Of a DNA stretch of 64,000 nt, positions 1 through 64,000 are shown piece by piece. The notes under the pieces were generated by a model. The model saw only the letters and a list, made by a program, of their open reading frames with translations, was not told the origin of the DNA and searched no databases. The DNA is from a virus (Duplodnaviria > Caudoviricetes), in the IMG/VR virus record IMGVR_UViG_3300037312_000330, positions 96,001 to 160,000 of that record. The stretch is one strand, 5' to 3'. The translations under genes and the position numbers were made by a program. Numbering within the stretch: the stretch's first letter is position 1; every line of letters begins with the position of its first letter.

Positions 1-168
1 TGTCTCGTCCCCTGCTTCGGTGGTGTCCAGTACGGACCGGACACGGCTGCCGAACGTGAAGTTGGCAAGAACAGTTCCTACACGATGGGCCGTTCGCTCG
101 GCTACAAGTTGTCCACGGTGGACCGTGGTGTCAGCCTCGAAGGCTGTGAGTTCGTTCCCAGCGTCTAA
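1..168 (+). CDS. 3' end of hypothetical protein (truncated by window)
   Basis: Open frame 1 from base 1 to TAA 166-168; followed by SD of next gene. Confidence 0.6.
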   Translation, partial: CLVPCFGGVQYGPDTAAEREVGKNSSYTMGRSLGYKLSTVDRGVSLEGCEFVPSV

Positions 169-178
169 GGGGAGTGCG

Positions 179-481
179 ATGACCATCAAGAACTGCTCTG
201 CAGCACTTACTGTCATCGCACGCTTCGAAGTGGGCGAGATGATCGCCCACGCCGATGTACGTGCGTTCGGGGCACCCAGCGAATGTCACGCGCTCGTGAA
301 TCGTGGTTTACCCAAGCGGGCACGCACGATGAGGCGTCAAGTGCATGGTCTTACGCAACTGCCGTGGTTGGTGTTCCTCCGACGTCTAGGCAAGGAACAC
401 AATCTGTACCTCGACAGCCAGGACCACAAATGGGCGCGTGTTGTGAGCGAAACTGCCAACCGTTCTGGCTATCCTCTATAG
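179..481 (+). CDS. hypothetical protein
   Basis: ATG 179 after AAGGGGAG; in ORF 20..481. Confidence 0.65.
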   Translation: MTIKNCSAALTVIARFEVGEMIAHADVRAFGAPSECHALVNRGLPKRARTMRRQVHGLTQLPWLVFLRRLGKEHNLYLDSQDHKWARVVSETANRSGYPL

Positions 482-486
482 GTGGA

Positions 487-969
487 ATGATGGACCTCGA
501 TTCTCTGGCACAAGATCTGTGGGCTATCACGGCCAAGACCTTGCGTATCCACGGTGAGATCAGCAATCCAATCATCGTCTTCTTCGACACCAAGTTGAAG
601 ACGCTGCAGATGATAGAAGCCCCCGAACGCCGTGACCTAACGCGCTTGATCGTCAAAGAGTTGATCGCAAAGTTCAACTACGATGTCGTCGCAATGATAT
701 CGGAAGCGTTCTACCGTCAACTGCCAGAGGGTATGCAAGCTTCCGAAGTTGATGTGTTCCTGAATTCTGGCGGACGGGAGCAGATCAAGCCCCTCGATGT
801 TGCTGTCATTCGAATCATTACGATAACTGAGCAGCGCACGCAGGTCAAACGTGTAGTGCGTGATGGCAAAGGTCGTGCAAAGTTGCACGATCTCGAGAAT
901 CCTTTCGATGGAAGTGTCTTCTATGACGCGAACCTCGAAGGAGTGTTCGACACCACCAAACCTCACTAA
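487..969 (+). CDS. hypothetical protein
   Basis: ATG 487 (MMDLDSLA) directly after previous stop; in ORF 283..969. Confidence 0.7.
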   Translation: MMDLDSLAQDLWAITAKTLRIHGEISNPIIVFFDTKLKTLQMIEAPERRDLTRLIVKELIAKFNYDVVAMISEAFYRQLPEGMQASEVDVFLNSGGREQIKPLDVAVIRIITITEQRTQVKRVVRDGKGRAKLHDLENPFDGSVFYDANLEGVFDTTKPH

Positions 970-1020
970 TGGTGTGTCGCTTTCAACAACCCGATGCCTT
1001 GATGGCAAGGAGGTGAGATC

Positions 1021-1509
1021 ATGAGTGCAATCCTTAGCAAAGAAGAAGGCAAGTGCAAGTGGTTCTCGCTATGCGATAATGAAGCAATAACCGAGCTGCC
1101 GCATCCAGTGCTCGGTCTGGTCCCGATCTGTGATCGCTGCCTTGCCAAGACCATGTCGATGACCGAATGGCTCGACTACGAGGGTCCCTTCACAGCACCT
1201 ATGATCCTCTACAAGTTGGTGGCGGATCACAACGTGGGCGTCGATGACCTCCATCAAGCCAAGGAGCCGTTCCACGCTGGCGAACTGTGGAACCTTGACA
1301 TGGGCGAACTCCTCGCTATCCAAGGCGTTTGGAAAGAAGTGAAACTCGATGATCCGCGTGCGCCTGATTGGCGTGCATTGAATATCAGCGACCACATCCT
1401 CAACAACAAGAACGGTGTACGCTACATCGACGACTACATGGTCATCCAAGGCGACGACGGTGACGCAACGGTGTTCTGGGTCTTCAAGAAGGAGGTTAAG
1501 AAAGTCTAA
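1021..1509 (+). CDS. hypothetical protein, N-terminal Cys/His cluster (CKWFSLC..HPVLG..CDRC)
   Basis: Strong SD AAGGAGGTG; ORF track. Confidence 0.75.
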   Translation: MSAILSKEEGKCKWFSLCDNEAITELPHPVLGLVPICDRCLAKTMSMTEWLDYEGPFTAPMILYKLVADHNVGVDDLHQAKEPFHAGELWNLDMGELLAIQGVWKEVKLDDPRAPDWRALNISDHILNNKNGVRYIDDYMVIQGDDGDATVFWVFKKEVKKV

Positions 1510-1548
1510 GTTACGCTGGAGTTTTCCACAATCTGTTAGGAGGTTTCC

Positions 1549-1818
1549 ATGGCAAATGCCAAGAAACGTGTCCGTATCCCCGTGCGTGTCGTCGTCCCAA
1601 ATGTGCGTATCGCAAAGGGAATGGTGCAGAAAGTCATCTTCCTGCACAAGAAGGCTAAACATCGCTTCGTTGCCAAGACCCGCGGCTGTCCACCGATCCG
1701 CGTGGAGTTCCACGAAGACGACAGGAAGTTCCACGCCGGCCTCGGCGCTGTGGACGTCAAGGACAAGATGGCAAAGCGTGCCTTCGCAAAAGCAGTCCGC
1801 CACTTGTGGGCGGTCTGA
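1549..1818 (+). CDS. small basic hypothetical protein
   Basis: SD AGGAGGT; ORF track. Confidence 0.75.
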   Translation: MANAKKRVRIPVRVVVPNVRIAKGMVQKVIFLHKKAKHRFVAKTRGCPPIRVEFHEDDRKFHAGLGAVDVKDKMAKRAFAKAVRHLWAV

Positions 1819-1880
1819 CATCTGAGATCTGTCAGATTACAGTCCGTCGGCCAGCGAGTCTGGCCTTCGGAGTGTGATTT

Positions 1881-1985
1881 GCTAGTCCGTTTTCGGTATG
1901 CTGACTTCCACCGACCTACGGTCTCCTGGCGGTGAAGCTTATCAGCAGATACCCCGAGCCGAAGGGAGGGACTAGCTCTTTTCTG
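1881..1985 (+). ncRNA. candidate structured RNA (long rod hairpin followed by U-tract)
   Basis: GCTAGTCC 1881-88 pairs GGACTAGC 1969-76; nested TCGG/CCGA, GCTGA/TCAGC, CTTC-ACCG/CGGT-GAAG; TCTTTTCT follows; intergenic. Confidence 0.4.
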
Positions 1986-2015
1986 TGTGTTGGACTTAAC
2001 GTAGAGGAGAACGTA

Positions 2016-2258
2016 ATGGCAATGCGTGAAGGTGTCGAGATCAAGCATATCTCGTGGTTCGTGTGGGGAGCATTGGCTGAATGGGCCAAGAATGTCGAAA
2101 TCGAACTCCGACAAGAATTCGTCGATTCAACGACGGCCATCGTCCTGGCCTATGTGCGCGGCGAACGCCTTTACCTGGACGGCAGCCTGCACGACATGCA
2201 GTGCGTGATCGCCAGCGAAGCGAAGAAGCTCTTCTCGATAGGAGGCCTCCGTGGCTAA
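2016..2258 (+). CDS. hypothetical protein
   Basis: ATG 2016 after GAGGAG. Confidence 0.7.
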   Translation: MAMREGVEIKHISWFVWGALAEWAKNVEIELRQEFVDSTTAIVLAYVRGERLYLDGSLHDMQCVIASEAKKLFSIGGLRG

Positions 2259-2721
2259 GAAGGAACAAAATGTCGGACCGCGCACCGAACCTGCGCGCCG
2301 TGCCGCTATCTTGATGAACCGCATCAAGCATCGCCCCAAGTCGATCCCGATCCAGACCGAGAACGAAGTCGTGATCCAAGTGCGCGGCGACTTTGATCTT
2401 TTGGTCAAGAAGCTGCGCAAAGTCTTCAAGTCCAAAGGTAAGGACACCAGCCTCGGTGGTTTGCGAGAACACGACTGGAAACTCAAGGGATTGGGCTTCA
2501 TGCATGTCTACTGGCGGGAGGGCAATGCATTCAACAGTGTTCGTTTCATCAACGTGCCCGGTTTGGGCATCAAGGAGGAACCAGAAGAAACTAGCGACCC
2601 AACTTTGGACATCATCGCAACGGAAGCCAAGAACGCCGCGAAGGAGGGTCTTAAGAAAACTTTCGAAATACTTGGTATACAACCTGACGAGGAGGACCTC
2701 GATGCAGTTATTCTGGAATAG
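2251..2721 (+). CDS. hypothetical protein
   Basis: Overlaps previous stop; ORF track. Confidence 0.7.
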   Translation: MAKKEQNVGPRTEPARRAAILMNRIKHRPKSIPIQTENEVVIQVRGDFDLLVKKLRKVFKSKGKDTSLGGLREHDWKLKGLGFMHVYWREGNAFNSVRFINVPGLGIKEEPEETSDPTLDIIATEAKNAAKEGLKKTFEILGIQPDEEDLDAVILE

Positions 2722-2727
2722 AAGGAG

Positions 2728-2979
2728 ATGTGTGGGATGATTGCCCCACGTCGATTGAGGGTGCGTTCGTTTATGGGAGCAGTAACGCGTCTTCATGATG
2801 ACAAGAGATGGGTGGTGACGACGGTCACAGAATTCTCGACCACCTATAGGAGAAGGGGACGAGTGATACAAGTGAGTTGGGGCTCGAAGAGTGTCTACTA
2901 CTTCCGAGTCAACGCTCACCTGGAACCGCCTCCAATACCTCCAAAGCCTCCTTCTTCATTGGAAGAACGTCAAGGCTGA
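2728..2979 (+). CDS. hypothetical protein
   Basis: SD AAGGAG; ORF track. Confidence 0.55.
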   Translation: MCGMIAPRRLRVRSFMGAVTRLHDDKRWVVTTVTEFSTTYRRRGRVIQVSWGSKSVYYFRVNAHLEPPPIPPKPPSSLEERQG

Positions 2980-2995
2980 TCACACAACAGGTTCC

Positions 2996-3020
2996 GGGCC
3001 GCACCTGATCCAAGCGGCCC
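2996..3020 (+). terminator. GC-rich hairpin, possible terminator
   Basis: GGGCCGC 2996-3002 / GCGGCCC 3014-3020; no clear U-tract. Confidence 0.4.
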
Positions 3021-3052
3021 GCGTAAACGTAAAGTGAAAGGAGCCTGTCACC

Positions 3053-3142
3053 ATGGGCACGCGTATTCCATCACGCCCACAGCGCCTGAAACGTGCGCTC
3101 TTCGGGCAACAAGCCATCCCCTCCTACATGGAGGGTCACTGA
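3053..3142 (+). CDS. 29-aa small protein (MGTRIPSRPQRLKRALFGQQAIPSYMEGH)
   Basis: SD AAAGGAG; stop 1 nt before next ATG; below ORF-track cut-off. Confidence 0.5.
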   Translation: MGTRIPSRPQRLKRALFGQQAIPSYMEGH

Positions 3143-3143
3143 C

Positions 3144-3983
3144 ATGGCTATTCGTAAACCCCAAGATCCTGAGCGACACGCACTAGTTACCGAAGTCATG
3201 TCGCTGGACTCTGTTGCTGCCGCCGAACACCTGACTGGCAAGTCTGTGGACGTCAACGAAGCTTCTCGTGTTCTCGGTCTGGGGATCCAAATCAACAAGT
3301 CTTCATTGTTGCGCAAGATGCAGATCGAAGCCGGTGATTTCGTTTTTAGCGATACCTGGATTCGGCGAAAAGCGATTCTGGAACGCTGCGGATTCAAACC
3401 CATGTTCGCCGAAGGCTACATCTATCGACAACGATCGGCTCGTCTCGAGATCTGGCTCGAACAAAAACATGGACTCGTGTTCGTGCAGAACATCTGTGTA
3501 GATGAAGAAGGTGTGGAACGCCCTCTAGATCACGGACGTTGCGACTTCTCATGGATGGTCCACAACGGTGAAGACAAGTACCAAGCCATTGCGGGTATGC
3601 AACTGAGCGGCGGCTGGGAAAGTGTCAAGTATCCTAACTGGCGGACGATGGAAAGTCCTGATCCGAAGCAGATGTTCTTCCGTCCAGACGATCTCTACTT
3701 CCGCGGGTACGTCGAAGGCAACGGGATGATCCACAAGTTGCAATATCTACTGATCAAAGGTCAGTACATCAATCCGTGGCCCACTTGGGAACCGGGCAAA
3801 TACCCGCTCGCTACGTGGTACACCACGCCTGCGGAATATGATGAGGATGATCTTCATCCGAAACGTAGTCCGTGGGACCGTCTTGCTGCACACAGCAAGA
3901 AAAACATCGAACGTTTCGAGAGTTTTCCCGAAGAACTGCAACGTGTCATCAACGTGAAACCTGTTTGGAGGAACAAGAAATGA
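3144..3983 (+). CDS. hypothetical protein
   Basis: ATG 3144 after GGAGGG; in ORF 3093..3983. Confidence 0.8.
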   Translation: MAIRKPQDPERHALVTEVMSLDSVAAAEHLTGKSVDVNEASRVLGLGIQINKSSLLRKMQIEAGDFVFSDTWIRRKAILERCGFKPMFAEGYIYRQRSARLEIWLEQKHGLVFVQNICVDEEGVERPLDHGRCDFSWMVHNGEDKYQAIAGMQLSGGWESVKYPNWRTMESPDPKQMFFRPDDLYFRGYVEGNGMIHKLQYLLIKGQYINPWPTWEPGKYPLATWYTTPAEYDEDDLHPKRSPWDRLAAHSKKNIERFESFPEELQRVINVKPVWRNKK

Positions 3984-4050
3984 ATGAATTTCTCGCTTTC
4001 CCCACGCAAACCGCCTTCAAGATCTTTCATTCTTCCGAGGAGAACTGAAC

Positions 4051-5028
4051 ATGAGCAAAAATCATCTTTCCGACTGGCTGATCCACATCGGCGACCGTGT
4101 CGTCATGGACATGGACTCCGAGGCTCGGTCCTGGGGTCGCAAAGGGGTTCCCGACGGTACCCAAGGAACGGTCGTCGGCTTCCATCGCTGGACCGAATAC
4201 ATCGGCCGTGTGGACGGTTCCGAACGACGCATCGGCCGCTACATCAACAACAGCGGCTCGTTGATCGCATGGGACAACGGCGTCAATGACGAGTTCCCGA
4301 CGAGTTCCTACGACCTCGCGTTTGTCGAGAACCACGAGAAACTCTACGAGGAGCGCTGGAAGGACAAGTCTTATCAGGAAGCCTTCCGACATCGTTCCTG
4401 GGTCGGCGAACTCCCGGAGCTCCCGATCTGGGAATGGGACATCGTAGCTCCGACCAAGACGCTTCTCGATCGGGACTCGGAGATCGTCCAGCACTACGGT
4501 CCGTACTTCTTCGTGCGCCGTATCGACTACAACCAGATCGGAGAGAAACGCAGCGATGGTGTTACCCCGATGCCGATCTACCAGTGCAGCCCGGTGGGAC
4601 ACACGGGACCTACGTTCGCTCTCGACGAGACGGAAGTCAAGCTCCACGAGCGCGGCAACGTGTGGAAGTGGATGAACAACCGTCCGACGCTGAAGTTCGA
4701 GAACCTGCAGGAAGAGATCTCACTTCATTCGGCTCTCGGCCTACGGAAGCAGATCCAGAACCCGACTCTCGGCCACTATGGGTGGACTCTGAAACAGGTG
4801 CTGCTTGCCATCTCGAACGGTGATGTCGACGCGTTCACGGTATGCAACGCATTCGACGCCTTCTTAGGCATACGTGAATCCGTGACGCCTGACAGCGATC
4901 GTCACTACGCGTACAAGTTCGAGGACGAAGACCTCGGACGGCGCGTGCGTGAGAAGACCATGGAGGGCTTCCACGACCTCGTGGCCAAGTATGTCGAACA
5001 GCGGAAGAAGGAGTCTGCAACCCAATGA
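4051..5028 (+). CDS. hypothetical protein
   Basis: 325-aa ORF, SD GAGGAG, strong C/G third-position bias. Confidence 0.85.
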   Translation: MSKNHLSDWLIHIGDRVVMDMDSEARSWGRKGVPDGTQGTVVGFHRWTEYIGRVDGSERRIGRYINNSGSLIAWDNGVNDEFPTSSYDLAFVENHEKLYEERWKDKSYQEAFRHRSWVGELPELPIWEWDIVAPTKTLLDRDSEIVQHYGPYFFVRRIDYNQIGEKRSDGVTPMPIYQCSPVGHTGPTFALDETEVKLHERGNVWKWMNNRPTLKFENLQEEISLHSALGLRKQIQNPTLGHYGWTLKQVLLAISNGDVDAFTVCNAFDAFLGIRESVTPDSDRHYAYKFEDEDLGRRVREKTMEGFHDLVAKYVEQRKKESATQ

Positions 5029-5480
5029 TCTCGTTCCAAGAACAGATGCAGCGTTGGGGAAACGTGGCTGACCGGTCACTTAGTCGATTCGAGCAGATGA
5101 CGATCGCGCGTCCGTTCGTATATAGCCCGTTCTTCGGGACGTGGAGTCGCATCCTCAAGCCTGTGATGCAGGGTCATCCACAAGGAATGATCCTGCTGAA
5201 TCTGACGCCGGAGACCTCCACCCTGCGCCAGATGAAGCTGTTCGTATCGGACAACCTGTTCCGACGCGAGGACAAGTTCGAACGTCAACTGCCGAACACT
5301 ATCATGGAACTTCTAGTCGCCAAGGTAGGACTCGAGCAAACGATGTTCATGACCGAGTGCGATCTGTGGCCGATGATCGATGTGGACAAGTTCGTGCAAG
5401 CCCGTCGTGGACGGAACCCGTTCGACGCGATTCCGTTCGCACTCGTACGTCTGGCAGGAACCGAAGGAATGCCTGCATGA
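5025..5480 (+). CDS. hypothetical protein
   Basis: ATGA overlap; ORF track. Confidence 0.75.
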   Translation: MISFQEQMQRWGNVADRSLSRFEQMTIARPFVYSPFFGTWSRILKPVMQGHPQGMILLNLTPETSTLRQMKLFVSDNLFRREDKFERQLPNTIMELLVAKVGLEQTMFMTECDLWPMIDVDKFVQARRGRNPFDAIPFALVRLAGTEGMPA

Positions 5481-5515
5481 ACGTCAAGGGTGGCTTTCTT
5501 TGAAGGACTAACAAC

Positions 5516-5827
5516 ATGGCACAAGCTGGATTCATGTTCACGAAACCGACCGCCAAGAAACGATTGTCAGACGCAGAGAGGGTCGATGAACTCGGCCTTC
5601 TCAAGGAGCATGTTGCTGAACTCGAGTCGAAGCTGAAGCGAAGAGGTTTGCTCGGCAAGACTGTCACGGGTCTCATGTTCGAGGCTCGCGTGTACGGTCG
5701 TCACACGACGAAGCTCAATCGCGCAAAGTTGTTGAAGCTGATCACGGAGGAGCAGCTCCACGGCTGCATGGTCACTTCGAAGGAAGAGAGCATCTGCTTG
5801 CGGGTGCAGCGCATCAAGCGGACCTGA
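5516..5827 (+). CDS. hypothetical protein
   Basis: SD GAAGGA; ORF track. Confidence 0.75.
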   Translation: MAQAGFMFTKPTAKKRLSDAERVDELGLLKEHVAELESKLKRRGLLGKTVTGLMFEARVYGRHTTKLNRAKLLKLITEEQLHGCMVTSKEESICLRVQRIKRT

Positions 5828-5835
5828 GTGCTGAC

Positions 5836-5870
5836 GGAGTCCTCCAGGTCTCCCCTCTGGGAGGACCTCC
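5836..5870 (+). terminator. hairpin upstream of promoter module 1
   Basis: GGTCTCCC 5847-54 / GGGAGGACC 5859-67. Confidence 0.45.
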
Positions 5871-5872
5871 GT

Positions 5873-5972
5873 TGCCTAATTTTTGTGCAGAAAGTTGCCT
5901 ATTTTTTAGGCAGGCGTACACGGATTCTATGGTACAATAAAGTACGGGCAATCCTGCCCGTGCTAACAACCT
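5873..5972 (+). promoter_or_regulatory. promoter module 1: two 17-bp palindromes, extended -10 TGGTACAAT, leader hairpin
   Basis: TGCCTA-N5-TGTGCA 5873-89; TGCCTA-N5-TAGGCA 5896-5912; TACAAT 5933-38; ACGGGCA/TGCCCGT hairpin; 32 bp identical to 14895-14926. Confidence 0.75.
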
Positions 5973-5980
5973 GTAAGGCA

Positions 5981-6205
5981 ATGGCAGCCAACACAATGCA
6001 ACGTGTGCGTTCCAGCTTGGAACTCTCCGATCGGATCTCGGCCGCATGTCACTTCTATGGTTGGAATCTCGACGATCTTCGCGCCGCATGGTACGCAGAC
6101 CCGAGCAATCCGGCTTTGGAAAAACGCTATCGGCGTCTCGCCCTACGTTGGAAGCGCGAGTCGCGTAGCTTGTGTGCAAAGGCAGACGCACTTCTCGCCA
6201 AGTGA
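5981..6205 (+). CDS. hypothetical protein, first gene after promoter module 1
   Basis: ATG 5981 (or 5996) after TAAGG. Confidence 0.65.
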   Translation: MAANTMQRVRSSLELSDRISAACHFYGWNLDDLRAAWYADPSNPALEKRYRRLALRWKRESRSLCAKADALLAK

Positions 6206-6275
6206 TCCAGCAGCGTGCAGGAGTTCCGGCTTGCACGCTTTCATCAACGGCCCATTAGGTCAACAAGGAAACGTC

Positions 6276-6578
6276 ATGAAAACTTTGCAGCTCTACATGC
6301 ATACCAACAAGGCGATCAGCCGCGGCGAGCCAGCGGATCGTGTCTTTCTTGTCGTCAAGCGTGATGGCAAGTTCCTCATCGCATGGAAATGCACGCTCAT
6401 GCCGAACGGTTTGAAACACCCAGCGTTCAAAAGTTCGCTTGCGTTCGAGGACATCCAGAATGGGACGATCGAACACGGCAAGAACGACTCGCACCCTTCG
6501 GCGATGTTCCGCCCGGATTCTCTCTACCGCAAAGTTACTGTTGCACAGCTTCGCCATGAAGCTTCCAAAAAGGCATGA
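6276..6578 (+). CDS. hypothetical protein
   Basis: ATG 6276 after AAGGA. Confidence 0.7.
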   Translation: MKTLQLYMHTNKAISRGEPADRVFLVVKRDGKFLIAWKCTLMPNGLKHPAFKSSLAFEDIQNGTIEHGKNDSHPSAMFRPDSLYRKVTVAQLRHEASKKA

Positions 6579-6929
6579 ATGATGCAGATGCTGTTCGACA
6601 ACGATAACTTTGCCGTCGTCTATGTGGACGCCAATGCTCAAGCTCGCGAAGCTGCCGTGGAGCACAACGCAGTTGCAGACTCAGTGCACTCTCTGCATTC
6701 ACGCAAGTCCGTGCGTCACATCCCGCTCCGGGAAATTCCGGAGGAGCGCCATTGCTACGAGATCGTTGACAAACGCAACAACAAGGAAGTGATGCTCCAC
6801 GGTTCGTGGGCCGCTGCCTTCGCGAAGCAAATTGAACACTGGCACCAGGAAACTCCGACTGAGGAAGAAGTCGAAGAAGTGCTGGACAGCTTTGCGTTCT
6901 TCGCTCAACTGCCGATGGTGGTCCACTGA
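6579..6929 (+). CDS. DUF3567 / BTH_I0359-family protein
   Basis: MQMLFDNDNFAVV...YEIVDKRNNKEV.L.GSWA..F..QI..W...TPTEEEVEEVL...LPMVVH matches this betaproteobacterial family as recalled. Confidence 0.75.
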   Translation: MMQMLFDNDNFAVVYVDANAQAREAAVEHNAVADSVHSLHSRKSVRHIPLREIPEERHCYEIVDKRNNKEVMLHGSWAAAFAKQIEHWHQETPTEEEVEEVLDSFAFFAQLPMVVH

Positions 6930-7534
6930 TGGCACGCTCCGCACAAGAGAAGGCGGAGCTTTGCCGCGAGTTCATTCTCTCGGAGAGCCCGCGCTGGCTT
7001 CTGCATCCGACGGTGGTTCGTAAACTTGGGCTCCGTCGCGTGATGATCCTGTCAGACCGGCTGATGCGCCGCAATCGTGGCTATGCCACGCACGAAGGCG
7101 ACATCATGCTCAGCCTGGAATTGGCTCGCTTCCGTAGCGCCAGTCCATACACGACTCCGAAGGGTAAGGCAGACATTAGCCCCGTCGGCGTGTTTGCACA
7201 CGAGTTCGGCCACATCCTCGATTTCGCCGTGCACAAGAAGTTCGGCCACAAGGCGAACAGCCCGACTTGGGTATGGTACGACATCCACAGCAAGTTGCGT
7301 CGTCACGGCATCACAAGCTACGCACGCACTTGTGCTGGCGAAGACTTCGCCGAGGCCCACCGTCTGTTCGTGTTGAATCGCAAGCTACTGAAGGAGCTGA
7401 GCCCTGAGCGTTTCTCCCACATGAAGCAAATGTACAAGATGCTCCTTGGCACCGAACATCCGCACAAGGTGTTCACCATGTCGGCACACGAATTCGAGTG
7501 CCAATTCAACAAGTTCTACATCCACGCCGTATGA
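6929..7534 (+). CDS. putative zincin metallopeptidase
   Basis: HEFGH zinc motif plus downstream TSYA...EDFAE third-ligand motif. Confidence 0.7.
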   Translation: MARSAQEKAELCREFILSESPRWLLHPTVVRKLGLRRVMILSDRLMRRNRGYATHEGDIMLSLELARFRSASPYTTPKGKADISPVGVFAHEFGHILDFAVHKKFGHKANSPTWVWYDIHSKLRRHGITSYARTCAGEDFAEAHRLFVLNRKLLKELSPERFSHMKQMYKMLLGTEHPHKVFTMSAHEFECQFNKFYIHAV

Positions 7535-7656
7535 AAACTTTACTCGTTCTTCTCGGCAAGGCGTTCCTGTTCTTCCTGATCGTTGGCCTGCTCGCAGGCT
7601 TTCTAGTCGGGTGGTTCTGGGCGCGTCGCCATTATCGGAAGATGTACCATGCCTAG
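7531..7656 (+). CDS. 41-aa single-pass membrane protein
   Basis: MKTLLVLLGKAFLFFLIVGLLAGFLVGWFWARRHYRKMYHA; overlaps neighbours. Confidence 0.6.
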   Translation: MKTLLVLLGKAFLFFLIVGLLAGFLVGWFWARRHYRKMYHA

Positions 7657-8020
7657 GTGGTACTTTGGTCGAATACGAGAACAGCCGATCGGTCCGTTCG
7701 ATGGTGGTGAACGGATCGTGATCGGCGAATCCACTTTGAAGTTCTCTCGCCCTGACATGGGGAAAGGTTGGTGGATCCTTTCCCTCTACCACAATAAGGC
7801 TCTTCTCGTGGCCGACGGTCATCCGAGTATGGGTAAGGGCCTACGCAGAATCGTGCGTCGCGAGGAAGTTGTTCCGCCTGAGAAGCAGGAACGTTGCACC
7901 GAACGCGCCAAATCGCTGTTGCCCGACAGTGCGTACACGCCGAAGAACAGGAAGAGGCACACCTACTTCTTCGGTGGACGTCCAACCAAAAACGTAGAAA
8001 CGGAATGGAGATATGAGTAA
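7649..8020 (+). CDS. hypothetical protein
   Basis: ORF track; overlaps neighbours. Confidence 0.7.
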   Translation: MPRWYFGRIREQPIGPFDGGERIVIGESTLKFSRPDMGKGWWILSLYHNKALLVADGHPSMGKGLRRIVRREEVVPPEKQERCTERAKSLLPDSAYTPKNRKRHTYFFGGRPTKNVETEWRYE

Positions 8021-9101
8021 CAACAAACCGAAGGAAGAACGCCGCACCAATACGCGCGTCGAGATCAAGGGTGAGAAACGCAAGGCGATGTTCGAGGCAT
8101 ATGGAAAACTGCGTGCGATCAACGACGCCTTTCCCAAAGCCGACAAACGCTGGGATTCTGACTTGTGGGCCGAAGTGCTGACCGAGATCCTCGGCCCCAA
8201 GGGTGAAGTTCCGTGGCCTAGTGTGGCAAGCTATCTGAACTACCGCAAGGAGTTCGAGGAACTGGTTCGGAATGGCGAGATCAAGAATGTTGAACTGGCT
8301 CCTCACGACCACCGTCCCGCCAGCGAGCGTGGTGTGGTGAAGAAACCGGAACTGACGCCAGCTCCTACACCAGCTCCTACACCAGCTCCTACACCAGCAC
8401 CGACGCCTGTGCCTTCTCCAGCTCCTGTGTCTGTTCCGCCAGCTCCTCACTGGAAAACGCCGACCGCCACTCCCATTCACGCATACACGCCGACGATATC
8501 GAGTGCTCCGTTCCCGCCGGCAGCATCTCCGCTGTCGCTGCCGGGAGCATTCGGTCCGATGGAAACTGCGTTCATCACATTGGTGCGGCACGTAGTGGTC
8601 ACGGAGTTCCTTCCGGTGATGCACAAGTTGGTCGTGGATCTGCACGAGAAGCTCCATGCCAAACTGGATGATCAGTATCTCCGGATGATGGAATATTGGG
8701 ACCCAGAGCTTGCCGCGCAGATCAAGAAGAACAACTTGGCACTTCCTTCGGTCAACGGTGCTCTGTCGTCTCTCGGGTCCGAGATCGTAGTGGAGCCACC
8801 TGCTCCGACTGCACCGCCACAGCCACCGAAGAAGCGGATCCTGCTAGTTGGAGGCAAGGAAGACGGATTCTGGACCTATCTCCAAGATGGACTGCCTGGG
8901 ACCATTATCCAATTCGCCGATGGACACAAGCCGAAGAGCTTGCCGACTGGCAAGAACTTCGATCTCGTGATCGTTCACTGGATGAGCAGTCACAGTGCGC
9001 GCGCTGCGATCAAGAACTACTATCCAGACCACATCTGGTTCGAGAAGGGTTCGAGCACCAAGTTAACCGCTCTTATCAAAGAGAAGTTGGGATTGCAATG
9101 A
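8013..9101 (+). CDS. multi-domain protein with Pro/Thr/Ala linker and C-terminal DUF2325-like domain
   Basis: (PAPT)n linker; RILLVGG...FDLVIVHWMSSHS...GSSTKL resembles DUF2325. Confidence 0.7.
   Translation: MSNNKPKEERRTNTRVEIKGEKRKAMFEAYGKLRAINDAFPKADKRWDSDLWAEVLTEILGPKGEVPWPSVASYLNYRKEFEELVRNGEIKNVELAPHDHRPASERGVVKKPELTPAPTPAPTPAPTPAPTPVPSPAPVSVPPAPHWKTPTATPIHAYTPTISSAPFPPAASPLSLPGAFGPMETAFITLVRHVVVTEFLPVMHKLVVDLHEKLHAKLDDQYLRMMEYWDPELAAQIKKNNLALPSVNGALSSLGSEIVVEPPAPTAPPQPPKKRILLVGGKEDGFWTYLQDGLPGTIIQFADGHKPKSLPTGKNFDLVIVHWMSSHSARAAIKNYYPDHIWFEKGSSTKLTALIKEKLGLQ
8358..8398 (+). repeat. 12-bp coding tandem repeat CCAGCTCCTACA x3.4
   Basis: Seen directly; encodes PAPT linker. Confidence 0.9.
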
Positions 9102-9436
9102 GCAAGATGGTGATAGTGCATGTCCCCGTTGAAATAAAGGCGGACAGCCTGAAGACACTACGGAGTCTCGTCCATGAACTCCGACACACCGACCTCAAGC
9201 ATATGGAGAACGGTGAAGGTCACGGCAGCTTCAAGATCATCACCAACGGCGTCAAGCTTCGTGATGTGAAGGAGCAGTTCGAACGCCTCTACACCAGACA
9301 AAAATCTGGTGATTCGGACGACGGCAATCCTTGGCCGTTTCCGAAGAAACCTCATCGTGAGGAGCATCCACGTGCCGTGCGCGGCACGGCATCCAGCAAG
9401 AAGCTCAAAAAGCTGGATAGACATAACAAGAAGTAG
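9098..9436 (+). CDS. hypothetical protein
   Basis: ATG 9098 overlapping previous stop. Confidence 0.7.
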   Translation: MSKMVIVHVPVEIKADSLKTLRSLVHELRHTDLKHMENGEGHGSFKIITNGVKLRDVKEQFERLYTRQKSGDSDDGNPWPFPKKPHREEHPRAVRGTASSKKLKKLDRHNKK

Positions 9437-9512
9437 AGTCCACGAGGAGGGCTCACGGGCGGCAAACATCCGGCCATTCCTACAACCTTGAATGAAAGAG
9501 AAGGAGTCAGCT

Positions 9513-9899
9513 ATGAGAACTAGCGAACTTCTTAAAGATGCGTGGTCCAGAATCGAGGACCCCGCGAAACGCTGCAAACAGCAGCTTGCAGTCAATAGCA
9601 TGGGAATGAGAACCCATCCGATGGCTGAAGACATCGAGCGCCTATCTTCTATTGGCTCTCTACTTCGGTCGCTTGGTAAGAGTTACGAAGATGGTAGTCC
9701 AGCTCGAGTGCGGAGTGTCACGCAAAAGCTGTTCTACAGCAATGCGTGGTCCTTCCTCACTGGAGCGGCTCAACAACTTGGCTTCAAAACGACGACCGAT
9801 CTCGACGAGTTCGGCAATGACCAGCAGCTCGAACTGATGTGGGAGATTGCGATCTCCACTGCTGTCGTGTGCGAAGCCGCAGAATGCGCGGAGGTCTGA
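9513..9899 (+). CDS. hypothetical protein
   Basis: ATG 9513 after AAGGAG. Confidence 0.7.
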   Translation: MRTSELLKDAWSRIEDPAKRCKQQLAVNSMGMRTHPMAEDIERLSSIGSLLRSLGKSYEDGSPARVRSVTQKLFYSNAWSFLTGAAQQLGFKTTTDLDEFGNDQQLELMWEIAISTAVVCEAAECAEV

Positions 9900-10826
9900 A
9901 TGCGTAAAGGTTATGATCCCATTATTGCCATCGCCAAAGATGGCATGATCGCAGGTGTCGCCCTCGGCTCGGATGCAGTATCCGAGCACGAGTGGGGTAT
10001 CGACGACCTGAAGAGGGCGTTCTGTTCCAAATGGGAATCTTTGGATTCCATGAAGGAAGCAGTGGAGCGGACTGGTGAAGTGCCCGACTTCGATCTCGAA
10101 GAGATGTACAGGATCAACAAGAACCTTGACCATATCTTTGGTCTGGTGGAAGAGGGGTTCTTCACCATCTCTACTGTAAATAACGAGTGGATAAGCCCCA
10201 TCCGCCATCGACTACCGAAAGTGGCCCCTGGAGCAATTCTGCCGGAATTCTCTCGTCGTGAATACGAGAAGTCACACAAGTCCATTGCAACAGAATGGGA
10301 CAAGCGTAATTTCCGCTTCTGCAACGCTGTCTACGGTGACGAGAAACTGATCAAGAAGCTCAAGGCGTTCCACCAACAACTTGTGAACGGGAAGTGTGCG
10401 TTCTTCTCTGTTCACGGTGGCGTCTTCAACGCACGCGAAGGGAAGGTGGCAAGTGGTCTGGTGATAGTGGATACGACACGCCTGACCTACGCACAGGCCA
10501 ATCACTGGCGTGTCATGAACGCTGAACGTCGCGATCTGCTGGAACTCCACAAGCGTTCCAGGCTGGACGTGATACTCGCTAGATTCCGCGATGGTGATCT
10601 GTCCAAGAATGGACACGTGGACGCGGGCTATTTCTGGCCCATGTGGTCTGACAAGAAAACCAAACAGGAAGTTGTCTACGGGTTCAATCCTGGATACCGG
10701 GTGAACGCGGACTACTTTGGTCCGTACACTGAAGGCCAACTCGTCCGGTGGTTCGATCACAACATGAGCTACCGTCTGAAACGGGAAAGTCCATCTCTGG
10801 AGAACAGCCATGTCGAACACTCCTGA
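9900..10826 (+). CDS. hypothetical protein
   Basis: 308-aa ORF abutting previous stop. Confidence 0.85.
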   Translation: MRKGYDPIIAIAKDGMIAGVALGSDAVSEHEWGIDDLKRAFCSKWESLDSMKEAVERTGEVPDFDLEEMYRINKNLDHIFGLVEEGFFTISTVNNEWISPIRHRLPKVAPGAILPEFSRREYEKSHKSIATEWDKRNFRFCNAVYGDEKLIKKLKAFHQQLVNGKCAFFSVHGGVFNAREGKVASGLVIVDTTRLTYAQANHWRVMNAERRDLLELHKRSRLDVILARFRDGDLSKNGHVDAGYFWPMWSDKKTKQEVVYGFNPGYRVNADYFGPYTEGQLVRWFDHNMSYRLKRESPSLENSHVEHS

Positions 10827-11139
10827 ATCTTCGTCCAACTTGCCGGAGATTCCCCAGGATGAAGTGCGCCGAACTGAGTTCACGCGCGAGCACATCCAGA
10901 TGCTCGTGACGCAGGCACTGTCGCACCACTCATATCGCACCCCTCCGAAGTTCCTGGAGTACAACGAACGCGAACCGCGTGCTGTCCGATTCATTTGGCA
11001 CGGCACCGAGTATCGTGTGAGCCAGAGCCTCAGCGTCGATGTCGCAGACCGTAGTCTCTGCATCGGAGGTTCGCCGGAAGCGGACCTGATGGAAATACTG
11101 CTCAACGTGGAACAGAAGAATCAGCGGAACAGAACATGA
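10810..11139 (+). CDS. hypothetical protein
   Basis: SD GGAG; ORF track. Confidence 0.7.
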   Translation: MSNTPESSSNLPEIPQDEVRRTEFTREHIQMLVTQALSHHSYRTPPKFLEYNEREPRAVRFIWHGTEYRVSQSLSVDVADRSLCIGGSPEADLMEILLNVEQKNQRNRT

Positions 11140-11846
11140 TCAGCGAAAAGCAAATCTATGACGAAATGCGTGCGGCAGCTCTCCTCGCAATGGAGAACCA
11201 CAAGCGACTTGGATTGGAGTACCACAACTCGGAACACATCACGCATGCGATGTTGACTCACGAGCGTCTGTACGCAGATTCCAGCCCGTCTGGAATGGCG
11301 CAAAAACTTGCGCTCATGTATCACGATGTGGTCTACGTTCCTGGATGTACGACCAATGAAGAACTGTCCGCCAAGTTCTTCAAATGGCAACTCAAGCGTG
11401 TGGTGGGCTGTTCCACCTACGACCACCTGTGGACCAAGTTCTTGGACGAGAATGCGACGATCGAACCGCAGGACAACGCCGATCTCCTGTGGTGCTGCAT
11501 GTTCGTTCCTGTTTGGATCCAAAGCACCACGGTGACGCACCACTTATCGGCGGGTGCGTATTCCAAGTCGATAGACCGCATTCTGGACTGCGATCTCGCC
11601 GCACTGGCGAAGCCGTATCCTGCGTTCAAATCCCAGCAGTTTGCCCTCTCGGCAGAAAGTCTGCCGGGTGCTTCTCAAGAAGAACGTCTTAACGACCTCA
11701 AGAAGCAAGCGGATTTTCTGTGGGCTTTCCTCTCGAAAGAGCCCATCTTCCGAACGCCGGAAGCTCATGAATCGCTCGAGAAGCAGGCTCGTGAAAACAT
11801 CACGCTGTACTTTGAGGAGATTCAACATGGACACCAGGAAGGCTAG
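11136..11846 (+). CDS. HD-superfamily metal-dependent phosphohydrolase
   Basis: YHNSEHI, ALMYHDVVY, NEELSA, ILDCDLAAL motifs. Confidence 0.8.
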   Translation: MISEKQIYDEMRAAALLAMENHKRLGLEYHNSEHITHAMLTHERLYADSSPSGMAQKLALMYHDVVYVPGCTTNEELSAKFFKWQLKRVVGCSTYDHLWTKFLDENATIEPQDNADLLWCCMFVPVWIQSTTVTHHLSAGAYSKSIDRILDCDLAALAKPYPAFKSQQFALSAESLPGASQEERLNDLKKQADFLWAFLSKEPIFRTPEAHESLEKQARENITLYFEEIQHGHQEG

Positions 11847-12114
11847 AGCTACGTTCGACGAATGGATGGAACAGATAAGGCGGACGCTGTCCGGAGCTAC
11901 CATCCACATCTACCCGCCTGCCGCGCCTACTGGCGTGTACATTGCTGACATCCATTGCAACAATGTGGAAGTCTGCGCGCAATTCCATATGAGTTTCGGA
12001 TACGGCCTGTCCAAAATGGGGCGCATACCATCGTTCTCGAGTAAGCCAGACTCCGTTTACAAGAGCGCGGACGAGGCAACGCAGGCACTCAAGAAGCTCT
12101 TGAACCTCAGCTAA
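11827..12114 (+). CDS. hypothetical protein
   Basis: ATG 11827 after GAGGAG. Confidence 0.65.
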   Translation: MDTRKARATFDEWMEQIRRTLSGATIHIYPPAAPTGVYIADIHCNNVEVCAQFHMSFGYGLSKMGRIPSFSSKPDSVYKSADEATQALKKLLNLS

Positions 12115-12124
12115 GGAGGACTCT

Positions 12125-12334
12125 ATGTCGTACACTCAGACTGAAATGGACGCACGTGACGAGGGTGCGGAAGCATACGAGGAAGGCAAACCTCGTGATG
12201 CCAACCCCTACAGCATGTTGTCGCAGAAGAACCTGTGGACATGCTGGGACGATGGGTGGGAAGAGGCACACGACGAAAACACAGATACTGACGAGGATGA
12301 CGGTGAAGAAGATAGCGAGGACAAAGAAGGCTAG
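12125..12334 (+). CDS. Rmf/CrpP-fold-like small acidic protein
   Basis: A.DEG.EAY.EG...ANPY.......W..GW pattern of RMF-like proteins; acidic tail; SD TAAGGAGG. Confidence 0.55.
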   Translation: MSYTQTEMDARDEGAEAYEEGKPRDANPYSMLSQKNLWTCWDDGWEEAHDENTDTDEDDGEEDSEDKEG

Positions 12335-12389
12335 TCTAGTGCCTTAGTTACCTTATCGAAAAGAACAAGGACAGGACAGAATCGTTAAT

Positions 12390-12653
12390 TTGATTCTGTC
12401 CTATGAGGAGTGTAGCGTGAAGGAAGACAACAGCGAACCCATTCGAACCCCGTGGGCTTTTGACACTAGCGGTCCGTCCAAAATTGGGCAACAACTAGAG
12501 CGAAGTCGCCGCATTAGCGAGCGGAACGCCCGCGAGGATCGAAGTAAGACCGTCTATGCAGGATGGTCTATCGGGAAAACTGATCCGAACGAGCAATTCA
12601 ACAAGCTCAACAGTGCGCAGTTCGGAACACGCCAGCGTAGGAAGATAAGATGA
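12390..12653 (+). CDS. hypothetical protein
   Basis: ORF track (TTG start), overlaps next ATG. Confidence 0.5.
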   Translation: MILSYEECSVKEDNSEPIRTPWAFDTSGPSKIGQQLERSRRISERNAREDRSKTVYAGWSIGKTDPNEQFNKLNSAQFGTRQRRKIR

Positions 12654-14032
12654 ACAATGAAGAACGTGTAGACCAGCTTCGTAAACGGGTTATCATGCTC
12701 AATCAAGTCAGCCCCACCTTCTGTCTAGCCAAGTGGGTGACCTCGACAACGACCCTCTACAACGGAATGACGCATTCTTGCCATCATCCCGTTCAGCACA
12801 AGATTGATGCGGATGCCGTTCGCATCAATCCTTCCATGCTTCATAACACCAAACAGAAGCAGACGGCAAGAGCTGAGATGCTTCAAGGCATCCAGACCAA
12901 GGAATGCGACTACTGCTGGAATATCGAAAACTTGGGTGCCGACCACTGGTCTGACCGACACTACAAGAGTGCGAATGACAGCATGGGAGTCTGGCAGTCC
13001 TTCAATGAAGTTATCGCAGACGGAGTCGGTGCCAACATCGCACCGCGTTACTTGGAGATAGCCTTCGAGAACATCTGCAACTTCAAATGCTCCTATTGCA
13101 GCCCCGACGTATCCTCACGTTGGATGGAAGAGATTCAGTCGCACGGTCCATACAAACTGGAGCCGCACGACCACCACAATCTCAACTGGCTGCGAGAAAC
13201 AGGACGCTTCCCAATCCATCACTCGCAACCGAACCCGTACATCGACGCGTTCTGGAAATGGTGGCCTGCGCTCTACAGGGGGCTACACACCTTCCGGATC
13301 ACTGGCGGCGAACCGTTGCTGTCCAAGAATACTTGGCGTGTCCTCCATGAGATCGAATCCAACCCGCGCCCCGACCTGAACTTCGAGATCAACACCAACT
13401 TGGGTGTTCCAGAGGCAATGGTTCTCAAGTTGGCACACAAGCTACGTGATCTGAGCAACAAGATCGGCCAGATCGTTGTCTACACATCTGCCGAGTCCAT
13501 GTACGAACAGGCTGAGTACAGCCGCTTTGGTATGGACTGGAACCTGTTCAAAGACAACGTGGAGATCCTCCTGTCCGAGTCTGGTCCCAAGGTAATCCTG
13601 TCGTTCATGACAACAGTCAATGTGCTGTCCGTCAGCACTTTCGACCAATTCCTGCACTGGATCACTGATTTGCGCAATCAGTTCACTCTTGACCTGGAAC
13701 ACAACCGAGTTCGATTCAACGTGTCCTATTTACGCTGGCCTCTGCACCAGTCACTAACGATCCTGCCACAGGAAACCAAACGAGCGTTCGCTGCTAGTCT
13801 CAATCAAGCAGTCCGAGACTGCTCCGTCAAGTCGCATTGGGTGCCTATGTATCTAGAAGAGCAAGATCAAGTACAGCGCCTGATCGAGTTCATGTTCAGT
13901 CAAGCGCCAGACCCTGTCCAGCAACGCAACTTCTATACCTTCTTCACAGAATACGATCGCAGACGAGGAACCAATTTTCTGAAGACGTTCCCAGAGCTGC
14001 AATCACTTTATCAACTCGGAGCACCCTCATGA
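12650..14032 (+). CDS. radical SAM protein with N-terminal twitch/SPASM-like Cys cluster
   Basis: CNFKCSYC triad, ITGGEPLL, EINTNLG; N-terminal FCLAKW..SCHH..CDYCW. Confidence 0.9.
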   Translation: MNNEERVDQLRKRVIMLNQVSPTFCLAKWVTSTTTLYNGMTHSCHHPVQHKIDADAVRINPSMLHNTKQKQTARAEMLQGIQTKECDYCWNIENLGADHWSDRHYKSANDSMGVWQSFNEVIADGVGANIAPRYLEIAFENICNFKCSYCSPDVSSRWMEEIQSHGPYKLEPHDHHNLNWLRETGRFPIHHSQPNPYIDAFWKWWPALYRGLHTFRITGGEPLLSKNTWRVLHEIESNPRPDLNFEINTNLGVPEAMVLKLAHKLRDLSNKIGQIVVYTSAESMYEQAEYSRFGMDWNLFKDNVEILLSESGPKVILSFMTTVNVLSVSTFDQFLHWITDLRNQFTLDLEHNRVRFNVSYLRWPLHQSLTILPQETKRAFAASLNQAVRDCSVKSHWVPMYLEEQDQVQRLIEFMFSQAPDPVQQRNFYTFFTEYDRRRGTNFLKTFPELQSLYQLGAPS

Positions 14033-14844
14033 ACAAGAGACGGGCCGTGGTCATCGCCGGTGACACCCGCACATGGGAACACTCGATCCATTCGGCTCAT
14101 GAACTTCTGGACGGTGCTGATGTGTATATCAGTGTGTGGTCCAATTCTTCGTACAGTCACAAGGTGAAGCCTAGACTGTTATACAGACATGCGCCGATCT
14201 ACATCGATCGTGTGTACGCACTCCTCGCTCAGTACAATGTGCGTGGCGTTCGCATTGAGAATCACGACTTGTCGCATTGGCAGCCTAAGGGCTACAACGC
14301 GAACTACTTGCATCGGCTTCGTGTCGGCATCGATCTTGTGCGCTTGTCTGGGATCGAGTACGACAGTGTGTTCTTCATGCGTCCAGACGTGTTTTACGAA
14401 CAGCATGGAATGCAGACGCTCGTTGCAGCGGTGGCTAATGTCCAACCAGGACAGTTCGTGACTATGCTGAGTGGTGACCAACGCGTCAACACACACAAAA
14501 CGCTGAACGACTGGATGTTTGCCGTTGCACCAACAGACTTCGATCTGGCAGTGCCTACTGTGGAAGAATTTCAGGCACACAAGCACGAGGACTGGCATAC
14601 TTTTCTTCGGTGGTGGGTGGTTGAGCGATCCGGACTACAAGTGGTCAACGTGGATGCTCCTCGCGTCGTGATCCTCAGACCACAAGCACGTTCCGGCATG
14701 TCGTTCGATGACGCCTTGCATAACAGTGAAGCGTGGGATGATCTGTATGTTCTACATTGCATCAACCTAGAAGGAATCCGCACTGCCTGCATCCGCTGGG
14801 GCAAACATGCCGTGATCCGCGCGGTCCAAAATCTCACGTTGTGA
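14029..14844 (+). CDS. putative glycosyltransferase-like protein
   Basis: AVVIAGDTR start, DVYISVW, YDSVFFMRPD motif typical of phage GT-like proteins. Confidence 0.55.
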   Translation: MNKRRAVVIAGDTRTWEHSIHSAHELLDGADVYISVWSNSSYSHKVKPRLLYRHAPIYIDRVYALLAQYNVRGVRIENHDLSHWQPKGYNANYLHRLRVGIDLVRLSGIEYDSVFFMRPDVFYEQHGMQTLVAAVANVQPGQFVTMLSGDQRVNTHKTLNDWMFAVAPTDFDLAVPTVEEFQAHKHEDWHTFLRWWVVERSGLQVVNVDAPRVVILRPQARSGMSFDDALHNSEAWDDLYVLHCINLEGIRTACIRWGKHAVIRAVQNLTL

Positions 14845-14886
14845 ACAGCGACCTCACAGAGGTCCGGATGCCTCAGGGGTGCGAGC

Positions 14887-14980
14887 TGCTTAAATTTTGT
14901 GCAGAAAGTTGCCTATTTTTTAGGCAAACAGCCACCCGTTCCATGGTACAATGGTATGCGGGCACTCCCGCCCGCCACAA
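14887..14980 (+). promoter_or_regulatory. promoter module 2: two 17-bp palindromes, extended -10, leader hairpin
   Basis: TGCTTA-N5-TGTGCA 14887-14903; TGCCTA-N5-TAGGCA 14910-26; TACAAT 14947-52; GCGGGC/GCCCGC hairpin. Confidence 0.75.
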
Positions 14981-14999
14981 CCAACGTAAAGGAACACGT

Positions 15000-15398
15000 A
15001 TGGCACACAGCCAAAAGGCCCAACGTGATCAAGAGACCGCGAGGCACCAAGCGGAGTACGACGCCAAGAAGCCCGTGACCATGGACGAGATCCGCGCACT
15101 GCGGCCCGGACAGTCGGTAACCGTCAAATGGTTCTACGAACCCGACGAGGTCTTCCTGGTGTTGGACGTCCGACGTCCGTCCAACAAGAGCAATCCGCCG
15201 AATGCGATCCTCTTGTGGGCTCCGGAAGGGCCGAACTCGCTGACGGACAAACTCTGGATTGCGGTGAACCCCAGATGCAAACCTGCCGGTAGCGCGATGG
15301 AAACCGCTGGACGCATGTGGGGAGGAGCGCCCTTCGCGATCGACAACGGGTTCGATGCCATCATCCGCATCGGCTCCGTCGAAATGCAGTTCAAGTAA
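15000..15398 (+). CDS. hypothetical protein, first gene after promoter module 2
   Basis: ATG 15000 after AAAGGA. Confidence 0.75.
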   Translation: MAHSQKAQRDQETARHQAEYDAKKPVTMDEIRALRPGQSVTVKWFYEPDEVFLVLDVRRPSNKSNPPNAILLWAPEGPNSLTDKLWIAVNPRCKPAGSAMETAGRMWGGAPFAIDNGFDAIIRIGSVEMQFK

Positions 15399-15405
15399 TC
15401 CACAT

Positions 15406-15428
15406 GGAGGGCTTCGGCCCTCCTCTTT
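15406..15428 (+). terminator. UUCG-loop intrinsic terminator
   Basis: GGAGGGC-TTCG-GCCCTCC then TCTTT. Confidence 0.75.
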
Positions 15429-15458
15429 ACTCACGTCACTTCAACCAAAGGAAAACTT

Positions 15459-16580
15459 ATGGCTTCCAAGAAGACCCCGACCGCGTCCAAGAAGACCACG
15501 GTCAAGAAAACTGCCCCGGTTCGTGGTACGAAACCCACACTCGTGGCCGACAACGAGAAACCGCCGCGCACCATCACGACGCAGGATGAACTGCTGAAGT
15601 GGCTCAAGAAGGGATACATGGTGCTCGTCGAGGACGAGACGATGAAGAAGATGAACGTCCTGTATCTCGTGTATCGAGACAGCCTGCATGAGTCGAGCGT
15701 CGTCACGTACGAGGCCTACTTCAAGATCATCCTCGGCGAGGGCCTGAACGCCGTCGTACCCAAGGTGCCGTTGACGCAACGTCGGCTGCTGACAGCAGGC
15801 TTCGGTGAAGGGATGTACCTCGTGCACAGCGATCCCAAGGCTTCCGAACAATGGGGCAACAGAGATGCCGACTGGGCGTACTATCGGGAACTGGAAACCG
15901 CCCACACCAAGGAACACAAGAAGTCTATCACCATGGACGAAGCTGCCAAGATCACCACGCTGACCTGGATCGAGGTCAAGCAACGGGACGCCGTCAACAG
16001 GATGATGCTCACCCTCTCCGGACCCAAGTACCTGACCAAGAACAAAACGGGCATGTTCTTCGAAGTTTTCGACACTACGGACGGGGAGGAATTCCCCATT
16101 ACCACGGTTGATGCCAAGGACATCGTCCGCGTGCTGACCACTTCGGTACTGATTCCCACGATCTTGTGGAAGCCGCACGTGGACGCGGCAAATCTTCCGT
16201 CTCCGCCGCCGAAGGTGCCAACAGTGAGTACCCCATCCAACCCCGAGAAGGGAGGGGAAGTGGCACGTAGGCCGCAACTGCGTGATCTCCACAACGCAGT
16301 GCGCGAGGCGCTGGCTCCGTTCAAGTTCGAAGTCGACGGAACGCCGCGCCAACCGAAGAGGATCGGGAACCAGATCCACTACTACCTGAACTTCGACCCC
16401 AAGAAGGCTCGCAGGTCAGAAGGTCAGAAGCTGCAGAGTCCGCTCATCAAGGCGACGAAGCAATGGGTTTCCGACATCTGGATCGCCTACGACTCGACCA
16501 ACTGGCCGTTCAAGGTGGTGGCAACCGTGCGCCCGGAAATGTTGGGTGACACATCCAAGCAGAATACGAAGGTGGCCTGA
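15459..16580 (+). CDS. hypothetical protein with Lys/Thr-rich N-terminus
   Basis: 373-aa ORF, SD AAAGGA, strong codon bias. Confidence 0.85.
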   Translation: MASKKTPTASKKTTVKKTAPVRGTKPTLVADNEKPPRTITTQDELLKWLKKGYMVLVEDETMKKMNVLYLVYRDSLHESSVVTYEAYFKIILGEGLNAVVPKVPLTQRRLLTAGFGEGMYLVHSDPKASEQWGNRDADWAYYRELETAHTKEHKKSITMDEAAKITTLTWIEVKQRDAVNRMMLTLSGPKYLTKNKTGMFFEVFDTTDGEEFPITTVDAKDIVRVLTTSVLIPTILWKPHVDAANLPSPPPKVPTVSTPSNPEKGGEVARRPQLRDLHNAVREALAPFKFEVDGTPRQPKRIGNQIHYYLNFDPKKARRSEGQKLQSPLIKATKQWVSDIWIAYDSTNWPFKVVATVRPEMLGDTSKQNTKVA

Positions 16581-16782
16581 TGGCACAGACCACTTTGGTG
16601 CATCCGGAAATGTTGCGCGCCGCACTCAAGCGCAACGGCGTGACGCTGGAACGGGTCGCTTCGGCGACTTCTACCACAAGTGCTGCTTCGTGCTGAGCGC
16701 ACGGCCGCCGATCGGTGGCTTCTACTGGAAGCCGCCGGAATCCTTTAGTGGATCATCAACCAGACTGGATCGCGGCCGCTGA
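16580..16782 (+). pseudogene. gene split by a one-base frameshift near 16650 (or sequence error)
   Basis: ATG frame MAQTTLVHPEMLRAALKRNGVTLE stops after 38 aa; genome-typical codons continue in the -1 frame (TGRFGDFYHKCCFVL...). Confidence 0.5.
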
Positions 16783-16783
16783 A

Positions 16784-16860
16784 ACTCGCCCACTTGGGCG
16801 ATCCAGCATGGGCGAGTGTGGCAGCCCCTAGCCCATGCTGTCAACTTAGACTGCCAGGAG
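16784..16860 (+). promoter_or_regulatory. predicted H-type pseudoknot / alternative-structure leader next to SD
   Basis: CAGCATGGGC 16804-13 / GCCCATGCTG 16831-40; TGGCAG 16819-24 / CTGCCA 16851-56; GGAG 16857-60. Confidence 0.5.
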
Positions 16861-16867
16861 TACGATA

Positions 16868-17194
16868 GTGAACAACGCAGATTTCAACAAACTGAAGGAA
16901 GCCGTCAAGAAGGTGCTCAGTCTGATGATCCAAGAGCACTTGAACCAACTCCAGGTGTCCCATCGGGACCTCCACAAGTTGGCGGACCTGACGAACACCC
17001 GGAGCCGATCGCTCATCAACCATGTGGATGATGTCCTGACCTTGCAAGACATCGTCCGGGGTGGGTACGGTCTGTATCTGGTGTCCGACCTCGGCGTCAT
17101 CGACGGCGAAGCGCAGATGGCTTTCATCAAGCAGAACTCGGGAATCCGTCATCTGGTACTCCGAGATGACGGCACTCTTGGATACAAGGCGTAA
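16868..17194 (+). CDS. hypothetical protein
   Basis: GTG start 7 nt after GGAG; ORF track. Confidence 0.75.
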   Translation: MNNADFNKLKEAVKKVLSLMIQEHLNQLQVSHRDLHKLADLTNTRSRSLINHVDDVLTLQDIVRGGYGLYLVSDLGVIDGEAQMAFIKQNSGIRHLVLRDDGTLGYKA

Positions 17195-17201
17195 CCACAA
17201 T

Positions 17202-17221
17202 GGAGGGCCTTCGGGCCCTCC
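17202..17221 (+). terminator. UUCG-loop hairpin
   Basis: GGAGGGCC-TTCG-GGCCCTCC. Confidence 0.65.
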
Positions 17222-17235
17222 TAACTGGAAAGATC

Positions 17236-17415
17236 ATGGACCTTGACAAATCGCAACAGAAAGAACTCAAAGCTGGTCGTGCGCAGATCCTGAAGTGCGC
17301 TCACTGCGGGAAAGAAGTTTACTACGGCAGCATGAACCTGCTGTCGCTAGCGATCATGAAACAGAAGCCGGCCTGTTCATATGAATGCAACAAGGCCCTA
17401 GGTCAAGTCGAATAG
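17236..17415 (+). CDS. small Cys-rich (zinc-binding) protein
   Basis: CAHC...CSYEC; ATG 17236. Confidence 0.65.
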   Translation: MDLDKSQQKELKAGRAQILKCAHCGKEVYYGSMNLLSLAIMKQKPACSYECNKALGQVE

Positions 17416-17428
17416 AAAGGAACACACA

Positions 17429-17671
17429 ATGGAACTGAACGGGAAAACCAATTCGGACTTGAGCACATTCCTGGATCTCAAGAGCAATAATGTGTGCATC
17501 AGCGTTTCGGTCCAGACGGATGCCCGAGTATCTCTGGACGATCTCAAGAAACTCGGCGCAGCAAGTGTCCAGTCCGAAAATCTGATCGAAGCCATTGTGG
17601 AAGAACTCGGAAGACACCTATACCCCGCTTTGCGCAAGCATCTCACGGACATTCTGAAGGATGTCCAATGA
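17429..17671 (+). CDS. hypothetical protein
   Basis: SD AAAGGA. Confidence 0.65.
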   Translation: MELNGKTNSDLSTFLDLKSNNVCISVSVQTDARVSLDDLKKLGAASVQSENLIEAIVEELGRHLYPALRKHLTDILKDVQ

Positions 17672-17952
17672 AATTCTTCGATGAAGCGAGCGGCGCAACT
17701 TTGCGCATGGACCGCTACTACGGATTCGGCGACGCTGGTGGACTCGCCGGTTCGTTCGAAGGATACGAATCAGTCGAAGCTGCCAAGCAGGCTATTGCAC
17801 CTGAACACGGGTACTTAGAAGAAGAGATCGCCTCCGAGCCAGAGCTCCTTGGTGCGGTCGCCATATGTGTGCTGTCCGGCCAACAGTACGTGGACCAACT
17901 GCAGAAAGCCGAACCCGGCAATCTGCGCATCTTTGGCTACTTTGTAGATTGA
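17668..17952 (+). CDS. hypothetical protein
   Basis: ATGA overlap. Confidence 0.65.
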   Translation: MKFFDEASGATLRMDRYYGFGDAGGLAGSFEGYESVEAAKQAIAPEHGYLEEEIASEPELLGAVAICVLSGQQYVDQLQKAEPGNLRIFGYFVD

Positions 17953-17984
17953 ACCCAACGATGTTCGGAAAGGTTAAGAACAAC

Positions 17985-18446
17985 ATGAGTCAGCAGCTTT
18001 CCTCTTTCGTGGCTCTCGTCTCATCCGAGAACATGATCCTGACCATCCAGCGTAGTCGCTTGGTCAAACACCCCGAACTGTGGGGGTTGCCTGGAGGTCG
18101 TGTCGAGCCCGGCGAAACCGTCCTGGAAGGTGGTGCCAGAGAATTTCAAGAAGAAACGGGCATCCCTCTCGACATCAACAAACACGGACACCTTACGATC
18201 CGATCTGGTTACAGATGGCACGTGACGTTCGTTCCGTGGACACCATCTGGTGCGGACGCGTCACGTCTCAACGAACTCCTGAATGGGAAGATGGCCAGCG
18301 ACGAAGTGATGGCCGTCAAGTGGAGGACTTTATCGGAGATCTACAGAATGACTGGATTGCACAAGAGCTTGGATGTCGTTGCAATGACCTTGCCGACCAT
18401 TCGCCCGAGCCTCTTCAATCTGCTCGTGACGCAAAACGAACTGTAA
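17985..18446 (+). CDS. Nudix hydrolase
   Basis: Nudix box GGRVEPGETVLEGGAREFQEETG. Confidence 0.9.
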   Translation: MSQQLSSFVALVSSENMILTIQRSRLVKHPELWGLPGGRVEPGETVLEGGAREFQEETGIPLDINKHGHLTIRSGYRWHVTFVPWTPSGADASRLNELLNGKMASDEVMAVKWRTLSEIYRMTGLHKSLDVVAMTLPTIRPSLFNLLVTQNEL

Positions 18447-18484
18447 ATAGTTCGTGCCAAGAACAACTTTAACCTCTTCATCTT

Positions 18485-18817
18485 ATGCCTCCGCATTTTG
18501 AATCCGAACAACTCCACCAAGAATGGATGCAAAACATCCGCAGCGAACTGATCGATGTCCATCGGAAGATCATCGCCACAAACGAGCGTTTTGCCAGAGG
18601 TGTCATCGTGATCATGGCACTGTGCGTCGTTAGCTACGTTTTTGCTGCATACTTTGGTATCAGCATCACCAGACCGATGGGTGGTCTCGTGATAAGCTCT
18701 CTATGCTTCCTCCACATCAAGTGGGACACTCGCTCGCAATACAGCGCAATCGAACATCTCGAAGACGTTGATCCGCGAACTGACGTTGCCCCTCTTCTCA
18801 CAAAGGAGATTCCTTGA
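18485..18817 (+). CDS. two-TM membrane protein
   Basis: Hydrophobic GVIVIMALCVVSYVFAAYFGI and GGLVISSLCFLHI. Confidence 0.65.
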   Translation: MPPHFESEQLHQEWMQNIRSELIDVHRKIIATNERFARGVIVIMALCVVSYVFAAYFGISITRPMGGLVISSLCFLHIKWDTRSQYSAIEHLEDVDPRTDVAPLLTKEIP

Positions 18818-19278
18818 ACAAGCATGCCAACAAGATCCGTCAAAGCGAGCCGTTGTGGATGCTCGGCGTTCGGGCTCCGTTCTTCAAAATGCCACAGTCC
18901 GCAGAACGGTACAACGTGCAGAACATTGTGCGCGGCGTGTGGGGTGACGAATCTGTCGCCATCGACAATCACTTGAAGTACGAATTCTACCACGACCGCT
19001 TCATGGTATGGCATCCCAACAAGTTCGAGCTTCTACTTCAGAAAGACCACTTGGGTGGCGATCTGGGTTGGGGGTCGAGCTTCGGACCTGCGATGCGCGA
19101 CAATTCCAGACGCGAGCGCATCATGCAGCTATTGTTCGACGAGTTGGTGGACTACTGTGCTATCACGGAGTTCACTAACGTGAGCAATGGATTCCCATGC
19201 TGGCACATAATGGGTTGGCTCAGGAATTTTGATCGCAAGACAGAGATGGCAAAGATCGAAAGGAACGTCCACGTATGA
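18814..19278 (+). CDS. hypothetical protein
   Basis: TTG start after AAGGAG, overlap. Confidence 0.7.
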   Translation: MNKHANKIRQSEPLWMLGVRAPFFKMPQSAERYNVQNIVRGVWGDESVAIDNHLKYEFYHDRFMVWHPNKFELLLQKDHLGGDLGWGSSFGPAMRDNSRRERIMQLLFDELVDYCAITEFTNVSNGFPCWHIMGWLRNFDRKTEMAKIERNVHV

Positions 19279-19697
19279 GCAAACACATCAATCTCGATCG
19301 AAAGTATCTCGCCTTCGTGCTGGATGGTGAGTCGCAACAGCGACTGTTGTCCAGGTGCCCAACCTTTCACCCGCGCATCATCGCTCACCACGTAACGCTG
19401 GAGTACGATAACATCTCTAAAATCGGTCTGGAGATGGTCGGCACCACGCCAAAAGTGTGGGTAATCGGAAGCGCACATAACAGAAAGGCACAGGCTGTTA
19501 TCGTATCTGTGAATGGTGCGATCGATCGCGCAGACCACAAGTACTTCCATGTTACTGTGTCGTTGGCAGAAAGTGCTAAAGAGGTCGACAGCAACGATGC
19601 CATCTTCGAGATGCGGAAGTTAGGTATTCCGATGCTATGGCAGAATGAACGCCTGCCACTGACGGGCACAGTCCAACTGCTGGACAAATCGTCATGA
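19275..19697 (+). CDS. 2H phosphoesterase family protein
   Basis: Two HxT motifs (HHVTL, FHVTV) about 55 aa apart. Confidence 0.75.
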   Translation: MSKHINLDRKYLAFVLDGESQQRLLSRCPTFHPRIIAHHVTLEYDNISKIGLEMVGTTPKVWVIGSAHNRKAQAVIVSVNGAIDRADHKYFHVTVSLAESAKEVDSNDAIFEMRKLGIPMLWQNERLPLTGTVQLLDKSS

Positions 19698-19709
19698 ACA
19701 GAGATCAAG

Positions 19710-20171
19710 ATGAAACGCAAGAAGGCAACCAACGTCGCGAACGTAGTGCCGTCCGTTCGGAAACCAAAGAAACTGAAGAACAAGACGGCAGCGCAGCGGA
19801 AACTCGACTCTGAGTGGGAGTCGATGTTAGCCAAGCACGCTGGTCCACTGGAGGCTGGACGCAAGGCCAAGGGCGCATTGCCAGAAGTCAAGGTGCCCAA
19901 CCACAAGAAGCGCAGCAAGCGAGTGGAGAACGTGAGCGTCGTTCCACCACTTACGATCCCTCCGGGTCGTGAGACGCCCAAGCTACCGTCGAAGGTAACT
20001 CCAGGCCACAGCACTGCCAAGAAGAATGAACAGACATACACCGGGACTGCGATGAAGGGCATCGGCCAGATGCACAAGAGTTCCGCAGTCCCGATCTTCA
20101 GCGACGAACATGCGGTTGAGATCGCGAACATGCGTCGGAACGAGTACACACGCGACCCCAAGAAAGGCTGA
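19710..20171 (+). CDS. conserved phage protein (YTG...MHKS.AVP...MRR motif)
   Basis: C-terminal YTGTAMKGIGQMHKSSAVPIF..A.EIANMRR recalled from T4-like phage hypotheticals. Confidence 0.65.
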   Translation: MKRKKATNVANVVPSVRKPKKLKNKTAAQRKLDSEWESMLAKHAGPLEAGRKAKGALPEVKVPNHKKRSKRVENVSVVPPLTIPPGRETPKLPSKVTPGHSTAKKNEQTYTGTAMKGIGQMHKSSAVPIFSDEHAVEIANMRRNEYTRDPKKG

Positions 20172-20173
20172 TC

Positions 20174-20617
20174 ATGAGTTTTCGCGGATCTAACGACAAG
20201 AACCAGTTCATGGAAGACGATGAACTTTCCATGAAGGTGACGAACTTCACTATCATGCTACTGCGGTACGCTGATGGTTCGCCGCTCAAGTTCGACATGG
20301 GCTCGCACGCGGAGCAGTTCTTTGCGATGCATCTGAAGGCAGACGCTCAGGAAATCGTCAACAAGCACATCAGCAAACCGGCCGATCTCAGCGAAGACAG
20401 GGACGATGCTATCGCGCGCATTCGTCGGGAGTTAGAAGCTGACGCCCTCAAGGGCCGCAATGCTCGTCGCAATCTCGCCAAATTGGCGGAGGCAGTGAGT
20501 GACGCTCTGACTGATGAAGAGATCGTCAAAGAGTTCGGCGAGTGGCTCCTTGCCAACTACGACATCGACGATTGGTATCTGATTCCGATCGCCACCCTCG
20601 ACGTCAAAGAGATCTAA
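20174..20617 (+). CDS. hypothetical protein
   Basis: ORF track. Confidence 0.75.
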   Translation: MSFRGSNDKNQFMEDDELSMKVTNFTIMLLRYADGSPLKFDMGSHAEQFFAMHLKADAQEIVNKHISKPADLSEDRDDAIARIRRELEADALKGRNARRNLAKLAEAVSDALTDEEIVKEFGEWLLANYDIDDWYLIPIATLDVKEI

Positions 20618-20618
20618 A

Positions 20619-20855
20619 ATGCGCAAGTCCCAAGAAGAAGTCCTCAGAGAGCGCAACTTTGCTCTCGGAGAGATGCGCTCCTTGCTACAGCAGTGCGAAC
20701 AGAAGATGGCGTTCATCATCGGTGCTACTCCTTCGGATTCGGACCGCAACGCGCTGTCCACCATAAATATCGATCTGATGCGATTGGAGGAGAAGTACCT
20801 ACGAATCGTGTCCTACATACTCAACGCTCGTCAGGGAGCCGGCACGCCCGATTGA
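20619..20855 (+). CDS. small coiled-coil protein
   Basis: ORF abutting previous stop. Confidence 0.65.
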   Translation: MRKSQEEVLRERNFALGEMRSLLQQCEQKMAFIIGATPSDSDRNALSTINIDLMRLEEKYLRIVSYILNARQGAGTPD

Positions 20856-20898
20856 GCTTCAACAAGTGCCACATCCACGAAGGAAAGAGGAAGTTAGA

Positions 20899-21159
20899 AT
20901 GCATGCTCTCGATATCAGCACGTCCAAAACCAACGAAAAGAAGCGCACCCTTCCGGGCGTGTCTCGCGGCTTCGCCACAATGGATCCGTTGAAACAACGC
21001 GAAATCGCCAGTCTCGGTGGCAAGACAGCCCACCAAAAAGGCACCGCACACACCTGGAACAGCGACACGGCCCGTGAAGCTGGGCGGAAAGCGGCTGCGG
21101 CTCGAGCCCGCAATCGCGCTGCAAAGCGCGCGATCCAGCAGCAACAGACGCAAGCCTGA
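20899..21159 (+). CDS. KGG-motif general stress protein (YciG/GsiB-like)
   Basis: RGFATMDPLKQREIASLGGKTAH...AREAGRK. Confidence 0.85.
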   Translation: MHALDISTSKTNEKKRTLPGVSRGFATMDPLKQREIASLGGKTAHQKGTAHTWNSDTAREAGRKAAAARARNRAAKRAIQQQQTQA

Positions 21160-21167
21160 CTCTGGGA

Positions 21168-21191
21168 AGCAGGAGGGGAGTCCCTCCTGCT
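21168..21191 (+). terminator. hairpin terminator
   Basis: AGCAGGAGGG / CCCTCCTGCT, 10-bp stem. Confidence 0.6.
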
Positions 21192-21287
21192 GGAGGAGAC
21201 AAACAGAAGTTGTAAATAGTAGGGTAGGCCAGTTTACTGGCAGTCTAATCTTCGCTTTATACACTAACTTTAACCACGGAGACGACT

Positions 21288-21875
21288 ATGACGGTCAATG
21301 CTTCTCGCCACATTCTTGGTTCCATCACATCGAAGGCGGGTCGTACGTTCACGTATCACGGCAGCGGGTACACATATTATCTTCACAAAACCACGAAAGA
21401 CATCTGGGCCAAACTGCAGATCGCTCGCAAGACGATGCAGCAGTTCCTCAAGAGTGTCGGCCTGTCCTTCGAATCTGCGCGCAAGCTGAGCGCTCTCGAT
21501 GGTGTCGAAGTGTGCGAGCAAGGCAGTGGTGGATGGTACGAAGTGTTCGTCATAGACGAACGCAAGTTGTTCGCCGTCATCAACTTCATCAAGAAATTGA
21601 ATCGCTTCATGAATGGAGCTTCCACGCAACATCAACTCGTACGCAAGGGTCACTATTTCATCGAGACCCGGAAGTACGAACACACGCCGTCTCGGAATGC
21701 GCGGGAACTTCCTGGCGGGCCGATCGTTGCGCCAATCGTCGCCTTTCCGCAGCAGCAGAAGACCGTCACGCACAAACCCAACATGCCATTCCAGAGTCTG
21801 CAATCGCAACGTAAAGCCAGTGACCTGCGGCTCCAACAGTTGGCACTGACAGTCAACACCAGATACGGACACTGA
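21288..21875 (+). CDS. hypothetical protein
   Basis: SD GGAG; ORF track. Confidence 0.75.
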   Translation: MTVNASRHILGSITSKAGRTFTYHGSGYTYYLHKTTKDIWAKLQIARKTMQQFLKSVGLSFESARKLSALDGVEVCEQGSGGWYEVFVIDERKLFAVINFIKKLNRFMNGASTQHQLVRKGHYFIETRKYEHTPSRNARELPGGPIVAPIVAFPQQQKTVTHKPNMPFQSLQSQRKASDLRLQQLALTVNTRYGH

Positions 21876-21885
21876 AAGGAATGCA

Positions 21886-22314
21886 ATGACCGAAGTGGTC
21901 GAGCCGGTCTTAGTCCCTGACACGACTAAGGAGAAAGATCCCAAGTTCAAGGACTTTCTCAAAATCCTTACCCCAACGCAAGGGAAGCAGGATCCGACAC
22001 CAGAGGAGCCGCCCATGTGGGCAGTGATCCTCTGGAACGACAACAGCACGAACCCATACTTTGTGCTCAAGATCTTGATCGAAGCGTTCAAGATCAGTCG
22101 CGAGCCTGCGTGGAACATCGTGATGTCCACACATCGAGGCACGCGCAACGTGGTGGCTGTCATGTCTAAGGACGAGGCAGAAACGCGTCTCATGAACGCG
22201 GAATCCATGATCCAACAAGCACAACCGGATGTGGATTGGTACACACGACATAGTCCTCATTGTGAACTGAAGTTCACCATCGAGGAAGAAACCAAGGGAG
22301 ACAATCGTGCGTGA
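21886..22314 (+). CDS. clpS: ClpS-like Clp protease adaptor
   Basis: PPMWAVILWNDNST..FV...F......A..I.M.TH...V.....AETR, C-terminal LKFTIEE. Confidence 0.8.
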   Translation: MTEVVEPVLVPDTTKEKDPKFKDFLKILTPTQGKQDPTPEEPPMWAVILWNDNSTNPYFVLKILIEAFKISREPAWNIVMSTHRGTRNVVAVMSKDEAETRLMNAESMIQQAQPDVDWYTRHSPHCELKFTIEEETKGDNRA

Positions 22315-22501
22315 CCAAGTCAAGCCGGTACTGCTGGGCGTCCTCGCAGTGTTAATCGTTTTCGCCTTCGCATGGGTCTTGGATCCGACGTCCGCGATGA
22401 TGCACCAACAACACACGATCCGCCGGGGTGGCACGTTTATCGCCTACGTTGGCGTGTTCTGGGTCGTCTTCATCACAAATCAACCAAGGAGCAAGTCATG
22501 A
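22307..22501 (+). CDS. small membrane protein
   Basis: Two hydrophobic segments. Confidence 0.65.
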   Translation: MRDQVKPVLLGVLAVLIVFAFAWVLDPTSAMMHQQHTIRRGGTFIAYVGVFWVVFITNQPRSKS

Positions 22502-23058
22502 CACTTCCGTTGCCGTTCGCCTTCCAGGATCGCGAGCCGGTCATCCTGAAACTCGGACCTGCGATTGACTTCGCAGCTCTCAAAGCCAAGGAGGATGCCG
22601 AGAAGCAAGCGCAAGCGATCTCCGAAGACACGCAACGTCAATACGATCCGTGGTTCACGTTGCCTCCGTTCGTGAAGAATCAGCGAGTGTGGGTATGGCG
22701 CGTCTGTTCCCACCAGATCCACGGTCGAACCCGTGTTCGGAACGAACAACACGAGTATCCGTACGCAGCTTACGTCGAGGAAGTCGATAGCGAAAGGCAA
22801 ACCTGCAAGTTGGTGCTATCGAATAGCATCATTCCGGATATTCCTTGGGCTGACATCATGAAGGAGAATCCTCATCCCAAAGTGGGCACGCTAAAGACAG
22901 AGTCCGATGAAGGGGATGACGCAGAAGACACCAGCTTCGCTCTCAAGGAGAAGAAAAAGAAGGCAGCGGTCAAGTGCACACCGAAGGTCAGGAAGATGTG
23001 GATCTGTCCTCACTGCGACGGAACGCGAATGACCTGCGTGTGCGACGATGACGATTGA
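22498..23058 (+). CDS. hypothetical protein, C-terminal CxxC..CxC
   Basis: ATG 22498 after AAGGAG. Confidence 0.7.
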   Translation: MTLPLPFAFQDREPVILKLGPAIDFAALKAKEDAEKQAQAISEDTQRQYDPWFTLPPFVKNQRVWVWRVCSHQIHGRTRVRNEQHEYPYAAYVEEVDSERQTCKLVLSNSIIPDIPWADIMKENPHPKVGTLKTESDEGDDAEDTSFALKEKKKKAAVKCTPKVRKMWICPHCDGTRMTCVCDDDD

Positions 23059-23075
23059 TTTCAACAAGGAGCAAC

Positions 23076-23939
23076 ATGGCTGAAAACGCACTCCAAGTCC
23101 AGATCGCTGCGGCGGAGCAGCGTCTGGCACAAGTACCTGCCATCGCGCAGAAGTACGGAACTGCGATCAAGTGGGGTGTCGGTGGTGCCGCGTGCATCGT
23201 TGCTGCTCCGTTCGTTCTCGCTGGTATCGGCGGCTTGATCGGAGGCACGATTCTCGTCGCAGGCATGTACGTAGTCACACAGGCAGCTCCAGTCTTTGCG
23301 CGTCGCGTGCAGAATACGAAGCAGGAGATGCTGATGGCCGAAGCGAATCTCCACTTGGCAGCTCTTAAAGCTGAAGCACGCAAAAACCCGATAGAGACAC
23401 TGCAGAATGTGTATCGAGAGAAGGAAACGGCCCTCAGTGCGACATCGGACAAGATCCACAAGTTCGCGACCAAGGTCAACAACTACGGCCTCAACCTGAA
23501 GAACTTCAAGCGTGACTTCCCGGAAGACGCGCCGATGTTCGATCAAGAATACGCTGCGTGGCAACAACTTCTCGCGCAACGCAAAGCCAAATGGGAAGAG
23601 GCACGTCTTGGTCTCGAGAAGTTCGCCAAGGAGATCACCCGCGCCAACGCGATCTGGGAGATGACACAGGCAACTGCCGAGCTTCGCCAAGCCGCAGGAG
23701 ATCTCGAAGAAACGTTCCTTCAGCGCATTCGCAAGGAAACCGCCCTGGACGCTGTGCAGCAATCGCTGGCCGCTAGCATGGCCGATCTGGATCAGATGAT
23801 GATGGTCGAGATCCCCATCGGCGCGCGACAGCAAGCTGCTCTGCAGAACAATCCGTCTTTGACGATGGACGTCCAGCCACGCATCGTCAACACTGTCTCC
23901 GTTGAAGCGACTTCGCGTCGCGATGGGTTCAGCAAGTGA
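23076..23939 (+). CDS. membrane-anchored coiled-coil protein
   Basis: Gly-rich hydrophobic hairpin near N-terminus then long heptad-rich helical region; SD AAGGAG. Confidence 0.75.
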   Translation: MAENALQVQIAAAEQRLAQVPAIAQKYGTAIKWGVGGAACIVAAPFVLAGIGGLIGGTILVAGMYVVTQAAPVFARRVQNTKQEMLMAEANLHLAALKAEARKNPIETLQNVYREKETALSATSDKIHKFATKVNNYGLNLKNFKRDFPEDAPMFDQEYAAWQQLLAQRKAKWEEARLGLEKFAKEITRANAIWEMTQATAELRQAAGDLEETFLQRIRKETALDAVQQSLAASMADLDQMMMVEIPIGARQQAALQNNPSLTMDVQPRIVNTVSVEATSRRDGFSK

Positions 23940-24085
23940 AATATCGCATCATCACCACTGTCGTGGCGATCATCCTTCTGGTGATCGTCTTCGCAATCAA
24001 CATCGGTCACAAGGAGAACACGACCACCAACCAAGCACCTGCATCTACGGAGGAGTCCGGTTCCTATCAAGGACTCGGCAAGTAA
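23936..24085 (+). CDS. 49-aa bitopic membrane protein
   Basis: MKYRIITTVVAIILLVIVFAINIG...; GTGA overlap. Confidence 0.6.
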   Translation: MKYRIITTVVAIILLVIVFAINIGHKENTTTNQAPASTEESGSYQGLGK

Positions 24086-24117
24086 GTCTTCACCCTATCA
24101 ACTTCAAACTGAAACAC

Positions 24118-25062
24118 ATGAAACGAATTTTCCACATCGTCGCACTGATCTGCGGTCTCGTTGCCGGTTCGGCATTCGCCCAATCCGAGCAATTCATCGT
24201 CGCAGGTGGCGGCGGTGCCAAGAACGGCAGCGTCTATTCGACTGTCATCGGTGAGTTCGCCACTGTCTGCAATGGGCCGTCCGATCTCAACATCATCGAG
24301 CAGAACACCAAGGGCGGCACCGAGAATCTAGAATTGCTGCGCACGAACAAGGTAAATGGGGCGATCATCCCAACCGACCTGTACCTCGCAGCCAAGATGG
24401 ACAACCCGACCTCTGTCACCAACCTGCGAACGCTGTTCACCCTCCACAACGAGGACACACTGTTCATCGCAAGGGCTGACGCGAAATTCGAGGGCGGCGT
24501 CACCGTGTTCGGTCACAACGTCGGTGGCGACAAGGTCGAATACAATACGGTGGAATCGCTGAAGGGGCGTCCTGTCGGCGCTGTCGGCGGATCGGTGGTC
24601 ACCGCTCGCATCACGAGCGACATGCTCCAACTTGGTCTGAAGATCATGTCGTTCACGGCGACGAAGGACATGCTCACCGCCCTGGAAAACCACCAGATCG
24701 ATGCCGTGGTCATCAGTGCTGGCAAGGATTCGCCTGCCGTGAAGAGCCTCCCTGCGGGCAAGTTCAAGATTCTACCTCTCCGTGCGAACGAGGCGCTCGC
24801 CCGTGTCTACAAACCGACGAAGGCTCAGTACCTGAACCTGAACGAAGGTCGCGCTGTGGACACGTTGACTGCTCGTGCCAATTTCATGGTTCGAACTCTC
24901 CGTTCGTCGCAGGCGCTTAACAAACTCGCGAAGCTCCGCAAGTGCTTCGTCGATAACTTGGCAGCAATCCAGGACAAGAACGGCACCGCAGCAGCTTGGC
25001 AAGATGTCGACGTCAACGATCGCGGCCGTGCCGAATGGTACGATCTTCCTGCCGTCAAGTAA
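24118..25062 (+). CDS. TAXI-type periplasmic solute-binding protein
   Basis: Signal peptide ending AFA-Q; TKGGTENLELL, LFTLHNE, SLKGRPVGAVGGS motifs of TAXI/type-2 PBPs. Confidence 0.75.
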   Translation: MKRIFHIVALICGLVAGSAFAQSEQFIVAGGGGAKNGSVYSTVIGEFATVCNGPSDLNIIEQNTKGGTENLELLRTNKVNGAIIPTDLYLAAKMDNPTSVTNLRTLFTLHNEDTLFIARADAKFEGGVTVFGHNVGGDKVEYNTVESLKGRPVGAVGGSVVTARITSDMLQLGLKIMSFTATKDMLTALENHQIDAVVISAGKDSPAVKSLPAGKFKILPLRANEALARVYKPTKAQYLNLNEGRAVDTLTARANFMVRTLRSSQALNKLAKLRKCFVDNLAAIQDKNGTAAAWQDVDVNDRGRAEWYDLPAVK

Positions 25063-25070
25063 ACAACCTA

Positions 25071-25105
25071 AGAGGCCCCTACGTTGTAAAGTAGTGGCCT
25101 CTTTT
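25071..25105 (+). terminator. intrinsic terminator
   Basis: AGAGGCC-C-CTAC / GTAG-T-GGCCTCT then TTT. Confidence 0.7.
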
Positions 25106-25113
25106 CATTAACC

Positions 25114-25353
25114 ATGCGACACATACCACTCGTCCTGCGATTCATTTGCTACTTGGCAATCTGTACCTTCATCGCCAAGGCTCTACACGTTACTGTGTGG
25201 AGTTCGCTCTTGCACTTCTTCTTTCTAGTTGGCAGCTTTGCTGCCTATGTAGGAACAGCGTGGATCCACTTGGCTCTGGAGAAGTTGTGGTATGGTGATC
25301 GAAGCATCAGGATACTGAAGGAAGCAGTGAAGGCCGCGGAGCAAGAAGAATGA
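25114..25353 (+). CDS. membrane protein
   Basis: Hydrophobic ORF. Confidence 0.6.
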   Translation: MRHIPLVLRFICYLAICTFIAKALHVTVWSSLLHFFFLVGSFAAYVGTAWIHLALEKLWYGDRSIRILKEAVKAAEQEE

Positions 25354-25622
25354 CCAACATCCTCGAACAAATCAAACGCTGGTTGGAGCGTAAACTCAAC
25401 GGACCCACCATCAACGAGACAGTGCAGCGTCTGCGAGAAGAACACACGCGCACAGTTCAACATTCCGTGAACACCATCTACTCTCACGCATTCCAAGAGC
25501 ACATGGCGCGCTCGCAGCTCAAAGCATTGGAAGCGTGGGAAGCCCAACAACCTGAAGAAATCCTGTCGCAAGCGTACAGGCCCGCGATCCTGTCCAGACT
25601 GGAAGGATCCCAAGGGAGCTAA
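25350..25622 (+). CDS. hypothetical protein
   Basis: ATGA overlap. Confidence 0.65.
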   Translation: MTNILEQIKRWLERKLNGPTINETVQRLREEHTRTVQHSVNTIYSHAFQEHMARSQLKALEAWEAQQPEEILSQAYRPAILSRLEGSQGS

Positions 25623-25623
25623 G

Positions 25624-26163
25624 TTGAAACCCATTCTTGATATTAGTAAAAAGACAAGCTTCACTGTGTGGGAATCGTGTGTCTGGAGAGACACGTTCTC
25701 GTCCAGCGTTATCGTTGGTGACCAGAATTCCGGCAAGATGCAGGTGATCTACGATAGGGATCCTACGCGAAGCGCGACTCATGCTCTTTTCTATGCCAAC
25801 GTAGGCATCATTCTGGCTGGATGCTTCATCAGCAAACCTACGAAGAGTCATAGCAACTGCCTAGTGCGCGTGGAGCTTGTTCGAATCGAGACACTAGCAA
25901 CAAAGCAAGTGCAAGGACACACTGTTCCAGACGCAAAGCTGGCTCCTCTTTTCTTGACTAGCACTCCGAGAAACCTCCCAATGGACGGAGAAGAAATGGA
26001 CGAACGAGAGTTCGATCAAATCCTCAAGTCGTTTGAGGAACTACCCTCCATTCCAAATGCGCGAGAGATGATGGTCCAGGCAATCAGCAAGGCAACCACA
26101 CCACCCAGCAAGCAGAAGATGTTCTGGGGGATTCCAAGGCAGAAGATCGAACAGGACTACTGA
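25624..26163 (+). CDS. hypothetical protein
   Basis: TTG start after GGGAG. Confidence 0.7.
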   Translation: MKPILDISKKTSFTVWESCVWRDTFSSSVIVGDQNSGKMQVIYDRDPTRSATHALFYANVGIILAGCFISKPTKSHSNCLVRVELVRIETLATKQVQGHTVPDAKLAPLFLTSTPRNLPMDGEEMDEREFDQILKSFEELPSIPNAREMMVQAISKATTPPSKQKMFWGIPRQKIEQDY

Positions 26164-26164
26164 C

Positions 26165-26422
26165 ATGGGTAAGGTTCACCACATATCAACCGCAACCTTC
26201 AAAGAACCAAGTTTTCCAGGAATCATTGGATACCGTCCATTACCACTGCCGATGAATCGGGAACAGATCAAGATGCTGCCCTATGACGTCTTGGTGGCGG
26301 AGATCCGTCACTACATGACCATCGTCGAACAGAAACAGGAATGGAAACGCAAACGCAATGAGATGCTCGGCCTGAAAGGAAGGAAGAATGCGAGTCTTCA
26401 ATCTCGAAAGCCTAACAACTGA
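26165..26422 (+). CDS. hypothetical protein
   Basis: ORF track. Confidence 0.6.
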   Translation: MGKVHHISTATFKEPSFPGIIGYRPLPLPMNREQIKMLPYDVLVAEIRHYMTIVEQKQEWKRKRNEMLGLKGRKNASLQSRKPNN

Positions 26423-27350
26423 CATGGAGTTCCACTTCGGAGGTTGGGCCCGTTCTGGTGCCCATTCGGATAAGTGGACAGAGTGGTTCCACCGGACATG
26501 GGTGAGGTGGATGTTGCGTAGCCCTGACAAAGAGAAGTTCTTCTCTCCGATGAACGCCGTCAGAGTGTCGCCCTTCTTCCACTCGGATGACGGCCCCATA
26601 GCTCCCACGCTTTTCGCTGACGCACCATCTGGTAGGTTGGAACTGGAACCGCAGACTGAATGGGACATTAAGGACGCGGAGGCCGGAACGCTCTGGTACT
26701 ATGCACCCACGACGCACAATCTGCAAGTCTATCGCGACGAAGTCGTAGACGTCCGTGACTACATCCTTGGCCTCTTATCTGAGGACGCCAATACCGACAT
26801 CAGCCGTCGTAATTGGACGGACACCGTAAGGGCTTCCAAACACTGGCACGAGGAACAACGCCGTAAACTGGAAGAAGAAATGTGTGTCGCAGCAGAAGCC
26901 GCCAAAGTGCTCGCAGACGCGCAACATCGTGCGGCGGTGCCGGTCGAAGGTATAGATTGGTTCCGCGCACTAGACGAGCCGTTCCAAATAAATGGGCGAA
27001 AGCTGATGCTGGTGCGGCTTGTTAGCGCACGAGCACTCAAGTACGAGTCATATGTTCTGGATCATTGCGTTCACACGTATGGCGAAAGCATTTTCAACGG
27101 AAAGACTATCATCATGTCTGTCCGTGATCTTGAATCCATCGAAACACCTTTAATCACAATCGAGTTCTACTCTGAAGAACTTAAACCTCCCTATCTCATA
27201 CAGATCCGTGGTATCCACAACCACGACGCCAACCAGACCGTCTACGGAATTGAACAGGCCGTTCGACGTTTGGAATTCCCTACTAGATCCATCTGCTCAT
27301 TGGGAAAGTCCGGAGACCTGAGTTTTTATGTGGATCGCAATGCTGGATAA
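26388..27350 (+). CDS. PcfJ-like domain protein
   Basis: L..ES..LDHCV.TY.......I.S.R....P..TIE....QIRG..N C-terminal motif. Confidence 0.75.
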   Translation: MRVFNLESLTTDMEFHFGGWARSGAHSDKWTEWFHRTWVRWMLRSPDKEKFFSPMNAVRVSPFFHSDDGPIAPTLFADAPSGRLELEPQTEWDIKDAEAGTLWYYAPTTHNLQVYRDEVVDVRDYILGLLSEDANTDISRRNWTDTVRASKHWHEEQRRKLEEEMCVAAEAAKVLADAQHRAAVPVEGIDWFRALDEPFQINGRKLMLVRLVSARALKYESYVLDHCVHTYGESIFNGKTIIMSVRDLESIETPLITIEFYSEELKPPYLIQIRGIHNHDANQTVYGIEQAVRRLEFPTRSICSLGKSGDLSFYVDRNAG

Positions 27351-27460
27351 TCTGGATATTGTGAGTGAAATCAAAGCTGTAAATAAGTGGTGGATGTACC
27401 GCTGGTAATTATTCCGACGGTCACCATCAACTTGTTGCAACAAATTGGAGTTTCACTCAA

Positions 27461-28288
27461 ATGGCAAAATCGAAGAACGAAGAGAAGAAGGTCAAGAAGT
27501 CGAAGGCTGGCAAGCGTGGTCCTGGTCGTCCTCCGAAGGCTGAAGGAAAGCGCGGTCCGGGTCGTCCGCGTAAGGGTGAAGAGAAAGCTGCGAAGCGTGG
27601 CCCCAAGGCTGGTAAGAGCAGTGCTGGTCGTCCGCCCAAGAATCGCAGTCTGACTGCAGAAGGTTATCGCGTCACGGTGTTCGGCAGCGTCCTTCGCGAA
27701 CTGAAGGGCAAGGTCACTGGTCAAAAGAATGGCGTGGTCACCATCGCCCATCCCGTCGGCAAGCACGTAGTCCAAACGGAGGTCATCGAGAGCAATGTTG
27801 GAATGAAGCTGCCGGACGGTCGCATCTTTGTTGGCGGTTCGCAGATCGTTGGTGAGTTCGTGGCACAATCCTACGAAGTTGACGGCAACATCACAACCTT
27901 TGTGACCGAGAAGGGTAACGTGGTGGTAAACACCGCGATGTTCGGAACAGAAATCCTGTCGCTGGTCGAAGCTGAAACTGAAGACGGCGACGATGAAGAA
28001 GAAGCACCGAAGTCGAAGAAGAACAAGAAGACTGCCAAGAAGGGTGGAAAGAAGTCCAAGGACGAGGACGAAGACGACGATGAGGACGGCGACGACGAAG
28101 AAGGGGATCTCGAAGTCCTAGACGAAGATGGCGATGACGACAGCGACGACGAAGACGGCGATGAAGACGGCGATGAAGACGGCGATGAAGATGGCGACGA
28201 CGACGGTGAGGACGACGGCGATGACGATGACGACGGCGATGACGACGACGAATCGTCCGACGATGAAGGCGGTGATTGGAATATCTAA
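27461..28288 (+). CDS. AT-hook protein with long acidic tail (HMGA-like architecture)
   Basis: KRGPGRPPK, KRGPGRPRK, AGRPPK; beta-rich core; about 70-aa D/E tail ending GGDWNI. Confidence 0.7.
   Translation: MAKSKNEEKKVKKSKAGKRGPGRPPKAEGKRGPGRPRKGEEKAAKRGPKAGKSSAGRPPKNRSLTAEGYRVTVFGSVLRELKGKVTGQKNGVVTIAHPVGKHVVQTEVIESNVGMKLPDGRIFVGGSQIVGEFVAQSYEVDGNITTFVTEKGNVVVNTAMFGTEILSLVEAETEDGDDEEEAPKSKKNKKTAKKGGKKSKDEDEDDDEDGDDEEGDLEVLDEDGDDDSDDEDGDEDGDEDGDEDGDDDGEDDGDDDDDGDDDDESSDDEGGDWNI
28151..28197 (+). repeat. 12-bp coding tandem repeat GAAGACGGCGAT (EDGD)n
   Basis: Three exact plus one imperfect unit within acidic tail. Confidence 0.85.
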
Positions 28289-28297
28289 CCATTGAAC

Positions 28298-28322
28298 AAG
28301 GAGGGCCGTGTGCCCTCCTTTC
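28298..28322 (+). terminator. hairpin terminator
   Basis: AAGGAGGGC / GCCCTCCTT then TT. Confidence 0.65.
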
Positions 28323-28333
28323 AAGGAGCAAGA

Positions 28334-28951
28334 ATGCCAGTGCAAGAGCAGAAGGCCGCTCCGAAGGTGCATCGAGTTTCAAAGCCCGAAGCCGCCAAAA
28401 AAGCGGAGGCAAAGACGCCAGAAGCATCTGAGGACACGGCTCCAGTAGCCACTTCCGTACCACTTGACAAAGTGGTCGCGGAGGAACCGTCCGTAACCGA
28501 GGATAGTTTGGAAGATATCGACCTCGAAGAAGACGAGGAAGATCAATCAACGGTCGACGACGAAGACGATGATTCAGATCTTTCTCTGTTGGAAGATGGG
28601 CAGTCGCCGCCTACTAAGAAGGTAGTGGCTGCATCTGAAGAACCAGAAGAAGCCTTCCTTGAAGTCTACAGTGAGAACTGTCTGTCGTGTAAATCGTTGA
28701 TTCCATTTGCCACCAAGCGACACAAGGGGTGTCACTTTAGTGCTGGGAACAAGAGCTGTCCCGCTGTTGCTACGCAGATCGTGATCCGAGTTCCTCTCGA
28801 GGACATCGTGCCACGCTTCATGGCTGCTGAGAAAGCTCATGACTTCTCTAGACTAGCCCGTCTGAACGCCAAGTTGGCTGAGAAGCCTGATTGGTATCAG
28901 GAGAGAGTGGCACAGGCGCTTAACGAAGCACGGATCAAAAACAAAACCTGA
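28334..28951 (+). CDS. acidic protein with Cys cluster
   Basis: ATG 28334 after AAGGAG; CLSC..CH..CP. Confidence 0.75.
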   Translation: MPVQEQKAAPKVHRVSKPEAAKKAEAKTPEASEDTAPVATSVPLDKVVAEEPSVTEDSLEDIDLEEDEEDQSTVDDEDDDSDLSLLEDGQSPPTKKVVAASEEPEEAFLEVYSENCLSCKSLIPFATKRHKGCHFSAGNKSCPAVATQIVIRVPLEDIVPRFMAAEKAHDFSRLARLNAKLAEKPDWYQERVAQALNEARIKNKT

Positions 28952-28999
28952 TTTCTGTTCCATTCGCGGGGCCCAGTGCCCCGCACTTGTCTATTGGAT

Positions 29000-29428
29000 A
29001 TGAAACAAAGAACAAGCCTAACCTTGGTCCGCAATGTCGGACTGCTGTATCCTCATAAGGACGCTGACTACGACGTCCTATCCGGGATGGGTATACCGCT
29101 CAACAACCTGAGCTCGGACTTCAGCCCAACTTTGCTCACTTACCTTTCCTCCGCTGCCAAAGTGACGGTTCTCAAGTTCGATCATCTAGAAGCTGAGATG
29201 CTTGAACGGTTCCGCGCCAAGTGGGATCACGATGTGTCCATCACGAACAAGGCAGTCATCCTCGAATACCCCAAGACTGTACGCCACTCTCACTTGGAGA
29301 AGGCGCTAGTCAGCCTCAAGAAGTGGTATCGCAACCACTTCATCACACTCGAAGCCACCGAGAAGCGAGCTGGAAAGAATCGCAAGACTATCCTCGCGAA
29401 GACCCTCACGCCACGGAAGGAACTCTGA
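29000..29428 (+). CDS. hypothetical protein
   Basis: In ORF 28976..29428. Confidence 0.7.
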   Translation: MKQRTSLTLVRNVGLLYPHKDADYDVLSGMGIPLNNLSSDFSPTLLTYLSSAAKVTVLKFDHLEAEMLERFRAKWDHDVSITNKAVILEYPKTVRHSHLEKALVSLKKWYRNHFITLEATEKRAGKNRKTILAKTLTPRKEL

Positions 29429-29429
29429 C

Positions 29430-29624
29430 ATGGACAAGTGGTATGTCTTCGGGTGCCTCATGTGTATCTGCTACAATGGCACGAAGCAAGATCGTGAGAC
29501 AGCATATCTGTTAGAAGCTAGATACGCTCCTAACAACACCAAGCAATCTGTGCGAACGGCCTATTGGCAAGGACGCACTGACATGGCTGTGATGATGTCG
29601 CTCCGCAGGAGGAAACATGTCTAA
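29430..29624 (+). CDS. hypothetical protein
   Basis: SD AAGGA. Confidence 0.6.
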   Translation: MDKWYVFGCLMCICYNGTKQDRETAYLLEARYAPNNTKQSVRTAYWQGRTDMAVMMSLRRRKHV

Positions 29625-30069
29625 GAGAAAGAGTCAACTTATCCTCAACAGGTACGGTTTGCGTTTGCATGCGCGCGAAGATCGTCCGCCGCGAGAAGGT
29701 GATGTCATCACACGCGAGACTGTACTGACGGAGTTTCCGTCCGGCGTTCCTATGGGTCAATTGTTGCGAGCGGGCCAGCGTTGGTATGAAGATAATTGCA
29801 ACTTCTACGATGAGATCAACGTGCGAACTACCGATGGCAAACTTGCCATCGTAGGAGTCGAGCAAGTATATCCTGTGGCGGAGGAAGATCCTGACTACTG
29901 GCGCGGTCTGTTCTACTCGTGGATCGCCTCAGAATGCGGTGAGGAGATCGATACCAGCGAGACCCTGAAAGACTTGAGAACACGCAAGAAGAAGGACTAC
30001 AGCCGGGAAACCGACGAGAGCTTTCAACTTGGCCAAGAACACATGAATCTCTACATCGAGGAGTGGTAG
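29617..30069 (+). CDS. hypothetical protein
   Basis: SD AGGAGG. Confidence 0.75.
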   Translation: MSKRKSQLILNRYGLRLHAREDRPPREGDVITRETVLTEFPSGVPMGQLLRAGQRWYEDNCNFYDEINVRTTDGKLAIVGVEQVYPVAEEDPDYWRGLFYSWIASECGEEIDTSETLKDLRTRKKKDYSRETDESFQLGQEHMNLYIEEW

Positions 30070-30554
30070 TGGGCAAGCACTTTTCAGAGAAGCAACGCAA
30101 CCTGCCTCCATCACAACGCACGTACTCCAAGCACATGAAGGTGCCGGAAGGCTGTGTGGACGTGTGGCGTATCAACGTGGTGGACACCAGCGGCAATGTC
30201 AGTATCTATGCACAGTATCGGGAACGCGATGTGTGTATGAGAGTTGCTGACTCGGTGTTCCTAACGAGAGTGTTCAAAACCAGAGCAGTAGGTGGCAACT
30301 TGAAAAGGATCTTCAATCCCGGGAACAGTCCACTGTATCACATCTACGTGGAACACAAGGCAGCGATCCAAATCGGTGAGAAGTTTCACATTGTGAACAT
30401 CCCGAGCTTCCGCTTCTCTGTAGTGCCTGAAGAGGCTACTGATCCAGACCCAGATCACAAGCAATGGCTTGCAGAATTCGAAGGTATGCCACTGGCCTCT
30501 GATCATGGCGAAGCAATTCACAACGAAATCAACTACAAGAGAGCTGACGAATGA
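30063..30554 (+). CDS. hypothetical protein
   Basis: GTG start after GAGGAG. Confidence 0.7.
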   Translation: MVVGKHFSEKQRNLPPSQRTYSKHMKVPEGCVDVWRINVVDTSGNVSIYAQYRERDVCMRVADSVFLTRVFKTRAVGGNLKRIFNPGNSPLYHIYVEHKAAIQIGEKFHIVNIPSFRFSVVPEEATDPDPDHKQWLAEFEGMPLASDHGEAIHNEINYKRADE

Positions 30555-30796
30555 ACCTTATCATGCTGGTGCAAGACGAACACAAGCCCATTCCTGACAA
30601 CATCAAGGTAATCTGGAACTTTGGGCGCGAACACATCCGAAGTAACGATGGACGCTCATACTGTGGTGAGTCCACATACCTGCAAGGTGAGCCGCAGGCA
30701 TTCAAGGAGTGGCTTCGGCCATTCGACGGCTTCTGGGTGTCGAACAACCCGATGGTTGGTGATTGGCACATCGAGCACGTGAGGGAAGAAGCATGA
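30551..30796 (+). CDS. hypothetical protein
   Basis: ATGA overlap. Confidence 0.7.
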   Translation: MNLIMLVQDEHKPIPDNIKVIWNFGREHIRSNDGRSYCGESTYLQGEPQAFKEWLRPFDGFWVSNNPMVGDWHIEHVREEA

Positions 30797-31128
30797 GCGA
30801 CAATCCCACCGATCACAACACCGGAAGGGGTCTCATGGAAAAGGCCGAGCTACACATGGCTAATGCCTATGATCTCTTCAGTGGACACGGCGTGGAATGT
30901 GCTCTGCGGGGGCCGTCTCCAGTCAACAACATCCTGGAGCTCGAACTAAAGGGCGAAGGAAAAGTCGTTGTCTTGATGTGTTCTCCCTATGGGCAGTACA
31001 CGGTTGCAGAGATCATGCATGGCGATGGACAGATGTTCAACAGGATGCCGGCACTGCACGCGGACATCTTCCAAGCCATTCACACGGCTTCTTTTTACTT
31101 GGGTCTTCAAGAGCACCTTCCAGACTAG
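30793..31128 (+). CDS. hypothetical protein
   Basis: ATGA overlap. Confidence 0.7.
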   Translation: MSDNPTDHNTGRGLMEKAELHMANAYDLFSGHGVECALRGPSPVNNILELELKGEGKVVVLMCSPYGQYTVAEIMHGDGQMFNRMPALHADIFQAIHTASFYLGLQEHLPD

Positions 31129-31137
31129 GAGACAACA

Positions 31138-31287
31138 ATGTTGGTGTGGAGGAGACTAGTCTGCGCACTGTTCGGCCACTTTGATCCGGTGGAGCTAGGG
31201 CACGACAACATAAGAACACGCTGGCGCAAACAGCAGCACTTGACTCACTGTCGCTCTTGCGACAAAATCTTTTGGAAATCCCAATGA
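31138..31287 (+). CDS. 49-aa protein with C.LFGH...CxxC motif
   Basis: MLVWRRLVCALFGH...HCRSC; SD AGGAG. Confidence 0.55.
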   Translation: MLVWRRLVCALFGHFDPVELGHDNIRTRWRKQQHLTHCRSCDKIFWKSQ

Positions 31288-31403
31288 ACTTATGGATCAT
31301 AAGTGCCCAGGAAGATTCTGGAGAAGATAGCGCAATGAAAGAGCTTTCCAGATACTGCAAGTGCGTCGTGTGGGAACTGCCGGTGTTTGCACAGCGCCGA
31401 TAA
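31284..31403 (+). CDS. 39-aa hypothetical protein
   Basis: ATGA overlap. Confidence 0.4.
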   Translation: MNLWIISAQEDSGEDSAMKELSRYCKCVVWELPVFAQRR

Positions 31404-31442
31404 GAAGTTGTTTGTTCAATAAACTGAATCTGAAAGATACCA

Positions 31443-33515
31443 ATGAACTTCATGCACCTTAAGACCGCTGTCGCCAAACAATGGGAGCGGATGCAAAAGT
31501 ACCCGATGTTCCGAGTCGACGTGGAGAAGGACGAACTTTGGGAAACGTACATCAACGGTTTCCGTTCTGGGGACAATCCGGAGTACCGCAAACGCACTGA
31601 ACACGACTGCTCCTGCTGCAAGCAATTCATTCGAACGATTGGTGGCACCGTTGCCATCATTGACGATAAATTGGTTAGCGTCTGGGACGTAACCACCGAA
31701 GAAGAAGGCTACAATGTCGTCGCGAAGAAGCTTGCCAAGTTGGTGAAGAGCAAGCCCATCAAGGATCCCTTCCTGCACTACGAGCGCACGGCAGGCACCG
31801 ACCGCAACTTCGAGGAAGTGACAGGTGAACGTCCGAAGACCTGGAACCACTTCTTCGTCAACGTCGACAGCAAGTTCGTGGCTCCGAAGGCGAACATTCC
31901 AACACGTCTGGGCGAAGAACGTTCCACCAAGGACGTCTTCCTGCGTAGCCTGCGTGAGATCGATGCCGACGCCGTGCAGACGGTGCTGGACCTGATCGCG
32001 CAGAACTCGCTGTATCGTGGCGCCGAGTACGGGGTAGCCGTCGAGGCGTTCCAGAAGATGCAGAAGCAGTTCCATGCTCTCAGCGTCGCTGACGAGGACA
32101 ACTTTGCATGGACGAACTACAACGGCACGTTCAAGACGGCGGCTCGCATTCGCAACACGGCGATCGGCACGTTGCTGGTGGATCTGAGTGGTTCGCCGGC
32201 CACTGTCGAGAGCGCGGCGAAGGCTCCGCTAGATCTAGAAGCCGCAGTGCGCAAGTACGAGGTCGTGGTGGCTCCATCCAACTATCGTCGCACCACGGCT
32301 CTCGTGACGCCGGCGATGATCAAGAAGGCCAAGGAGAAGGTTGCCGAACTTGGACTGACATCGGCTCTGGAGCGTCGCTACGCCACGATCCACGACATCT
32401 CGATCAACAACATCTTGTTCGCTGACCGAGCTGCACGCAAGGTCATTAACGGTGATGCGTTCGACGATCTGCTGGCTGTCACTAGCAGCCGCGTGTCGAG
32501 CAAGGCGCTGGACAAGATCGAGGAAGTGCCGATCGAGAAATTCCTCAAAGACATCGTGCCGCGCATCGACAGCATGGAAGTGCTGGTCGAGAATCATCAC
32601 AAGGCGAACCTTGTCAGTCTCGTGGCGCCGCAGGACGCAACTGCCAAGCCACTGTTCAAATGGGACAATCGCTTCAGTTGGTCGTACAACGGCGAAGTGG
32701 CCGATGCGATCAAGGAACGTGTGAAGAAGGCTGGAGGCAATGTCGAGGGTGACTTGTGCTGCCGTCTCGCATGGTCCAATTACGACGACCTCGACTTCCA
32801 TATGATCGAACCTGACGGGTACGAGATCAGCTTCCGCACTCGTGGCAGTGTCTCTCGCTGTGGGGGACAACTGGACGTAGACATGAATGCTGGTCGTGGC
32901 CAGACGCGGGAGCCCGTGGAGAACATCTTCTACGGAAACCGACGCACCATGAAGGAAGGCAACTACCACCTGTTCGTGCATCAATACGCCAAGCGTGAGA
33001 CCAAGGATGTCGGCTTCACGGTGCAGTTCGACTTCCTCGGCAAAGTCACGCAATTCACATACGACAAGGCAGTGCCGGACAATGCGAAGATCACTGTGGT
33101 GAAGTTCAAGTACACTCACAAGGAAGGTATCCAGATCATCGAATCCTTGCCTGCTGGCAACGATCCGTCGGCACCTGGAAGCGTGGTTTGGGGAATTCCG
33201 ACACAGACTTACCACAAGGTCAATGTCATGATGCTGAGCCCCAACTTCTGGGATGAGAAGGAGGTGGGGAACAAGCACTACTTCTTCATGCTGGATGGAT
33301 GCAAGAACGACGGCACGGCGCGGGGCTTCTTCAACGAGTTCCTGCGCAGTGACCTCGACCAACACCGCAAGGTGATGGAAATGGTGGGTAGCAAGATGCT
33401 TCTCGAGAACGCTGACGAACAAATTAGCGGCCTCGGCTTCTCTTCTACTCTCCGCAACACCCTCGTGGCCCGGGTCAATGGCTCATTCACTCGCACGATC
33501 AAAATCGTGTTCTAA
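31443..33515 (+). CDS. 690-aa conserved phage protein with N-terminal HDCSCC motif and C-terminal YfaP/DUF2135-like domain
   Basis: DDLDFHMIEPDG..GGQLDVDMN..PVENIFY resembles YfaP/DUF2135; strong codon bias. Confidence 0.7.
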   Translation: MNFMHLKTAVAKQWERMQKYPMFRVDVEKDELWETYINGFRSGDNPEYRKRTEHDCSCCKQFIRTIGGTVAIIDDKLVSVWDVTTEEEGYNVVAKKLAKLVKSKPIKDPFLHYERTAGTDRNFEEVTGERPKTWNHFFVNVDSKFVAPKANIPTRLGEERSTKDVFLRSLREIDADAVQTVLDLIAQNSLYRGAEYGVAVEAFQKMQKQFHALSVADEDNFAWTNYNGTFKTAARIRNTAIGTLLVDLSGSPATVESAAKAPLDLEAAVRKYEVVVAPSNYRRTTALVTPAMIKKAKEKVAELGLTSALERRYATIHDISINNILFADRAARKVINGDAFDDLLAVTSSRVSSKALDKIEEVPIEKFLKDIVPRIDSMEVLVENHHKANLVSLVAPQDATAKPLFKWDNRFSWSYNGEVADAIKERVKKAGGNVEGDLCCRLAWSNYDDLDFHMIEPDGYEISFRTRGSVSRCGGQLDVDMNAGRGQTREPVENIFYGNRRTMKEGNYHLFVHQYAKRETKDVGFTVQFDFLGKVTQFTYDKAVPDNAKITVVKFKYTHKEGIQIIESLPAGNDPSAPGSVVWGIPTQTYHKVNVMMLSPNFWDEKEVGNKHYFFMLDGCKNDGTARGFFNEFLRSDLDQHRKVMEMVGSKMLLENADEQISGLGFSSTLRNTLVARVNGSFTRTIKIVF

Positions 33516-33530
33516 CTTGAAAGGTAAACA

Positions 33531-33950
33531 ATGGACCAGAACATCAACATCTTCGAACAGGCCTCCCGTCTGGCGCTGCGTTTCGATTCCCCGAAGGGCA
33601 AGCTGTCTGTTGAGGATCTGTGGAACCTGCCGCTGCAGTCCACCAACAAGGACAAGGCCAACCTCGACGACATCGCGATCGCGCTGAACGAGCAGAACAA
33701 GACGGCCGCGCAGACCCTCTCGTTCGTCTCGCCGACGACCTCCTCGAAGGAGAACGCCGAAGTGTCGCTGAAGTTCGAGATCGTAAAGTACATCATCGGC
33801 GTCAAGGTGCGCGAGCGTGACATCGCGGCCCAGGAAAAGGAACGCGCCGAAAAGAAGCAGGAGCTGCTGGCGGCGCTGGAGCGTGCGGAGAACCGTGCGC
33901 TGGACGCCAAGTCGCCGGAAGAACTCCGCGCGATGATCGCGGCGATGTAA
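33531..33950 (+). CDS. conserved phage helical protein (RF.SPKG.LSVEDLW.LPL motif)
   Basis: Motif recalled from phage genes that follow the 690-aa family; SD AAAGG. Confidence 0.8.
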   Translation: MDQNINIFEQASRLALRFDSPKGKLSVEDLWNLPLQSTNKDKANLDDIAIALNEQNKTAAQTLSFVSPTTSSKENAEVSLKFEIVKYIIGVKVRERDIAAQEKERAEKKQELLAALERAENRALDAKSPEELRAMIAAM

Positions 33951-33957
33951 GTCGCAT

Positions 33958-33977
33958 GGGTGGCCTTCGGGCCACCC
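33958..33977 (+). terminator. UUCG-loop terminator
   Basis: GGGTGGCC-TTCG-GGCCACCC. Confidence 0.75.
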
Positions 33978-33984
33978 CTTCACC

Positions 33985-34170
33985 ATGATCTTCTGGTCTG
34001 AAGAACAACAGTCATGGATGTGAGACCGGTGGAACTGCGGTAACGCTACGCCCCTGCGGTCTTGGACTGCAGTCCATCTCCACTTCAGCAACGGTGATCC
34101 AGTTCGTGAGGAGGACCTTCCTCGTCTCGAACAAGCCAAGTTGGCACTGGAAGCAGAGAGGTATAAATAG
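33985..34170 (+). pseudogene. 61-codon frame interrupted by in-frame TGA at 34021-23
   Basis: MIFWSEEQQSWM*DRWNCGN...ALEAERYK*; no SD. Confidence 0.35.
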
Positions 34171-34175
34171 GTTGT

Positions 34176-34403
34176 ATGGACAAACCACTCCTGAGCGCTG
34201 ACAAGATTCAGCTTGCGGACATCATCAACGACTTCCGCTACAACACGAAGCCTACGGACATGAGTCCGCCGAACATGAAGCAGGAACAGTTGACAATTCG
34301 CAACTTGGCCATCATCGATCTGACAAACAAGATCGCCAGCGAGATGGCTCCGGAAGACAGAGAGAAATTCCTGGAAAGAGCACTTGCGAGGAGAGGCGAG
34401 TGA
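34176..34403 (+). CDS. hypothetical protein
   Basis: ORF track. Confidence 0.65.
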   Translation: MDKPLLSADKIQLADIINDFRYNTKPTDMSPPNMKQEQLTIRNLAIIDLTNKIASEMAPEDREKFLERALARRGE

Positions 34404-34648
34404 CACATCTAATGTCCGCCCTAGAAATGCGTTCTGCTATGCGTCTTCCAGATGGTCCGAACGCCGGGCGCGTCCGATTGTTTGCTGAAGCACAAAAGCG
34501 TGCTCTCGAGCAGAAAGTGTATGAGATGCACCTCAACTTTGCCGAGTTCGGTTACTCCTGGAACGATGTCCAATGGATCCAGGACTTAGGATTTACCCTC
34601 AACCGAAATGGCGCGTGTTTGTGGTGGGAGGTAACATGGAACGAATGA
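34400..34648 (+). CDS. hypothetical protein
   Basis: GTGA overlap. Confidence 0.6.
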   Translation: MTHLMSALEMRSAMRLPDGPNAGRVRLFAEAQKRALEQKVYEMHLNFAEFGYSWNDVQWIQDLGFTLNRNGACLWWEVTWNE

Positions 34649-34687
34649 CAAAGCAATGGCCATTCATCAGCACTGCCTTCCGAAAGG

Positions 34688-34939
34688 ATGAGGATGAAAG
34701 AACAGAGTGTCACTACGAACATCAAGGAATCGTACGAGCAACTGCGTGCTATGGTGGAGAGGCTCGACATCAAGATCGTGACAGCAACACAGCATCCTCG
34801 TCCGGATCCCGTGTGGCACCATCCACGTCGCACATCTCTTCGTCATGAATACGAAGCGGAGATGAGGCGTCTGTATCCCGGTTGGGAATCCCCGCCTAAC
34901 GATATCCTCATCATTGACTACATCACACTTCTACCATGA
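34688..34939 (+). CDS. hypothetical protein
   Basis: ORF track. Confidence 0.6.
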   Translation: MRMKEQSVTTNIKESYEQLRAMVERLDIKIVTATQHPRPDPVWHHPRRTSLRHEYEAEMRRLYPGWESPPNDILIIDYITLLP

Positions 34940-35283
34940 GCGACAACACGTTTGAAGACCCCAAGTACTCTTGGGAGTCTGGCTATCAACCTTACTGCCT
35001 CCGCTGCAACACAATGTATCGCATGCGACGCAACGACGACGGATGGAAGTGCCAAGGACGTCGGTGTGGTCTGCAGATCACCAAGAGTGGTGAGAGTGTG
35101 CCCGACGGCAAGAAAGGCCCGATAGACAACTTCGCAGACAACATGCGTGGACGGTCGATCATCGACAGCATGATCGAGAATCGCTATTCGGAAGTTGGCC
35201 CGTCGGACGATCCGTTGGAAGAGGTCCGTCGCATTCAGGAAGCAGGTGAACTACTGCGTGGTGTCTTGTCAAAAGGAAAATGA
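34936..35283 (+). CDS. zinc-ribbon protein
   Basis: CLRC...CQGRRC. Confidence 0.65.
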   Translation: MSDNTFEDPKYSWESGYQPYCLRCNTMYRMRRNDDGWKCQGRRCGLQITKSGESVPDGKKGPIDNFADNMRGRSIIDSMIENRYSEVGPSDDPLEEVRRIQEAGELLRGVLSKGK

Positions 35284-35456
35284 TGGAGTTCCACGAACGA
35301 CCTGACTGGTGGTTGCACCACGCAGTGGATAGCTATCTACGCGCGGAGTTCGCAGCTACCGATGAACACGTGTCCACGGTTTGGGCACATCGCATGTGGT
35401 TCGAACTGCTGATGTGGGCAGCAGAGGAGCCAGTTGTATGGCAGGAGTGGTGGTGA
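35280..35456 (+). CDS. 58-aa Trp-rich protein
   Basis: MMEFHERPDWW...VWQEWW; overlaps both neighbours. Confidence 0.55.
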   Translation: MMEFHERPDWWLHHAVDSYLRAEFAATDEHVSTVWAHRMWFELLMWAAEEPVVWQEWW

Positions 35457-35659
35457 TGGACAAGAAACAAGCTGAAGATGAAGCGTCTGCCGTCAGTAGG
35501 TGGCAGAAAACAGTGGGACGGGCTCTCAAGTGCGATTGGTGCAACGGCAGTGGTCGTCAATACGCGCCGATTTACGACGACCCGGCTCTGGGGTACACGG
35601 AAAACGGTCCGTGTACGTGGTGTAACGGTACTGGCAAGGACATGACGAAAGTCTTCTGA
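35456..35659 (+). CDS. DnaJ-type CxxCxGxG zinc-finger protein
   Basis: CDWCNGSG and CTWCNGTG. Confidence 0.7.
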   Translation: MDKKQAEDEASAVSRWQKTVGRALKCDWCNGSGRQYAPIYDDPALGYTENGPCTWCNGTGKDMTKVF

Positions 35660-35661
35660 TC

Positions 35662-35874
35662 ATGGAACAGGTACGAATCACAAGGCCGTGGCCTTTCAGG
35701 TCTACGGACCAGCGTCTTGCATCGCAACAACAGGCGTTCGACAACTGCACGGCGCGTGGATACCGACCAAGTTCACTTCCTCCACAGTGTGCTTATCCCT
35801 TCTGCGAACCGCCCGAGTGCTGCGGCAATCCGCCGCCACGCAGACCTGATCCCTTCGATGGGACGGAGTGCTGA
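35662..35874 (+). CDS. small Cys/Pro-rich protein
   Basis: ORF track. Confidence 0.5.
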   Translation: MEQVRITRPWPFRSTDQRLASQQQAFDNCTARGYRPSSLPPQCAYPFCEPPECCGNPPPRRPDPFDGTEC

Positions 35875-35875
35875 C

Positions 35876-35997
35876 ATGCCTAGCAGACTGATGAGTGTCA
35901 CCAGCATTGTGATCCCAACCTAGGATACGCGGACAACGGTCCATGTCCGTGGTGTGAGGGAACTGTCGAGGATAAGACAAAGGTCTACATTTCTTAG
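35876..35997 (+). pseudogene. broken paralogue of the 3' half of 35456..35659
   Basis: DPNLGYADNGPCPWCEGTVEDKTKVY vs DPALGYTENGPCTWCNGTGKDMTKVF; ATG 35876 is one base out of frame. Confidence 0.55.
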
Positions 35998-36005
35998 GAG
36001 AAGAC

Positions 36006-36173
36006 ATGATTTTCAAGTTGGAAGAAAGTCCTATCACCCCCGAAAAGGTGATCGTCCCGATCGACGGTGACGGATTTGCTGTCTACGAACTGTTGGAAAA
36101 AGCTGGATTGCACAAGAACGTTCGCGTTGCGTGTTGGGACGGATACGAAGACTGTATCGTCTTCAACGACTGA
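36006..36173 (+). CDS. 55-aa hypothetical protein
   Basis: SD TAGGAG; MIFKLEESPITPEKVIVPIDG... Confidence 0.55.
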   Translation: MIFKLEESPITPEKVIVPIDGDGFAVYELLEKAGLHKNVRVACWDGYEDCIVFND

Positions 36174-36182
36174 GGAACTCAC

Positions 36183-36416
36183 ATGGAGCTCAACCCTGTC
36201 AAGACCGTAACGTCAAAGACCACGTACACTCACCGCATGGAGTTCGATCTGGCTACTGTATTGAAAGCGTTGGGCATCCCTGAAAATTGCTCCGACATTG
36301 TGATCGAGTTGCCTGGAACTCCATCGTCACAGGCACAGACAATCAACTTGCCTCTCAAGTTTGGCCGGATTGTGGCAACTTGGGAGACACAAGAACAGGA
36401 GACCAAGAATGGGTAA
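36183..36416 (+). CDS. hypothetical protein
   Basis: SD GAGGA. Confidence 0.7.
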   Translation: MELNPVKTVTSKTTYTHRMEFDLATVLKALGIPENCSDIVIELPGTPSSQAQTINLPLKFGRIVATWETQEQETKNG

Positions 36417-36708
36417 GATCGAGGACATCAACAGTTTCCGATTGAGAACCGGATGCGGTCTGCGTGAAGCCAAAGACGCCATCGACAGGTACGGTAGCTT
36501 GGAAAAGGCGCTGGCTGCCTTGCATCCTGCAGATCCTGCAGCGGAACTGGATCCGTATGCGCGCGCAGTGGCGGATCGGGAACGTTGGCACGCAAAATCA
36601 TCTGAGTATCGGAACGGGTTGATTCGTATCCTGAACAGCACAACAGATGCAGATTCAGAGATCAAGGAGCTAGCAAAAGCTGCTATCCTGCGGGGCGATT
36701 ACCTGTAA
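36409..36708 (+). CDS. protein with ribosomal L7/L12-CTD-like or EF-Ts-N-like helical module
   Basis: INSFRLRTGCGLREAKDAID...LEKAL resembles both IKxVRxxTGLGLKEAKD and LRERTGAGMMDCKKAL. Confidence 0.5.
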   Translation: MGKIEDINSFRLRTGCGLREAKDAIDRYGSLEKALAALHPADPAAELDPYARAVADRERWHAKSSEYRNGLIRILNSTTDADSEIKELAKAAILRGDYL

Positions 36709-36743
36709 ATAATACCAATACCACCGCACAGGACAGAAAGAGA

Positions 36744-38642
36744 ATGGCGAAGAAGTACGACACCGAAGATATTGAACGGTACGCTGGCCTCAAGGGAATC
36801 CGCAAGAAACCCACTCCGTATATCGGCCCGAACGACGGCGACGGTCTATGGACTTGTATCCGAGAGCCACTCGACAACTGCGTCGACTTGATTCTCAAGG
36901 GCATTGGGAACAACTTGGCGCATCTGATGTTCGATCCTGAACCCAACGTGTACTGGATCATCGACGCTGGTCCTGGGTTCCCGGTTGGAACTAAAGTGTT
37001 CGAGAATGAACACGGCCAGAAGGAGAAGCTGAACACCTTCTACGTGGCAACCGGCCTGACGCACGCTGGTTCCAACTTCAAGGGAAACGCCACTTCACGC
37101 GGAACGCACGGCATCGGTATCAAGGCCACCAATGCGATGTCCAAGCGTTTCCAGGTGTGGACCTGCCGTGATGGTCAGTGGTGGACCATCAAGTACAAGG
37201 ACACCGTCAAGCAAGGTGAACCTGAGAAATGCAAGGCGCCGAAGCTGCCACATGGCATCAAGGTCAAGAAGGGTAGTGTCATCCGTGCGGAACCCGACTT
37301 GTCCTTGTTCACCAAGGATGCCAAGATCGATGCGTCTGCCATCCAATCGTGGTGTGAACTCACAGCCTATCTTGTTCCTGGCATCCAGGTCAAGTTCACC
37401 AACCGTAAGGGCAAGACGTTCGAGCTCCTGCACAAACGTGGCCCTATTGAGTTCATCGAGAAGCGGGTATCAGAACTCAAGTGCAACGTACAAAAGAAGA
37501 TGTTCCAACACCACAGCCAGCTTATGGATGTGGTGATCGCGTTTACGGACGCGGATGGCGATCAGATTTCTGCCTACACCAACGGCCTCCACAACAAGGA
37601 CGGCGGTGAACACGTGACGGCTGTCATGGACGGGATGTTCAAGAGCTTGAAACCGTTCTGGCCGAAGACACGCGGCAAAGACAAGAAGAAAGAAGCACCG
37701 TTCAACATGAACGACCTGCGCGATGGTCTGGTTGGTCTCGTGAATGCCAAGGTCGCGGCACCGAAGTTCAACAACCAACCCAAGGACAAGTTGGTTGACG
37801 ATCGCGTGTATCCGGAAGCTTACCCGGAGATGGCACAGGCATGGACCAAATTCTGGGAAGCGAACAAGTCACTGGCAAAGAGCATCGTGGATCGTGCCAT
37901 GGAGCTCAACAAGGCGACCACCAGCTTCAAGGCTGACAAGAAGCTGATCAAGAACGTGAACAGTGCCAGCAAGGGTCTGAAAACCAAGCTGTCTGGCATC
38001 GTAGGTAACGCTCCGGTGGAGAAGCGTGAACTCTTCATCGTAGAAGGCGATTCAGCGGCGGGCACTGCAAAGCGTGCTCGCGACAAGAGCTTCCAAGCCA
38101 TCTATGCTTTGCGCGGCAAACCATTGAACGCAATGGAAGCGCAACAGGCGAAGGTTAACAACAATGCTGAACTCGTTGGTCTGCTAGCGGCAATCGGTGT
38201 TAAGCTGGACGCCAAGGACACTGAGAAGTCGCTCAAGGCAATGCCCTACGGCAAGATCATCAAGCTTGCCGACCCGGACGTTGATGGCAAACACATCAAC
38301 GTGCTGATCGATGGCAACATCTGGAAGTATGCACCGCAGGTCATCACGAGTGGTCGCATGTACGCGGTGGTCGCTCCACTGTACAAGTGTCTGCACAAAG
38401 GCAAGACGTACTTCGGCATGACCAAGGAAGAGATCTACAAGAAGACTGGCAGTCAGAAGGTGGACATCCAGTACATCAAGGGATGGGGTGAGATCAACGA
38501 AGAAGACATGTCCGTGGCTCTCGATCCAGGTGCACGTAAGCTCATCCGAATCATGCCTCCTTCCAAGAAGGAAGCCGAGGAGTTCCAAGCTCTGCTCGGC
38601 AAGAACGTGGCGTACAGGAAGAAGTTGCTTGGCGTAGAATGA
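36744..38642 (+). CDS. gyrB: type IIA topoisomerase B subunit (GyrB/ParE-like)
   Basis: EPLDNCVD, DAGPG, GTHGIG (GHKL); EGDSA, LRGKPLN, DPDVDG (TOPRIM). Confidence 0.95.
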   Translation: MAKKYDTEDIERYAGLKGIRKKPTPYIGPNDGDGLWTCIREPLDNCVDLILKGIGNNLAHLMFDPEPNVYWIIDAGPGFPVGTKVFENEHGQKEKLNTFYVATGLTHAGSNFKGNATSRGTHGIGIKATNAMSKRFQVWTCRDGQWWTIKYKDTVKQGEPEKCKAPKLPHGIKVKKGSVIRAEPDLSLFTKDAKIDASAIQSWCELTAYLVPGIQVKFTNRKGKTFELLHKRGPIEFIEKRVSELKCNVQKKMFQHHSQLMDVVIAFTDADGDQISAYTNGLHNKDGGEHVTAVMDGMFKSLKPFWPKTRGKDKKKEAPFNMNDLRDGLVGLVNAKVAAPKFNNQPKDKLVDDRVYPEAYPEMAQAWTKFWEANKSLAKSIVDRAMELNKATTSFKADKKLIKNVNSASKGLKTKLSGIVGNAPVEKRELFIVEGDSAAGTAKRARDKSFQAIYALRGKPLNAMEAQQAKVNNNAELVGLLAAIGVKLDAKDTEKSLKAMPYGKIIKLADPDVDGKHINVLIDGNIWKYAPQVITSGRMYAVVAPLYKCLHKGKTYFGMTKEEIYKKTGSQKVDIQYIKGWGEINEEDMSVALDPGARKLIRIMPPSKKEAEEFQALLGKNVAYRKKLLGVE

Positions 38643-39103
38643 TGGAAGACGAAGCCATCTGGAGGCGAAAGCTCTCAAACCTACGCAGCAATGCCACTCG
38701 ACGCGGCATTGAATACCACCTAAGCTTGAAACAGTACGTTCGTCTTGCTGAGAAAGCAGACATAACCCATTCGGATATAGGAAGGGGCGGTGGTCAATAT
38801 GTGATGGCCCGAAAGAGAGATCGGGGCTGCTATGAGATTGGCAACTGTCGTTTCATCACCAAAGAGGAGAATACTGCCGAGATGAACCTCTATGGTGGTG
38901 GTCAGCGTCGAATAGATGCCATGACTGGTCGCACAAAAGAGACTCATCCGGGTGTAGCTCGTCAGGCGATGAAGAAGACTGGTCGTAACAAACACAACGA
39001 CCCTTCAGTAGCTAGAATGGCCGAAAAGATGGCTGGCAGATCGAAGGCCACTCATGAACATCTGTTTAAGATGTCCCTCAAGAGGAGCAAAGCCTCATCA
39101 TAA
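38639..39103 (+). mobile_element. free-standing His-Me finger (HNH-like) homing endonuclease gene
   Basis: MARKRDRGCYEIGNCRFIT..EN motif; C-terminal repeated GR.K..H units; flanked by duplicated gyrB 3' end. Confidence 0.7.
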
Positions 39104-39155
39104 AGGATGGACGGGCAAGTACGTGAAACGCAAGAAACTCTTAGGAGTGGAATGA
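39102..39155 (+). pseudogene. remnant of a second gyrB 3' end (KGW-T-GKYVKRKKLLGVE*)
   Basis: Matches gyrB terminus GKNVAYRKKLLGVE* and the KGW motif; same GAATGATG junction. Confidence 0.75.
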
Positions 39156-39346
39156 TGACGTTAGACGAACGCAAGGCGCAGCTTCTTCCTAAGCTGACAC
39201 CAGAATTCTTGGCTACTCTTGCGGAAGCAGTCCGTGTAGTAGGTTGGGAAGTGGACGCCCATGAGACAACTTCCCTAGTGAAGGTGTTGCATGACTACGT
39301 TGGATCGCCGCGTCCTGATGATCTCTCTCCATACGAGGACGAGTGA
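39152..39346 (+). CDS. hypothetical protein
   Basis: ATG 39152 after TAGGAG inside the gyrB remnant. Confidence 0.7.
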   Translation: MMTLDERKAQLLPKLTPEFLATLAEAVRVVGWEVDAHETTSLVKVLHDYVGSPRPDDLSPYEDE

Positions 39347-39462
39347 TGTTCGAACGCAAAGTGAAGTGGCAGTTCGTGATGCCCCTGAGTTTCACTGACA
39401 AGGAGCACACGACAATCGACCTGTACGCGTTCTCCCAAGATCTCGTCAGGAGTCTGCGGTGA
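39346..39462 (+). CDS. 38-aa hypothetical protein
   Basis: Stop/start overlaps on both sides. Confidence 0.5.
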   Translation: MFERKVKWQFVMPLSFTDKEHTTIDLYAFSQDLVRSLR

Positions 39463-39812
39463 TCAACCACGAAGGATTCTGGTGGTCGAAAGACGAGCCA
39501 CACCTTCCAAAGCCAATCGCGCTTCCATACAAGTGGGTGGGACGCAAAGCTTTTCTGCAGTCACTACGGCGCACCGAAGCGCGTATCGATACACACAAGA
39601 TCGGCCGCGTCTCCGAGTGCAAAGGTAGTTCGTGGTGTCGCATTTGCGAAGAGAAGAACGGCAGCAAGGAATACAGTCTGTCGTTTATGGAATCGATTTG
39701 GGAGTGGCCTGCGGGCTATCTCCACTACATCAAGGCCCACAACGTGAGACCGAGCCAAGCATTCCAAGAGTTCATCATGGCAGTGGACGCTGGGTCGTCA
39801 AAGGTCAAGTAA
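39459..39812 (+). CDS. conserved phage protein (CRIC...WP.GY.HY...H.VRP)
   Basis: GTG start after AGGAG; motif. Confidence 0.7.
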   Translation: MINHEGFWWSKDEPHLPKPIALPYKWVGRKAFLQSLRRTEARIDTHKIGRVSECKGSSWCRICEEKNGSKEYSLSFMESIWEWPAGYLHYIKAHNVRPSQAFQEFIMAVDAGSSKVK

Positions 39813-39994
39813 TGCAAGAACTGTCAGAAGTCCAGAAGCTGACTCTAGATTTACTGCGTTTTCAAGAAGCACACAACGATCAGCTCAGAATCGATCCAAC
39901 CCACGAAGTAGCATTAGCAATGTTGGATAGGGACATCAAGCGCGCCAAGTTGGTGCTGGAACTATCAATGGGAAAGAACTATGAGCAAAGATAA
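39812..39994 (+). CDS. hypothetical protein
   Basis: TAATG overlap. Confidence 0.55.
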   Translation: MQELSEVQKLTLDLLRFQEAHNDQLRIDPTHEVALAMLDRDIKRAKLVLELSMGKNYEQR

Positions 39995-40274
39995 TCCTAA
40001 CGCGGTTGAAACCGAGATGGCTGAAGTGCAGATCCGCATGACCAAGGAAGAACGTGAGCTGCTGCTGTGCACGATCGCTAGTCTGGCTGAAGACTACATG
40101 GCGGCACATGGTGCTGTCTATCCAGAGGACAGACGCCCGATCTGGCACTTCATCGATCACACTGCTGTAAAGTGGGGTGTCGTGAATCCGTTCCGACTGA
40201 ATCCGGACAACGCAGGCAACAAGGAAAGCAATGCCCAAGAAGGTCAAGAACAAGGTCAAAACCAGCAAGGCTGA
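39981..40274 (+). CDS. hypothetical protein
   Basis: ORF track; overlaps gyrA start. Confidence 0.6.
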   Translation: MSKDNPNAVETEMAEVQIRMTKEERELLLCTIASLAEDYMAAHGAVYPEDRRPIWHFIDHTAVKWGVVNPFRLNPDNAGNKESNAQEGQEQGQNQQG

Positions 40275-41769
40275 TCATATCGTAGAGGAGGGCCTCCTCT
40301 CGTTTGCGCGTCGCAACTATTACGAATACGGGATGAGCGTGATCGAAGACCGCGCCATCCCCGATGCGTTCGACGGGCAGCTACCAGTCACTCGTCGTGG
40401 CTTGTACTCAGCGTATGACATGGGTGTCCGTTCCAACGCCAAGTACGTGAAGGCGGCTCGCGTGGTTGGTGACACAATGGGTCGCTTCCACCCCCACGGT
40501 GATAGCTCGATCTACAGTTCGCTGGTCAACATGGCGAAGCTGAACCCGATCATCCCGTATGTGGATGGTATGGGGAATTGGGGCACGTTCTCCGAACCGC
40601 GACCGTCGGCAATGCGCTACACCGAGATGCGCCTGTCGAAATTCGCCGACGAAGTGTTGTTCAACAAGTTCTACACTCCGGTGATGTTCAACGAATGGAT
40701 GGTGCCGAATTACGACGGCTCGTTCACAGAACCGTTACGTTTGCCTGCACTCCTCCCGGTGTCGGTACTTAATGGTAAATCAGGTGTGGCTCCTGGTGCG
40801 ACAACTGACATCCCAGCGTTTACCAGCAAGTCTGTTCTCAAGACTCTGTCCAAGATCTATGGTGGTGAGGAGATCACTGCCAAGTTGCTCTACAACAATC
40901 TGGAGTTCACAACGGATCACGGCGGCGTGGAAGTGGAACCGGCAACTGCTGAAGCCAAGCAAGATCGGATGGGTGTGTTCAAGGGAACGCGAGGACGTGT
41001 GCTCTTCAAGTCCACCACTTCGTGGAACGAGCGCACCCTTACGCTGACGATCACCAAATTCGCGAACGTCGGCAGTATCCTCAGCAAACCGAAAAAGAAG
41101 AACGACGACAAGGAGAAGAAGGAAACCGGATTGCTGGATCGCTTGTTGGACATCGAAGGTGTGGCAGACGCACGCGACGATAGTACCAAGACCGATCGAC
41201 ATGCCGTCGTAAACGTGGTGCTCAAGAAGGGACTCACGCCGAAGATGCAGGCTGCAATCCTCAAGCACATCCGCAAGAAGATCCTCACAAAGCGTGAGAA
41301 TTACGTGCTGAACTTCACCGAGCGGTACGTAGACTCTGAGGGTCAGGCAGCGGCGCGCATGAAACCGATGTCCATCGTCACGTTCTTCACGGAATGGGTC
41401 AAGTGGCGCATCGAGCTGGAACGCAAGGCGTGCGCCCACTGGATGGTGGAGTGCAAAAAGCGCATCCGTTTGCTGGAGCTCATGCTGCTGGCCGTCGACA
41501 ACTTGGACATCATTTTCAAGGCACTGAAGCAGAAGTTCACGCGTGAAGAGTTGGACCATCATCTGGCGAAGAAGTTGAAGATCAAGGTCGAAGAAGCCAA
41601 TGTCATCAGCGGTATGCGTGTGTATCAGTTGCAAGCTCTCGAGAAGAGTAAACTTCTTGGGAAGAAAAAGGAAGAAGAGAAGGAATTCAAGACTCTGGAG
41701 ACTCGCCAGAAGAAGCCCTTCCCCTTCATGATCGATCAACTGAAGAGCTTTCCCTTACCCGAGGAGTGA
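40231..41769 (+). CDS. gyrA: type IIA topoisomerase A subunit (GyrA/ParC-like, no C-terminal pinwheel)
   Basis: FHPHGDSSIY, DGMGNWG, SAMRYTEMRL catalytic Tyr; only 512 aa. Confidence 0.95.
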   Translation: MPKKVKNKVKTSKADHIVEEGLLSFARRNYYEYGMSVIEDRAIPDAFDGQLPVTRRGLYSAYDMGVRSNAKYVKAARVVGDTMGRFHPHGDSSIYSSLVNMAKLNPIIPYVDGMGNWGTFSEPRPSAMRYTEMRLSKFADEVLFNKFYTPVMFNEWMVPNYDGSFTEPLRLPALLPVSVLNGKSGVAPGATTDIPAFTSKSVLKTLSKIYGGEEITAKLLYNNLEFTTDHGGVEVEPATAEAKQDRMGVFKGTRGRVLFKSTTSWNERTLTLTITKFANVGSILSKPKKKNDDKEKKETGLLDRLLDIEGVADARDDSTKTDRHAVVNVVLKKGLTPKMQAAILKHIRKKILTKRENYVLNFTERYVDSEGQAAARMKPMSIVTFFTEWVKWRIELERKACAHWMVECKKRIRLLELMLLAVDNLDIIFKALKQKFTREELDHHLAKKLKIKVEEANVISGMRVYQLQALEKSKLLGKKKEEEKEFKTLETRQKKPFPFMIDQLKSFPLPEE

Positions 41770-41972
41770 ACATGGAAATGAACATGGAAGTAGCCAAGGA
41801 CCCGCGTCTGATCGCAGTAAAGGAGCGTCACCCGACAGGGGTCACCAACTTCGCCTCCTTCGGACGTATCATCCAAGCCATGAAGGCCGCTGGTGAGATG
41901 CCCAAGGAATGGGAAGTGGTGTCTGTGGTCTTGGACATCAACGGCATCATCTTCGAGCTGAAGAACACATAG
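41766..41972 (+). CDS. hypothetical protein
   Basis: GTGA overlap, SD GAGGAG. Confidence 0.6.
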   Translation: MNMEMNMEVAKDPRLIAVKERHPTGVTNFASFGRIIQAMKAAGEMPKEWEVVSVVLDINGIIFELKNT

Positions 41973-41980
41973 GAGTGACA

Positions 41981-42226
41981 ATGAGAACTACCGCAGAGCG
42001 AGTGCAAGTTGCCATCTCCGAACAACTCGGTATGAACCGCGAAGAAGCAACACCAGAGAAGAAGCTGGTGGCGGACCTTGGTTGTGACTCTCTCGATCTC
42101 ATTGAGATAGTGATGGCCATGGAGGACGAGTTTGATATCGATATCTACGACCAGGGTGAGGAAGTTCAGAGGATCGTGACAGTGCAGGATGTTATCGACT
42201 ACATCACACCGCGAGTCAAGCAATAA
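41981..42226 (+). CDS. acpP: acyl carrier protein
   Basis: DLGCDSLDLIEIVMAMEDEFDIDI..TVQDVIDYI; phosphopantetheine Ser kept; SD AGGAG. Confidence 0.9.
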   Translation: MRTTAERVQVAISEQLGMNREEATPEKKLVADLGCDSLDLIEIVMAMEDEFDIDIYDQGEEVQRIVTVQDVIDYITPRVKQ

Positions 42227-42239
42227 AAACAGAAGGGAC

Positions 42240-42345
42240 CCGCACACTGTAAATTGGCGCACGGCACCAAGTTGCTGTTTAGTTTGATGCCCGTGCCAAT
42301 ACAGGTGCGGCCGTGATTTCCCGCCCATGCGTGTGGGGAATCCTC
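42240..42345 (+). promoter_or_regulatory. structured leader upstream of nrdA
   Basis: CCGCAC/GTGCGG, CTGT/ACAG, ATTGG/CCAAT, CACGG/CCGTG nested stem 42240-42310; second hairpin follows. Confidence 0.45.
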
Positions 42346-42378
42346 CGTCCATTCCACCACAAAAACCCCGGATAACAA

Positions 42379-44703
42379 ATGCATGTCGTAAAACGTGACG
42401 GCTCAAAGGAGCCACTTGACTACTCCAAGTACGAGCGCCAGATCATTTGGGCTTGTCAAGGTCTCAGTGGTGTCGATGCTTCTCGACTGAAAGAACACGC
42501 GAAGCAACCGCTGTATGATGGCATCACGACCATCGCACTGAACAAGAATCTGTGCAACGCAGCTCGCGACCTCCAGACCGTGGAGGAACCGAACTGGACG
42601 TTCGTTGCTGCCCGTTTCGTGCTGCAAGACATCTACAAGGAAGTCTGCGGCCACTTCAAGTATCCTCATCTTGACTCCTATCTGAAGAAGGCTCACACAG
42701 AGGCTAACCTCAATTCAGCACTGACGCGCCATGACCTTTTCGATATCGACGAACTGAACAACGCAATCCAACAGGAGCGTGATTACAGTTTCGATTACTT
42801 GGGCATTACAACGCTTCAAGACCGCTACCTCCTCAAGGGGCACGGCAAGAAACTCATCGAGATGCCACAGCACTTCTTGATGAGAGTCGCGATGGGAGTT
42901 GCATTGGCCGAAGAGACGCGTGAAACACGAACCAAAGCTGCTCTCGATTACTACGAGACGCTTTCGCGCCTGGAATTCATGTCATCTACGCCGACGTTGT
43001 TCAACAGCGGCCTTAAGCGCTCGCAACTCAGCTCGTGCTTTGGCGCAACTCTCGGCGATGACACGGACGACATCACCGATGTGTGGAAGGAAGTTTCCAA
43101 ATACTCCAAGTTCGGCGGTGGGGTTGCAATGGACTACACGCAACTGCGTGCCAGCGGAAGTCCAATCCGATCCATGGGTGGTGAAGCTGAAGGACCGGTC
43201 CCATACATCGTGGTTGCTGATGGCATCTTCCGTGCCTTCAATCAGCAAGGTAAGCGAAAAGGAAGCGTCGCCCCGTATCTGGAAACGTGGCACGCAGACA
43301 TCTTCGAGTTCCTGGATCTGAAGGAACCCGGAGACTACCGCATCCGTGCCAACGATTCGTTCATGTCTAACTGGATTCCGGACCTGTTCATGGAGCGCGT
43401 GGAAGCCGGTGGCAAGTGGTCTCTGTTCGATCCGGCCGATGTTCCTGGTCTGCACTTCGTGTTTGGTGAAGAATTCCGACAAGCGTATACAGAAGCAGAA
43501 GCAGCAGGGAAGGCCAAGCGAGTCGTCGATGCAGAAGACCTGTGGTATCGGATGATCGAGCGCATCTGCGCGCATGGAGTCTTCTGGCACTGCTACAAAG
43601 ATCGCATGAACGAGCGCTACGCACTCAGCGCAGTTGGCTCAATCCTGTCCAGCAACTTGTGCACTGAAATCGCACTTCGTTCATCTGCGGACAGCAGCTT
43701 CGTGTGCAACTTGGGATCTGTGAATCTTTCAAAACCTGAGCACCTTGTTCGTAAGGACGCCAACGGCAAATGGATGTGGAACACAAAGCTTAGCGAGACT
43801 GTTCGACGTGCAGTGCGTTTCCTGGACAGTGTTATCGACATTGGCTTTGTTCCACATAAGAAGGGTGAGAACATGCAGAAATCAGACCGACCGATCGGTC
43901 TGGGTTGCATGGGGTGGACAGAGGCGCTGTATCAACTTGGTATCGACTACGAATCCAAGGAGCATGTTGAGTATTCGAACGAAGTCTACAAGCAAATCAG
44001 CATTGCTGCCACCTACGAATCTGCACTGTTGGCTCAAGAAAAGGGTTCGTTCCAGTTCCACGCTAAATCCACGTGGGCACAAGGCAAACTGATCCACGAT
44101 TCGGCAGACACTCCGATCATCGAAGAGTTTGGCCTCGACCTGAACTTCAACCACTGTCCGTTCGTGACCGAAGGTCAGCTTCGTATGATGGTCAAGTCAG
44201 GTATGCGCAACTCCACGTTGCTGGCGATCGCTCCGACGGCGACAATCAGCAACATCGTTGGCACGGAGGCATGCACTGAACTGCCGATCGAACGTGTATA
44301 CCGCAAAAAGAATCTGAGTGGAGTGTTCAAGGCAGTCGCCAAGACCGCGTGCAACAATCCACACGGTCTGCCAGTGAAAACTGCCTACAACGTGGACCAC
44401 ACGTGGACCATCAACGCAGCGGCTGCTCGACAGATCTGGATCGATCAGTCGCAATCGACTAACTTCTGGGTGGACAGCAACCGCTCGGATTTCGGAGATG
44501 TGGTTGACGAGCTGTATCGGACAGCGTGGAAGAAGCGTCTCAAGACAACGTACTATCTGTACGGAAATGATCCTGAAACAGAAGGAACGCAGTCCAGTCC
44601 TATGGACCACGCGCAGAATCTGCCAGAGCCGGAAATCGTGGGCGCAGTATGCACATTACGTCCTGGCGACGAAGGCTTTGATAGCTGCGAAGCTTGCCAA
44701 TAA
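42379..44703 (+). CDS. nrdA: ribonucleoside-diphosphate reductase class Ia alpha subunit with ATP cone
   Basis: VVKRDG ATP cone, STPTLFN, QLSSC, SNLCTE, CNLGS, TTYY, C-terminal CEAC. Confidence 0.97.
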   Translation: MHVVKRDGSKEPLDYSKYERQIIWACQGLSGVDASRLKEHAKQPLYDGITTIALNKNLCNAARDLQTVEEPNWTFVAARFVLQDIYKEVCGHFKYPHLDSYLKKAHTEANLNSALTRHDLFDIDELNNAIQQERDYSFDYLGITTLQDRYLLKGHGKKLIEMPQHFLMRVAMGVALAEETRETRTKAALDYYETLSRLEFMSSTPTLFNSGLKRSQLSSCFGATLGDDTDDITDVWKEVSKYSKFGGGVAMDYTQLRASGSPIRSMGGEAEGPVPYIVVADGIFRAFNQQGKRKGSVAPYLETWHADIFEFLDLKEPGDYRIRANDSFMSNWIPDLFMERVEAGGKWSLFDPADVPGLHFVFGEEFRQAYTEAEAAGKAKRVVDAEDLWYRMIERICAHGVFWHCYKDRMNERYALSAVGSILSSNLCTEIALRSSADSSFVCNLGSVNLSKPEHLVRKDANGKWMWNTKLSETVRRAVRFLDSVIDIGFVPHKKGENMQKSDRPIGLGCMGWTEALYQLGIDYESKEHVEYSNEVYKQISIAATYESALLAQEKGSFQFHAKSTWAQGKLIHDSADTPIIEEFGLDLNFNHCPFVTEGQLRMMVKSGMRNSTLLAIAPTATISNIVGTEACTELPIERVYRKKNLSGVFKAVAKTACNNPHGLPVKTAYNVDHTWTINAAAARQIWIDQSQSTNFWVDSNRSDFGDVVDELYRTAWKKRLKTTYYLYGNDPETEGTQSSPMDHAQNLPEPEIVGAVCTLRPGDEGFDSCEACQ

Positions 44704-44731
44704 CTTGACTGGTCTTTAGTTTGATAGCCCG

Positions 44732-44753
44732 GTGCCAGCCTAGTTGCTGGCAC
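44732..44753 (+). terminator. hairpin between nrdA and nrdB
   Basis: GTGCCAGC / GCTGGCAC. Confidence 0.5.
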
Positions 44754-44794
44754 TGCCCCAATATTTACCCTAGAGGTCCAGATGAATCCAATTC

Positions 44795-45886
44795 ATGCAA
44801 GACTTTGATTCGCAAGGATCAGATGTGCAGGCACGCATGTCTCCGGTTGAAATGGACTTTGAACTACCAGCGGTGAAGAAGCAGACGGTTGCTGATATCG
44901 TTAATGCACGTCGAATCATCGACGGACCGTCTGACAAGTTGCGCGCAGTGAGCGCTGTCAAGTATTCGTGGGCGCGTCCTATGTGGCGCACCATGATCGG
45001 GAACAAGTGGGAGGCCGATCAGGTGGCTGTCCTGCGCGACAAGGCTGAGTTCAAGTCCCTTACCAAACGGCAACAGAACGCGTTCCGCAGAGCTCTGGCT
45101 TTCCTGTCCAACCTGGACAGCATCCAGTGCGAGAATCTGATGATGAATGTGACACCATTCATCACTGATCCAAACATACAACAGTTGCTGGCCCGACAGC
45201 AGCTAGAAGAGTGGATCCACGTAGAAACGTACAGCACGATCATCGAATCGATCTTCGAAGATCCTCTGGAAATCTACGATATGTACCGGCAGAATCCGCT
45301 ACTTAGTGGGAAGAACGACTTCATTACCCGCAAGGGTGCAGAAGTGTCGTTGGAGCCGACACCACAGAACAAGGTGAAGGCGATTGTTTCCAACATGGCC
45401 CTAGAAGGTGTTTACTTCTTCAACGGCTTCAGTACATTCTTCGCCATAAATCGCGCGTCTGGTAAGATGAACGGTTCGGTAGATGGAATCAAGTACATCC
45501 AACGCGACGAGAAGACCCACCTGCTGATCTTCGCCAACATCTTCAACTCACTGCGCACTGAACGCCCTGAGCTCTTCACAAAGGAGTTGCTCGACGAGTG
45601 TGTGCAGATACTCCGAGAGGCTGCTGAACGCGAGGGTGTGTGGGGCAAGTACGTGATCGACGGTGGCATCCCAGAGCTTAACGACTCGATCATGACGGAG
45701 TACCCGAAATTCCGCGCAGAAGAGTGCGCCAAGCTGATCAATCTCAGCGTGTTTCCAAAGATCAAGAATCCAATCCCGTGGATAGACGACTACGACGGGA
45801 TGACAAAGGCAAACTTCTTCGAGTCGAAACCAACCTCGTACTCGGAGGCAAAGCCTAAATTCAGCCGCCGAACAACGGCCAAATAA
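44795..45886 (+). CDS. nrdB: ribonucleoside-diphosphate reductase beta subunit
   Basis: LDSIQ, EEWIHVETY (radical Tyr), LEGVYF, RDEKTH diiron ligands. Confidence 0.95.
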   Translation: MQDFDSQGSDVQARMSPVEMDFELPAVKKQTVADIVNARRIIDGPSDKLRAVSAVKYSWARPMWRTMIGNKWEADQVAVLRDKAEFKSLTKRQQNAFRRALAFLSNLDSIQCENLMMNVTPFITDPNIQQLLARQQLEEWIHVETYSTIIESIFEDPLEIYDMYRQNPLLSGKNDFITRKGAEVSLEPTPQNKVKAIVSNMALEGVYFFNGFSTFFAINRASGKMNGSVDGIKYIQRDEKTHLLIFANIFNSLRTERPELFTKELLDECVQILREAAEREGVWGKYVIDGGIPELNDSIMTEYPKFRAEECAKLINLSVFPKIKNPIPWIDDYDGMTKANFFESKPTSYSEAKPKFSRRTTAK

Positions 45887-45893
45887 ACATCTA

Positions 45894-45916
45894 GCCTCCC
45901 GTGCAAATCGGGAGGC
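45894..45916 (+). terminator. hairpin terminator
   Basis: GCCTCCCG / CGGGAGGC. Confidence 0.6.
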
Positions 45917-45926
45917 AATCTGAAAC

Positions 45927-46322
45927 ATGAAACTGTCCGAAGTCACATCACTTTACTCACAGTCACCGAACGAGGTCTGGTCCATTCTCCTCAAGAATGG
46001 AATGGAACTTGTTACTCAACTACGCGTCGAGCAAGTTCTGCAAGCAGAGGTCGTATCCGGGAAAGTTCCCGAAGGACCGAGGAATAGCGCGACTGTCTAC
46101 TTGTCCAAGCCATTCATTGTGCGTGCTGTCACTATTCCAATGCAGCAAGGGCAGAACATCCACATCCAGACAACTGCTCAATGTATGCCTCTGGTAATGA
46201 AAATGCAACAGCCGGAGTTGCCAATCGATCCAGAAGACATTTGGGTAATGACTACTGCAAGTAAAGCATCTAGCGACGAGTATCTCCAGCAAACATCAGG
46301 CATCCTAATCGGGAAGCATTAA
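45927..46322 (+). CDS. conserved phage protein, possibly Sm-like fold
   Basis: LLKNGMELV...L.KP...YLQQTSGI pattern recalled from T4-like phage hypotheticals. Confidence 0.55.
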   Translation: MKLSEVTSLYSQSPNEVWSILLKNGMELVTQLRVEQVLQAEVVSGKVPEGPRNSATVYLSKPFIVRAVTIPMQQGQNIHIQTTAQCMPLVMKMQQPELPIDPEDIWVMTTASKASSDEYLQQTSGILIGKH

Positions 46323-46323
46323 C

Positions 46324-47100
46324 ATGCAAGAATTCGAAATCGCAGGAACTAAGTTCGAATTGGTGTTGGATGATGGTGTTTTCAACGCCAACCCGTCTTC
46401 GCTTCTCACGTTGCCTACTGCACTCATCTGCGGAATGAGCAGCGCCAGCTACCAATTCCCAGAAGAGAAGCAAGCGTTACTTGACGCCCTTTCACCGTTC
46501 CAAATCGTTTCCAAGTATTGGAGCACGATGGCCATCAACGAATTGGTGCTTCTAGATCCTAATGTCGAGACCATTGTGTTTGTTGGTTCCTGGTACGGTC
46601 AACAGTCGGCAATGTCATCACGCTTCGTGCGAGACTATCGTGATCACAGAATCTATCTTGTTGACAAGGATCCAGTGGCTAGTCGTATCGCACAGTATTT
46701 GATCAAACACGACAGTTATCATCGACGATGCGAACCAGTTGTGTGGATGAAAGACATCTACGATCTTAGTTCTGAATTCCCTCCGGACACGTTGTTCGTG
46801 TGGAACGGTTTGGAGCACTTTGACAACAACGACGTCGAAAAGTTTCTGGAACAAAACACAGAATCAACATTTCTGTTCCAGTCTACTTCGATGGAAGCCA
46901 AGGATCACGCCAACTTGGCGAGGGACATAGAAGATCTCCTAGCACCTCTGCCTGCTGGATGGGACGCAGGAGTGGTGTATCGTGGAGAACTCCAGTGTGA
47001 GTTGGGGTCCAGGTACATGCTCGCAGTGCGCGGTCCTGGTTGCGACGAACTGGAAGTCGAATCCGATGAGAACGACGGTCTCGATGGTCCAAACAGATGA
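46324..47100 (+). CDS. class I SAM-dependent methyltransferase-like protein
   Basis: IVFVGSWYG motif I, LVDKDP, NGLEH, FQS, DHAN motifs. Confidence 0.7.
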   Translation: MQEFEIAGTKFELVLDDGVFNANPSSLLTLPTALICGMSSASYQFPEEKQALLDALSPFQIVSKYWSTMAINELVLLDPNVETIVFVGSWYGQQSAMSSRFVRDYRDHRIYLVDKDPVASRIAQYLIKHDSYHRRCEPVVWMKDIYDLSSEFPPDTLFVWNGLEHFDNNDVEKFLEQNTESTFLFQSTSMEAKDHANLARDIEDLLAPLPAGWDAGVVYRGELQCELGSRYMLAVRGPGCDELEVESDENDGLDGPNR

Positions 47101-47150
47101 GGACAGTAATTTGATGTGCGGCCACAAAGCGCCGTTCAACAAGGTGAGAA

Positions 47151-47408
47151 ATGTCCGAAAACAATCATCTACCGTTCATCAGGAACGAAATGCTCCAAAA
47201 GCTTCAGGACAATGGCACAGTGTCTGCCGTTTTTCTGAAGAACGGGATCCGTCTTATCGGGAAGATCATCAGATTCGACTCTGAAGACATTCACATAACT
47301 AGTCCGTCAGATCAACTAGGGATGTCAGTGTCGCGAGACGCGATTGCCACAATCGGAGCCTATCATCAAACTGCAAACAAGGAGACCTCTGGGATGAACA
47401 AACGCTGA
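47151..47408 (+). CDS. hfq: divergent Hfq-like Sm protein
   Basis: VFLKNGIRLIGKIIRFD (Sm1) and VSRDAIATI (Sm2). Confidence 0.8.
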   Translation: MSENNHLPFIRNEMLQKLQDNGTVSAVFLKNGIRLIGKIIRFDSEDIHITSPSDQLGMSVSRDAIATIGAYHQTANKETSGMNKR

Positions 47409-47449
47409 CGGACTGAACTCAATCACATCTCCCGCCAGTGAGCTCCAGA

Positions 47450-47585
47450 TGCCTCGCCAGTAGGCACAAAGCTGCCTATTTTTTAAGCAATCAGGGGCTT
47501 GCCAAGGCAAACGGCATATGGTACAATAATGGTACGGTTGGGCTGAACCCGCGTACCGTAGGCACAGCCATTGCCGTAACAACCT
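47450..47585 (+). promoter_or_regulatory. promoter module 3: two 17-bp palindromes plus sigma70 promoter TTGCCA-17-TACAAT
   Basis: TGCCTC-N5-TAGGCA 47450-66; TGCCTA-N5-TAAGCA 47473-89; -35 47499-504; -10 47522-27; GGTACG/CGTACC leader hairpin. Confidence 0.75.
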
Positions 47586-47634
47586 ATCCACAATGTGTCT
47601 AACCCCCAATCAATAGGAAGAAGGACTTTCAAAC

Positions 47635-48183
47635 ATGAAAGCGACTGCGAATATCTCCAAGCTCCTGAAGGAACTCGTTGGTGCCGTCAAGGCCTCGGCC
47701 AAGGAAGCGAAGCAAGCGAGCAAGCGCGCCGAAAAGGCTGAAGCACGTCTGGAGAAACTGACCTCCGACAAGCCTGCGAAGGCCAAGAAGGAAAAGGCCG
47801 GAAAGAAGTCCAAGAAGGACAAGGCTGCCAAGAAGGCCGAGAAGGCCGCAGCCAAGAAAGGTAAGAAGGACAAGAAGGCTGCGAAGAAGGAGAAGCAGAA
47901 CAAGAAGGCTGGCAAGAAGGCGGCTGACGAAGACGAAGAGGAAACGGCAGCCCCGGCCAAGAAGTCCAAGAAAGCCAAGAAGGAGAAGTCTGGCAAGAAG
48001 GACAAGAAGGCTGCGAAGAAGGCAGGCAAGAAGTCCAAGAAGGAAGGCAAGAAGAGCAAGGACGAAGGTTCCGGCTCCGAAAAGCCCGCTGGAAAGAAAG
48101 CCGCCGCCAAGAATGGCAAAGGTGGCAAGAAGGACGCCAAGGAAGGTAAGAAGGCTGAGAAGTCTTCGTGGCTGGACGCCTAA
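47635..48183 (+). CDS. histone H1-like Lys/Ala-rich protein
   Basis: 66 of 182 residues Lys (my count); N-terminal amphipathic helix; KKA/KKS/KKD repeats. Confidence 0.75.
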   Translation: MKATANISKLLKELVGAVKASAKEAKQASKRAEKAEARLEKLTSDKPAKAKKEKAGKKSKKDKAAKKAEKAAAKKGKKDKKAAKKEKQNKKAGKKAADEDEEETAAPAKKSKKAKKEKSGKKDKKAAKKAGKKSKKEGKKSKDEGSGSEKPAGKKAAAKNGKGGKKDAKEGKKAEKSSWLDA

Positions 48184-48201
48184 CTTCTAAGGTTGAAGCA
48201 G

Positions 48202-48235
48202 TTCACCCCGGTAGGAGCAGTTCTGCCGGGGTGAA
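48202..48235 (+). terminator. hairpin terminator
   Basis: TTCACCCCGG / CCGGGGTGAA. Confidence 0.7.
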
Positions 48236-48252
48236 GTCGTTTATCAATAGGG

Positions 48253-49275
48253 GTGATCAGTTTGAAACAGGTCTACAACCCGAAGCACTACGACAACTTG
48301 TTGGATCACATCAGAGCATGTGCCAGTAAGACCCAGAGGCAGGCTGTAGCCTACCTCGAAGGTAACGTCGTCGAGTACCTGAACAAGAAGATTGAGAAAG
48401 CATCAGGTGCGGAAAAGAAGTTCTTCGAGAAAACGCACAACTTGGTAACATCGTACCGCGACGGACTGCAGAACGGAGACATCGAAGTCCGAGAACTACG
48501 TGCGCTCCGTTCCGACATGGTGAAGACCAAAGCGGAGTATGAACAGAAGCTTGTGCAAGCTGCCGCGCAAGCAGAAGCGAAGCGTCGCAAGGAAGCTGAA
48601 CGAGCTGGGGTCAAGGTAGAAGTGGCCGCCCCGACTGGAAAGAAGGACGACAACTTCACAGCGCCAGATTGGTTCGACGAGTGGGTCAAGAATGGTGAAG
48701 AAGAGGGCTTCGATCACGGTGAAGACGCTGCGCGAGTGATGCGCAAGTACGCGAAGTTCCGAAAGGAGCTACCGAAACGAACGAACAAGCCTTACGTCTC
48801 AGTGCGGGTTCCGGTAGTGGCTGTTCCGAAAGCTGGCAGCATACCGAACGAAGCCAAGTTGGCACGTAGTGGTCTGTGCGAAGACACACTCTTTGGATAT
48901 CCAGTGATCAAGAATCAGGTCTTGATCGGTCTTAGCAACGAATGGCTGATGGAGAACTACAGCCAGAAGGTCAAGAACTCACAATCCTTGATGAAGGATC
49001 CAGAGAAGGACAAGGACTTCAAGCTCGATTACGCGAAGGCTCTTGACAAGATCCTCGAGGATATCAAGATCAAAACTGGACGCAGATTCTTGTTCTTGGG
49101 AAGTGTCCACGCGTTCCACAGTGTAGATTTGCATTGGGCATGGGCCATCAGTGAGATGGACATGAAACGCCTAGAGGGCACTCTGTCAGGACTGACTACC
49201 TTCTCTATCCAAGATTGGACCCTGCCGTTCCCGGACACCATCCAGAAACTGCGTCCACGCTCAGTGCGGAGATAA
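48253..49275 (+). CDS. hypothetical protein
   Basis: 340-aa ORF, GTG start. Confidence 0.8.
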   Translation: MISLKQVYNPKHYDNLLDHIRACASKTQRQAVAYLEGNVVEYLNKKIEKASGAEKKFFEKTHNLVTSYRDGLQNGDIEVRELRALRSDMVKTKAEYEQKLVQAAAQAEAKRRKEAERAGVKVEVAAPTGKKDDNFTAPDWFDEWVKNGEEEGFDHGEDAARVMRKYAKFRKELPKRTNKPYVSVRVPVVAVPKAGSIPNEAKLARSGLCEDTLFGYPVIKNQVLIGLSNEWLMENYSQKVKNSQSLMKDPEKDKDFKLDYAKALDKILEDIKIKTGRRFLFLGSVHAFHSVDLHWAWAISEMDMKRLEGTLSGLTTFSIQDWTLPFPDTIQKLRPRSVRR

Positions 49276-49277
49276 GT

Positions 49278-49691
49278 ATGTATCAATACTTCGCAGTGCC
49301 AACGCAAGATTCGTTGGAACGTTTGAAAGAAATCTTCAGCAGCAGTCCAGTTCCGATCGACTTCGATAAGATCGTAGTTAGGCTTGGATCTTCACAGCAG
49401 CAATCGACAACTCGTCGTGCGTACAGAGCCCAGATAACTTGGTTCGGTCACCACTACAACCAGGAGTTGGAGTACACCGAATTGGTCGGTATGCTGGACA
49501 GTCCTGAGATGACGGAACGCCATGGCGAACTTGATGGTTCGTATGACGGAGACTTCGAACCCATGGTGATCTTCCAATCACCGGCGACGCCGTTGGCGCA
49601 AACGAACAAGTTCTTTCTCAACTCTGTGGCGAACACTTTGGTTTCCAGAGAGGATCCATTCACTTTTGTAGAACGTGTCCTGTCCTCTTGA
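49278..49691 (+). CDS. hypothetical protein, possible degenerate 2H (Acb1/57B-like) fold
   Basis: LDSPEMTERH..L.GSYD..FEP resembles T4 57B region; no HxT motifs. Confidence 0.4.
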   Translation: MYQYFAVPTQDSLERLKEIFSSSPVPIDFDKIVVRLGSSQQQSTTRRAYRAQITWFGHHYNQELEYTELVGMLDSPEMTERHGELDGSYDGDFEPMVIFQSPATPLAQTNKFFLNSVANTLVSREDPFTFVERVLSS

Positions 49692-49702
49692 GGAGGGGTC
49701 CA

Positions 49703-50158
49703 ATGGCGGACAAGGACATACCAATAACTAGACACATCAAACGGGAGTGCTGCTGGGTGTGTAGACGACCATTCGGTCACCAACTTTTGCATGAGGATCA
49801 TCACGTGATCCCCTGTGCATATGGTGGAGTGGATGGACCACAAGTCCGAATCTGCTCAGATCACCACACAGGTCTGCACACCATCGCGCTCCGTCTTTAT
49901 AGTGGCAAACCTTACTTCGAGCTCTTATCACCAGACGATACATACTCAAATGAACGCCTACTCTATCTGGCATCAGTAGCGTACAATGCCAGACTCGCGG
50001 TCGAAAACGACCCGAACAAGAAGCGCGTGCTTGTCCTGTCGCTAAAAGGAGACACATGGGACAAGCTAACGCAGCTTAAGACCGTGTACGGAAAGATGGG
50101 TCGGGAACGTCTCGTCGAAGTCGCCGTACAGCAACTCTTCAACAAACATTTTCGGTGA
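49703..50158 (+). CDS. HNH endonuclease-domain protein
   Basis: CWVC..EDHHVIP..GG..ICSDHHTGLH; SD GAGGAGG. Confidence 0.8.
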   Translation: MADKDIPITRHIKRECCWVCRRPFGHQLLHEDHHVIPCAYGGVDGPQVRICSDHHTGLHTIALRLYSGKPYFELLSPDDTYSNERLLYLASVAYNARLAVENDPNKKRVLVLSLKGDTWDKLTQLKTVYGKMGRERLVEVAVQQLFNKHFR

Positions 50159-50186
50159 AAACCAATACCACCGCCGAGGGCAGTAA

Positions 50187-50906
50187 ATGCTTAAGAAGAA
50201 TAAGGTCATCCCGATTGCGAAGGCGTCAATCGGCTTGAAGTGTGGAGATTGTCTGCACTTCAAACGCAATGCGAAGTTTGAGAAGAAATGCTCAGAACTT
50301 GGGGTCAAGCACTTCGCGGTTGCACCAGCTTGTTATAGTCCGGACCCCTACATTCTGTCGGCGCAAGCGCCAGACACGTTGTATCGGTTAGGTCTACTGC
50401 TCACCAACTTCAGTGCCAAGGAAGCTCGCGTCTTCATGGCTATCTTGAAGCAGAGTGGTTCACTCGAGAAGCACTACAAGCTGAAGTTTGGCCAGCCTGT
50501 TTTCTTCAGGATCGGAAACGATTACCTGTCCAACTACTTCCGAGGTTTCGTCCTTGGCATCGCCGAAGAAGGTGACGCTCAGGTTTACGTAACTTCGGAC
50601 ATGGAGAAGAAGCAACGAAAACAACCAGTGATCGCAACTCTGCTGCGCGATTCCGTGTTCACGGTATCGGAGTTCAAGAAAAAGAAGCAGCAACTACTGG
50701 ACGACAACAGGAAGCAGGATCCCAATCCTCTGTTCGCTATTCAGAAGATCAAAACCAAGATGGACGAGCTCTATGTTCCTCAGTCATTAGACTCCGCACC
50801 TCCGGAGTGGTTCGACAAGGTGGAAAAGAAACGCCCGAAGTTTAAGAACCGGATCAAGGAAGAGGCTGACGGCACTCTTTCCTTCAAGATCAAACGGGCT
50901 GCCTGA
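50187..50906 (+). CDS. hypothetical protein, N-terminal CGDC..C..C
   Basis: 239-aa ORF. Confidence 0.8.
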   Translation: MLKKNKVIPIAKASIGLKCGDCLHFKRNAKFEKKCSELGVKHFAVAPACYSPDPYILSAQAPDTLYRLGLLLTNFSAKEARVFMAILKQSGSLEKHYKLKFGQPVFFRIGNDYLSNYFRGFVLGIAEEGDAQVYVTSDMEKKQRKQPVIATLLRDSVFTVSEFKKKKQQLLDDNRKQDPNPLFAIQKIKTKMDELYVPQSLDSAPPEWFDKVEKKRPKFKNRIKEEADGTLSFKIKRAA

Positions 50907-50939
50907 CACACACCAAGAACCAGACTGAGGAGCGAGCTG

Positions 50940-52061
50940 ATGAGCATTAACACACTGTCTTCCCTGTACGCGTTCTTCGACCCCGACTTCACTTTGCTGC
51001 CCAAGCCTGCGAAGATCGAGATCCTGTCGAGTACGCTTCTCTACGTGTTCCGGCTGTGCCCAGCCAAGGAACTAACGCAGACGATCCAAACGCATCTTGG
51101 CTGGACAGGCCAGGAAGGGATCGACTTCCGGAAGCAGTTGGCGTCTAGCGGTGACGTCAACAAGTGTATGAAGTTCTACATCTACGAAAAGGTGGTGAAT
51201 GGTGGTCAAGTCGACCACAAAAAATACAACGTAAGTGAGGCAGACGCAGACTTCATCAAGAAACTTCTGAAGCTGAAGAACGCGAATGTGCTGTACCTGA
51301 TCAAAGGGCTGCTCACGTATGGAAAGGAGGCTCCGCCTCGATGCATGGAGGAGTTCAACTCTGGCATCGTGCGGGTGTATCCAGAACTGGAGTTGTCCAC
51401 AGACAAGTACATCAGCAAGAAGTTCCGTTGGCTGGAAACAGCTGGTCAGAACGAGCGCGAGAACCTCCGCGCTGACATGATGATGTTTGCGATGTACGCA
51501 ATCTATCGCGCGTATCCTCACATCACTAACTTGCGTCACATGCGCAACATTGGTATCCGTGCGATCCACAATCGAGGCGTTAACATCCTCAAGGAGCAGA
51601 GCACACAGAAACGTAAACGCATGGTTCAGAACGAAGATGGTACCTTCAGTGGTGTGGTCCTGTCGATCGACCATCGCGGCTTCAATGCCGTGCAGACAGT
51701 CGACTATGGGACAGGCGGCAGCATCAGCGTATGCAACCACATGATGAGCGGCCTGGACGGCAAGTCCGTCGAGTACGAACGTCCAACAGATGTGGATAGG
51801 AAGCGTGACCTCAAGAGGACGGTCGAGCAACTTACGGTTCGCGTCAAGGGTGTCCAACCCAAGACGTTCATGTCGCTTCTCATGGGAGAGCACAACGTGG
51901 AGTTCTCGAAGTTTCTTGGTCAACCGAATGATGAGGCCGTAGACACCATGCCACGTGAAGAGTATGCTGAGCGTGTCAGGGAGTTCCTCAAAGTACCGGA
52001 GGAAAAGGCGCGGGCGTTTGTCAAGGCGCTTCGCAAGGAGTTGGCAGAATTCCGAAACTAA
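50940..52061 (+). CDS. possible divergent sigma70-like factor
   Basis: RENLRADMMMFAMYAIYRAY...AIHNRGVNIL resembles region 2; C-terminal ERVREFLKVPEEKARAFVKALRKEL resembles region 4 HTH. Confidence 0.45.
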   Translation: MSINTLSSLYAFFDPDFTLLPKPAKIEILSSTLLYVFRLCPAKELTQTIQTHLGWTGQEGIDFRKQLASSGDVNKCMKFYIYEKVVNGGQVDHKKYNVSEADADFIKKLLKLKNANVLYLIKGLLTYGKEAPPRCMEEFNSGIVRVYPELELSTDKYISKKFRWLETAGQNERENLRADMMMFAMYAIYRAYPHITNLRHMRNIGIRAIHNRGVNILKEQSTQKRKRMVQNEDGTFSGVVLSIDHRGFNAVQTVDYGTGGSISVCNHMMSGLDGKSVEYERPTDVDRKRDLKRTVEQLTVRVKGVQPKTFMSLLMGEHNVEFSKFLGQPNDEAVDTMPREEYAERVREFLKVPEEKARAFVKALRKELAEFRN

Positions 52062-52091
52062 AAACGAACTCCAAGACAACCAGAGGCTACC

Positions 52092-52280
52092 ATGCGTAGG
52101 ACCAAGTGTGACACGTGCGGAGGGTCAGGCGCTGTCGACAATGACAGCGACGAGGACCCGACACCGATGCAAGTGCAATCGACTCGACGTAGTCAGTGCC
52201 CGGATTGCCTAGGTACTGGACACGACCTGTCGCATTTCGCTGACGAGGAACGCCCTCGTCGTGTGAGAGGAGAACTATAG
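52092..52280 (+). CDS. DnaJ-type zinc-finger protein
   Basis: CDTCGGSG and CPDCLGTG. Confidence 0.7.
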   Translation: MRRTKCDTCGGSGAVDNDSDEDPTPMQVQSTRRSQCPDCLGTGHDLSHFADEERPRRVRGEL

Positions 52281-52361
52281 TGGATGAACTGCAACGGAGC
52301 ATGGCTGCTCGTAGATCAGAAGCCCGATGGGGATTCCAGCCACTTTCTTGGAGAGACATAG

Positions 52362-52586
52362 ATGAAGATGTATCCGTATCAGCAGCGCGCGGCACGCTGG
52401 CTGATGGAACAACAGGATGTGTACTACACACTCCCTGTGGTGAACCCATCGGTGATTCACACCCCTCGCGAAATAGCAGTCGGTCCCCCGACTGCCGCGA
52501 TGGGAAAGGCCACCAATGGGAATCTTCAGATTCAACCGCGCCGAACGGCGCAGACAGACAGCACGGCTGAAAGCCAAGCGTCGTAA
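52362..52586 (+). CDS. hypothetical protein
   Basis: SD GGAG; alternative frame 52280..52570 also open. Confidence 0.4.
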   Translation: MKMYPYQQRAARWLMEQQDVYYTLPVVNPSVIHTPREIAVGPPTAAMGKATNGNLQIQPRRTAQTDSTAESQAS

Positions 52587-52821
52587 CTATTGGGGATACG
52601 GCTCTACCCGTTGGGTGGATGGTCCGATGGAACCCAAGCAACTTGGTAGTGTCGTCCAGAACCCGCAGAATTGCTCGTGCATGGGATGTGGTAACGCGCG
52701 TCGCTACTTTGGCCGTCCTCTGTCAGAAGTGTGTGAACTTGTGGCTTTGGATGAACAACTGCGAGAGATCGCAGGACAAACAGAGATCGGAGTACCTCAT
52801 AGTCCGAAGATCGATTGGTAA
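52516..52821 (+). CDS. conserved phage protein (CSCxxCGNxRR)
   Basis: Motif recalled from phage hypotheticals; start uncertain. Confidence 0.6.
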   Translation: MGIFRFNRAERRRQTARLKAKRRNYWGYGSTRWVDGPMEPKQLGSVVQNPQNCSCMGCGNARRYFGRPLSEVCELVALDEQLREIAGQTEIGVPHSPKIDW

Positions 52822-52875
52822 TACGGAGGTGACCATGTCAGTGCTTATTCATTAGTAACTGACAGGAGGTCACAC

Positions 52876-53046
52876 ATGATCCGAGAGAAGGGCTATTACA
52901 AGCGGTTCGTCAAGGTCGGGCCAGGAGGCATCAACTGCGGTTGCTGCTTCCCGCAGACCAATCCCGCTCGTAAGAGTCTCCTGCGCGCTCTCAAGCCGCA
53001 GGAACGACGCCACGTTCAGCGCCTCATCAAGGAGGAGCTGGAATGA
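52876..53046 (+). CDS. 56-aa protein (GPGG..CGCCFP)
   Basis: SD AGGAGGT. Confidence 0.65.
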   Translation: MIREKGYYKRFVKVGPGGINCGCCFPQTNPARKSLLRALKPQERRHVQRLIKEELE

Positions 53047-53372
53047 GCCGAACTTATCGCCGCATGCGCGGCAACCAATGGTGGCACAACAACATTGTCA
53101 AGCGTTGGACGGACGATCCGGAGTACGGTGGCCGACGCCGCACCCCTAAGGTCGAGAATTTCGAACTGACGATGGAGAAGGAGCTCGCCCGTTATCACAG
53201 CGACGCTGGATGGGCGATGAACAACCCGAGTTGGTGGGTTCTCCAAGAGATGACAGTGCCACAAAGACAAGAAGTGCGGCGACTGATTCACAAAGTGTTC
53301 CGTCTGCCGATGGAAGACGTAGCGGAACTGATGTTCCCGCTGGCGAAGAAGCCGCACGAGTACTATTGGTGA
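53043..53372 (+). CDS. conserved phage protein (MSRTYRR family)
   Basis: ATGA overlap, SD GGAG. Confidence 0.75.
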   Translation: MSRTYRRMRGNQWWHNNIVKRWTDDPEYGGRRRTPKVENFELTMEKELARYHSDAGWAMNNPSWWVLQEMTVPQRQEVRRLIHKVFRLPMEDVAELMFPLAKKPHEYYW

Positions 53373-53378
53373 TCATTT

Positions 53379-53400
53379 GGGAGGGCCTTCGGGCCCTTCC
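53379..53400 (+). terminator. UUCG-loop terminator
   Basis: GGGAGGGCC-TTCG-GGCCCTTCC. Confidence 0.7.
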
Positions 53401-53408
53401 CTCTTACA

Positions 53409-54083
53409 ATGAACGAATTCTTCACTCCAATCTTCAACTTCGATCTTCCTCTGACGGACCTCGTGTGTCTCAAGGACATAGTCTATGGTCATCTGCTTAG
53501 TCGACACGGAGACCTAATCGACTACCGTAAGTTCATGAACCAGCACGGTCCTGTGGGATACGATAGTCCTGCTCGCGACTGGTACTCGGTAGTGTTCAGC
53601 CGCAAGAATAATTTCGGCGGCTCGGAGTTCGTTGCTGACTTCATAAGCAAGGTGCAGCGTCGCATCCAAGAGTCCGGTCTACCAACGTTCGCAGGAGACT
53701 ACCTACAGATCCACGTCACCAACACACGAGGGGACAGTTCCCACGTTATCGTTCCGCCACACCGGGATGTAAATAGGATGGCAGGGCTGAACTTTTCCGT
53801 GTGGAACACATCCGGCTCCGCTACCACTTTCTGGGAGGACTTCAGAGTCAAAAGTGGGCAGATCACAGTGCAGGAGTCGCTTGCTCCGGAGTCAGAATTC
53901 CTCGTCCAGCGTGCAGCGATAGAGTATGGCCCATCGTCTGCGTACCTGATCGATGCAACCCAACTACATGGAGTGCGAACCGCTCCATCAAACGTGCCAC
54001 GATTCGTGGCCGCTTACGCATTCCGCCGCGAGGGACAAAGCGTCCCATATGCGGAACTTGCACCCTTGATCCGCTATCCTTAA
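53409..54083 (+). CDS. putative 2OG-Fe(II)/cupin-fold dioxygenase
   Basis: PHRD (HxD), distal LHGV and RF motif. Confidence 0.6.
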   Translation: MNEFFTPIFNFDLPLTDLVCLKDIVYGHLLSRHGDLIDYRKFMNQHGPVGYDSPARDWYSVVFSRKNNFGGSEFVADFISKVQRRIQESGLPTFAGDYLQIHVTNTRGDSSHVIVPPHRDVNRMAGLNFSVWNTSGSATTFWEDFRVKSGQITVQESLAPESEFLVQRAAIEYGPSSAYLIDATQLHGVRTAPSNVPRFVAAYAFRREGQSVPYAELAPLIRYP

Positions 54084-54099
54084 CCACATCTGCAACAAT

Positions 54100-54462
54100 A
54101 TGTCCAACGAACAACCGCAGTCCTTGACAATCAAACAGCAGATGGAGCGTGGGCGATGCATTGCCCGTCTCTATATAGCCGCTCAACACCTGAGCGAAAC
54201 AGCCAGCATTGCAGCCTTGGAATTGCTGGATACTGCCACTCAATGGGAACAGAGAGGATTCTACCAGGAGATGGCGAAGTCTCCGTATCCGGTCCGTTGT
54301 CGTGAGAGTCGCGGTCCGCTGGATCCAGCCCCAGCTTTCTTGCACATCATCCGGCACAAGTTCCACAGCAACGATTCGGCTGAACGCATCAAGGCCATGA
54401 CCACGCCACCGTGGTTGCGTGCGGACGAACCGCAGACGACCACTGCGGATGCCAAACTTTGA
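54100..54462 (+). CDS. hypothetical protein
   Basis: ORF track. Confidence 0.65.
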   Translation: MSNEQPQSLTIKQQMERGRCIARLYIAAQHLSETASIAALELLDTATQWEQRGFYQEMAKSPYPVRCRESRGPLDPAPAFLHIIRHKFHSNDSAERIKAMTTPPWLRADEPQTTTADAKL

Positions 54463-54495
54463 ATCTTCTGGTTCGTGCCCTTAAGGACTGAAAAA

Positions 54496-55035
54496 ATGAA
54501 TTACGGCAACTACGACACCGAAGGAATCCTCGACAAACCGGGATTGACTGGCTACTACATGGAGAAGCTCCGCAAGGGCGAGGACTTTCGCTTCTGTGGG
54601 CAACACGCCAAACTCGCAGCTCAGAAACTGCTTGAAGCCGATCAAGCGTTTAAGCTGCGGAACTACCGCACCCTCGATCCGATGAAGACTCCCAAGTTGA
54701 CGCCTGAAGAGGAGGAGGCAGCGATCCAGAAGGCCATCGAGCGAATCCCTTCCAAATACACGCGTTCCAACGTGTTCCATGCTGTTCGCAGGCATCTGTT
54801 GCCGAGGAACGCATCTCTAGGTGAGTACGTGACGGTCCCGTACTGGTTCATGCAAGGGTGGTGTCAAGTGGGTGGGTTCGTCGTCCGTATCGTGGATAAG
54901 GAAGATGGACGTGCTCTCATCATTCGACTGCGAGACAGTTGGAACAGCTTTACCCCGGATGAAGGCAACGGCTTCGGCTGGAGGTACGTGACCCTTTGGA
55001 TGCACAATGGTAGTGCAGCGTCGGGATTCTGCTGA
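54496..55035 (+). CDS. hypothetical protein
   Basis: ATG 54496 after TAAGGA. Confidence 0.7.
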   Translation: MNYGNYDTEGILDKPGLTGYYMEKLRKGEDFRFCGQHAKLAAQKLLEADQAFKLRNYRTLDPMKTPKLTPEEEEAAIQKAIERIPSKYTRSNVFHAVRRHLLPRNASLGEYVTVPYWFMQGWCQVGGFVVRIVDKEDGRALIIRLRDSWNSFTPDEGNGFGWRYVTLWMHNGSAASGFC

Positions 55036-55044
55036 AAGACGAGA

Positions 55045-55251
55045 ATGACCACACTACATACCTGCATTGGTTCTATCGTTCTGGTCATAGTATTTGCTGT
55101 GACCGCTGGTCTCTTACAAGACTTCAACTTACCTAGCACATCACTGGCGTGTGTCGCTATGTCAATCATGTTTGCGTTCATCGCATTCGTATCAGCTCTC
55201 GAGCATGGAGATAGAGATAGAGATAGATTCAGTTGTATGAAGAGGAAATGA
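55045..55251 (+). CDS. small membrane protein
   Basis: Two hydrophobic helices. Confidence 0.6.
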   Translation: MTTLHTCIGSIVLVIVFAVTAGLLQDFNLPSTSLACVAMSIMFAFIAFVSALEHGDRDRDRFSCMKRK

Positions 55252-55252
55252 A

Positions 55253-56110
55253 ATGAGAATCGTTTCCAACTTCAAAGATTATTACGATGTCCTGCAGGAT
55301 CCTACTGACAAGGACCTAACATATGTCCGGATGAAGAAGCTTCTGACGCCGGAAGACCCGGTTTCAAGAGAGTTGCTTCTGTACAGATTCGAGGTTCCTG
55401 AGACATTTGAGTGGAGACACCATCGTAAGATGGGACAAGACCTAGCCGATCGTGTATCCAGAGAATGGAACGGACAGATTGTGCCGACATACGAGGATCC
55501 ACGTGTAGGTCATGGATACTATCCCAGCTACTCACGTTTCCAGTCGGTAGTGGTGTTGTTCTGTGGAAAGCTCTACACAGGCATCCGCTACAACGAACGC
55601 TGGCGCGGTCTAGCAGGTAGATCGGACGCGACTTTCTTCGCAACCACAGACGGCATGGTCAGTAAAGTCTATTGGAATGCACAGTCCTTTGCTGGTGACT
55701 TCCATCAAGTGAGTCGCAATGGTAAGCCCATTACGGATCCATCCCAACTACGTTCCGGAAACACCACGCTCTCACGACTTAACCAGCAGTCGAACAGAAC
55801 GTTGATGGATCTTCATTTCAAGACAGGGTGTCCGGTGCTCGCCCTGGAAAAGGAACCCGAACCCAAACTTGGTGCTAGTGGTCAACGTCGTCGTGAGATA
55901 GTGGCCGCTTTGAATCCGAATCTGCGCGATCTGCAGTTCTTCCGAATCGTGGATGTAAACATCGCCTTCCAGGAGCTTTCTATGTTCCTTGGTGGTGTTC
56001 TCGCCAACAACGACAGGCCTGAACCTGTGGACAACAAGTACAAGATCCTGGCACACGGATTCGATCTCAAGGAGTCCTTCCGAAAAGGACCGACGAAGGA
56101 ACACAGATGA
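55253..56110 (+). CDS. conserved phage protein (RI.S.F.DYYD...HGFD.K.SFRK)
   Basis: 285-aa ORF with recalled terminal motifs. Confidence 0.75.
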   Translation: MRIVSNFKDYYDVLQDPTDKDLTYVRMKKLLTPEDPVSRELLLYRFEVPETFEWRHHRKMGQDLADRVSREWNGQIVPTYEDPRVGHGYYPSYSRFQSVVVLFCGKLYTGIRYNERWRGLAGRSDATFFATTDGMVSKVYWNAQSFAGDFHQVSRNGKPITDPSQLRSGNTTLSRLNQQSNRTLMDLHFKTGCPVLALEKEPEPKLGASGQRRREIVAALNPNLRDLQFFRIVDVNIAFQELSMFLGGVLANNDRPEPVDNKYKILAHGFDLKESFRKGPTKEHR

Positions 56111-56295
56111 AAAGTCTCCTGACGTTCACCATTGTGTGCAGCGGAATGGCATTCCTCTTTGGTATGCTCGGATTCGCAGACCAAAGCAGTGCTTCTGTCA
56201 TGTTCAAAATCCTCTTTGGCGCCACTCTGGCGGTGGCATTTATCAGTGCCTTCGCTTGGATCTTTCTGGTAGTTAAGAGTGAGGAGCACAGATGA
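56107..56295 (+). CDS. DUF1328/YtjA-like small membrane protein
   Basis: AFLFGMLGF...ASVMFKILF...AFIS pattern. Confidence 0.5.
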   Translation: MKSLLTFTIVCSGMAFLFGMLGFADQSSASVMFKILFGATLAVAFISAFAWIFLVVKSEEHR

Positions 56296-56414
56296 AACTT
56301 CTCACAGATCTAGGGTTTGGCAAGGTCTTGGTTACTATCCAGAACGCAGATTGGGAAATCGAAGAAGCGTTGAACAACATGCGGAATAAAGCGAAAGAAG
56401 CAAATGTCAAGTAA
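56292..56414 (+). CDS. 40-aa hypothetical protein
   Basis: ATGA overlap, SD GAGGAG. Confidence 0.5.
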   Translation: MKLLTDLGFGKVLVTIQNADWEIEEALNNMRNKAKEANVK

Positions 56415-56979
56415 AGAATCTGTCTTCTTCATCACGGCGTTCGACGACTCTTGGCTGGAGCGCAAACGCGCGTTCACCGGCAAGCGACCTGGACATCCAT
56501 TCATCGAACCGGTGACTGACCGCGATGATTGCGAAGGTAAGGTACGTATTGCACGCATCCGTGACGACGGAGTGAAGCTCTACTACAATGGTCCAAACAT
56601 CGGCTCGTGGTTCCGAGCTGGTGGCAACATTATGGAACGAGAGAAAGCCGAGAAACGTCTCGAGATGCTAGAGTGGGCGGCTGGTCCTTATGGATACTAT
56701 GGTCACACCCATGATCGTTGCTTCATGATGCAGGATACACTAGAACAAGCGGTGAATTCTGTGATCAACAACTCCGGCGACATGCACGAGTTCCTATACA
56801 CTTGGATCGTGATTCAAGAATGTGGACCTAACGTCGACGGTTTCGAGAACGACGGTCAGACTTGGTTCAAATGGGAATATAGTTCCGCCTCGGAACATGC
56901 ACCATACGGAGGTCATTGGGTGCGGGCGGATCGTCCAGAAGAGACCAAACACATTCTGGCATTCACTCCTGTAGGATAA
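56404..56979 (+). CDS. hypothetical protein
   Basis: 191-aa ORF. Confidence 0.75.
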   Translation: MSSKESVFFITAFDDSWLERKRAFTGKRPGHPFIEPVTDRDDCEGKVRIARIRDDGVKLYYNGPNIGSWFRAGGNIMEREKAEKRLEMLEWAAGPYGYYGHTHDRCFMMQDTLEQAVNSVINNSGDMHEFLYTWIVIQECGPNVDGFENDGQTWFKWEYSSASEHAPYGGHWVRADRPEETKHILAFTPVG

Positions 56980-56985
56980 TCTACG

Positions 56986-57258
56986 ATGAAGCACATTAAG
57001 TCTGCTGGATTGTTCTTCATTAAGCTGCTCGTGTACTTTGGTTTGATGGAAACATGGTGTCTGTTGTGGGTGTATTGGCCTCTGTTCAAGAGGGAACACC
57101 CGTGGAAACGGAATTGGCCCACCAGACCAATGCCGTTTATCAATTGGTGCGAGCATGCAACACCGACGCTTCTCGAACTGTCTGGTTGTCTATTCGCTTC
57201 CACTCTTAGTGTATTGATAGTTCTTGTCATTCTAACATATAGACACGCCTATGGGTGA
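56986..57258 (+). CDS. membrane protein
   Basis: Hydrophobic ORF. Confidence 0.6.
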   Translation: MKHIKSAGLFFIKLLVYFGLMETWCLLWVYWPLFKREHPWKRNWPTRPMPFINWCEHATPTLLELSGCLFASTLSVLIVLVILTYRHAYG

Positions 57259-57595
57259 CTGTCCTAAAACGTTGAAAGAACAGTTCGATGAGTTTATCAT
57301 CGAGTTCGATGCACAACGAGCCAAACGTGGTCTGGGGAAGATCTTGCCAACTGGACGTAGACTTCCTCGACCGTCAATCAAGGTCAAAGACTTAAGTCCC
57401 GAAGAACTTGAAGCCAAGTTGGAAGAGTATCGTTCGAAGCTGCATGGTTTCGATCGTCATTACGAACGGTCAGATGACCCATCTGTGTACCGTAGTGGAA
57501 AGAGAGCATTCGATGAGCTGATGTCTCTTAGAGCACTAGTCGACAAGGACTTTGCCATATGGGACGAGTTCTTTGAGGGTAAGAATCGTTTTTAA
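57251..57595 (+). CDS. hypothetical protein
   Basis: ORF track. Confidence 0.7.
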   Translation: MGDCPKTLKEQFDEFIIEFDAQRAKRGLGKILPTGRRLPRPSIKVKDLSPEELEAKLEEYRSKLHGFDRHYERSDDPSVYRSGKRAFDELMSLRALVDKDFAIWDEFFEGKNRF

Positions 57596-57602
57596 GAGGA
57601 AA

Positions 57603-57857
57603 ATGAATAATATGTCTACGACGAAGAAGACTGTGTACAAACGTGTGCAACGACTTGATCCACTGACTAGCACCGTGTTGAAGGATTACGCGACTGAACA
57701 CTGCCTGACATCGGAACAAGTTCGGAGCGCTGAACACGAGCTGAAGCACCGTCAAGCCAACAAGAACGTCGTCAGTATGACGGCAGCCGAACTATATCCA
57801 CCGCGTGTCAAGAATCGCAGCAAGCGTGGCTGGACCACTCCTATCAAGAAGGGTTGA
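57603..57857 (+). CDS. hypothetical protein
   Basis: ATG 57603 after GAGGA. Confidence 0.65.
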   Translation: MNNMSTTKKTVYKRVQRLDPLTSTVLKDYATEHCLTSEQVRSAEHELKHRQANKNVVSMTAAELYPPRVKNRSKRGWTTPIKKG

Positions 57858-57859
57858 AC

Positions 57860-58222
57860 ATGCCGTGCCTAGGACCTGATACACGTGAGGAAGACTACGC
57901 ACGCTTCAACAGGGAGATCAACTTCCTGTCGCGTGCCCTCTGTGCTACCCTGACTTTCCTCGAATCGAAAGGAGAGTCAGCTACTAAGGAATATCTGAGG
58001 TGGCTTCTCAAGAAGGAGAACTGCGAAGAGCACGCCGTCACAGCAGACGAGATCGTCGACTGGTGGGAGAACCACAAGGCACAGGATCGCGAGAGACGCA
58101 AGCGTCAGGCGGCTGAAGACGAGGAGAAGCGTATCCGATCAGAAGCCCTTTCCAAATTGTCGAACAAGGAACGTGCTGCACTCGGACTACCGCTCCGCAC
58201 CAAAAAGAAAGTGCGACAATGA
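57860..58222 (+). CDS. hypothetical protein
   Basis: ATG 57860 (MPC...). Confidence 0.7.
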   Translation: MPCLGPDTREEDYARFNREINFLSRALCATLTFLESKGESATKEYLRWLLKKENCEEHAVTADEIVDWWENHKAQDRERRKRQAAEDEEKRIRSEALSKLSNKERAALGLPLRTKKKVRQ

Positions 58223-58425
58223 AGCTTGTCCAAGCAAAGGTGGAGAAGAAAAGTCCACCTTACACTAAACTACGGGCACAGGAATGTGTCCAACTATCAA
58301 AATCGGAAGCCCGTAAGCTTCTTAAAGAGATCAAGCCGCATATAGCGGGACACGTAGTCGGTGAGTATCCTATTCTTGAGGAACTTGCCCGTTTGGTACA
58401 AGTTGACTTAGGACTAGTCTCATGA
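58219..58425 (+). CDS. hypothetical protein
   Basis: ATGA overlap. Confidence 0.55.
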   Translation: MKLVQAKVEKKSPPYTKLRAQECVQLSKSEARKLLKEIKPHIAGHVVGEYPILEELARLVQVDLGLVS

Positions 58426-58521
58426 AAAACAGTGACCATGAAGGACGTACAAGAGTACCTCAAGAACAATTCGCCAAGTTGGTGCAGATGACCAATGAGG
58501 CACACGGAAGGAAGGTCTGAC

Positions 58522-58809
58522 GTGGCAGACTTCTGCAGACAATGTAGTCTAGTGCTGTTTGGCAGAGACCTTAAGGAGCTTGCGAACACTGGATGCACTG
58601 CCAAGCTCAATGACAAGAACGAGTACGATGTCCGACCTGACTGGAAGGAAGGTGAGGAGGGCAAGTATCTGGGCACCTTCACCTGCGTCTTGTGTGAAGG
58701 TTGTGGTCCAATCCAAGTCGACGCGGATGGCAACTGTGTGTCTGAGGATTGCATTGGCGATCACAGGACGTTCGTCGACTTCGAAATCAACAACGTGTCA
58801 ATTTCGTGA
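58522..58809 (+). CDS. Cys-rich conserved phage protein (ADFCxQCS...LCEGCG)
   Basis: GTG 58522 after GAAGG. Confidence 0.7.
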   Translation: MADFCRQCSLVLFGRDLKELANTGCTAKLNDKNEYDVRPDWKEGEEGKYLGTFTCVLCEGCGPIQVDADGNCVSEDCIGDHRTFVDFEINNVSIS

Positions 58810-58819
58810 AGGAAAGCGA

Positions 58820-59122
58820 ATGAGCAACTTTATCCCGGTTCTGAATCCAATCGAGAAGTTCGAAGCTCACGTTCACTCAGATGATAGAATGTGCTTCAGC
58901 TTCCCGGAACGACGCAACGGTTCTTGGAGCAAACAACAGCTACTTAAAATCGATGGTCACTGCTACGCTGCGGCCTACTACAACTACACATGGTCTTGGT
59001 ATATCTTCGATGTTGAATCCGGAGCAGAGGCCTTTGATCACGTATCTCCGAAGATCTTCGAGCGCCATTTTGCGCATCGCAAGATCGCTGATCTTAAGGA
59101 AGCTGCGCCTGGAGAGTGCTGA
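58820..59122 (+). CDS. hypothetical protein
   Basis: ATG 58820 after AAGGA. Confidence 0.65.
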   Translation: MSNFIPVLNPIEKFEAHVHSDDRMCFSFPERRNGSWSKQQLLKIDGHCYAAAYYNYTWSWYIFDVESGAEAFDHVSPKIFERHFAHRKIADLKEAAPGEC

Positions 59123-59126
59123 ACAC

Positions 59127-59318
59127 ATGAAACTTGCATCTAACCTAAAACCTAAGTACTGCGAGACATTCATTCATCTACTCGCAGTAAACGTGGACAA
59201 CAAAGAGATCGATGAGAAACAGTTTCGACAATTCGTGCGAAACAGTTTGGAGATCTTTGAACAAGGGGAAGTCGGTGCCGCGCCAATCACCAGAGAAACT
59301 CGTCATTCCAGCCCCTAA
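59127..59318 (+). CDS. hypothetical protein
   Basis: ATG 59127 after GGAG. Confidence 0.55.
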   Translation: MKLASNLKPKYCETFIHLLAVNVDNKEIDEKQFRQFVRNSLEIFEQGEVGAAPITRETRHSSP

Positions 59319-59423
59319 GAAGCGACATAAGGAACTCTTCTCAGGTGCGTTCAAACCAAAGGTGGGACCTTCCGACAAGAAGGTCTTCAAGCGAAAACCA
59401 AAGCATCAAGGAAAGGAGGGACA

Positions 59424-59663
59424 ATGATCGTATGTCCAAGCTGTAAGTACACGCACGGTTCCGGATTCACTGGTGGTACAAACGGTGAATGGAAACAGAT
59501 CAACGGACGTCACGGTGAATTTTATAAACTCCCGGTTAAGATGGAGCAAGACGATTACGGATCACCTAATAGGACGGACATCTTAGGATGTCCAAATTGT
59601 GGTCAGATGTTCATGGAAGGGCGTTGGCCCAATGAGAAGCAATCTCAACAACCGGAATCCTGA
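59424..59663 (+). CDS. zinc-ribbon protein
   Basis: CPSC...CPNC; SD GGAGG. Confidence 0.7.
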   Translation: MIVCPSCKYTHGSGFTGGTNGEWKQINGRHGEFYKLPVKMEQDDYGSPNRTDILGCPNCGQMFMEGRWPNEKQSQQPES

Positions 59664-59682
59664 TCAGATCAAGGACAAAAAG

Positions 59683-59734
59683 AAAAGCCCCACTCAGCTC
59701 TTCCGCAAACACGCGGAGGCCGGGTGGGGCTTTT
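59683..59734. terminator. bidirectional terminator between convergent blocks
   Basis: AAAAGCCCCAC / GTGGGGCTTTT with A- and T-tracts. Confidence 0.8.
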
Positions 59735-59757
59735 GACGTTTTGGAACCAGATTTCTA

Positions 59758-60492
59758 TCAGGCCGCAGCGACTGCTTTCTTCTTTGCTGCAAGTACCTTC
59801 TTCAGATACGCGATGATCTTTGGCTTATCCTCGTATTGCTTGCTGAGGAACGCCAGATCTACGCGCTTAAGGCTGCTTCCCAGTCGTTTGATGTCAGCCA
59901 GAATTTGCGTGTCCGTCTTCTCATCTCTAGATGCAGCCGCAACAAGATTCTGCACCTTGATGCTAGGACTACGCTTCGACGTATCTTCCTTAACTTTGGC
60001 CTTCTGTTCAGACTTCTTCTTGGCAGCTACCTTGCCCTTCTCTGTAGATATCTCGAAGAATTCTTCATCATCGTCTTCACCGACTCCAGAATTGGTTTCC
60101 TCTACGATGCCGGCCTTCTTCAGAGCCATCTTGGCCTTCTGTTCATCGTTCCTGAGTCGCACTTGTTCTTCCTTAGCCTCTTCTGTGGAAAGGAGAACTG
60201 CCGCGTACTCTGGAGTGATCAGCCTAAGGAACTTCTTACCAATAGTCTGTCGGAAGTCGGAACTATCCAGTAGTTGGCTGCGAGTTACTTGCAGCGTCAG
60301 ATCGAAAGGAATGAACGATCTCGGGATTCTGATCACATCCGAACCGTTTCCGTTCTTCTTTGCGATGCTTACCACCACTTTGCCCTCCAGAGCATCGCGA
60401 GTGTTATTCAGCACCCATACTGGACCCTTTTCCGATTGTTCCAGTTCTTCGATTGTCGTGTATTTGCGTCCACGAGAGATTTCAGTCGCCAT
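59758..60492 (-). CDS. hypothetical protein
   Basis: 244-aa ORF on - strand. Confidence 0.8.
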   Translation of the reverse strand: MATEISRGRKYTTIEELEQSEKGPVWVLNNTRDALEGKVVVSIAKKNGNGSDVIRIPRSFIPFDLTLQVTRSQLLDSSDFRQTIGKKFLRLITPEYAAVLLSTEEAKEEQVRLRNDEQKAKMALKKAGIVEETNSGVGEDDDEEFFEISTEKGKVAAKKKSEQKAKVKEDTSKRSPSIKVQNLVAAASRDEKTDTQILADIKRLGSSLKRVDLAFLSKQYEDKPKIIAYLKKVLAAKKKAVAAA

Positions 60493-60548
60493 AGATTTTC
60501 CTAGCTGTGTTTATGGGGTTGACGCCCGTGCCGTCCGTGACCGTTGTT

Positions 60549-61007
60549 CTACAGCTTGATCGTTGCCAACTGTTCTTTGATATCAGTTAGCGTAAATGCT
60601 GAACCCGTCCTTGAAGCCCATCCGGAATATCGGTTTTCTGACCAGAATTCTGTCTGCTGATTGTCGGTCAATCCGAACACCTTCCGAAGAACCTTACTTA
60701 CGTGGCTGTCGATTCCATTTACAGTTCCAGCCTCAGTCTTGTACCTCATACGTAGGGCTGGGAACGACGATTTCACGAAATCCGCGTACCTGTCAACGGC
60801 TAGACCAATTTTAATGGCGCGCACACTTTGATTTATTGCTGTCTTTACTTTGTAGACCTTTTCACCTTTGAGTTCGGCAATAGTTCTCGGCTCTACATTG
60901 TCTTCTGTCAGTTCGGTAAATCCACATCCACCAGTCGCTGTCTTGTATTGGCACTTGGCTGGACACACGCTTACCGTTAGCTCGGCTTGAATCATGTGGC
61001 AGAACAT
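60549..61007 (-). CDS. hypothetical protein, N-terminal Cys cluster
   Basis: CPAKC..C; ORF track. Confidence 0.7.
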   Translation of the reverse strand: MFCHMIQAELTVSVCPAKCQYKTATGGCGFTELTEDNVEPRTIAELKGEKVYKVKTAINQSVRAIKIGLAVDRYADFVKSSFPALRMRYKTEAGTVNGIDSHVSKVLRKVFGLTDNQQTEFWSENRYSGWASRTGSAFTLTDIKEQLATIKL

Positions 61008-61008
61008 A

Positions 61009-61605
61009 CTATCTCTTTGTCTTCCTATTGACTAGTTTTGTTTTTGATGTCTTCTCGATCTGATCCACGATTCTGATCAGATCACGTTTACGCATTGTGC
61101 CGAAATCTTTCTCTGCGAACGCCTGATGGATAGCCCACACACCGATCAGGCTTGCGTCCAGTTGGTGTGGAGCTGTCTTGCAGATCTTGTATTCCTTATC
61201 CAGCTCCCACCCCTGACGCCGTACAGCGTTCTTCCACACCGCAGCCGGGATGTAACGATCCGGCATACATAGCGACTGAAGGAGACCTAACATCATGTTC
61301 ACAGACTCAATAGTCGGACCCTTGATTCCGCGCGTCATATACCGCTCGGCAAACAGTCCGCTAATTTCCCACTTTTTGACAGTGCTATACACCCAATCCA
61401 GATACAGGTCGCGTTGTTTCTGGCGGATTTTGTGGTCCTTCAGATTGTTCATTGGACACGGGCACAGACCATTTTCCAATATCCGGACACCGATCTTGTT
61501 GCCGTTCTTCTTACCCTCGACAATCGCATAACCGTAATTGCGCGACCCCGGATCATGTGCGAAGATCCGCAGGACACCGCGCTGTGCCGGATGTTTGGTT
61601 TTCAT
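61009..61605 (-). CDS. ruvC: RuvC-like Holliday junction resolvase
   Basis: FAHDPGSRNYGYAIV, AERY, HQLDASLIG catalytic motifs. Confidence 0.8.
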   Translation of the reverse strand: MKTKHPAQRGVLRIFAHDPGSRNYGYAIVEGKKNGNKIGVRILENGLCPCPMNNLKDHKIRQKQRDLYLDWVYSTVKKWEISGLFAERYMTRGIKGPTIESVNMMLGLLQSLCMPDRYIPAAVWKNAVRRQGWELDKEYKICKTAPHQLDASLIGVWAIHQAFAEKDFGTMRKRDLIRIVDQIEKTSKTKLVNRKTKR

Positions 61606-61640
61606 GATATACTTTACACGCCATGAAGGCGTCCCTTTCC

Positions 61641-61680
61641 TAATTTGATGCAGTCGCAGCGTGATCGCTGCATCAAATTA
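61641..61680. promoter_or_regulatory. 13-bp perfect inverted repeat in divergent intergenic region
   Basis: TAATTTGATGCAG 61641-53 / CTGCATCAAATTA 61668-80. Confidence 0.6.
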
Positions 61681-61693
61681 CTCGAGTTCTCAA

Positions 61694-62032
61694 ATGTCTA
61701 TACGCAACAGAATAGTAGCGATGTCACTGTCGTGGGCCGACACACTAAGCATGGTCACCAAGATCATGAAGGCCATCGACGAGACGAACCCACGAATGGT
61801 AAAGCACAATTTACTGGATGGTGCCCATGTGTACATCTTGCAGGCAGATCCGTTCAAGAAGAACTACGTCAGGGACACACTACTCGCTTATGGTATGCAT
61901 AGCGGCAGCAAGGCGGTGCGTGACAGGGAGACGCTCTTTCAGGTGAATCCTGCGGACAAGGAGCAAAGCCTGATCTTGACGTATTACAATCTGACCGGAC
62001 GTATCGAACTCTCTATCGTGACAGGTGCATAA
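61694..62032 (+). CDS. hypothetical protein
   Basis: In ORF 61661..62032; start uncertain. Confidence 0.7.
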   Translation: MSIRNRIVAMSLSWADTLSMVTKIMKAIDETNPRMVKHNLLDGAHVYILQADPFKKNYVRDTLLAYGMHSGSKAVRDRETLFQVNPADKEQSLILTYYNLTGRIELSIVTGA

Positions 62033-63295
62033 ATGCCATTCAAGCGCAGTTCCAATAACAGAATTCTACCGGCGAACAGTCGCAGTGTTGACGTAGCGAA
62101 GGCGATGTTGGACCGTGTGGTGCCTGTCCAGCAGCGTCGTTATGCGAATGCGTTTGAGGTCAATGGTTACGAAACGCTGCTGTATCAGAAGCTTCGACAT
62201 GGAGTTCCATGCAGTTGTCAGAATCATCGCGGAGCGGCCGCTACGATCCTAGATGAGAGTGGAAAGCTCCGTCCTGGACACATGGATGAACTGTTGACCG
62301 GTGGACTAAGCTTCCGCGTTCAACCATATGGAACTCGCGAGCCGATGCGTGGCGATCTGCGTGCCATCCGTGGTGCAGGACCAGCCGCTCACGAAGAGCA
62401 GATGTTCGACGGCGCCGAAGACGGTGTGCCGTTGGACGACTACGAGATCGAAGACGACTTTGAGAATCCGAACACTACGATCACACATGCTGATGATGGT
62501 GACGTAACAGACAATCAAGACAACGACAATGAGTTGGATGATGAGTCTGAGATCTTCGATGCTGAAGATTATGTCAACGATACCAAGTGCTGCATTTGTT
62601 TCGGGACCGGATGGGTCGGTGGATACAGTCTACTGAACGGTCTTAGAATGGTTCTAAGCACTCAGTGGGGTCCAAACAAACTGAGTATTGATGGAACGAT
62701 AGAAACAAAGCGTTCACCACATGCCTTCATGGCTACTCGCGTCGATTTCACTGCCGTCCTGCCGAAAGGTGTGGTAGGTGTTGATACGTTCCGCATTTGG
62801 AACAACGATCGGCAGACCTTCCCTAGCCAACTGTTGATAGATAACTTGCCATATTCTGTTGGTTTGCTACATGCGTTCTGCGACGGTAGGGAACACACCA
62901 TCAGCGTGCTACATGATCAACTTACATACTGGACGCATGCGGAACTACAGTTCAATCTGAGCACTCAGCGTGCGTTGTTCGAACTGCCGCGGAAAACCGA
63001 CGGGTCGAACATGCAACTTACGGAAGCAGCCGAAGACATGCAGATCAACGTGAGCCCACAAGTGCCGAACATCGAACGCGAGGACATCCTGGTTGAATGC
63101 ACGTTGGGCAAAGGTATGGTTGTTCAATCGGCTACCGACTGGAAGACAGCCAAGCGCGACATCCTAGGATGGGACGTCAACGTGCGTGTCCTGCAACCGA
63201 ACGAGATCGTGAACATGCTGCCTCGGCGCAGGTCCACACATCAGAAGTCCACATATATGGTAAGGGACAACATGGACGGAAGTAGGAGAGTCTGA
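62033..63295 (+). CDS. hypothetical protein, possibly virion neck/head-completion type
   Basis: CSC...CCICFGTGWVGGY motif split by an acidic insert; function guess only. Confidence 0.45.
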   Translation: MPFKRSSNNRILPANSRSVDVAKAMLDRVVPVQQRRYANAFEVNGYETLLYQKLRHGVPCSCQNHRGAAATILDESGKLRPGHMDELLTGGLSFRVQPYGTREPMRGDLRAIRGAGPAAHEEQMFDGAEDGVPLDDYEIEDDFENPNTTITHADDGDVTDNQDNDNELDDESEIFDAEDYVNDTKCCICFGTGWVGGYSLLNGLRMVLSTQWGPNKLSIDGTIETKRSPHAFMATRVDFTAVLPKGVVGVDTFRIWNNDRQTFPSQLLIDNLPYSVGLLHAFCDGREHTISVLHDQLTYWTHAELQFNLSTQRALFELPRKTDGSNMQLTEAAEDMQINVSPQVPNIEREDILVECTLGKGMVVQSATDWKTAKRDILGWDVNVRVLQPNEIVNMLPRRRSTHQKSTYMVRDNMDGSRRV

Positions 63296-63870
63296 TGGTA
63301 GATCCAAAGAAAATCGGCAAATTGATCAGAATCTGGACCACTGATTCAATATATCGTTCTGCTCCAAGAACACGGCTGCTCAAGAAAAAAGTGGCGGTTC
63401 TGTTAAGTAAGGTGCCTGGACAAAAGTTCCCAAATATTGGCTTTCGACTGCTAGAGATAGACGTATCTCGTCTCAAACATTGGACAGATCTTGTCAGAAT
63501 GTTGGATGACAGCTACCCAGAATCTTTCTCGGGGTCGTTGACTGGTCTCAAGAATTACGAGCGGAATGCTAGCGGTGGACACGTGGATATAGGCAAGGCA
63601 GGTTTCCTGGCTTTCCAAATAGAAATGAAATCCAGTGATTGGCTCTTCAGTTTACGTAGTCTCTACGCACAGTTGCCAAGAGAAGAACGTGAGATTGAAG
63701 ACGATGCGGGATTCACGATAAAAGAATATCTGGAGCAAGACGAGGTCGTTGCACGACCAGGAACTCTAAGACGCAGTCTACGAGAGGGTCGCGCTAGTCT
63801 GATAGGGGCAGCCGCCCCACATTCAAAAATGACATGGTACGCAACGCCTAAGAGAATTAGGAAGATGTGA
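63295..63870 (+). CDS. hypothetical protein
   Basis: TGATG overlap. Confidence 0.7.
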   Translation: MVDPKKIGKLIRIWTTDSIYRSAPRTRLLKKKVAVLLSKVPGQKFPNIGFRLLEIDVSRLKHWTDLVRMLDDSYPESFSGSLTGLKNYERNASGGHVDIGKAGFLAFQIEMKSSDWLFSLRSLYAQLPREEREIEDDAGFTIKEYLEQDEVVARPGTLRRSLREGRASLIGAAAPHSKMTWYATPKRIRKM

Positions 63871-64000
63871 TGACAATCAACAAGCGAGCACAGACATTCG
63901 ATCTATCGCAGGTGCGGCTTCAGCCGCACGGCAAGACGTCATACGACATCTTTGTAGGTAAGGAGGAAGTTGGCGGTATCGACTTCACTGTCGATTTAAA
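63870..64000 (+). CDS. 5' end of hypothetical protein (truncated)
   Basis: ATG 63870 overlapping previous stop. Confidence 0.5.
   Translation, partial: MTINKRAQTFDLSQVRLQPHGKTSYDIFVGKEEVGGIDFTVDL

Follow-up and report, generated by a model that had tools for sequence, protein, structure and literature searches.

Tandem palindromic boxes at four extended -10 promoters of an uncultured soil phage are putative sites for a host-encoded regulator of the Fis/NtrC family

Phage genomes can carry boxes for regulators of their hosts, as exemplified by Fis sites in lambda and Mu and by PhoB and NtcA boxes in cyanophages. At bacterial promoters with the geometry known from CRP and FNR, which have a poor -35 element, an activator dimer is centred at approximately -41.5 (class II) or at approximately -61.5, -71.5 etc. 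(class I), and a TGn extended -10 element can function without a -35 hexamer. Fis bound at -41 activates proP P2 and upstream Fis sites activate the rrn P1 promoters, whereas at its own promoter, where it binds at about -42, Fis represses. Structural work on Fis has revealed that a GC-rich centre of the site makes for poor binding. NtrC usually activates sigma-54 promoters from a distance; such promoters consist of a -24 GG and a -12 GC element (TGGCAC-N5-TTGC) and an enhancer located at a distance. Autoregulation of Fis at Pfis of the dusB-fis operon is experimentally established (PMC3865300), and so is autorepression of NtrC through binding at PdusB of dusB-ntrBC (PMC10746234). The published 15-bp core of high-affinity Fis sites, GNNYAWWWWWTRNNC, comprises G-7/C+7, Y-4/R+4 and A-3/T+3 around an A/T centre (PMC3302801, PMC2816674), and TGC-N11-GCA with an A/T-rich centre is the NtrC motif at activated as well as at repressed promoters (PMC10746234).

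The uncultured soil phage analysed here is represented by a record of 248,884 bp with 51% G+C that originates from rhizosphere metagenomes. Its terminase shares only ~35% identity with the terminases of PaBG/Y3/JA11-type jumbo phages, and most of its genes are without known function. Within the stretch under study, i.e. the 64-kb window G000:C1:96,001-160,000, a sequence-only reading had noted three loci with paired 17-bp palindromes that are 6 bp apart and thus have a 23-bp period. We could confirm their coordinates exactly, and a motif scan of the whole genome added a fourth module at genome positions 92,782-92,857, ~3.2 kb before the window. All four modules, numbered 0 to 3, are intergenic and face blocks of genes without known families. 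Their alignment reveals one order, in which distal box, 6-bp spacer and proximal box are followed after 16 or 26/28 nt by the invariant element ATGGTACAAT. The two boxes obey the pattern TGCYTA-N5-TRRGCA and are separated by 23 bp, centre to centre, in every module. The distal box reads TGCYTAAWTTTTRWGCR, except for module 3 with TGCCTCGCCAGTAGGCA, and the proximal box conforms to TGCCTATTTTTTARGCA in the alignment. When up to two mismatches are allowed, the palindrome pattern matches seven times in the window, as compared to 0.91 matches expected. In 4/4 modules TGGTACAAT provides a TGn extended -10 element, of which the 248,884-bp genome holds only four copies on the plus strand.

In module 1, the distal box TGCCTAATTTTTGTGCA (5873..5889), whose 15-bp core fits GNNYAWWWWWTRNNC, is followed by the proximal box TGCCTATTTTTTAGGCA (5896..5912), a perfect palindrome which the dusB-fis promoter of Polynucleobacter carries in identical form. 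The extended -10 element ATGGTACAAT, consisting of TGn and TACAAT, is located at 5929..5938 on the plus strand and predicts a transcription start at ~5945. Module 2 is organized likewise, with the distal box TGCTTAAATTTTGTGCA at 14887..14903, the proximal box TGCCTATTTTTTAGGCA at 14910..14926 and ATGGTACAAT at 14943..14952 on the plus strand; the predicted start is ~14959 and the ATG of the first gene is at 15000. Both modules lack a -35 hexamer, as the earlier reading had stated, but it had missed that both possess the TGn extension, which renders the -35 hexamer dispensable in principle.

The distance between proximal box and ATGGTACAAT is 16 nt in modules 1 and 2, but 26 or 28 nt in modules 0 and 3, and in these longer spacers a TTGCTC or TTGCCA hexamer precedes the -10 element by exactly 17 bp. 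Module 0, before which a terminator stands, thereby contains the promoter TTGCTC-17-TACAAT. In module 3, the distal box TGCCTCGCCAGTAGGCA (47450..47466) has kept its arms around a GC-rich centre, and the proximal box TGCCTATTTTTTAAGCA is found at 47473..47489. They precede a sigma-70-type promoter with TG extension on the plus strand (47499..47527), TTGCCA-17-TACAAT, recognized already in the first reading, in which the -35 (47499-47504) and -10 (47522-47527) hexamers share 10/12 positions with the consensus and which predicts a start at ~47534. The first gene downstream (47635..48183, plus strand) encodes a Lys/Ala-rich, histone-H1-like protein of 182 aa; no gene near the modules exceeds it in codon-usage score, and its product matched no Pfam family.

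Box positions were counted with TACAAT as -12 to -7 and therefore refer to predicted transcription starts. The proximal and distal boxes are accordingly centred at -41 and -64 in modules 1 and 2, at -51 and -74 in module 0, and at -53 and -76 in module 3; for modules 1 to 3 our recalculation agrees with the original values. Where a -35 hexamer is present, both boxes are shifted upstream by 10 or 12 bp, i.e. by approximately one helical turn, and the proximal box ends at -43 (module 0) or -45 (module 3), wholly upstream of the hexamer. Relative to the predicted starts, -41 fits class II, but the other centres deviate from the canonical class I positions by at least 2-3 bp.

Hairpins accompany the modules to different degrees. 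A GC-rich hairpin, GGTCTCCC-CTCT-GGGAGGACC (5847..5867, plus strand), closes the upstream gene just before module 1; it is a terminator only putatively, since no T-run follows. A second hairpin, which had been claimed to mark the predicted start at all three loci in the window, is clear-cut in two of them. The predicted transcript of module 1 would carry a 5' stem-loop of 9 bp at 5942..5963 (plus strand; -16.3 kcal/mol, z = -4.8) and that of module 2 one of 6 bp at 14958..14975 (plus strand; -12.7 kcal/mol, z = -3.2), and in either case 0/200 shuffled sequences fold as well. In contrast, the composite stem-loop of module 3 (47531..47584, plus strand) is weak with a z-score of -1.8, and a 5' hairpin at module 0 was not significant when compared to shuffles. 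The word TAACAACC follows the hairpin of module 1 (5964-5971) and recurs at 47577-47584 in module 3, and module 2 has ACAACC at 14977-14982. ACAACC is thus present after modules 1-3 only, as far as the modules are concerned, but it is a leader motif of intergenic regions of this genome in general and no hallmark of the modules.

This arrangement, in which a module has a hairpin closing the upstream gene on one side, a 5' hairpin on the other and then a block of orphan genes, would also be expected if no dedicated protein were involved. The T-tracts would then represent UP-like or bent DNA, and the modules would be paralogous promoter-terminator cassettes serving the recombinational shuffling of accessory genes. 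They do resemble the composite promoter-terminator cassettes described previously (PMC4122927), and in modules 0 and 3 a T-run is located near the distal UP subsite. However, it is the GC arms that are conserved and not the A/T centre, the distal box of module 3 being a case in which the arms persist around a GC centre, and it is again the arms by which the 17-mer enriched in viruses (see below) differs from a control with the same centre. We regard this explanation as very improbable; a role in recombination would moreover be compatible with binding of a factor.

The boxes rather have the features of sites for a dimeric regulator of NtrC/Fis geometry, as had been noted before. The high-affinity consensus of Fis, GNNYAWWWWWTRNNC, is matched by 7/8 boxes and nowhere else in the 248,884-bp genome; Markov shuffles of the genome contain 3.3 matches on average, and these are scattered. 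The eighth box, the distal one of module 3 (47450-47466), has TGC-N11-GCA but no A/T centre as preferred by Fis. The TGC-N11-GCA geometry is shared by 8/8 boxes, when one with a terminal G is counted, and the centre is mostly A/T. In terms of sequence, the A-tract centres lean towards Fis, whereas an NtrC-like reader is slightly favoured by the GTGCA arms and by the GC centre in the distal box of module 3. Which of the two candidates applies would depend on the host.

Other identities of the boxes were rejected. Sites of IHF, CRP/FNR, LexA, CtrA, DnaA, NrdR, TetR-type regulators and lambda CII do not match in sequence or spacing. A TGGTAC sequence resembles the -24 element of sigma-54 promoters, but the -12 GC is absent or out of register in 4/4 modules, and the boxes abut the core promoter. 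Finally, the half-sites TGCCTA, TGCTTA and TGCAC vary independently, without the covariation that pairing in an RNA or DNA hairpin would demand. A literature search retrieved no paper on the exact 17-mer.

The same box occurs in bacterial chromosomes. Five genomes that contain the exact 17-mer, i.e. those of two Rhodobacteraceae, a Polynucleobacter, a Rickettsiales MAG and a Sutterella, were searched with up to two mismatches and yielded 3-7 boxes each, compared to 0-2 for the control, and 17/20 boxes are intergenic. In Polynucleobacter, a perfect box is found at the promoter of dus, which is followed by a gene for an 81-aa HTH_8 protein, Fis, and by purH. In seven genomes of the Polynucleobacter type, all with this gene order, the box at the dus promoter is centred at -40 and followed after exactly 19 nt by TGCTAAAGT. 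Both orientations of the A5/T5 centre are found, in line with a symmetric dimer. In alphaproteobacteria, the box is located in the divergent region between ispDF and dus(nifR3)-ntrB: Sulfitobacter carries TGCCTAAATTTTAGGCA between ispDF and dus-ntrB, with NtrC and NtrX encoded farther on, and in the Rickettsiales MAG the box lies between dus and ispDF, and dus is followed by an open frame for an HTH_8 protein of 101 aa. Presence of the box at the dusB-fis and dusB-ntrBC promoters in beta- and alphaproteobacteria, respectively, is what autoregulation predicts, and it was seen here at the promoter of the factor-encoding operon in the bacterial genomes sampled.

The exact 17-mer has at least 120 bacterial loci, a number which is near the chance expectation and hence carries no information; the positions of the hits at dus and uvrC do. 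Among the 120 bacterial matches listed, dus is located 29-123 bp from the box in 11 cases and uvrC 140-590 bp from it in 28. Judging from the record titles, the 28 uvrC-linked loci apparently all belong to alphaproteobacteria, and the box is upstream of uvrC. Further bacterial boxes precede dnaA, rpsB/map and ruvC. The box with perfect arms, TGCCTA-W5-TAGGCA, was found in 19/121 sampled alphaproteobacteria (26 sites; control, 0) and in 10/101 sampled Burkholderiales (14 sites; control, 1).

The bacterial sites bear on the sign of a possible regulation, because autorepression takes place at Pfis/PdusB, the host analogue with the best match to the -41 geometry, and the same anatomy could consequently mean repression. 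According to this reading, the binder would be the same host protein of Fis/NtrC type, but the boxes would be operators that repress the four promoters, and the downstream genes would be switched on mainly in Fis-poor, slow-growing hosts or in hosts with inactive NtrC. Modules 1 and 2 are near-copies of the host PdusB, with the box centred at -41 versus -40, a TGn extended -10 and no -35, and the extended -10 could provide basal activity independent of a factor. For promoters of the PdusB/Pfis type, autorepression has been documented (PMC3865300, PMC10746234). In modules 0 and 3, however, the boxes are wholly upstream of the -35 hexamer, where simple occlusion of polymerase is not expected, and the shift by about one turn suggests dependence on the face of the helix, as is typical of activators. 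An upstream, helix-face-dependent activator therefore fits the shift better than simple occlusion, and we consider operators for repression unlikely.

In addition, the box is widespread in uncultured viruses. The exact 17-mer TGCCTATTTTTTARGCA was detected in at least 119 IMG/VR contigs, as compared to 9 contigs for a first control composed of the same letters backwards and 22 for a second one, a CpG-free palindrome with the composition and the centre of the box, which corresponds to an at least 5- to 13-fold enrichment. The matches fall into at least 67 lineages that are unrelated at the nucleotide level and range from 26 to 66% G+C. At 49/119 listed viral loci a second box is present, mostly 18-23 bp off and in the same orientation. 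By eye, viral boxes often adjoin iterons, DnaA-box-like words, a parS site or terminase genes. Beyond a T, nothing is conserved in the flanks of the 119 listed loci, and a fixed promoter geometry could be dismissed for the other phages, whose boxes have no -10-like element at a constant spacing.

As to the lineage of the phage itself, extension of the motif scan to relatives was negative: boxes occurred at chance level only in five cultured distant jumbo-phage relatives, and 80 loci found through the radical-SAM gene had no boxes above chance near that gene, so that no phylogenetic footprint is visible. Searching cultured phages with a 30-nt query gave only matches of 16-20 nt, which belong to P2-like phages of Burkholderia, to Bdellovibrio phage phi1422 and to a few chance hits, and none in enterobacterial or Pseudomonas phages. 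The matches in the Burkholderia P2-like phages are located in the primase-int intergenic region among repeated GCCACGAG-like words, which resemble Int arm sites.

The first reading had left open whether the regulator is encoded by the phage or by the host. A phage-encoded dimeric regulator, made early, could turn on, or later shut off, the promoters in a middle-mode switch. Indeed, 17-bp sites with 6-bp spacers and a 23-bp period match the geometry of lambda-type operators, an unrecognized DNA binder may be present among the function-less genes, and a phage protein of undetectable fold could copy the specificity of a host factor. Yet a six-frame search of the phage detected no homologue of HTH_8, MotA (MotCF) or AsiA at E <= 1, and no HTH gene was recognized beside the four modules. 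The box is moreover conserved in the chromosomes of many bacteria, at promoters of dus and uvrC, and is shared by at least 67 unrelated viral lineages, among which no common regulator gene was found beside it. Clustering of open reading frames from the 119 listed viral loci returned only terminase, a large portal-like protein and a primase-helicase as shared families, and a Pfam scan of 150 box-proximal frames was topped by the terminase small subunit (4) and HNH (3) without a common regulator. An HNH endonuclease is the sole protein of the phage that has box-side homologues in more than one lineage, namely in three. Collectively, the bacterial cis-element, the unrelated viral lineages and the failure to detect HTH_8, MotA or AsiA point to the host as the source of the regulator, and a phage-encoded binder appears improbable.

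The proposal of a middle-mode system was not upheld, although its distinctness from T4 MotA was: neither MotCF nor AsiA was detectable at the threshold given above, and the boxes differ from MotA boxes in position and symmetry. Strong sigma-70 consensus promoters are rare in the phage genome, in which the modules are the only promoters of the sigma-70 extended -10 kind. Two motifs specific to the phage precede other genes, namely YTGTAAAT the replication genes (26 intergenic copies, 23 sense-oriented) and TAWTTTGAT the virion genes (15 intergenic copies, 13 sense-oriented). Since the modules form the only extended -10 class and the replication and virion genes carry other motifs, the modules look like early-type promoters read by host polymerase, i.e. 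like a small separate class, which argues against a 'middle' class. Early timing of the module promoters may be inferred from this likeness.

Taken together, we propose that the boxes are sites for a host-encoded dimer of the Fis/NtrC (HTH_8) family at promoters of the host sigma-70 type, with activation somewhat likelier than repression; to this reading we assign a probability of approximately 0.58. It is based on the presence of the box at operons autoregulated by Fis or NtrC, on the fit to the consensus and on the lack of a recognizable homologue in the phage. In a beta- or gammaproteobacterial host the binder would be Fis, in an alphaproteobacterial one NtrC or a close paralogue. Host sigma-70 RNA polymerase would read the four promoters, at each of which two dimers of the host factor would bind 23 bp apart and modulate initiation. 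Activation could proceed through contact with the alpha subunit or region 4 of polymerase, as at class II Fis promoters. Taken for itself, an activating effect appears slightly better than an even bet, and a repressing one rather doubtful. The regulator, by its amount or activity, would signal the growth state (Fis) or the nitrogen state (NtrC), and thereby four blocks of mostly orphan genes, one of them headed by the H1-like DNA-binding protein, would be coupled to it.

If this holds true, a large soil phage of lytic type reads the growth rate (Fis) or the nitrogen status (NtrC) of its host directly at four promoters, by means of consensus copies of the host's own autoregulatory box. Irrespective of the sign, expression of the downstream blocks would follow the growth or nitrogen state of the host. 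The model would also assist host prediction, as a TGCCTA-type box is expected at PdusB of the host, and it would provide a handle on when the orphan-gene blocks and the H1-like protein are expressed. Moreover, a sharply defined Fis/NtrC motif would become available for alpha- and betaproteobacteria, in which such sites are poorly charted.

In a broader and more tentative view, for which we see somewhat less than even odds, TGCCTA-W5-TAGGCA may be an undescribed general 'handle' by which many uncultured phages of alpha- and betaproteobacteria recruit a host protein of Fis/NtrC type, and at the same time the signature of a compact bacterial regulon with one shared Fis/NtrC motif. Phages would employ it at promoters and in tandem arrays next to origin-like iterons, DnaA boxes, parS and terminase genes, and the bacterial regulon would comprise dusB-fis or dusB-ntrBC, uvrC, dnaA and rpsB. 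A single motif would in that case reveal a specificity common to Fis and to the NtrC of alphaproteobacteria.

Among known systems, the dusB-fis site (Pfis of E. coli and Salmonella, PdusB of the Polynucleobacter type) resembles the phage boxes in its 15-bp G-N13-C core with A/T centre, and modules 1 and 2 in particular by a box at approximately -40 to -42 and a weak or absent -35. Polynucleobacter PdusB even has the same 17-mer, followed by the TGn extended -10 after 19 nt rather than 20 nt as in the phage. In contrast to dusB-fis, however, the phage elements are viral and drive orphan genes, there are two boxes per promoter, and two modules combine a -35 hexamer with boxes shifted upstream. 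The promoters rrnB P1 and proP P2 likewise have several sites for the nucleoid protein Fis, at -41 or farther upstream of a sigma-70-family promoter, but they are cellular and their Fis sites are degenerate, whereas the phage, a jumbo phage of lytic type, has consensus-perfect sites and putative activation. The Fis, PhoB and NtcA boxes of lambda, Mu and cyanophages reflect the borrowing of a host regulator's site for sensing physiology or bending DNA, as proposed here; they differ in factor and context, while in the present phage the consensus boxes come in tandem and are tied to four extended -10 promoters, and many other uncultured phages, apparently with alpha- and betaproteobacteria as hosts, contain the same box.

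T4 middle promoters, which depend on MotA/AsiA, are similar to modules 1 and 2 in lacking a -35 and in having a TGCTT-like word upstream of a sigma-70 -10 element, but T4 has one monomeric MotA site at -30, spaced 12 +/- 1 bp from the -10, where the phage has palindromes at -41 and -64. Operators of lambda CI/Cro have a similar geometry; in the lambda type the cognate repressor gene is next door, whereas no HTH gene was recognized beside the modules and none is shared next to the box among at least 67 viral lineages. Classical NtrC sites are located more than 70 bp upstream of sigma-54 promoters, whereas the phage boxes are promoter-proximal with no -12 GC in register. A parallel is provided by NtrC sites at sigma-70 promoters, such as those at PdusB of Sinorhizobium meliloti, which share geometry, A/T-rich centre, pairing of sites and the link to dusB-ntrBC (PMC10746234). 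PeSL cassettes, which are repeated in hyperplastic regions of T4-type phages, also combine an early-type sigma-70 promoter with stem-loops that flank blocks of orphan genes (PMC4122927), but they lack upstream palindromic factor boxes, and the present phage is not T4-like and has four copies only. Thus, as a mechanism, host-factor boxes on phage DNA are already known and it is the identity of the box that is new here; the more novel leads are its spread in uncultured phages and the compact bacterial regulon.

Module 3, one of the four phage promoters that combine two 17-bp palindromic boxes with an extended -10 element (modules 0 to 3), is the predicted promoter of a gene encoding a histone-H1-like, Lys/Ala-rich protein of 182 aa (47635-48183), which matched no Pfam family. 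The codon-usage score of this gene is higher than that of every other gene near the four modules, among which only module 3 has a near-consensus -35 hexamer.

Other candidate promoter motifs recur across the whole phage genome. YTGTAAAT(A/G) occurs in 26 copies, 23 of which are sense-oriented (in the window, for example, at 10175, 18442, 21211, 36704 and 42248). The majority of the copies lie in short gaps ahead of replication-type genes and the -35 hexamer is absent; the motif probably represents a phage-specific promoter class, and it bears a likeness to the T4 late TATAAATA. A candidate for a second such class is TAWTTTGAT, with 15 copies genome-wide (13 sense-oriented), those in the window being located at 12386, 47107 and 61641. 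In addition, three sigma-70-like promoters without boxes, each with 10/12 matches, precede the window at genome positions 82,528, 86,108 and 86,219, and the gap-rich genome region at 82-89 kb may be another early region.

The word ACAACC(T) is over-represented in intergenic gaps (9 gaps vs 2.6 expected). It is present at modules 1 to 3 (5964-5971, 14977-14982 and 47577-47584, respectively) and in other leaders, and since it also follows several TGTAAAT motifs, we regard it as a motif of leaders in general and not as a component of the modules. On the minus strand, the hairpin of module 1 (5944-5961) is followed by ACTTTATTGT and obtains a terminator-like score; it could serve as a stop for antisense transcription or be a coincidence.

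In bacteria, the box recurs at the dusB-fis-purH promoter with an invariant layout, in which the 17-bp box is followed by 19 nt and then by TGCTAAAGT (Polynucleobacter locus L354, 647-2017; further loci L135, L195, L225, L226, L228, L238 and L244). The centre of the box is A5/T5 at this promoter, and both orientations were found. In a Rickettsiales MAG, dus is directly followed by an open frame of 101 aa (G004:C4:115750-115863) that strongly matches HTH_8, the helix-turn-helix family of Fis and NtrC. Going by this match, the MAG, which is labelled alphaproteobacterial, would encode a small Fis-like protein; alphaproteobacteria are usually said to be without Fis. The exact 17-mer was also detected 140-590 bp upstream of uvrC in at least 28 genomes, apparently all alphaproteobacterial among the matches listed (L153, L174, L189, L149 and 24 further bacterial loci from Rhodobacteraceae, Rickettsiales, SAR116 and others). 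In those copies from Rhodobacteraceae and Rickettsiales that were inspected, the interval between box and uvrC contains a DnaA-box-like GTTATCC(A/G)C.

Among phages, Burkholderia phage phiE202 and 45 similar P2-like phages carry a 16/17 match to the box between the primase gene and int. In phiE202 (L339, 2380-2560), it is surrounded by repeated GCCACGAG-like words, which look like Int arm sites; attP may have a Fis-type bending site here, or the match arose by chance. Bdellovibrio phage phi1422 has the box variant TGCCTATTTTTTAGGCT in a divergent intergenic region (L340, 1940-2050), with (GTT)n repeats on either side. As to viral contigs, L106 contains four tandem boxes with a period of 18-20 bp (550-625), and canonical parS (TGTTTCACGTGAAACA) adjoins a box in L020 (1-95) and L115 (553-613). 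In contig L108, TGCACCGAGTTGGTGCG, a sequence that differs little from the enteric NtrC consensus, comes 5 bp after the box.
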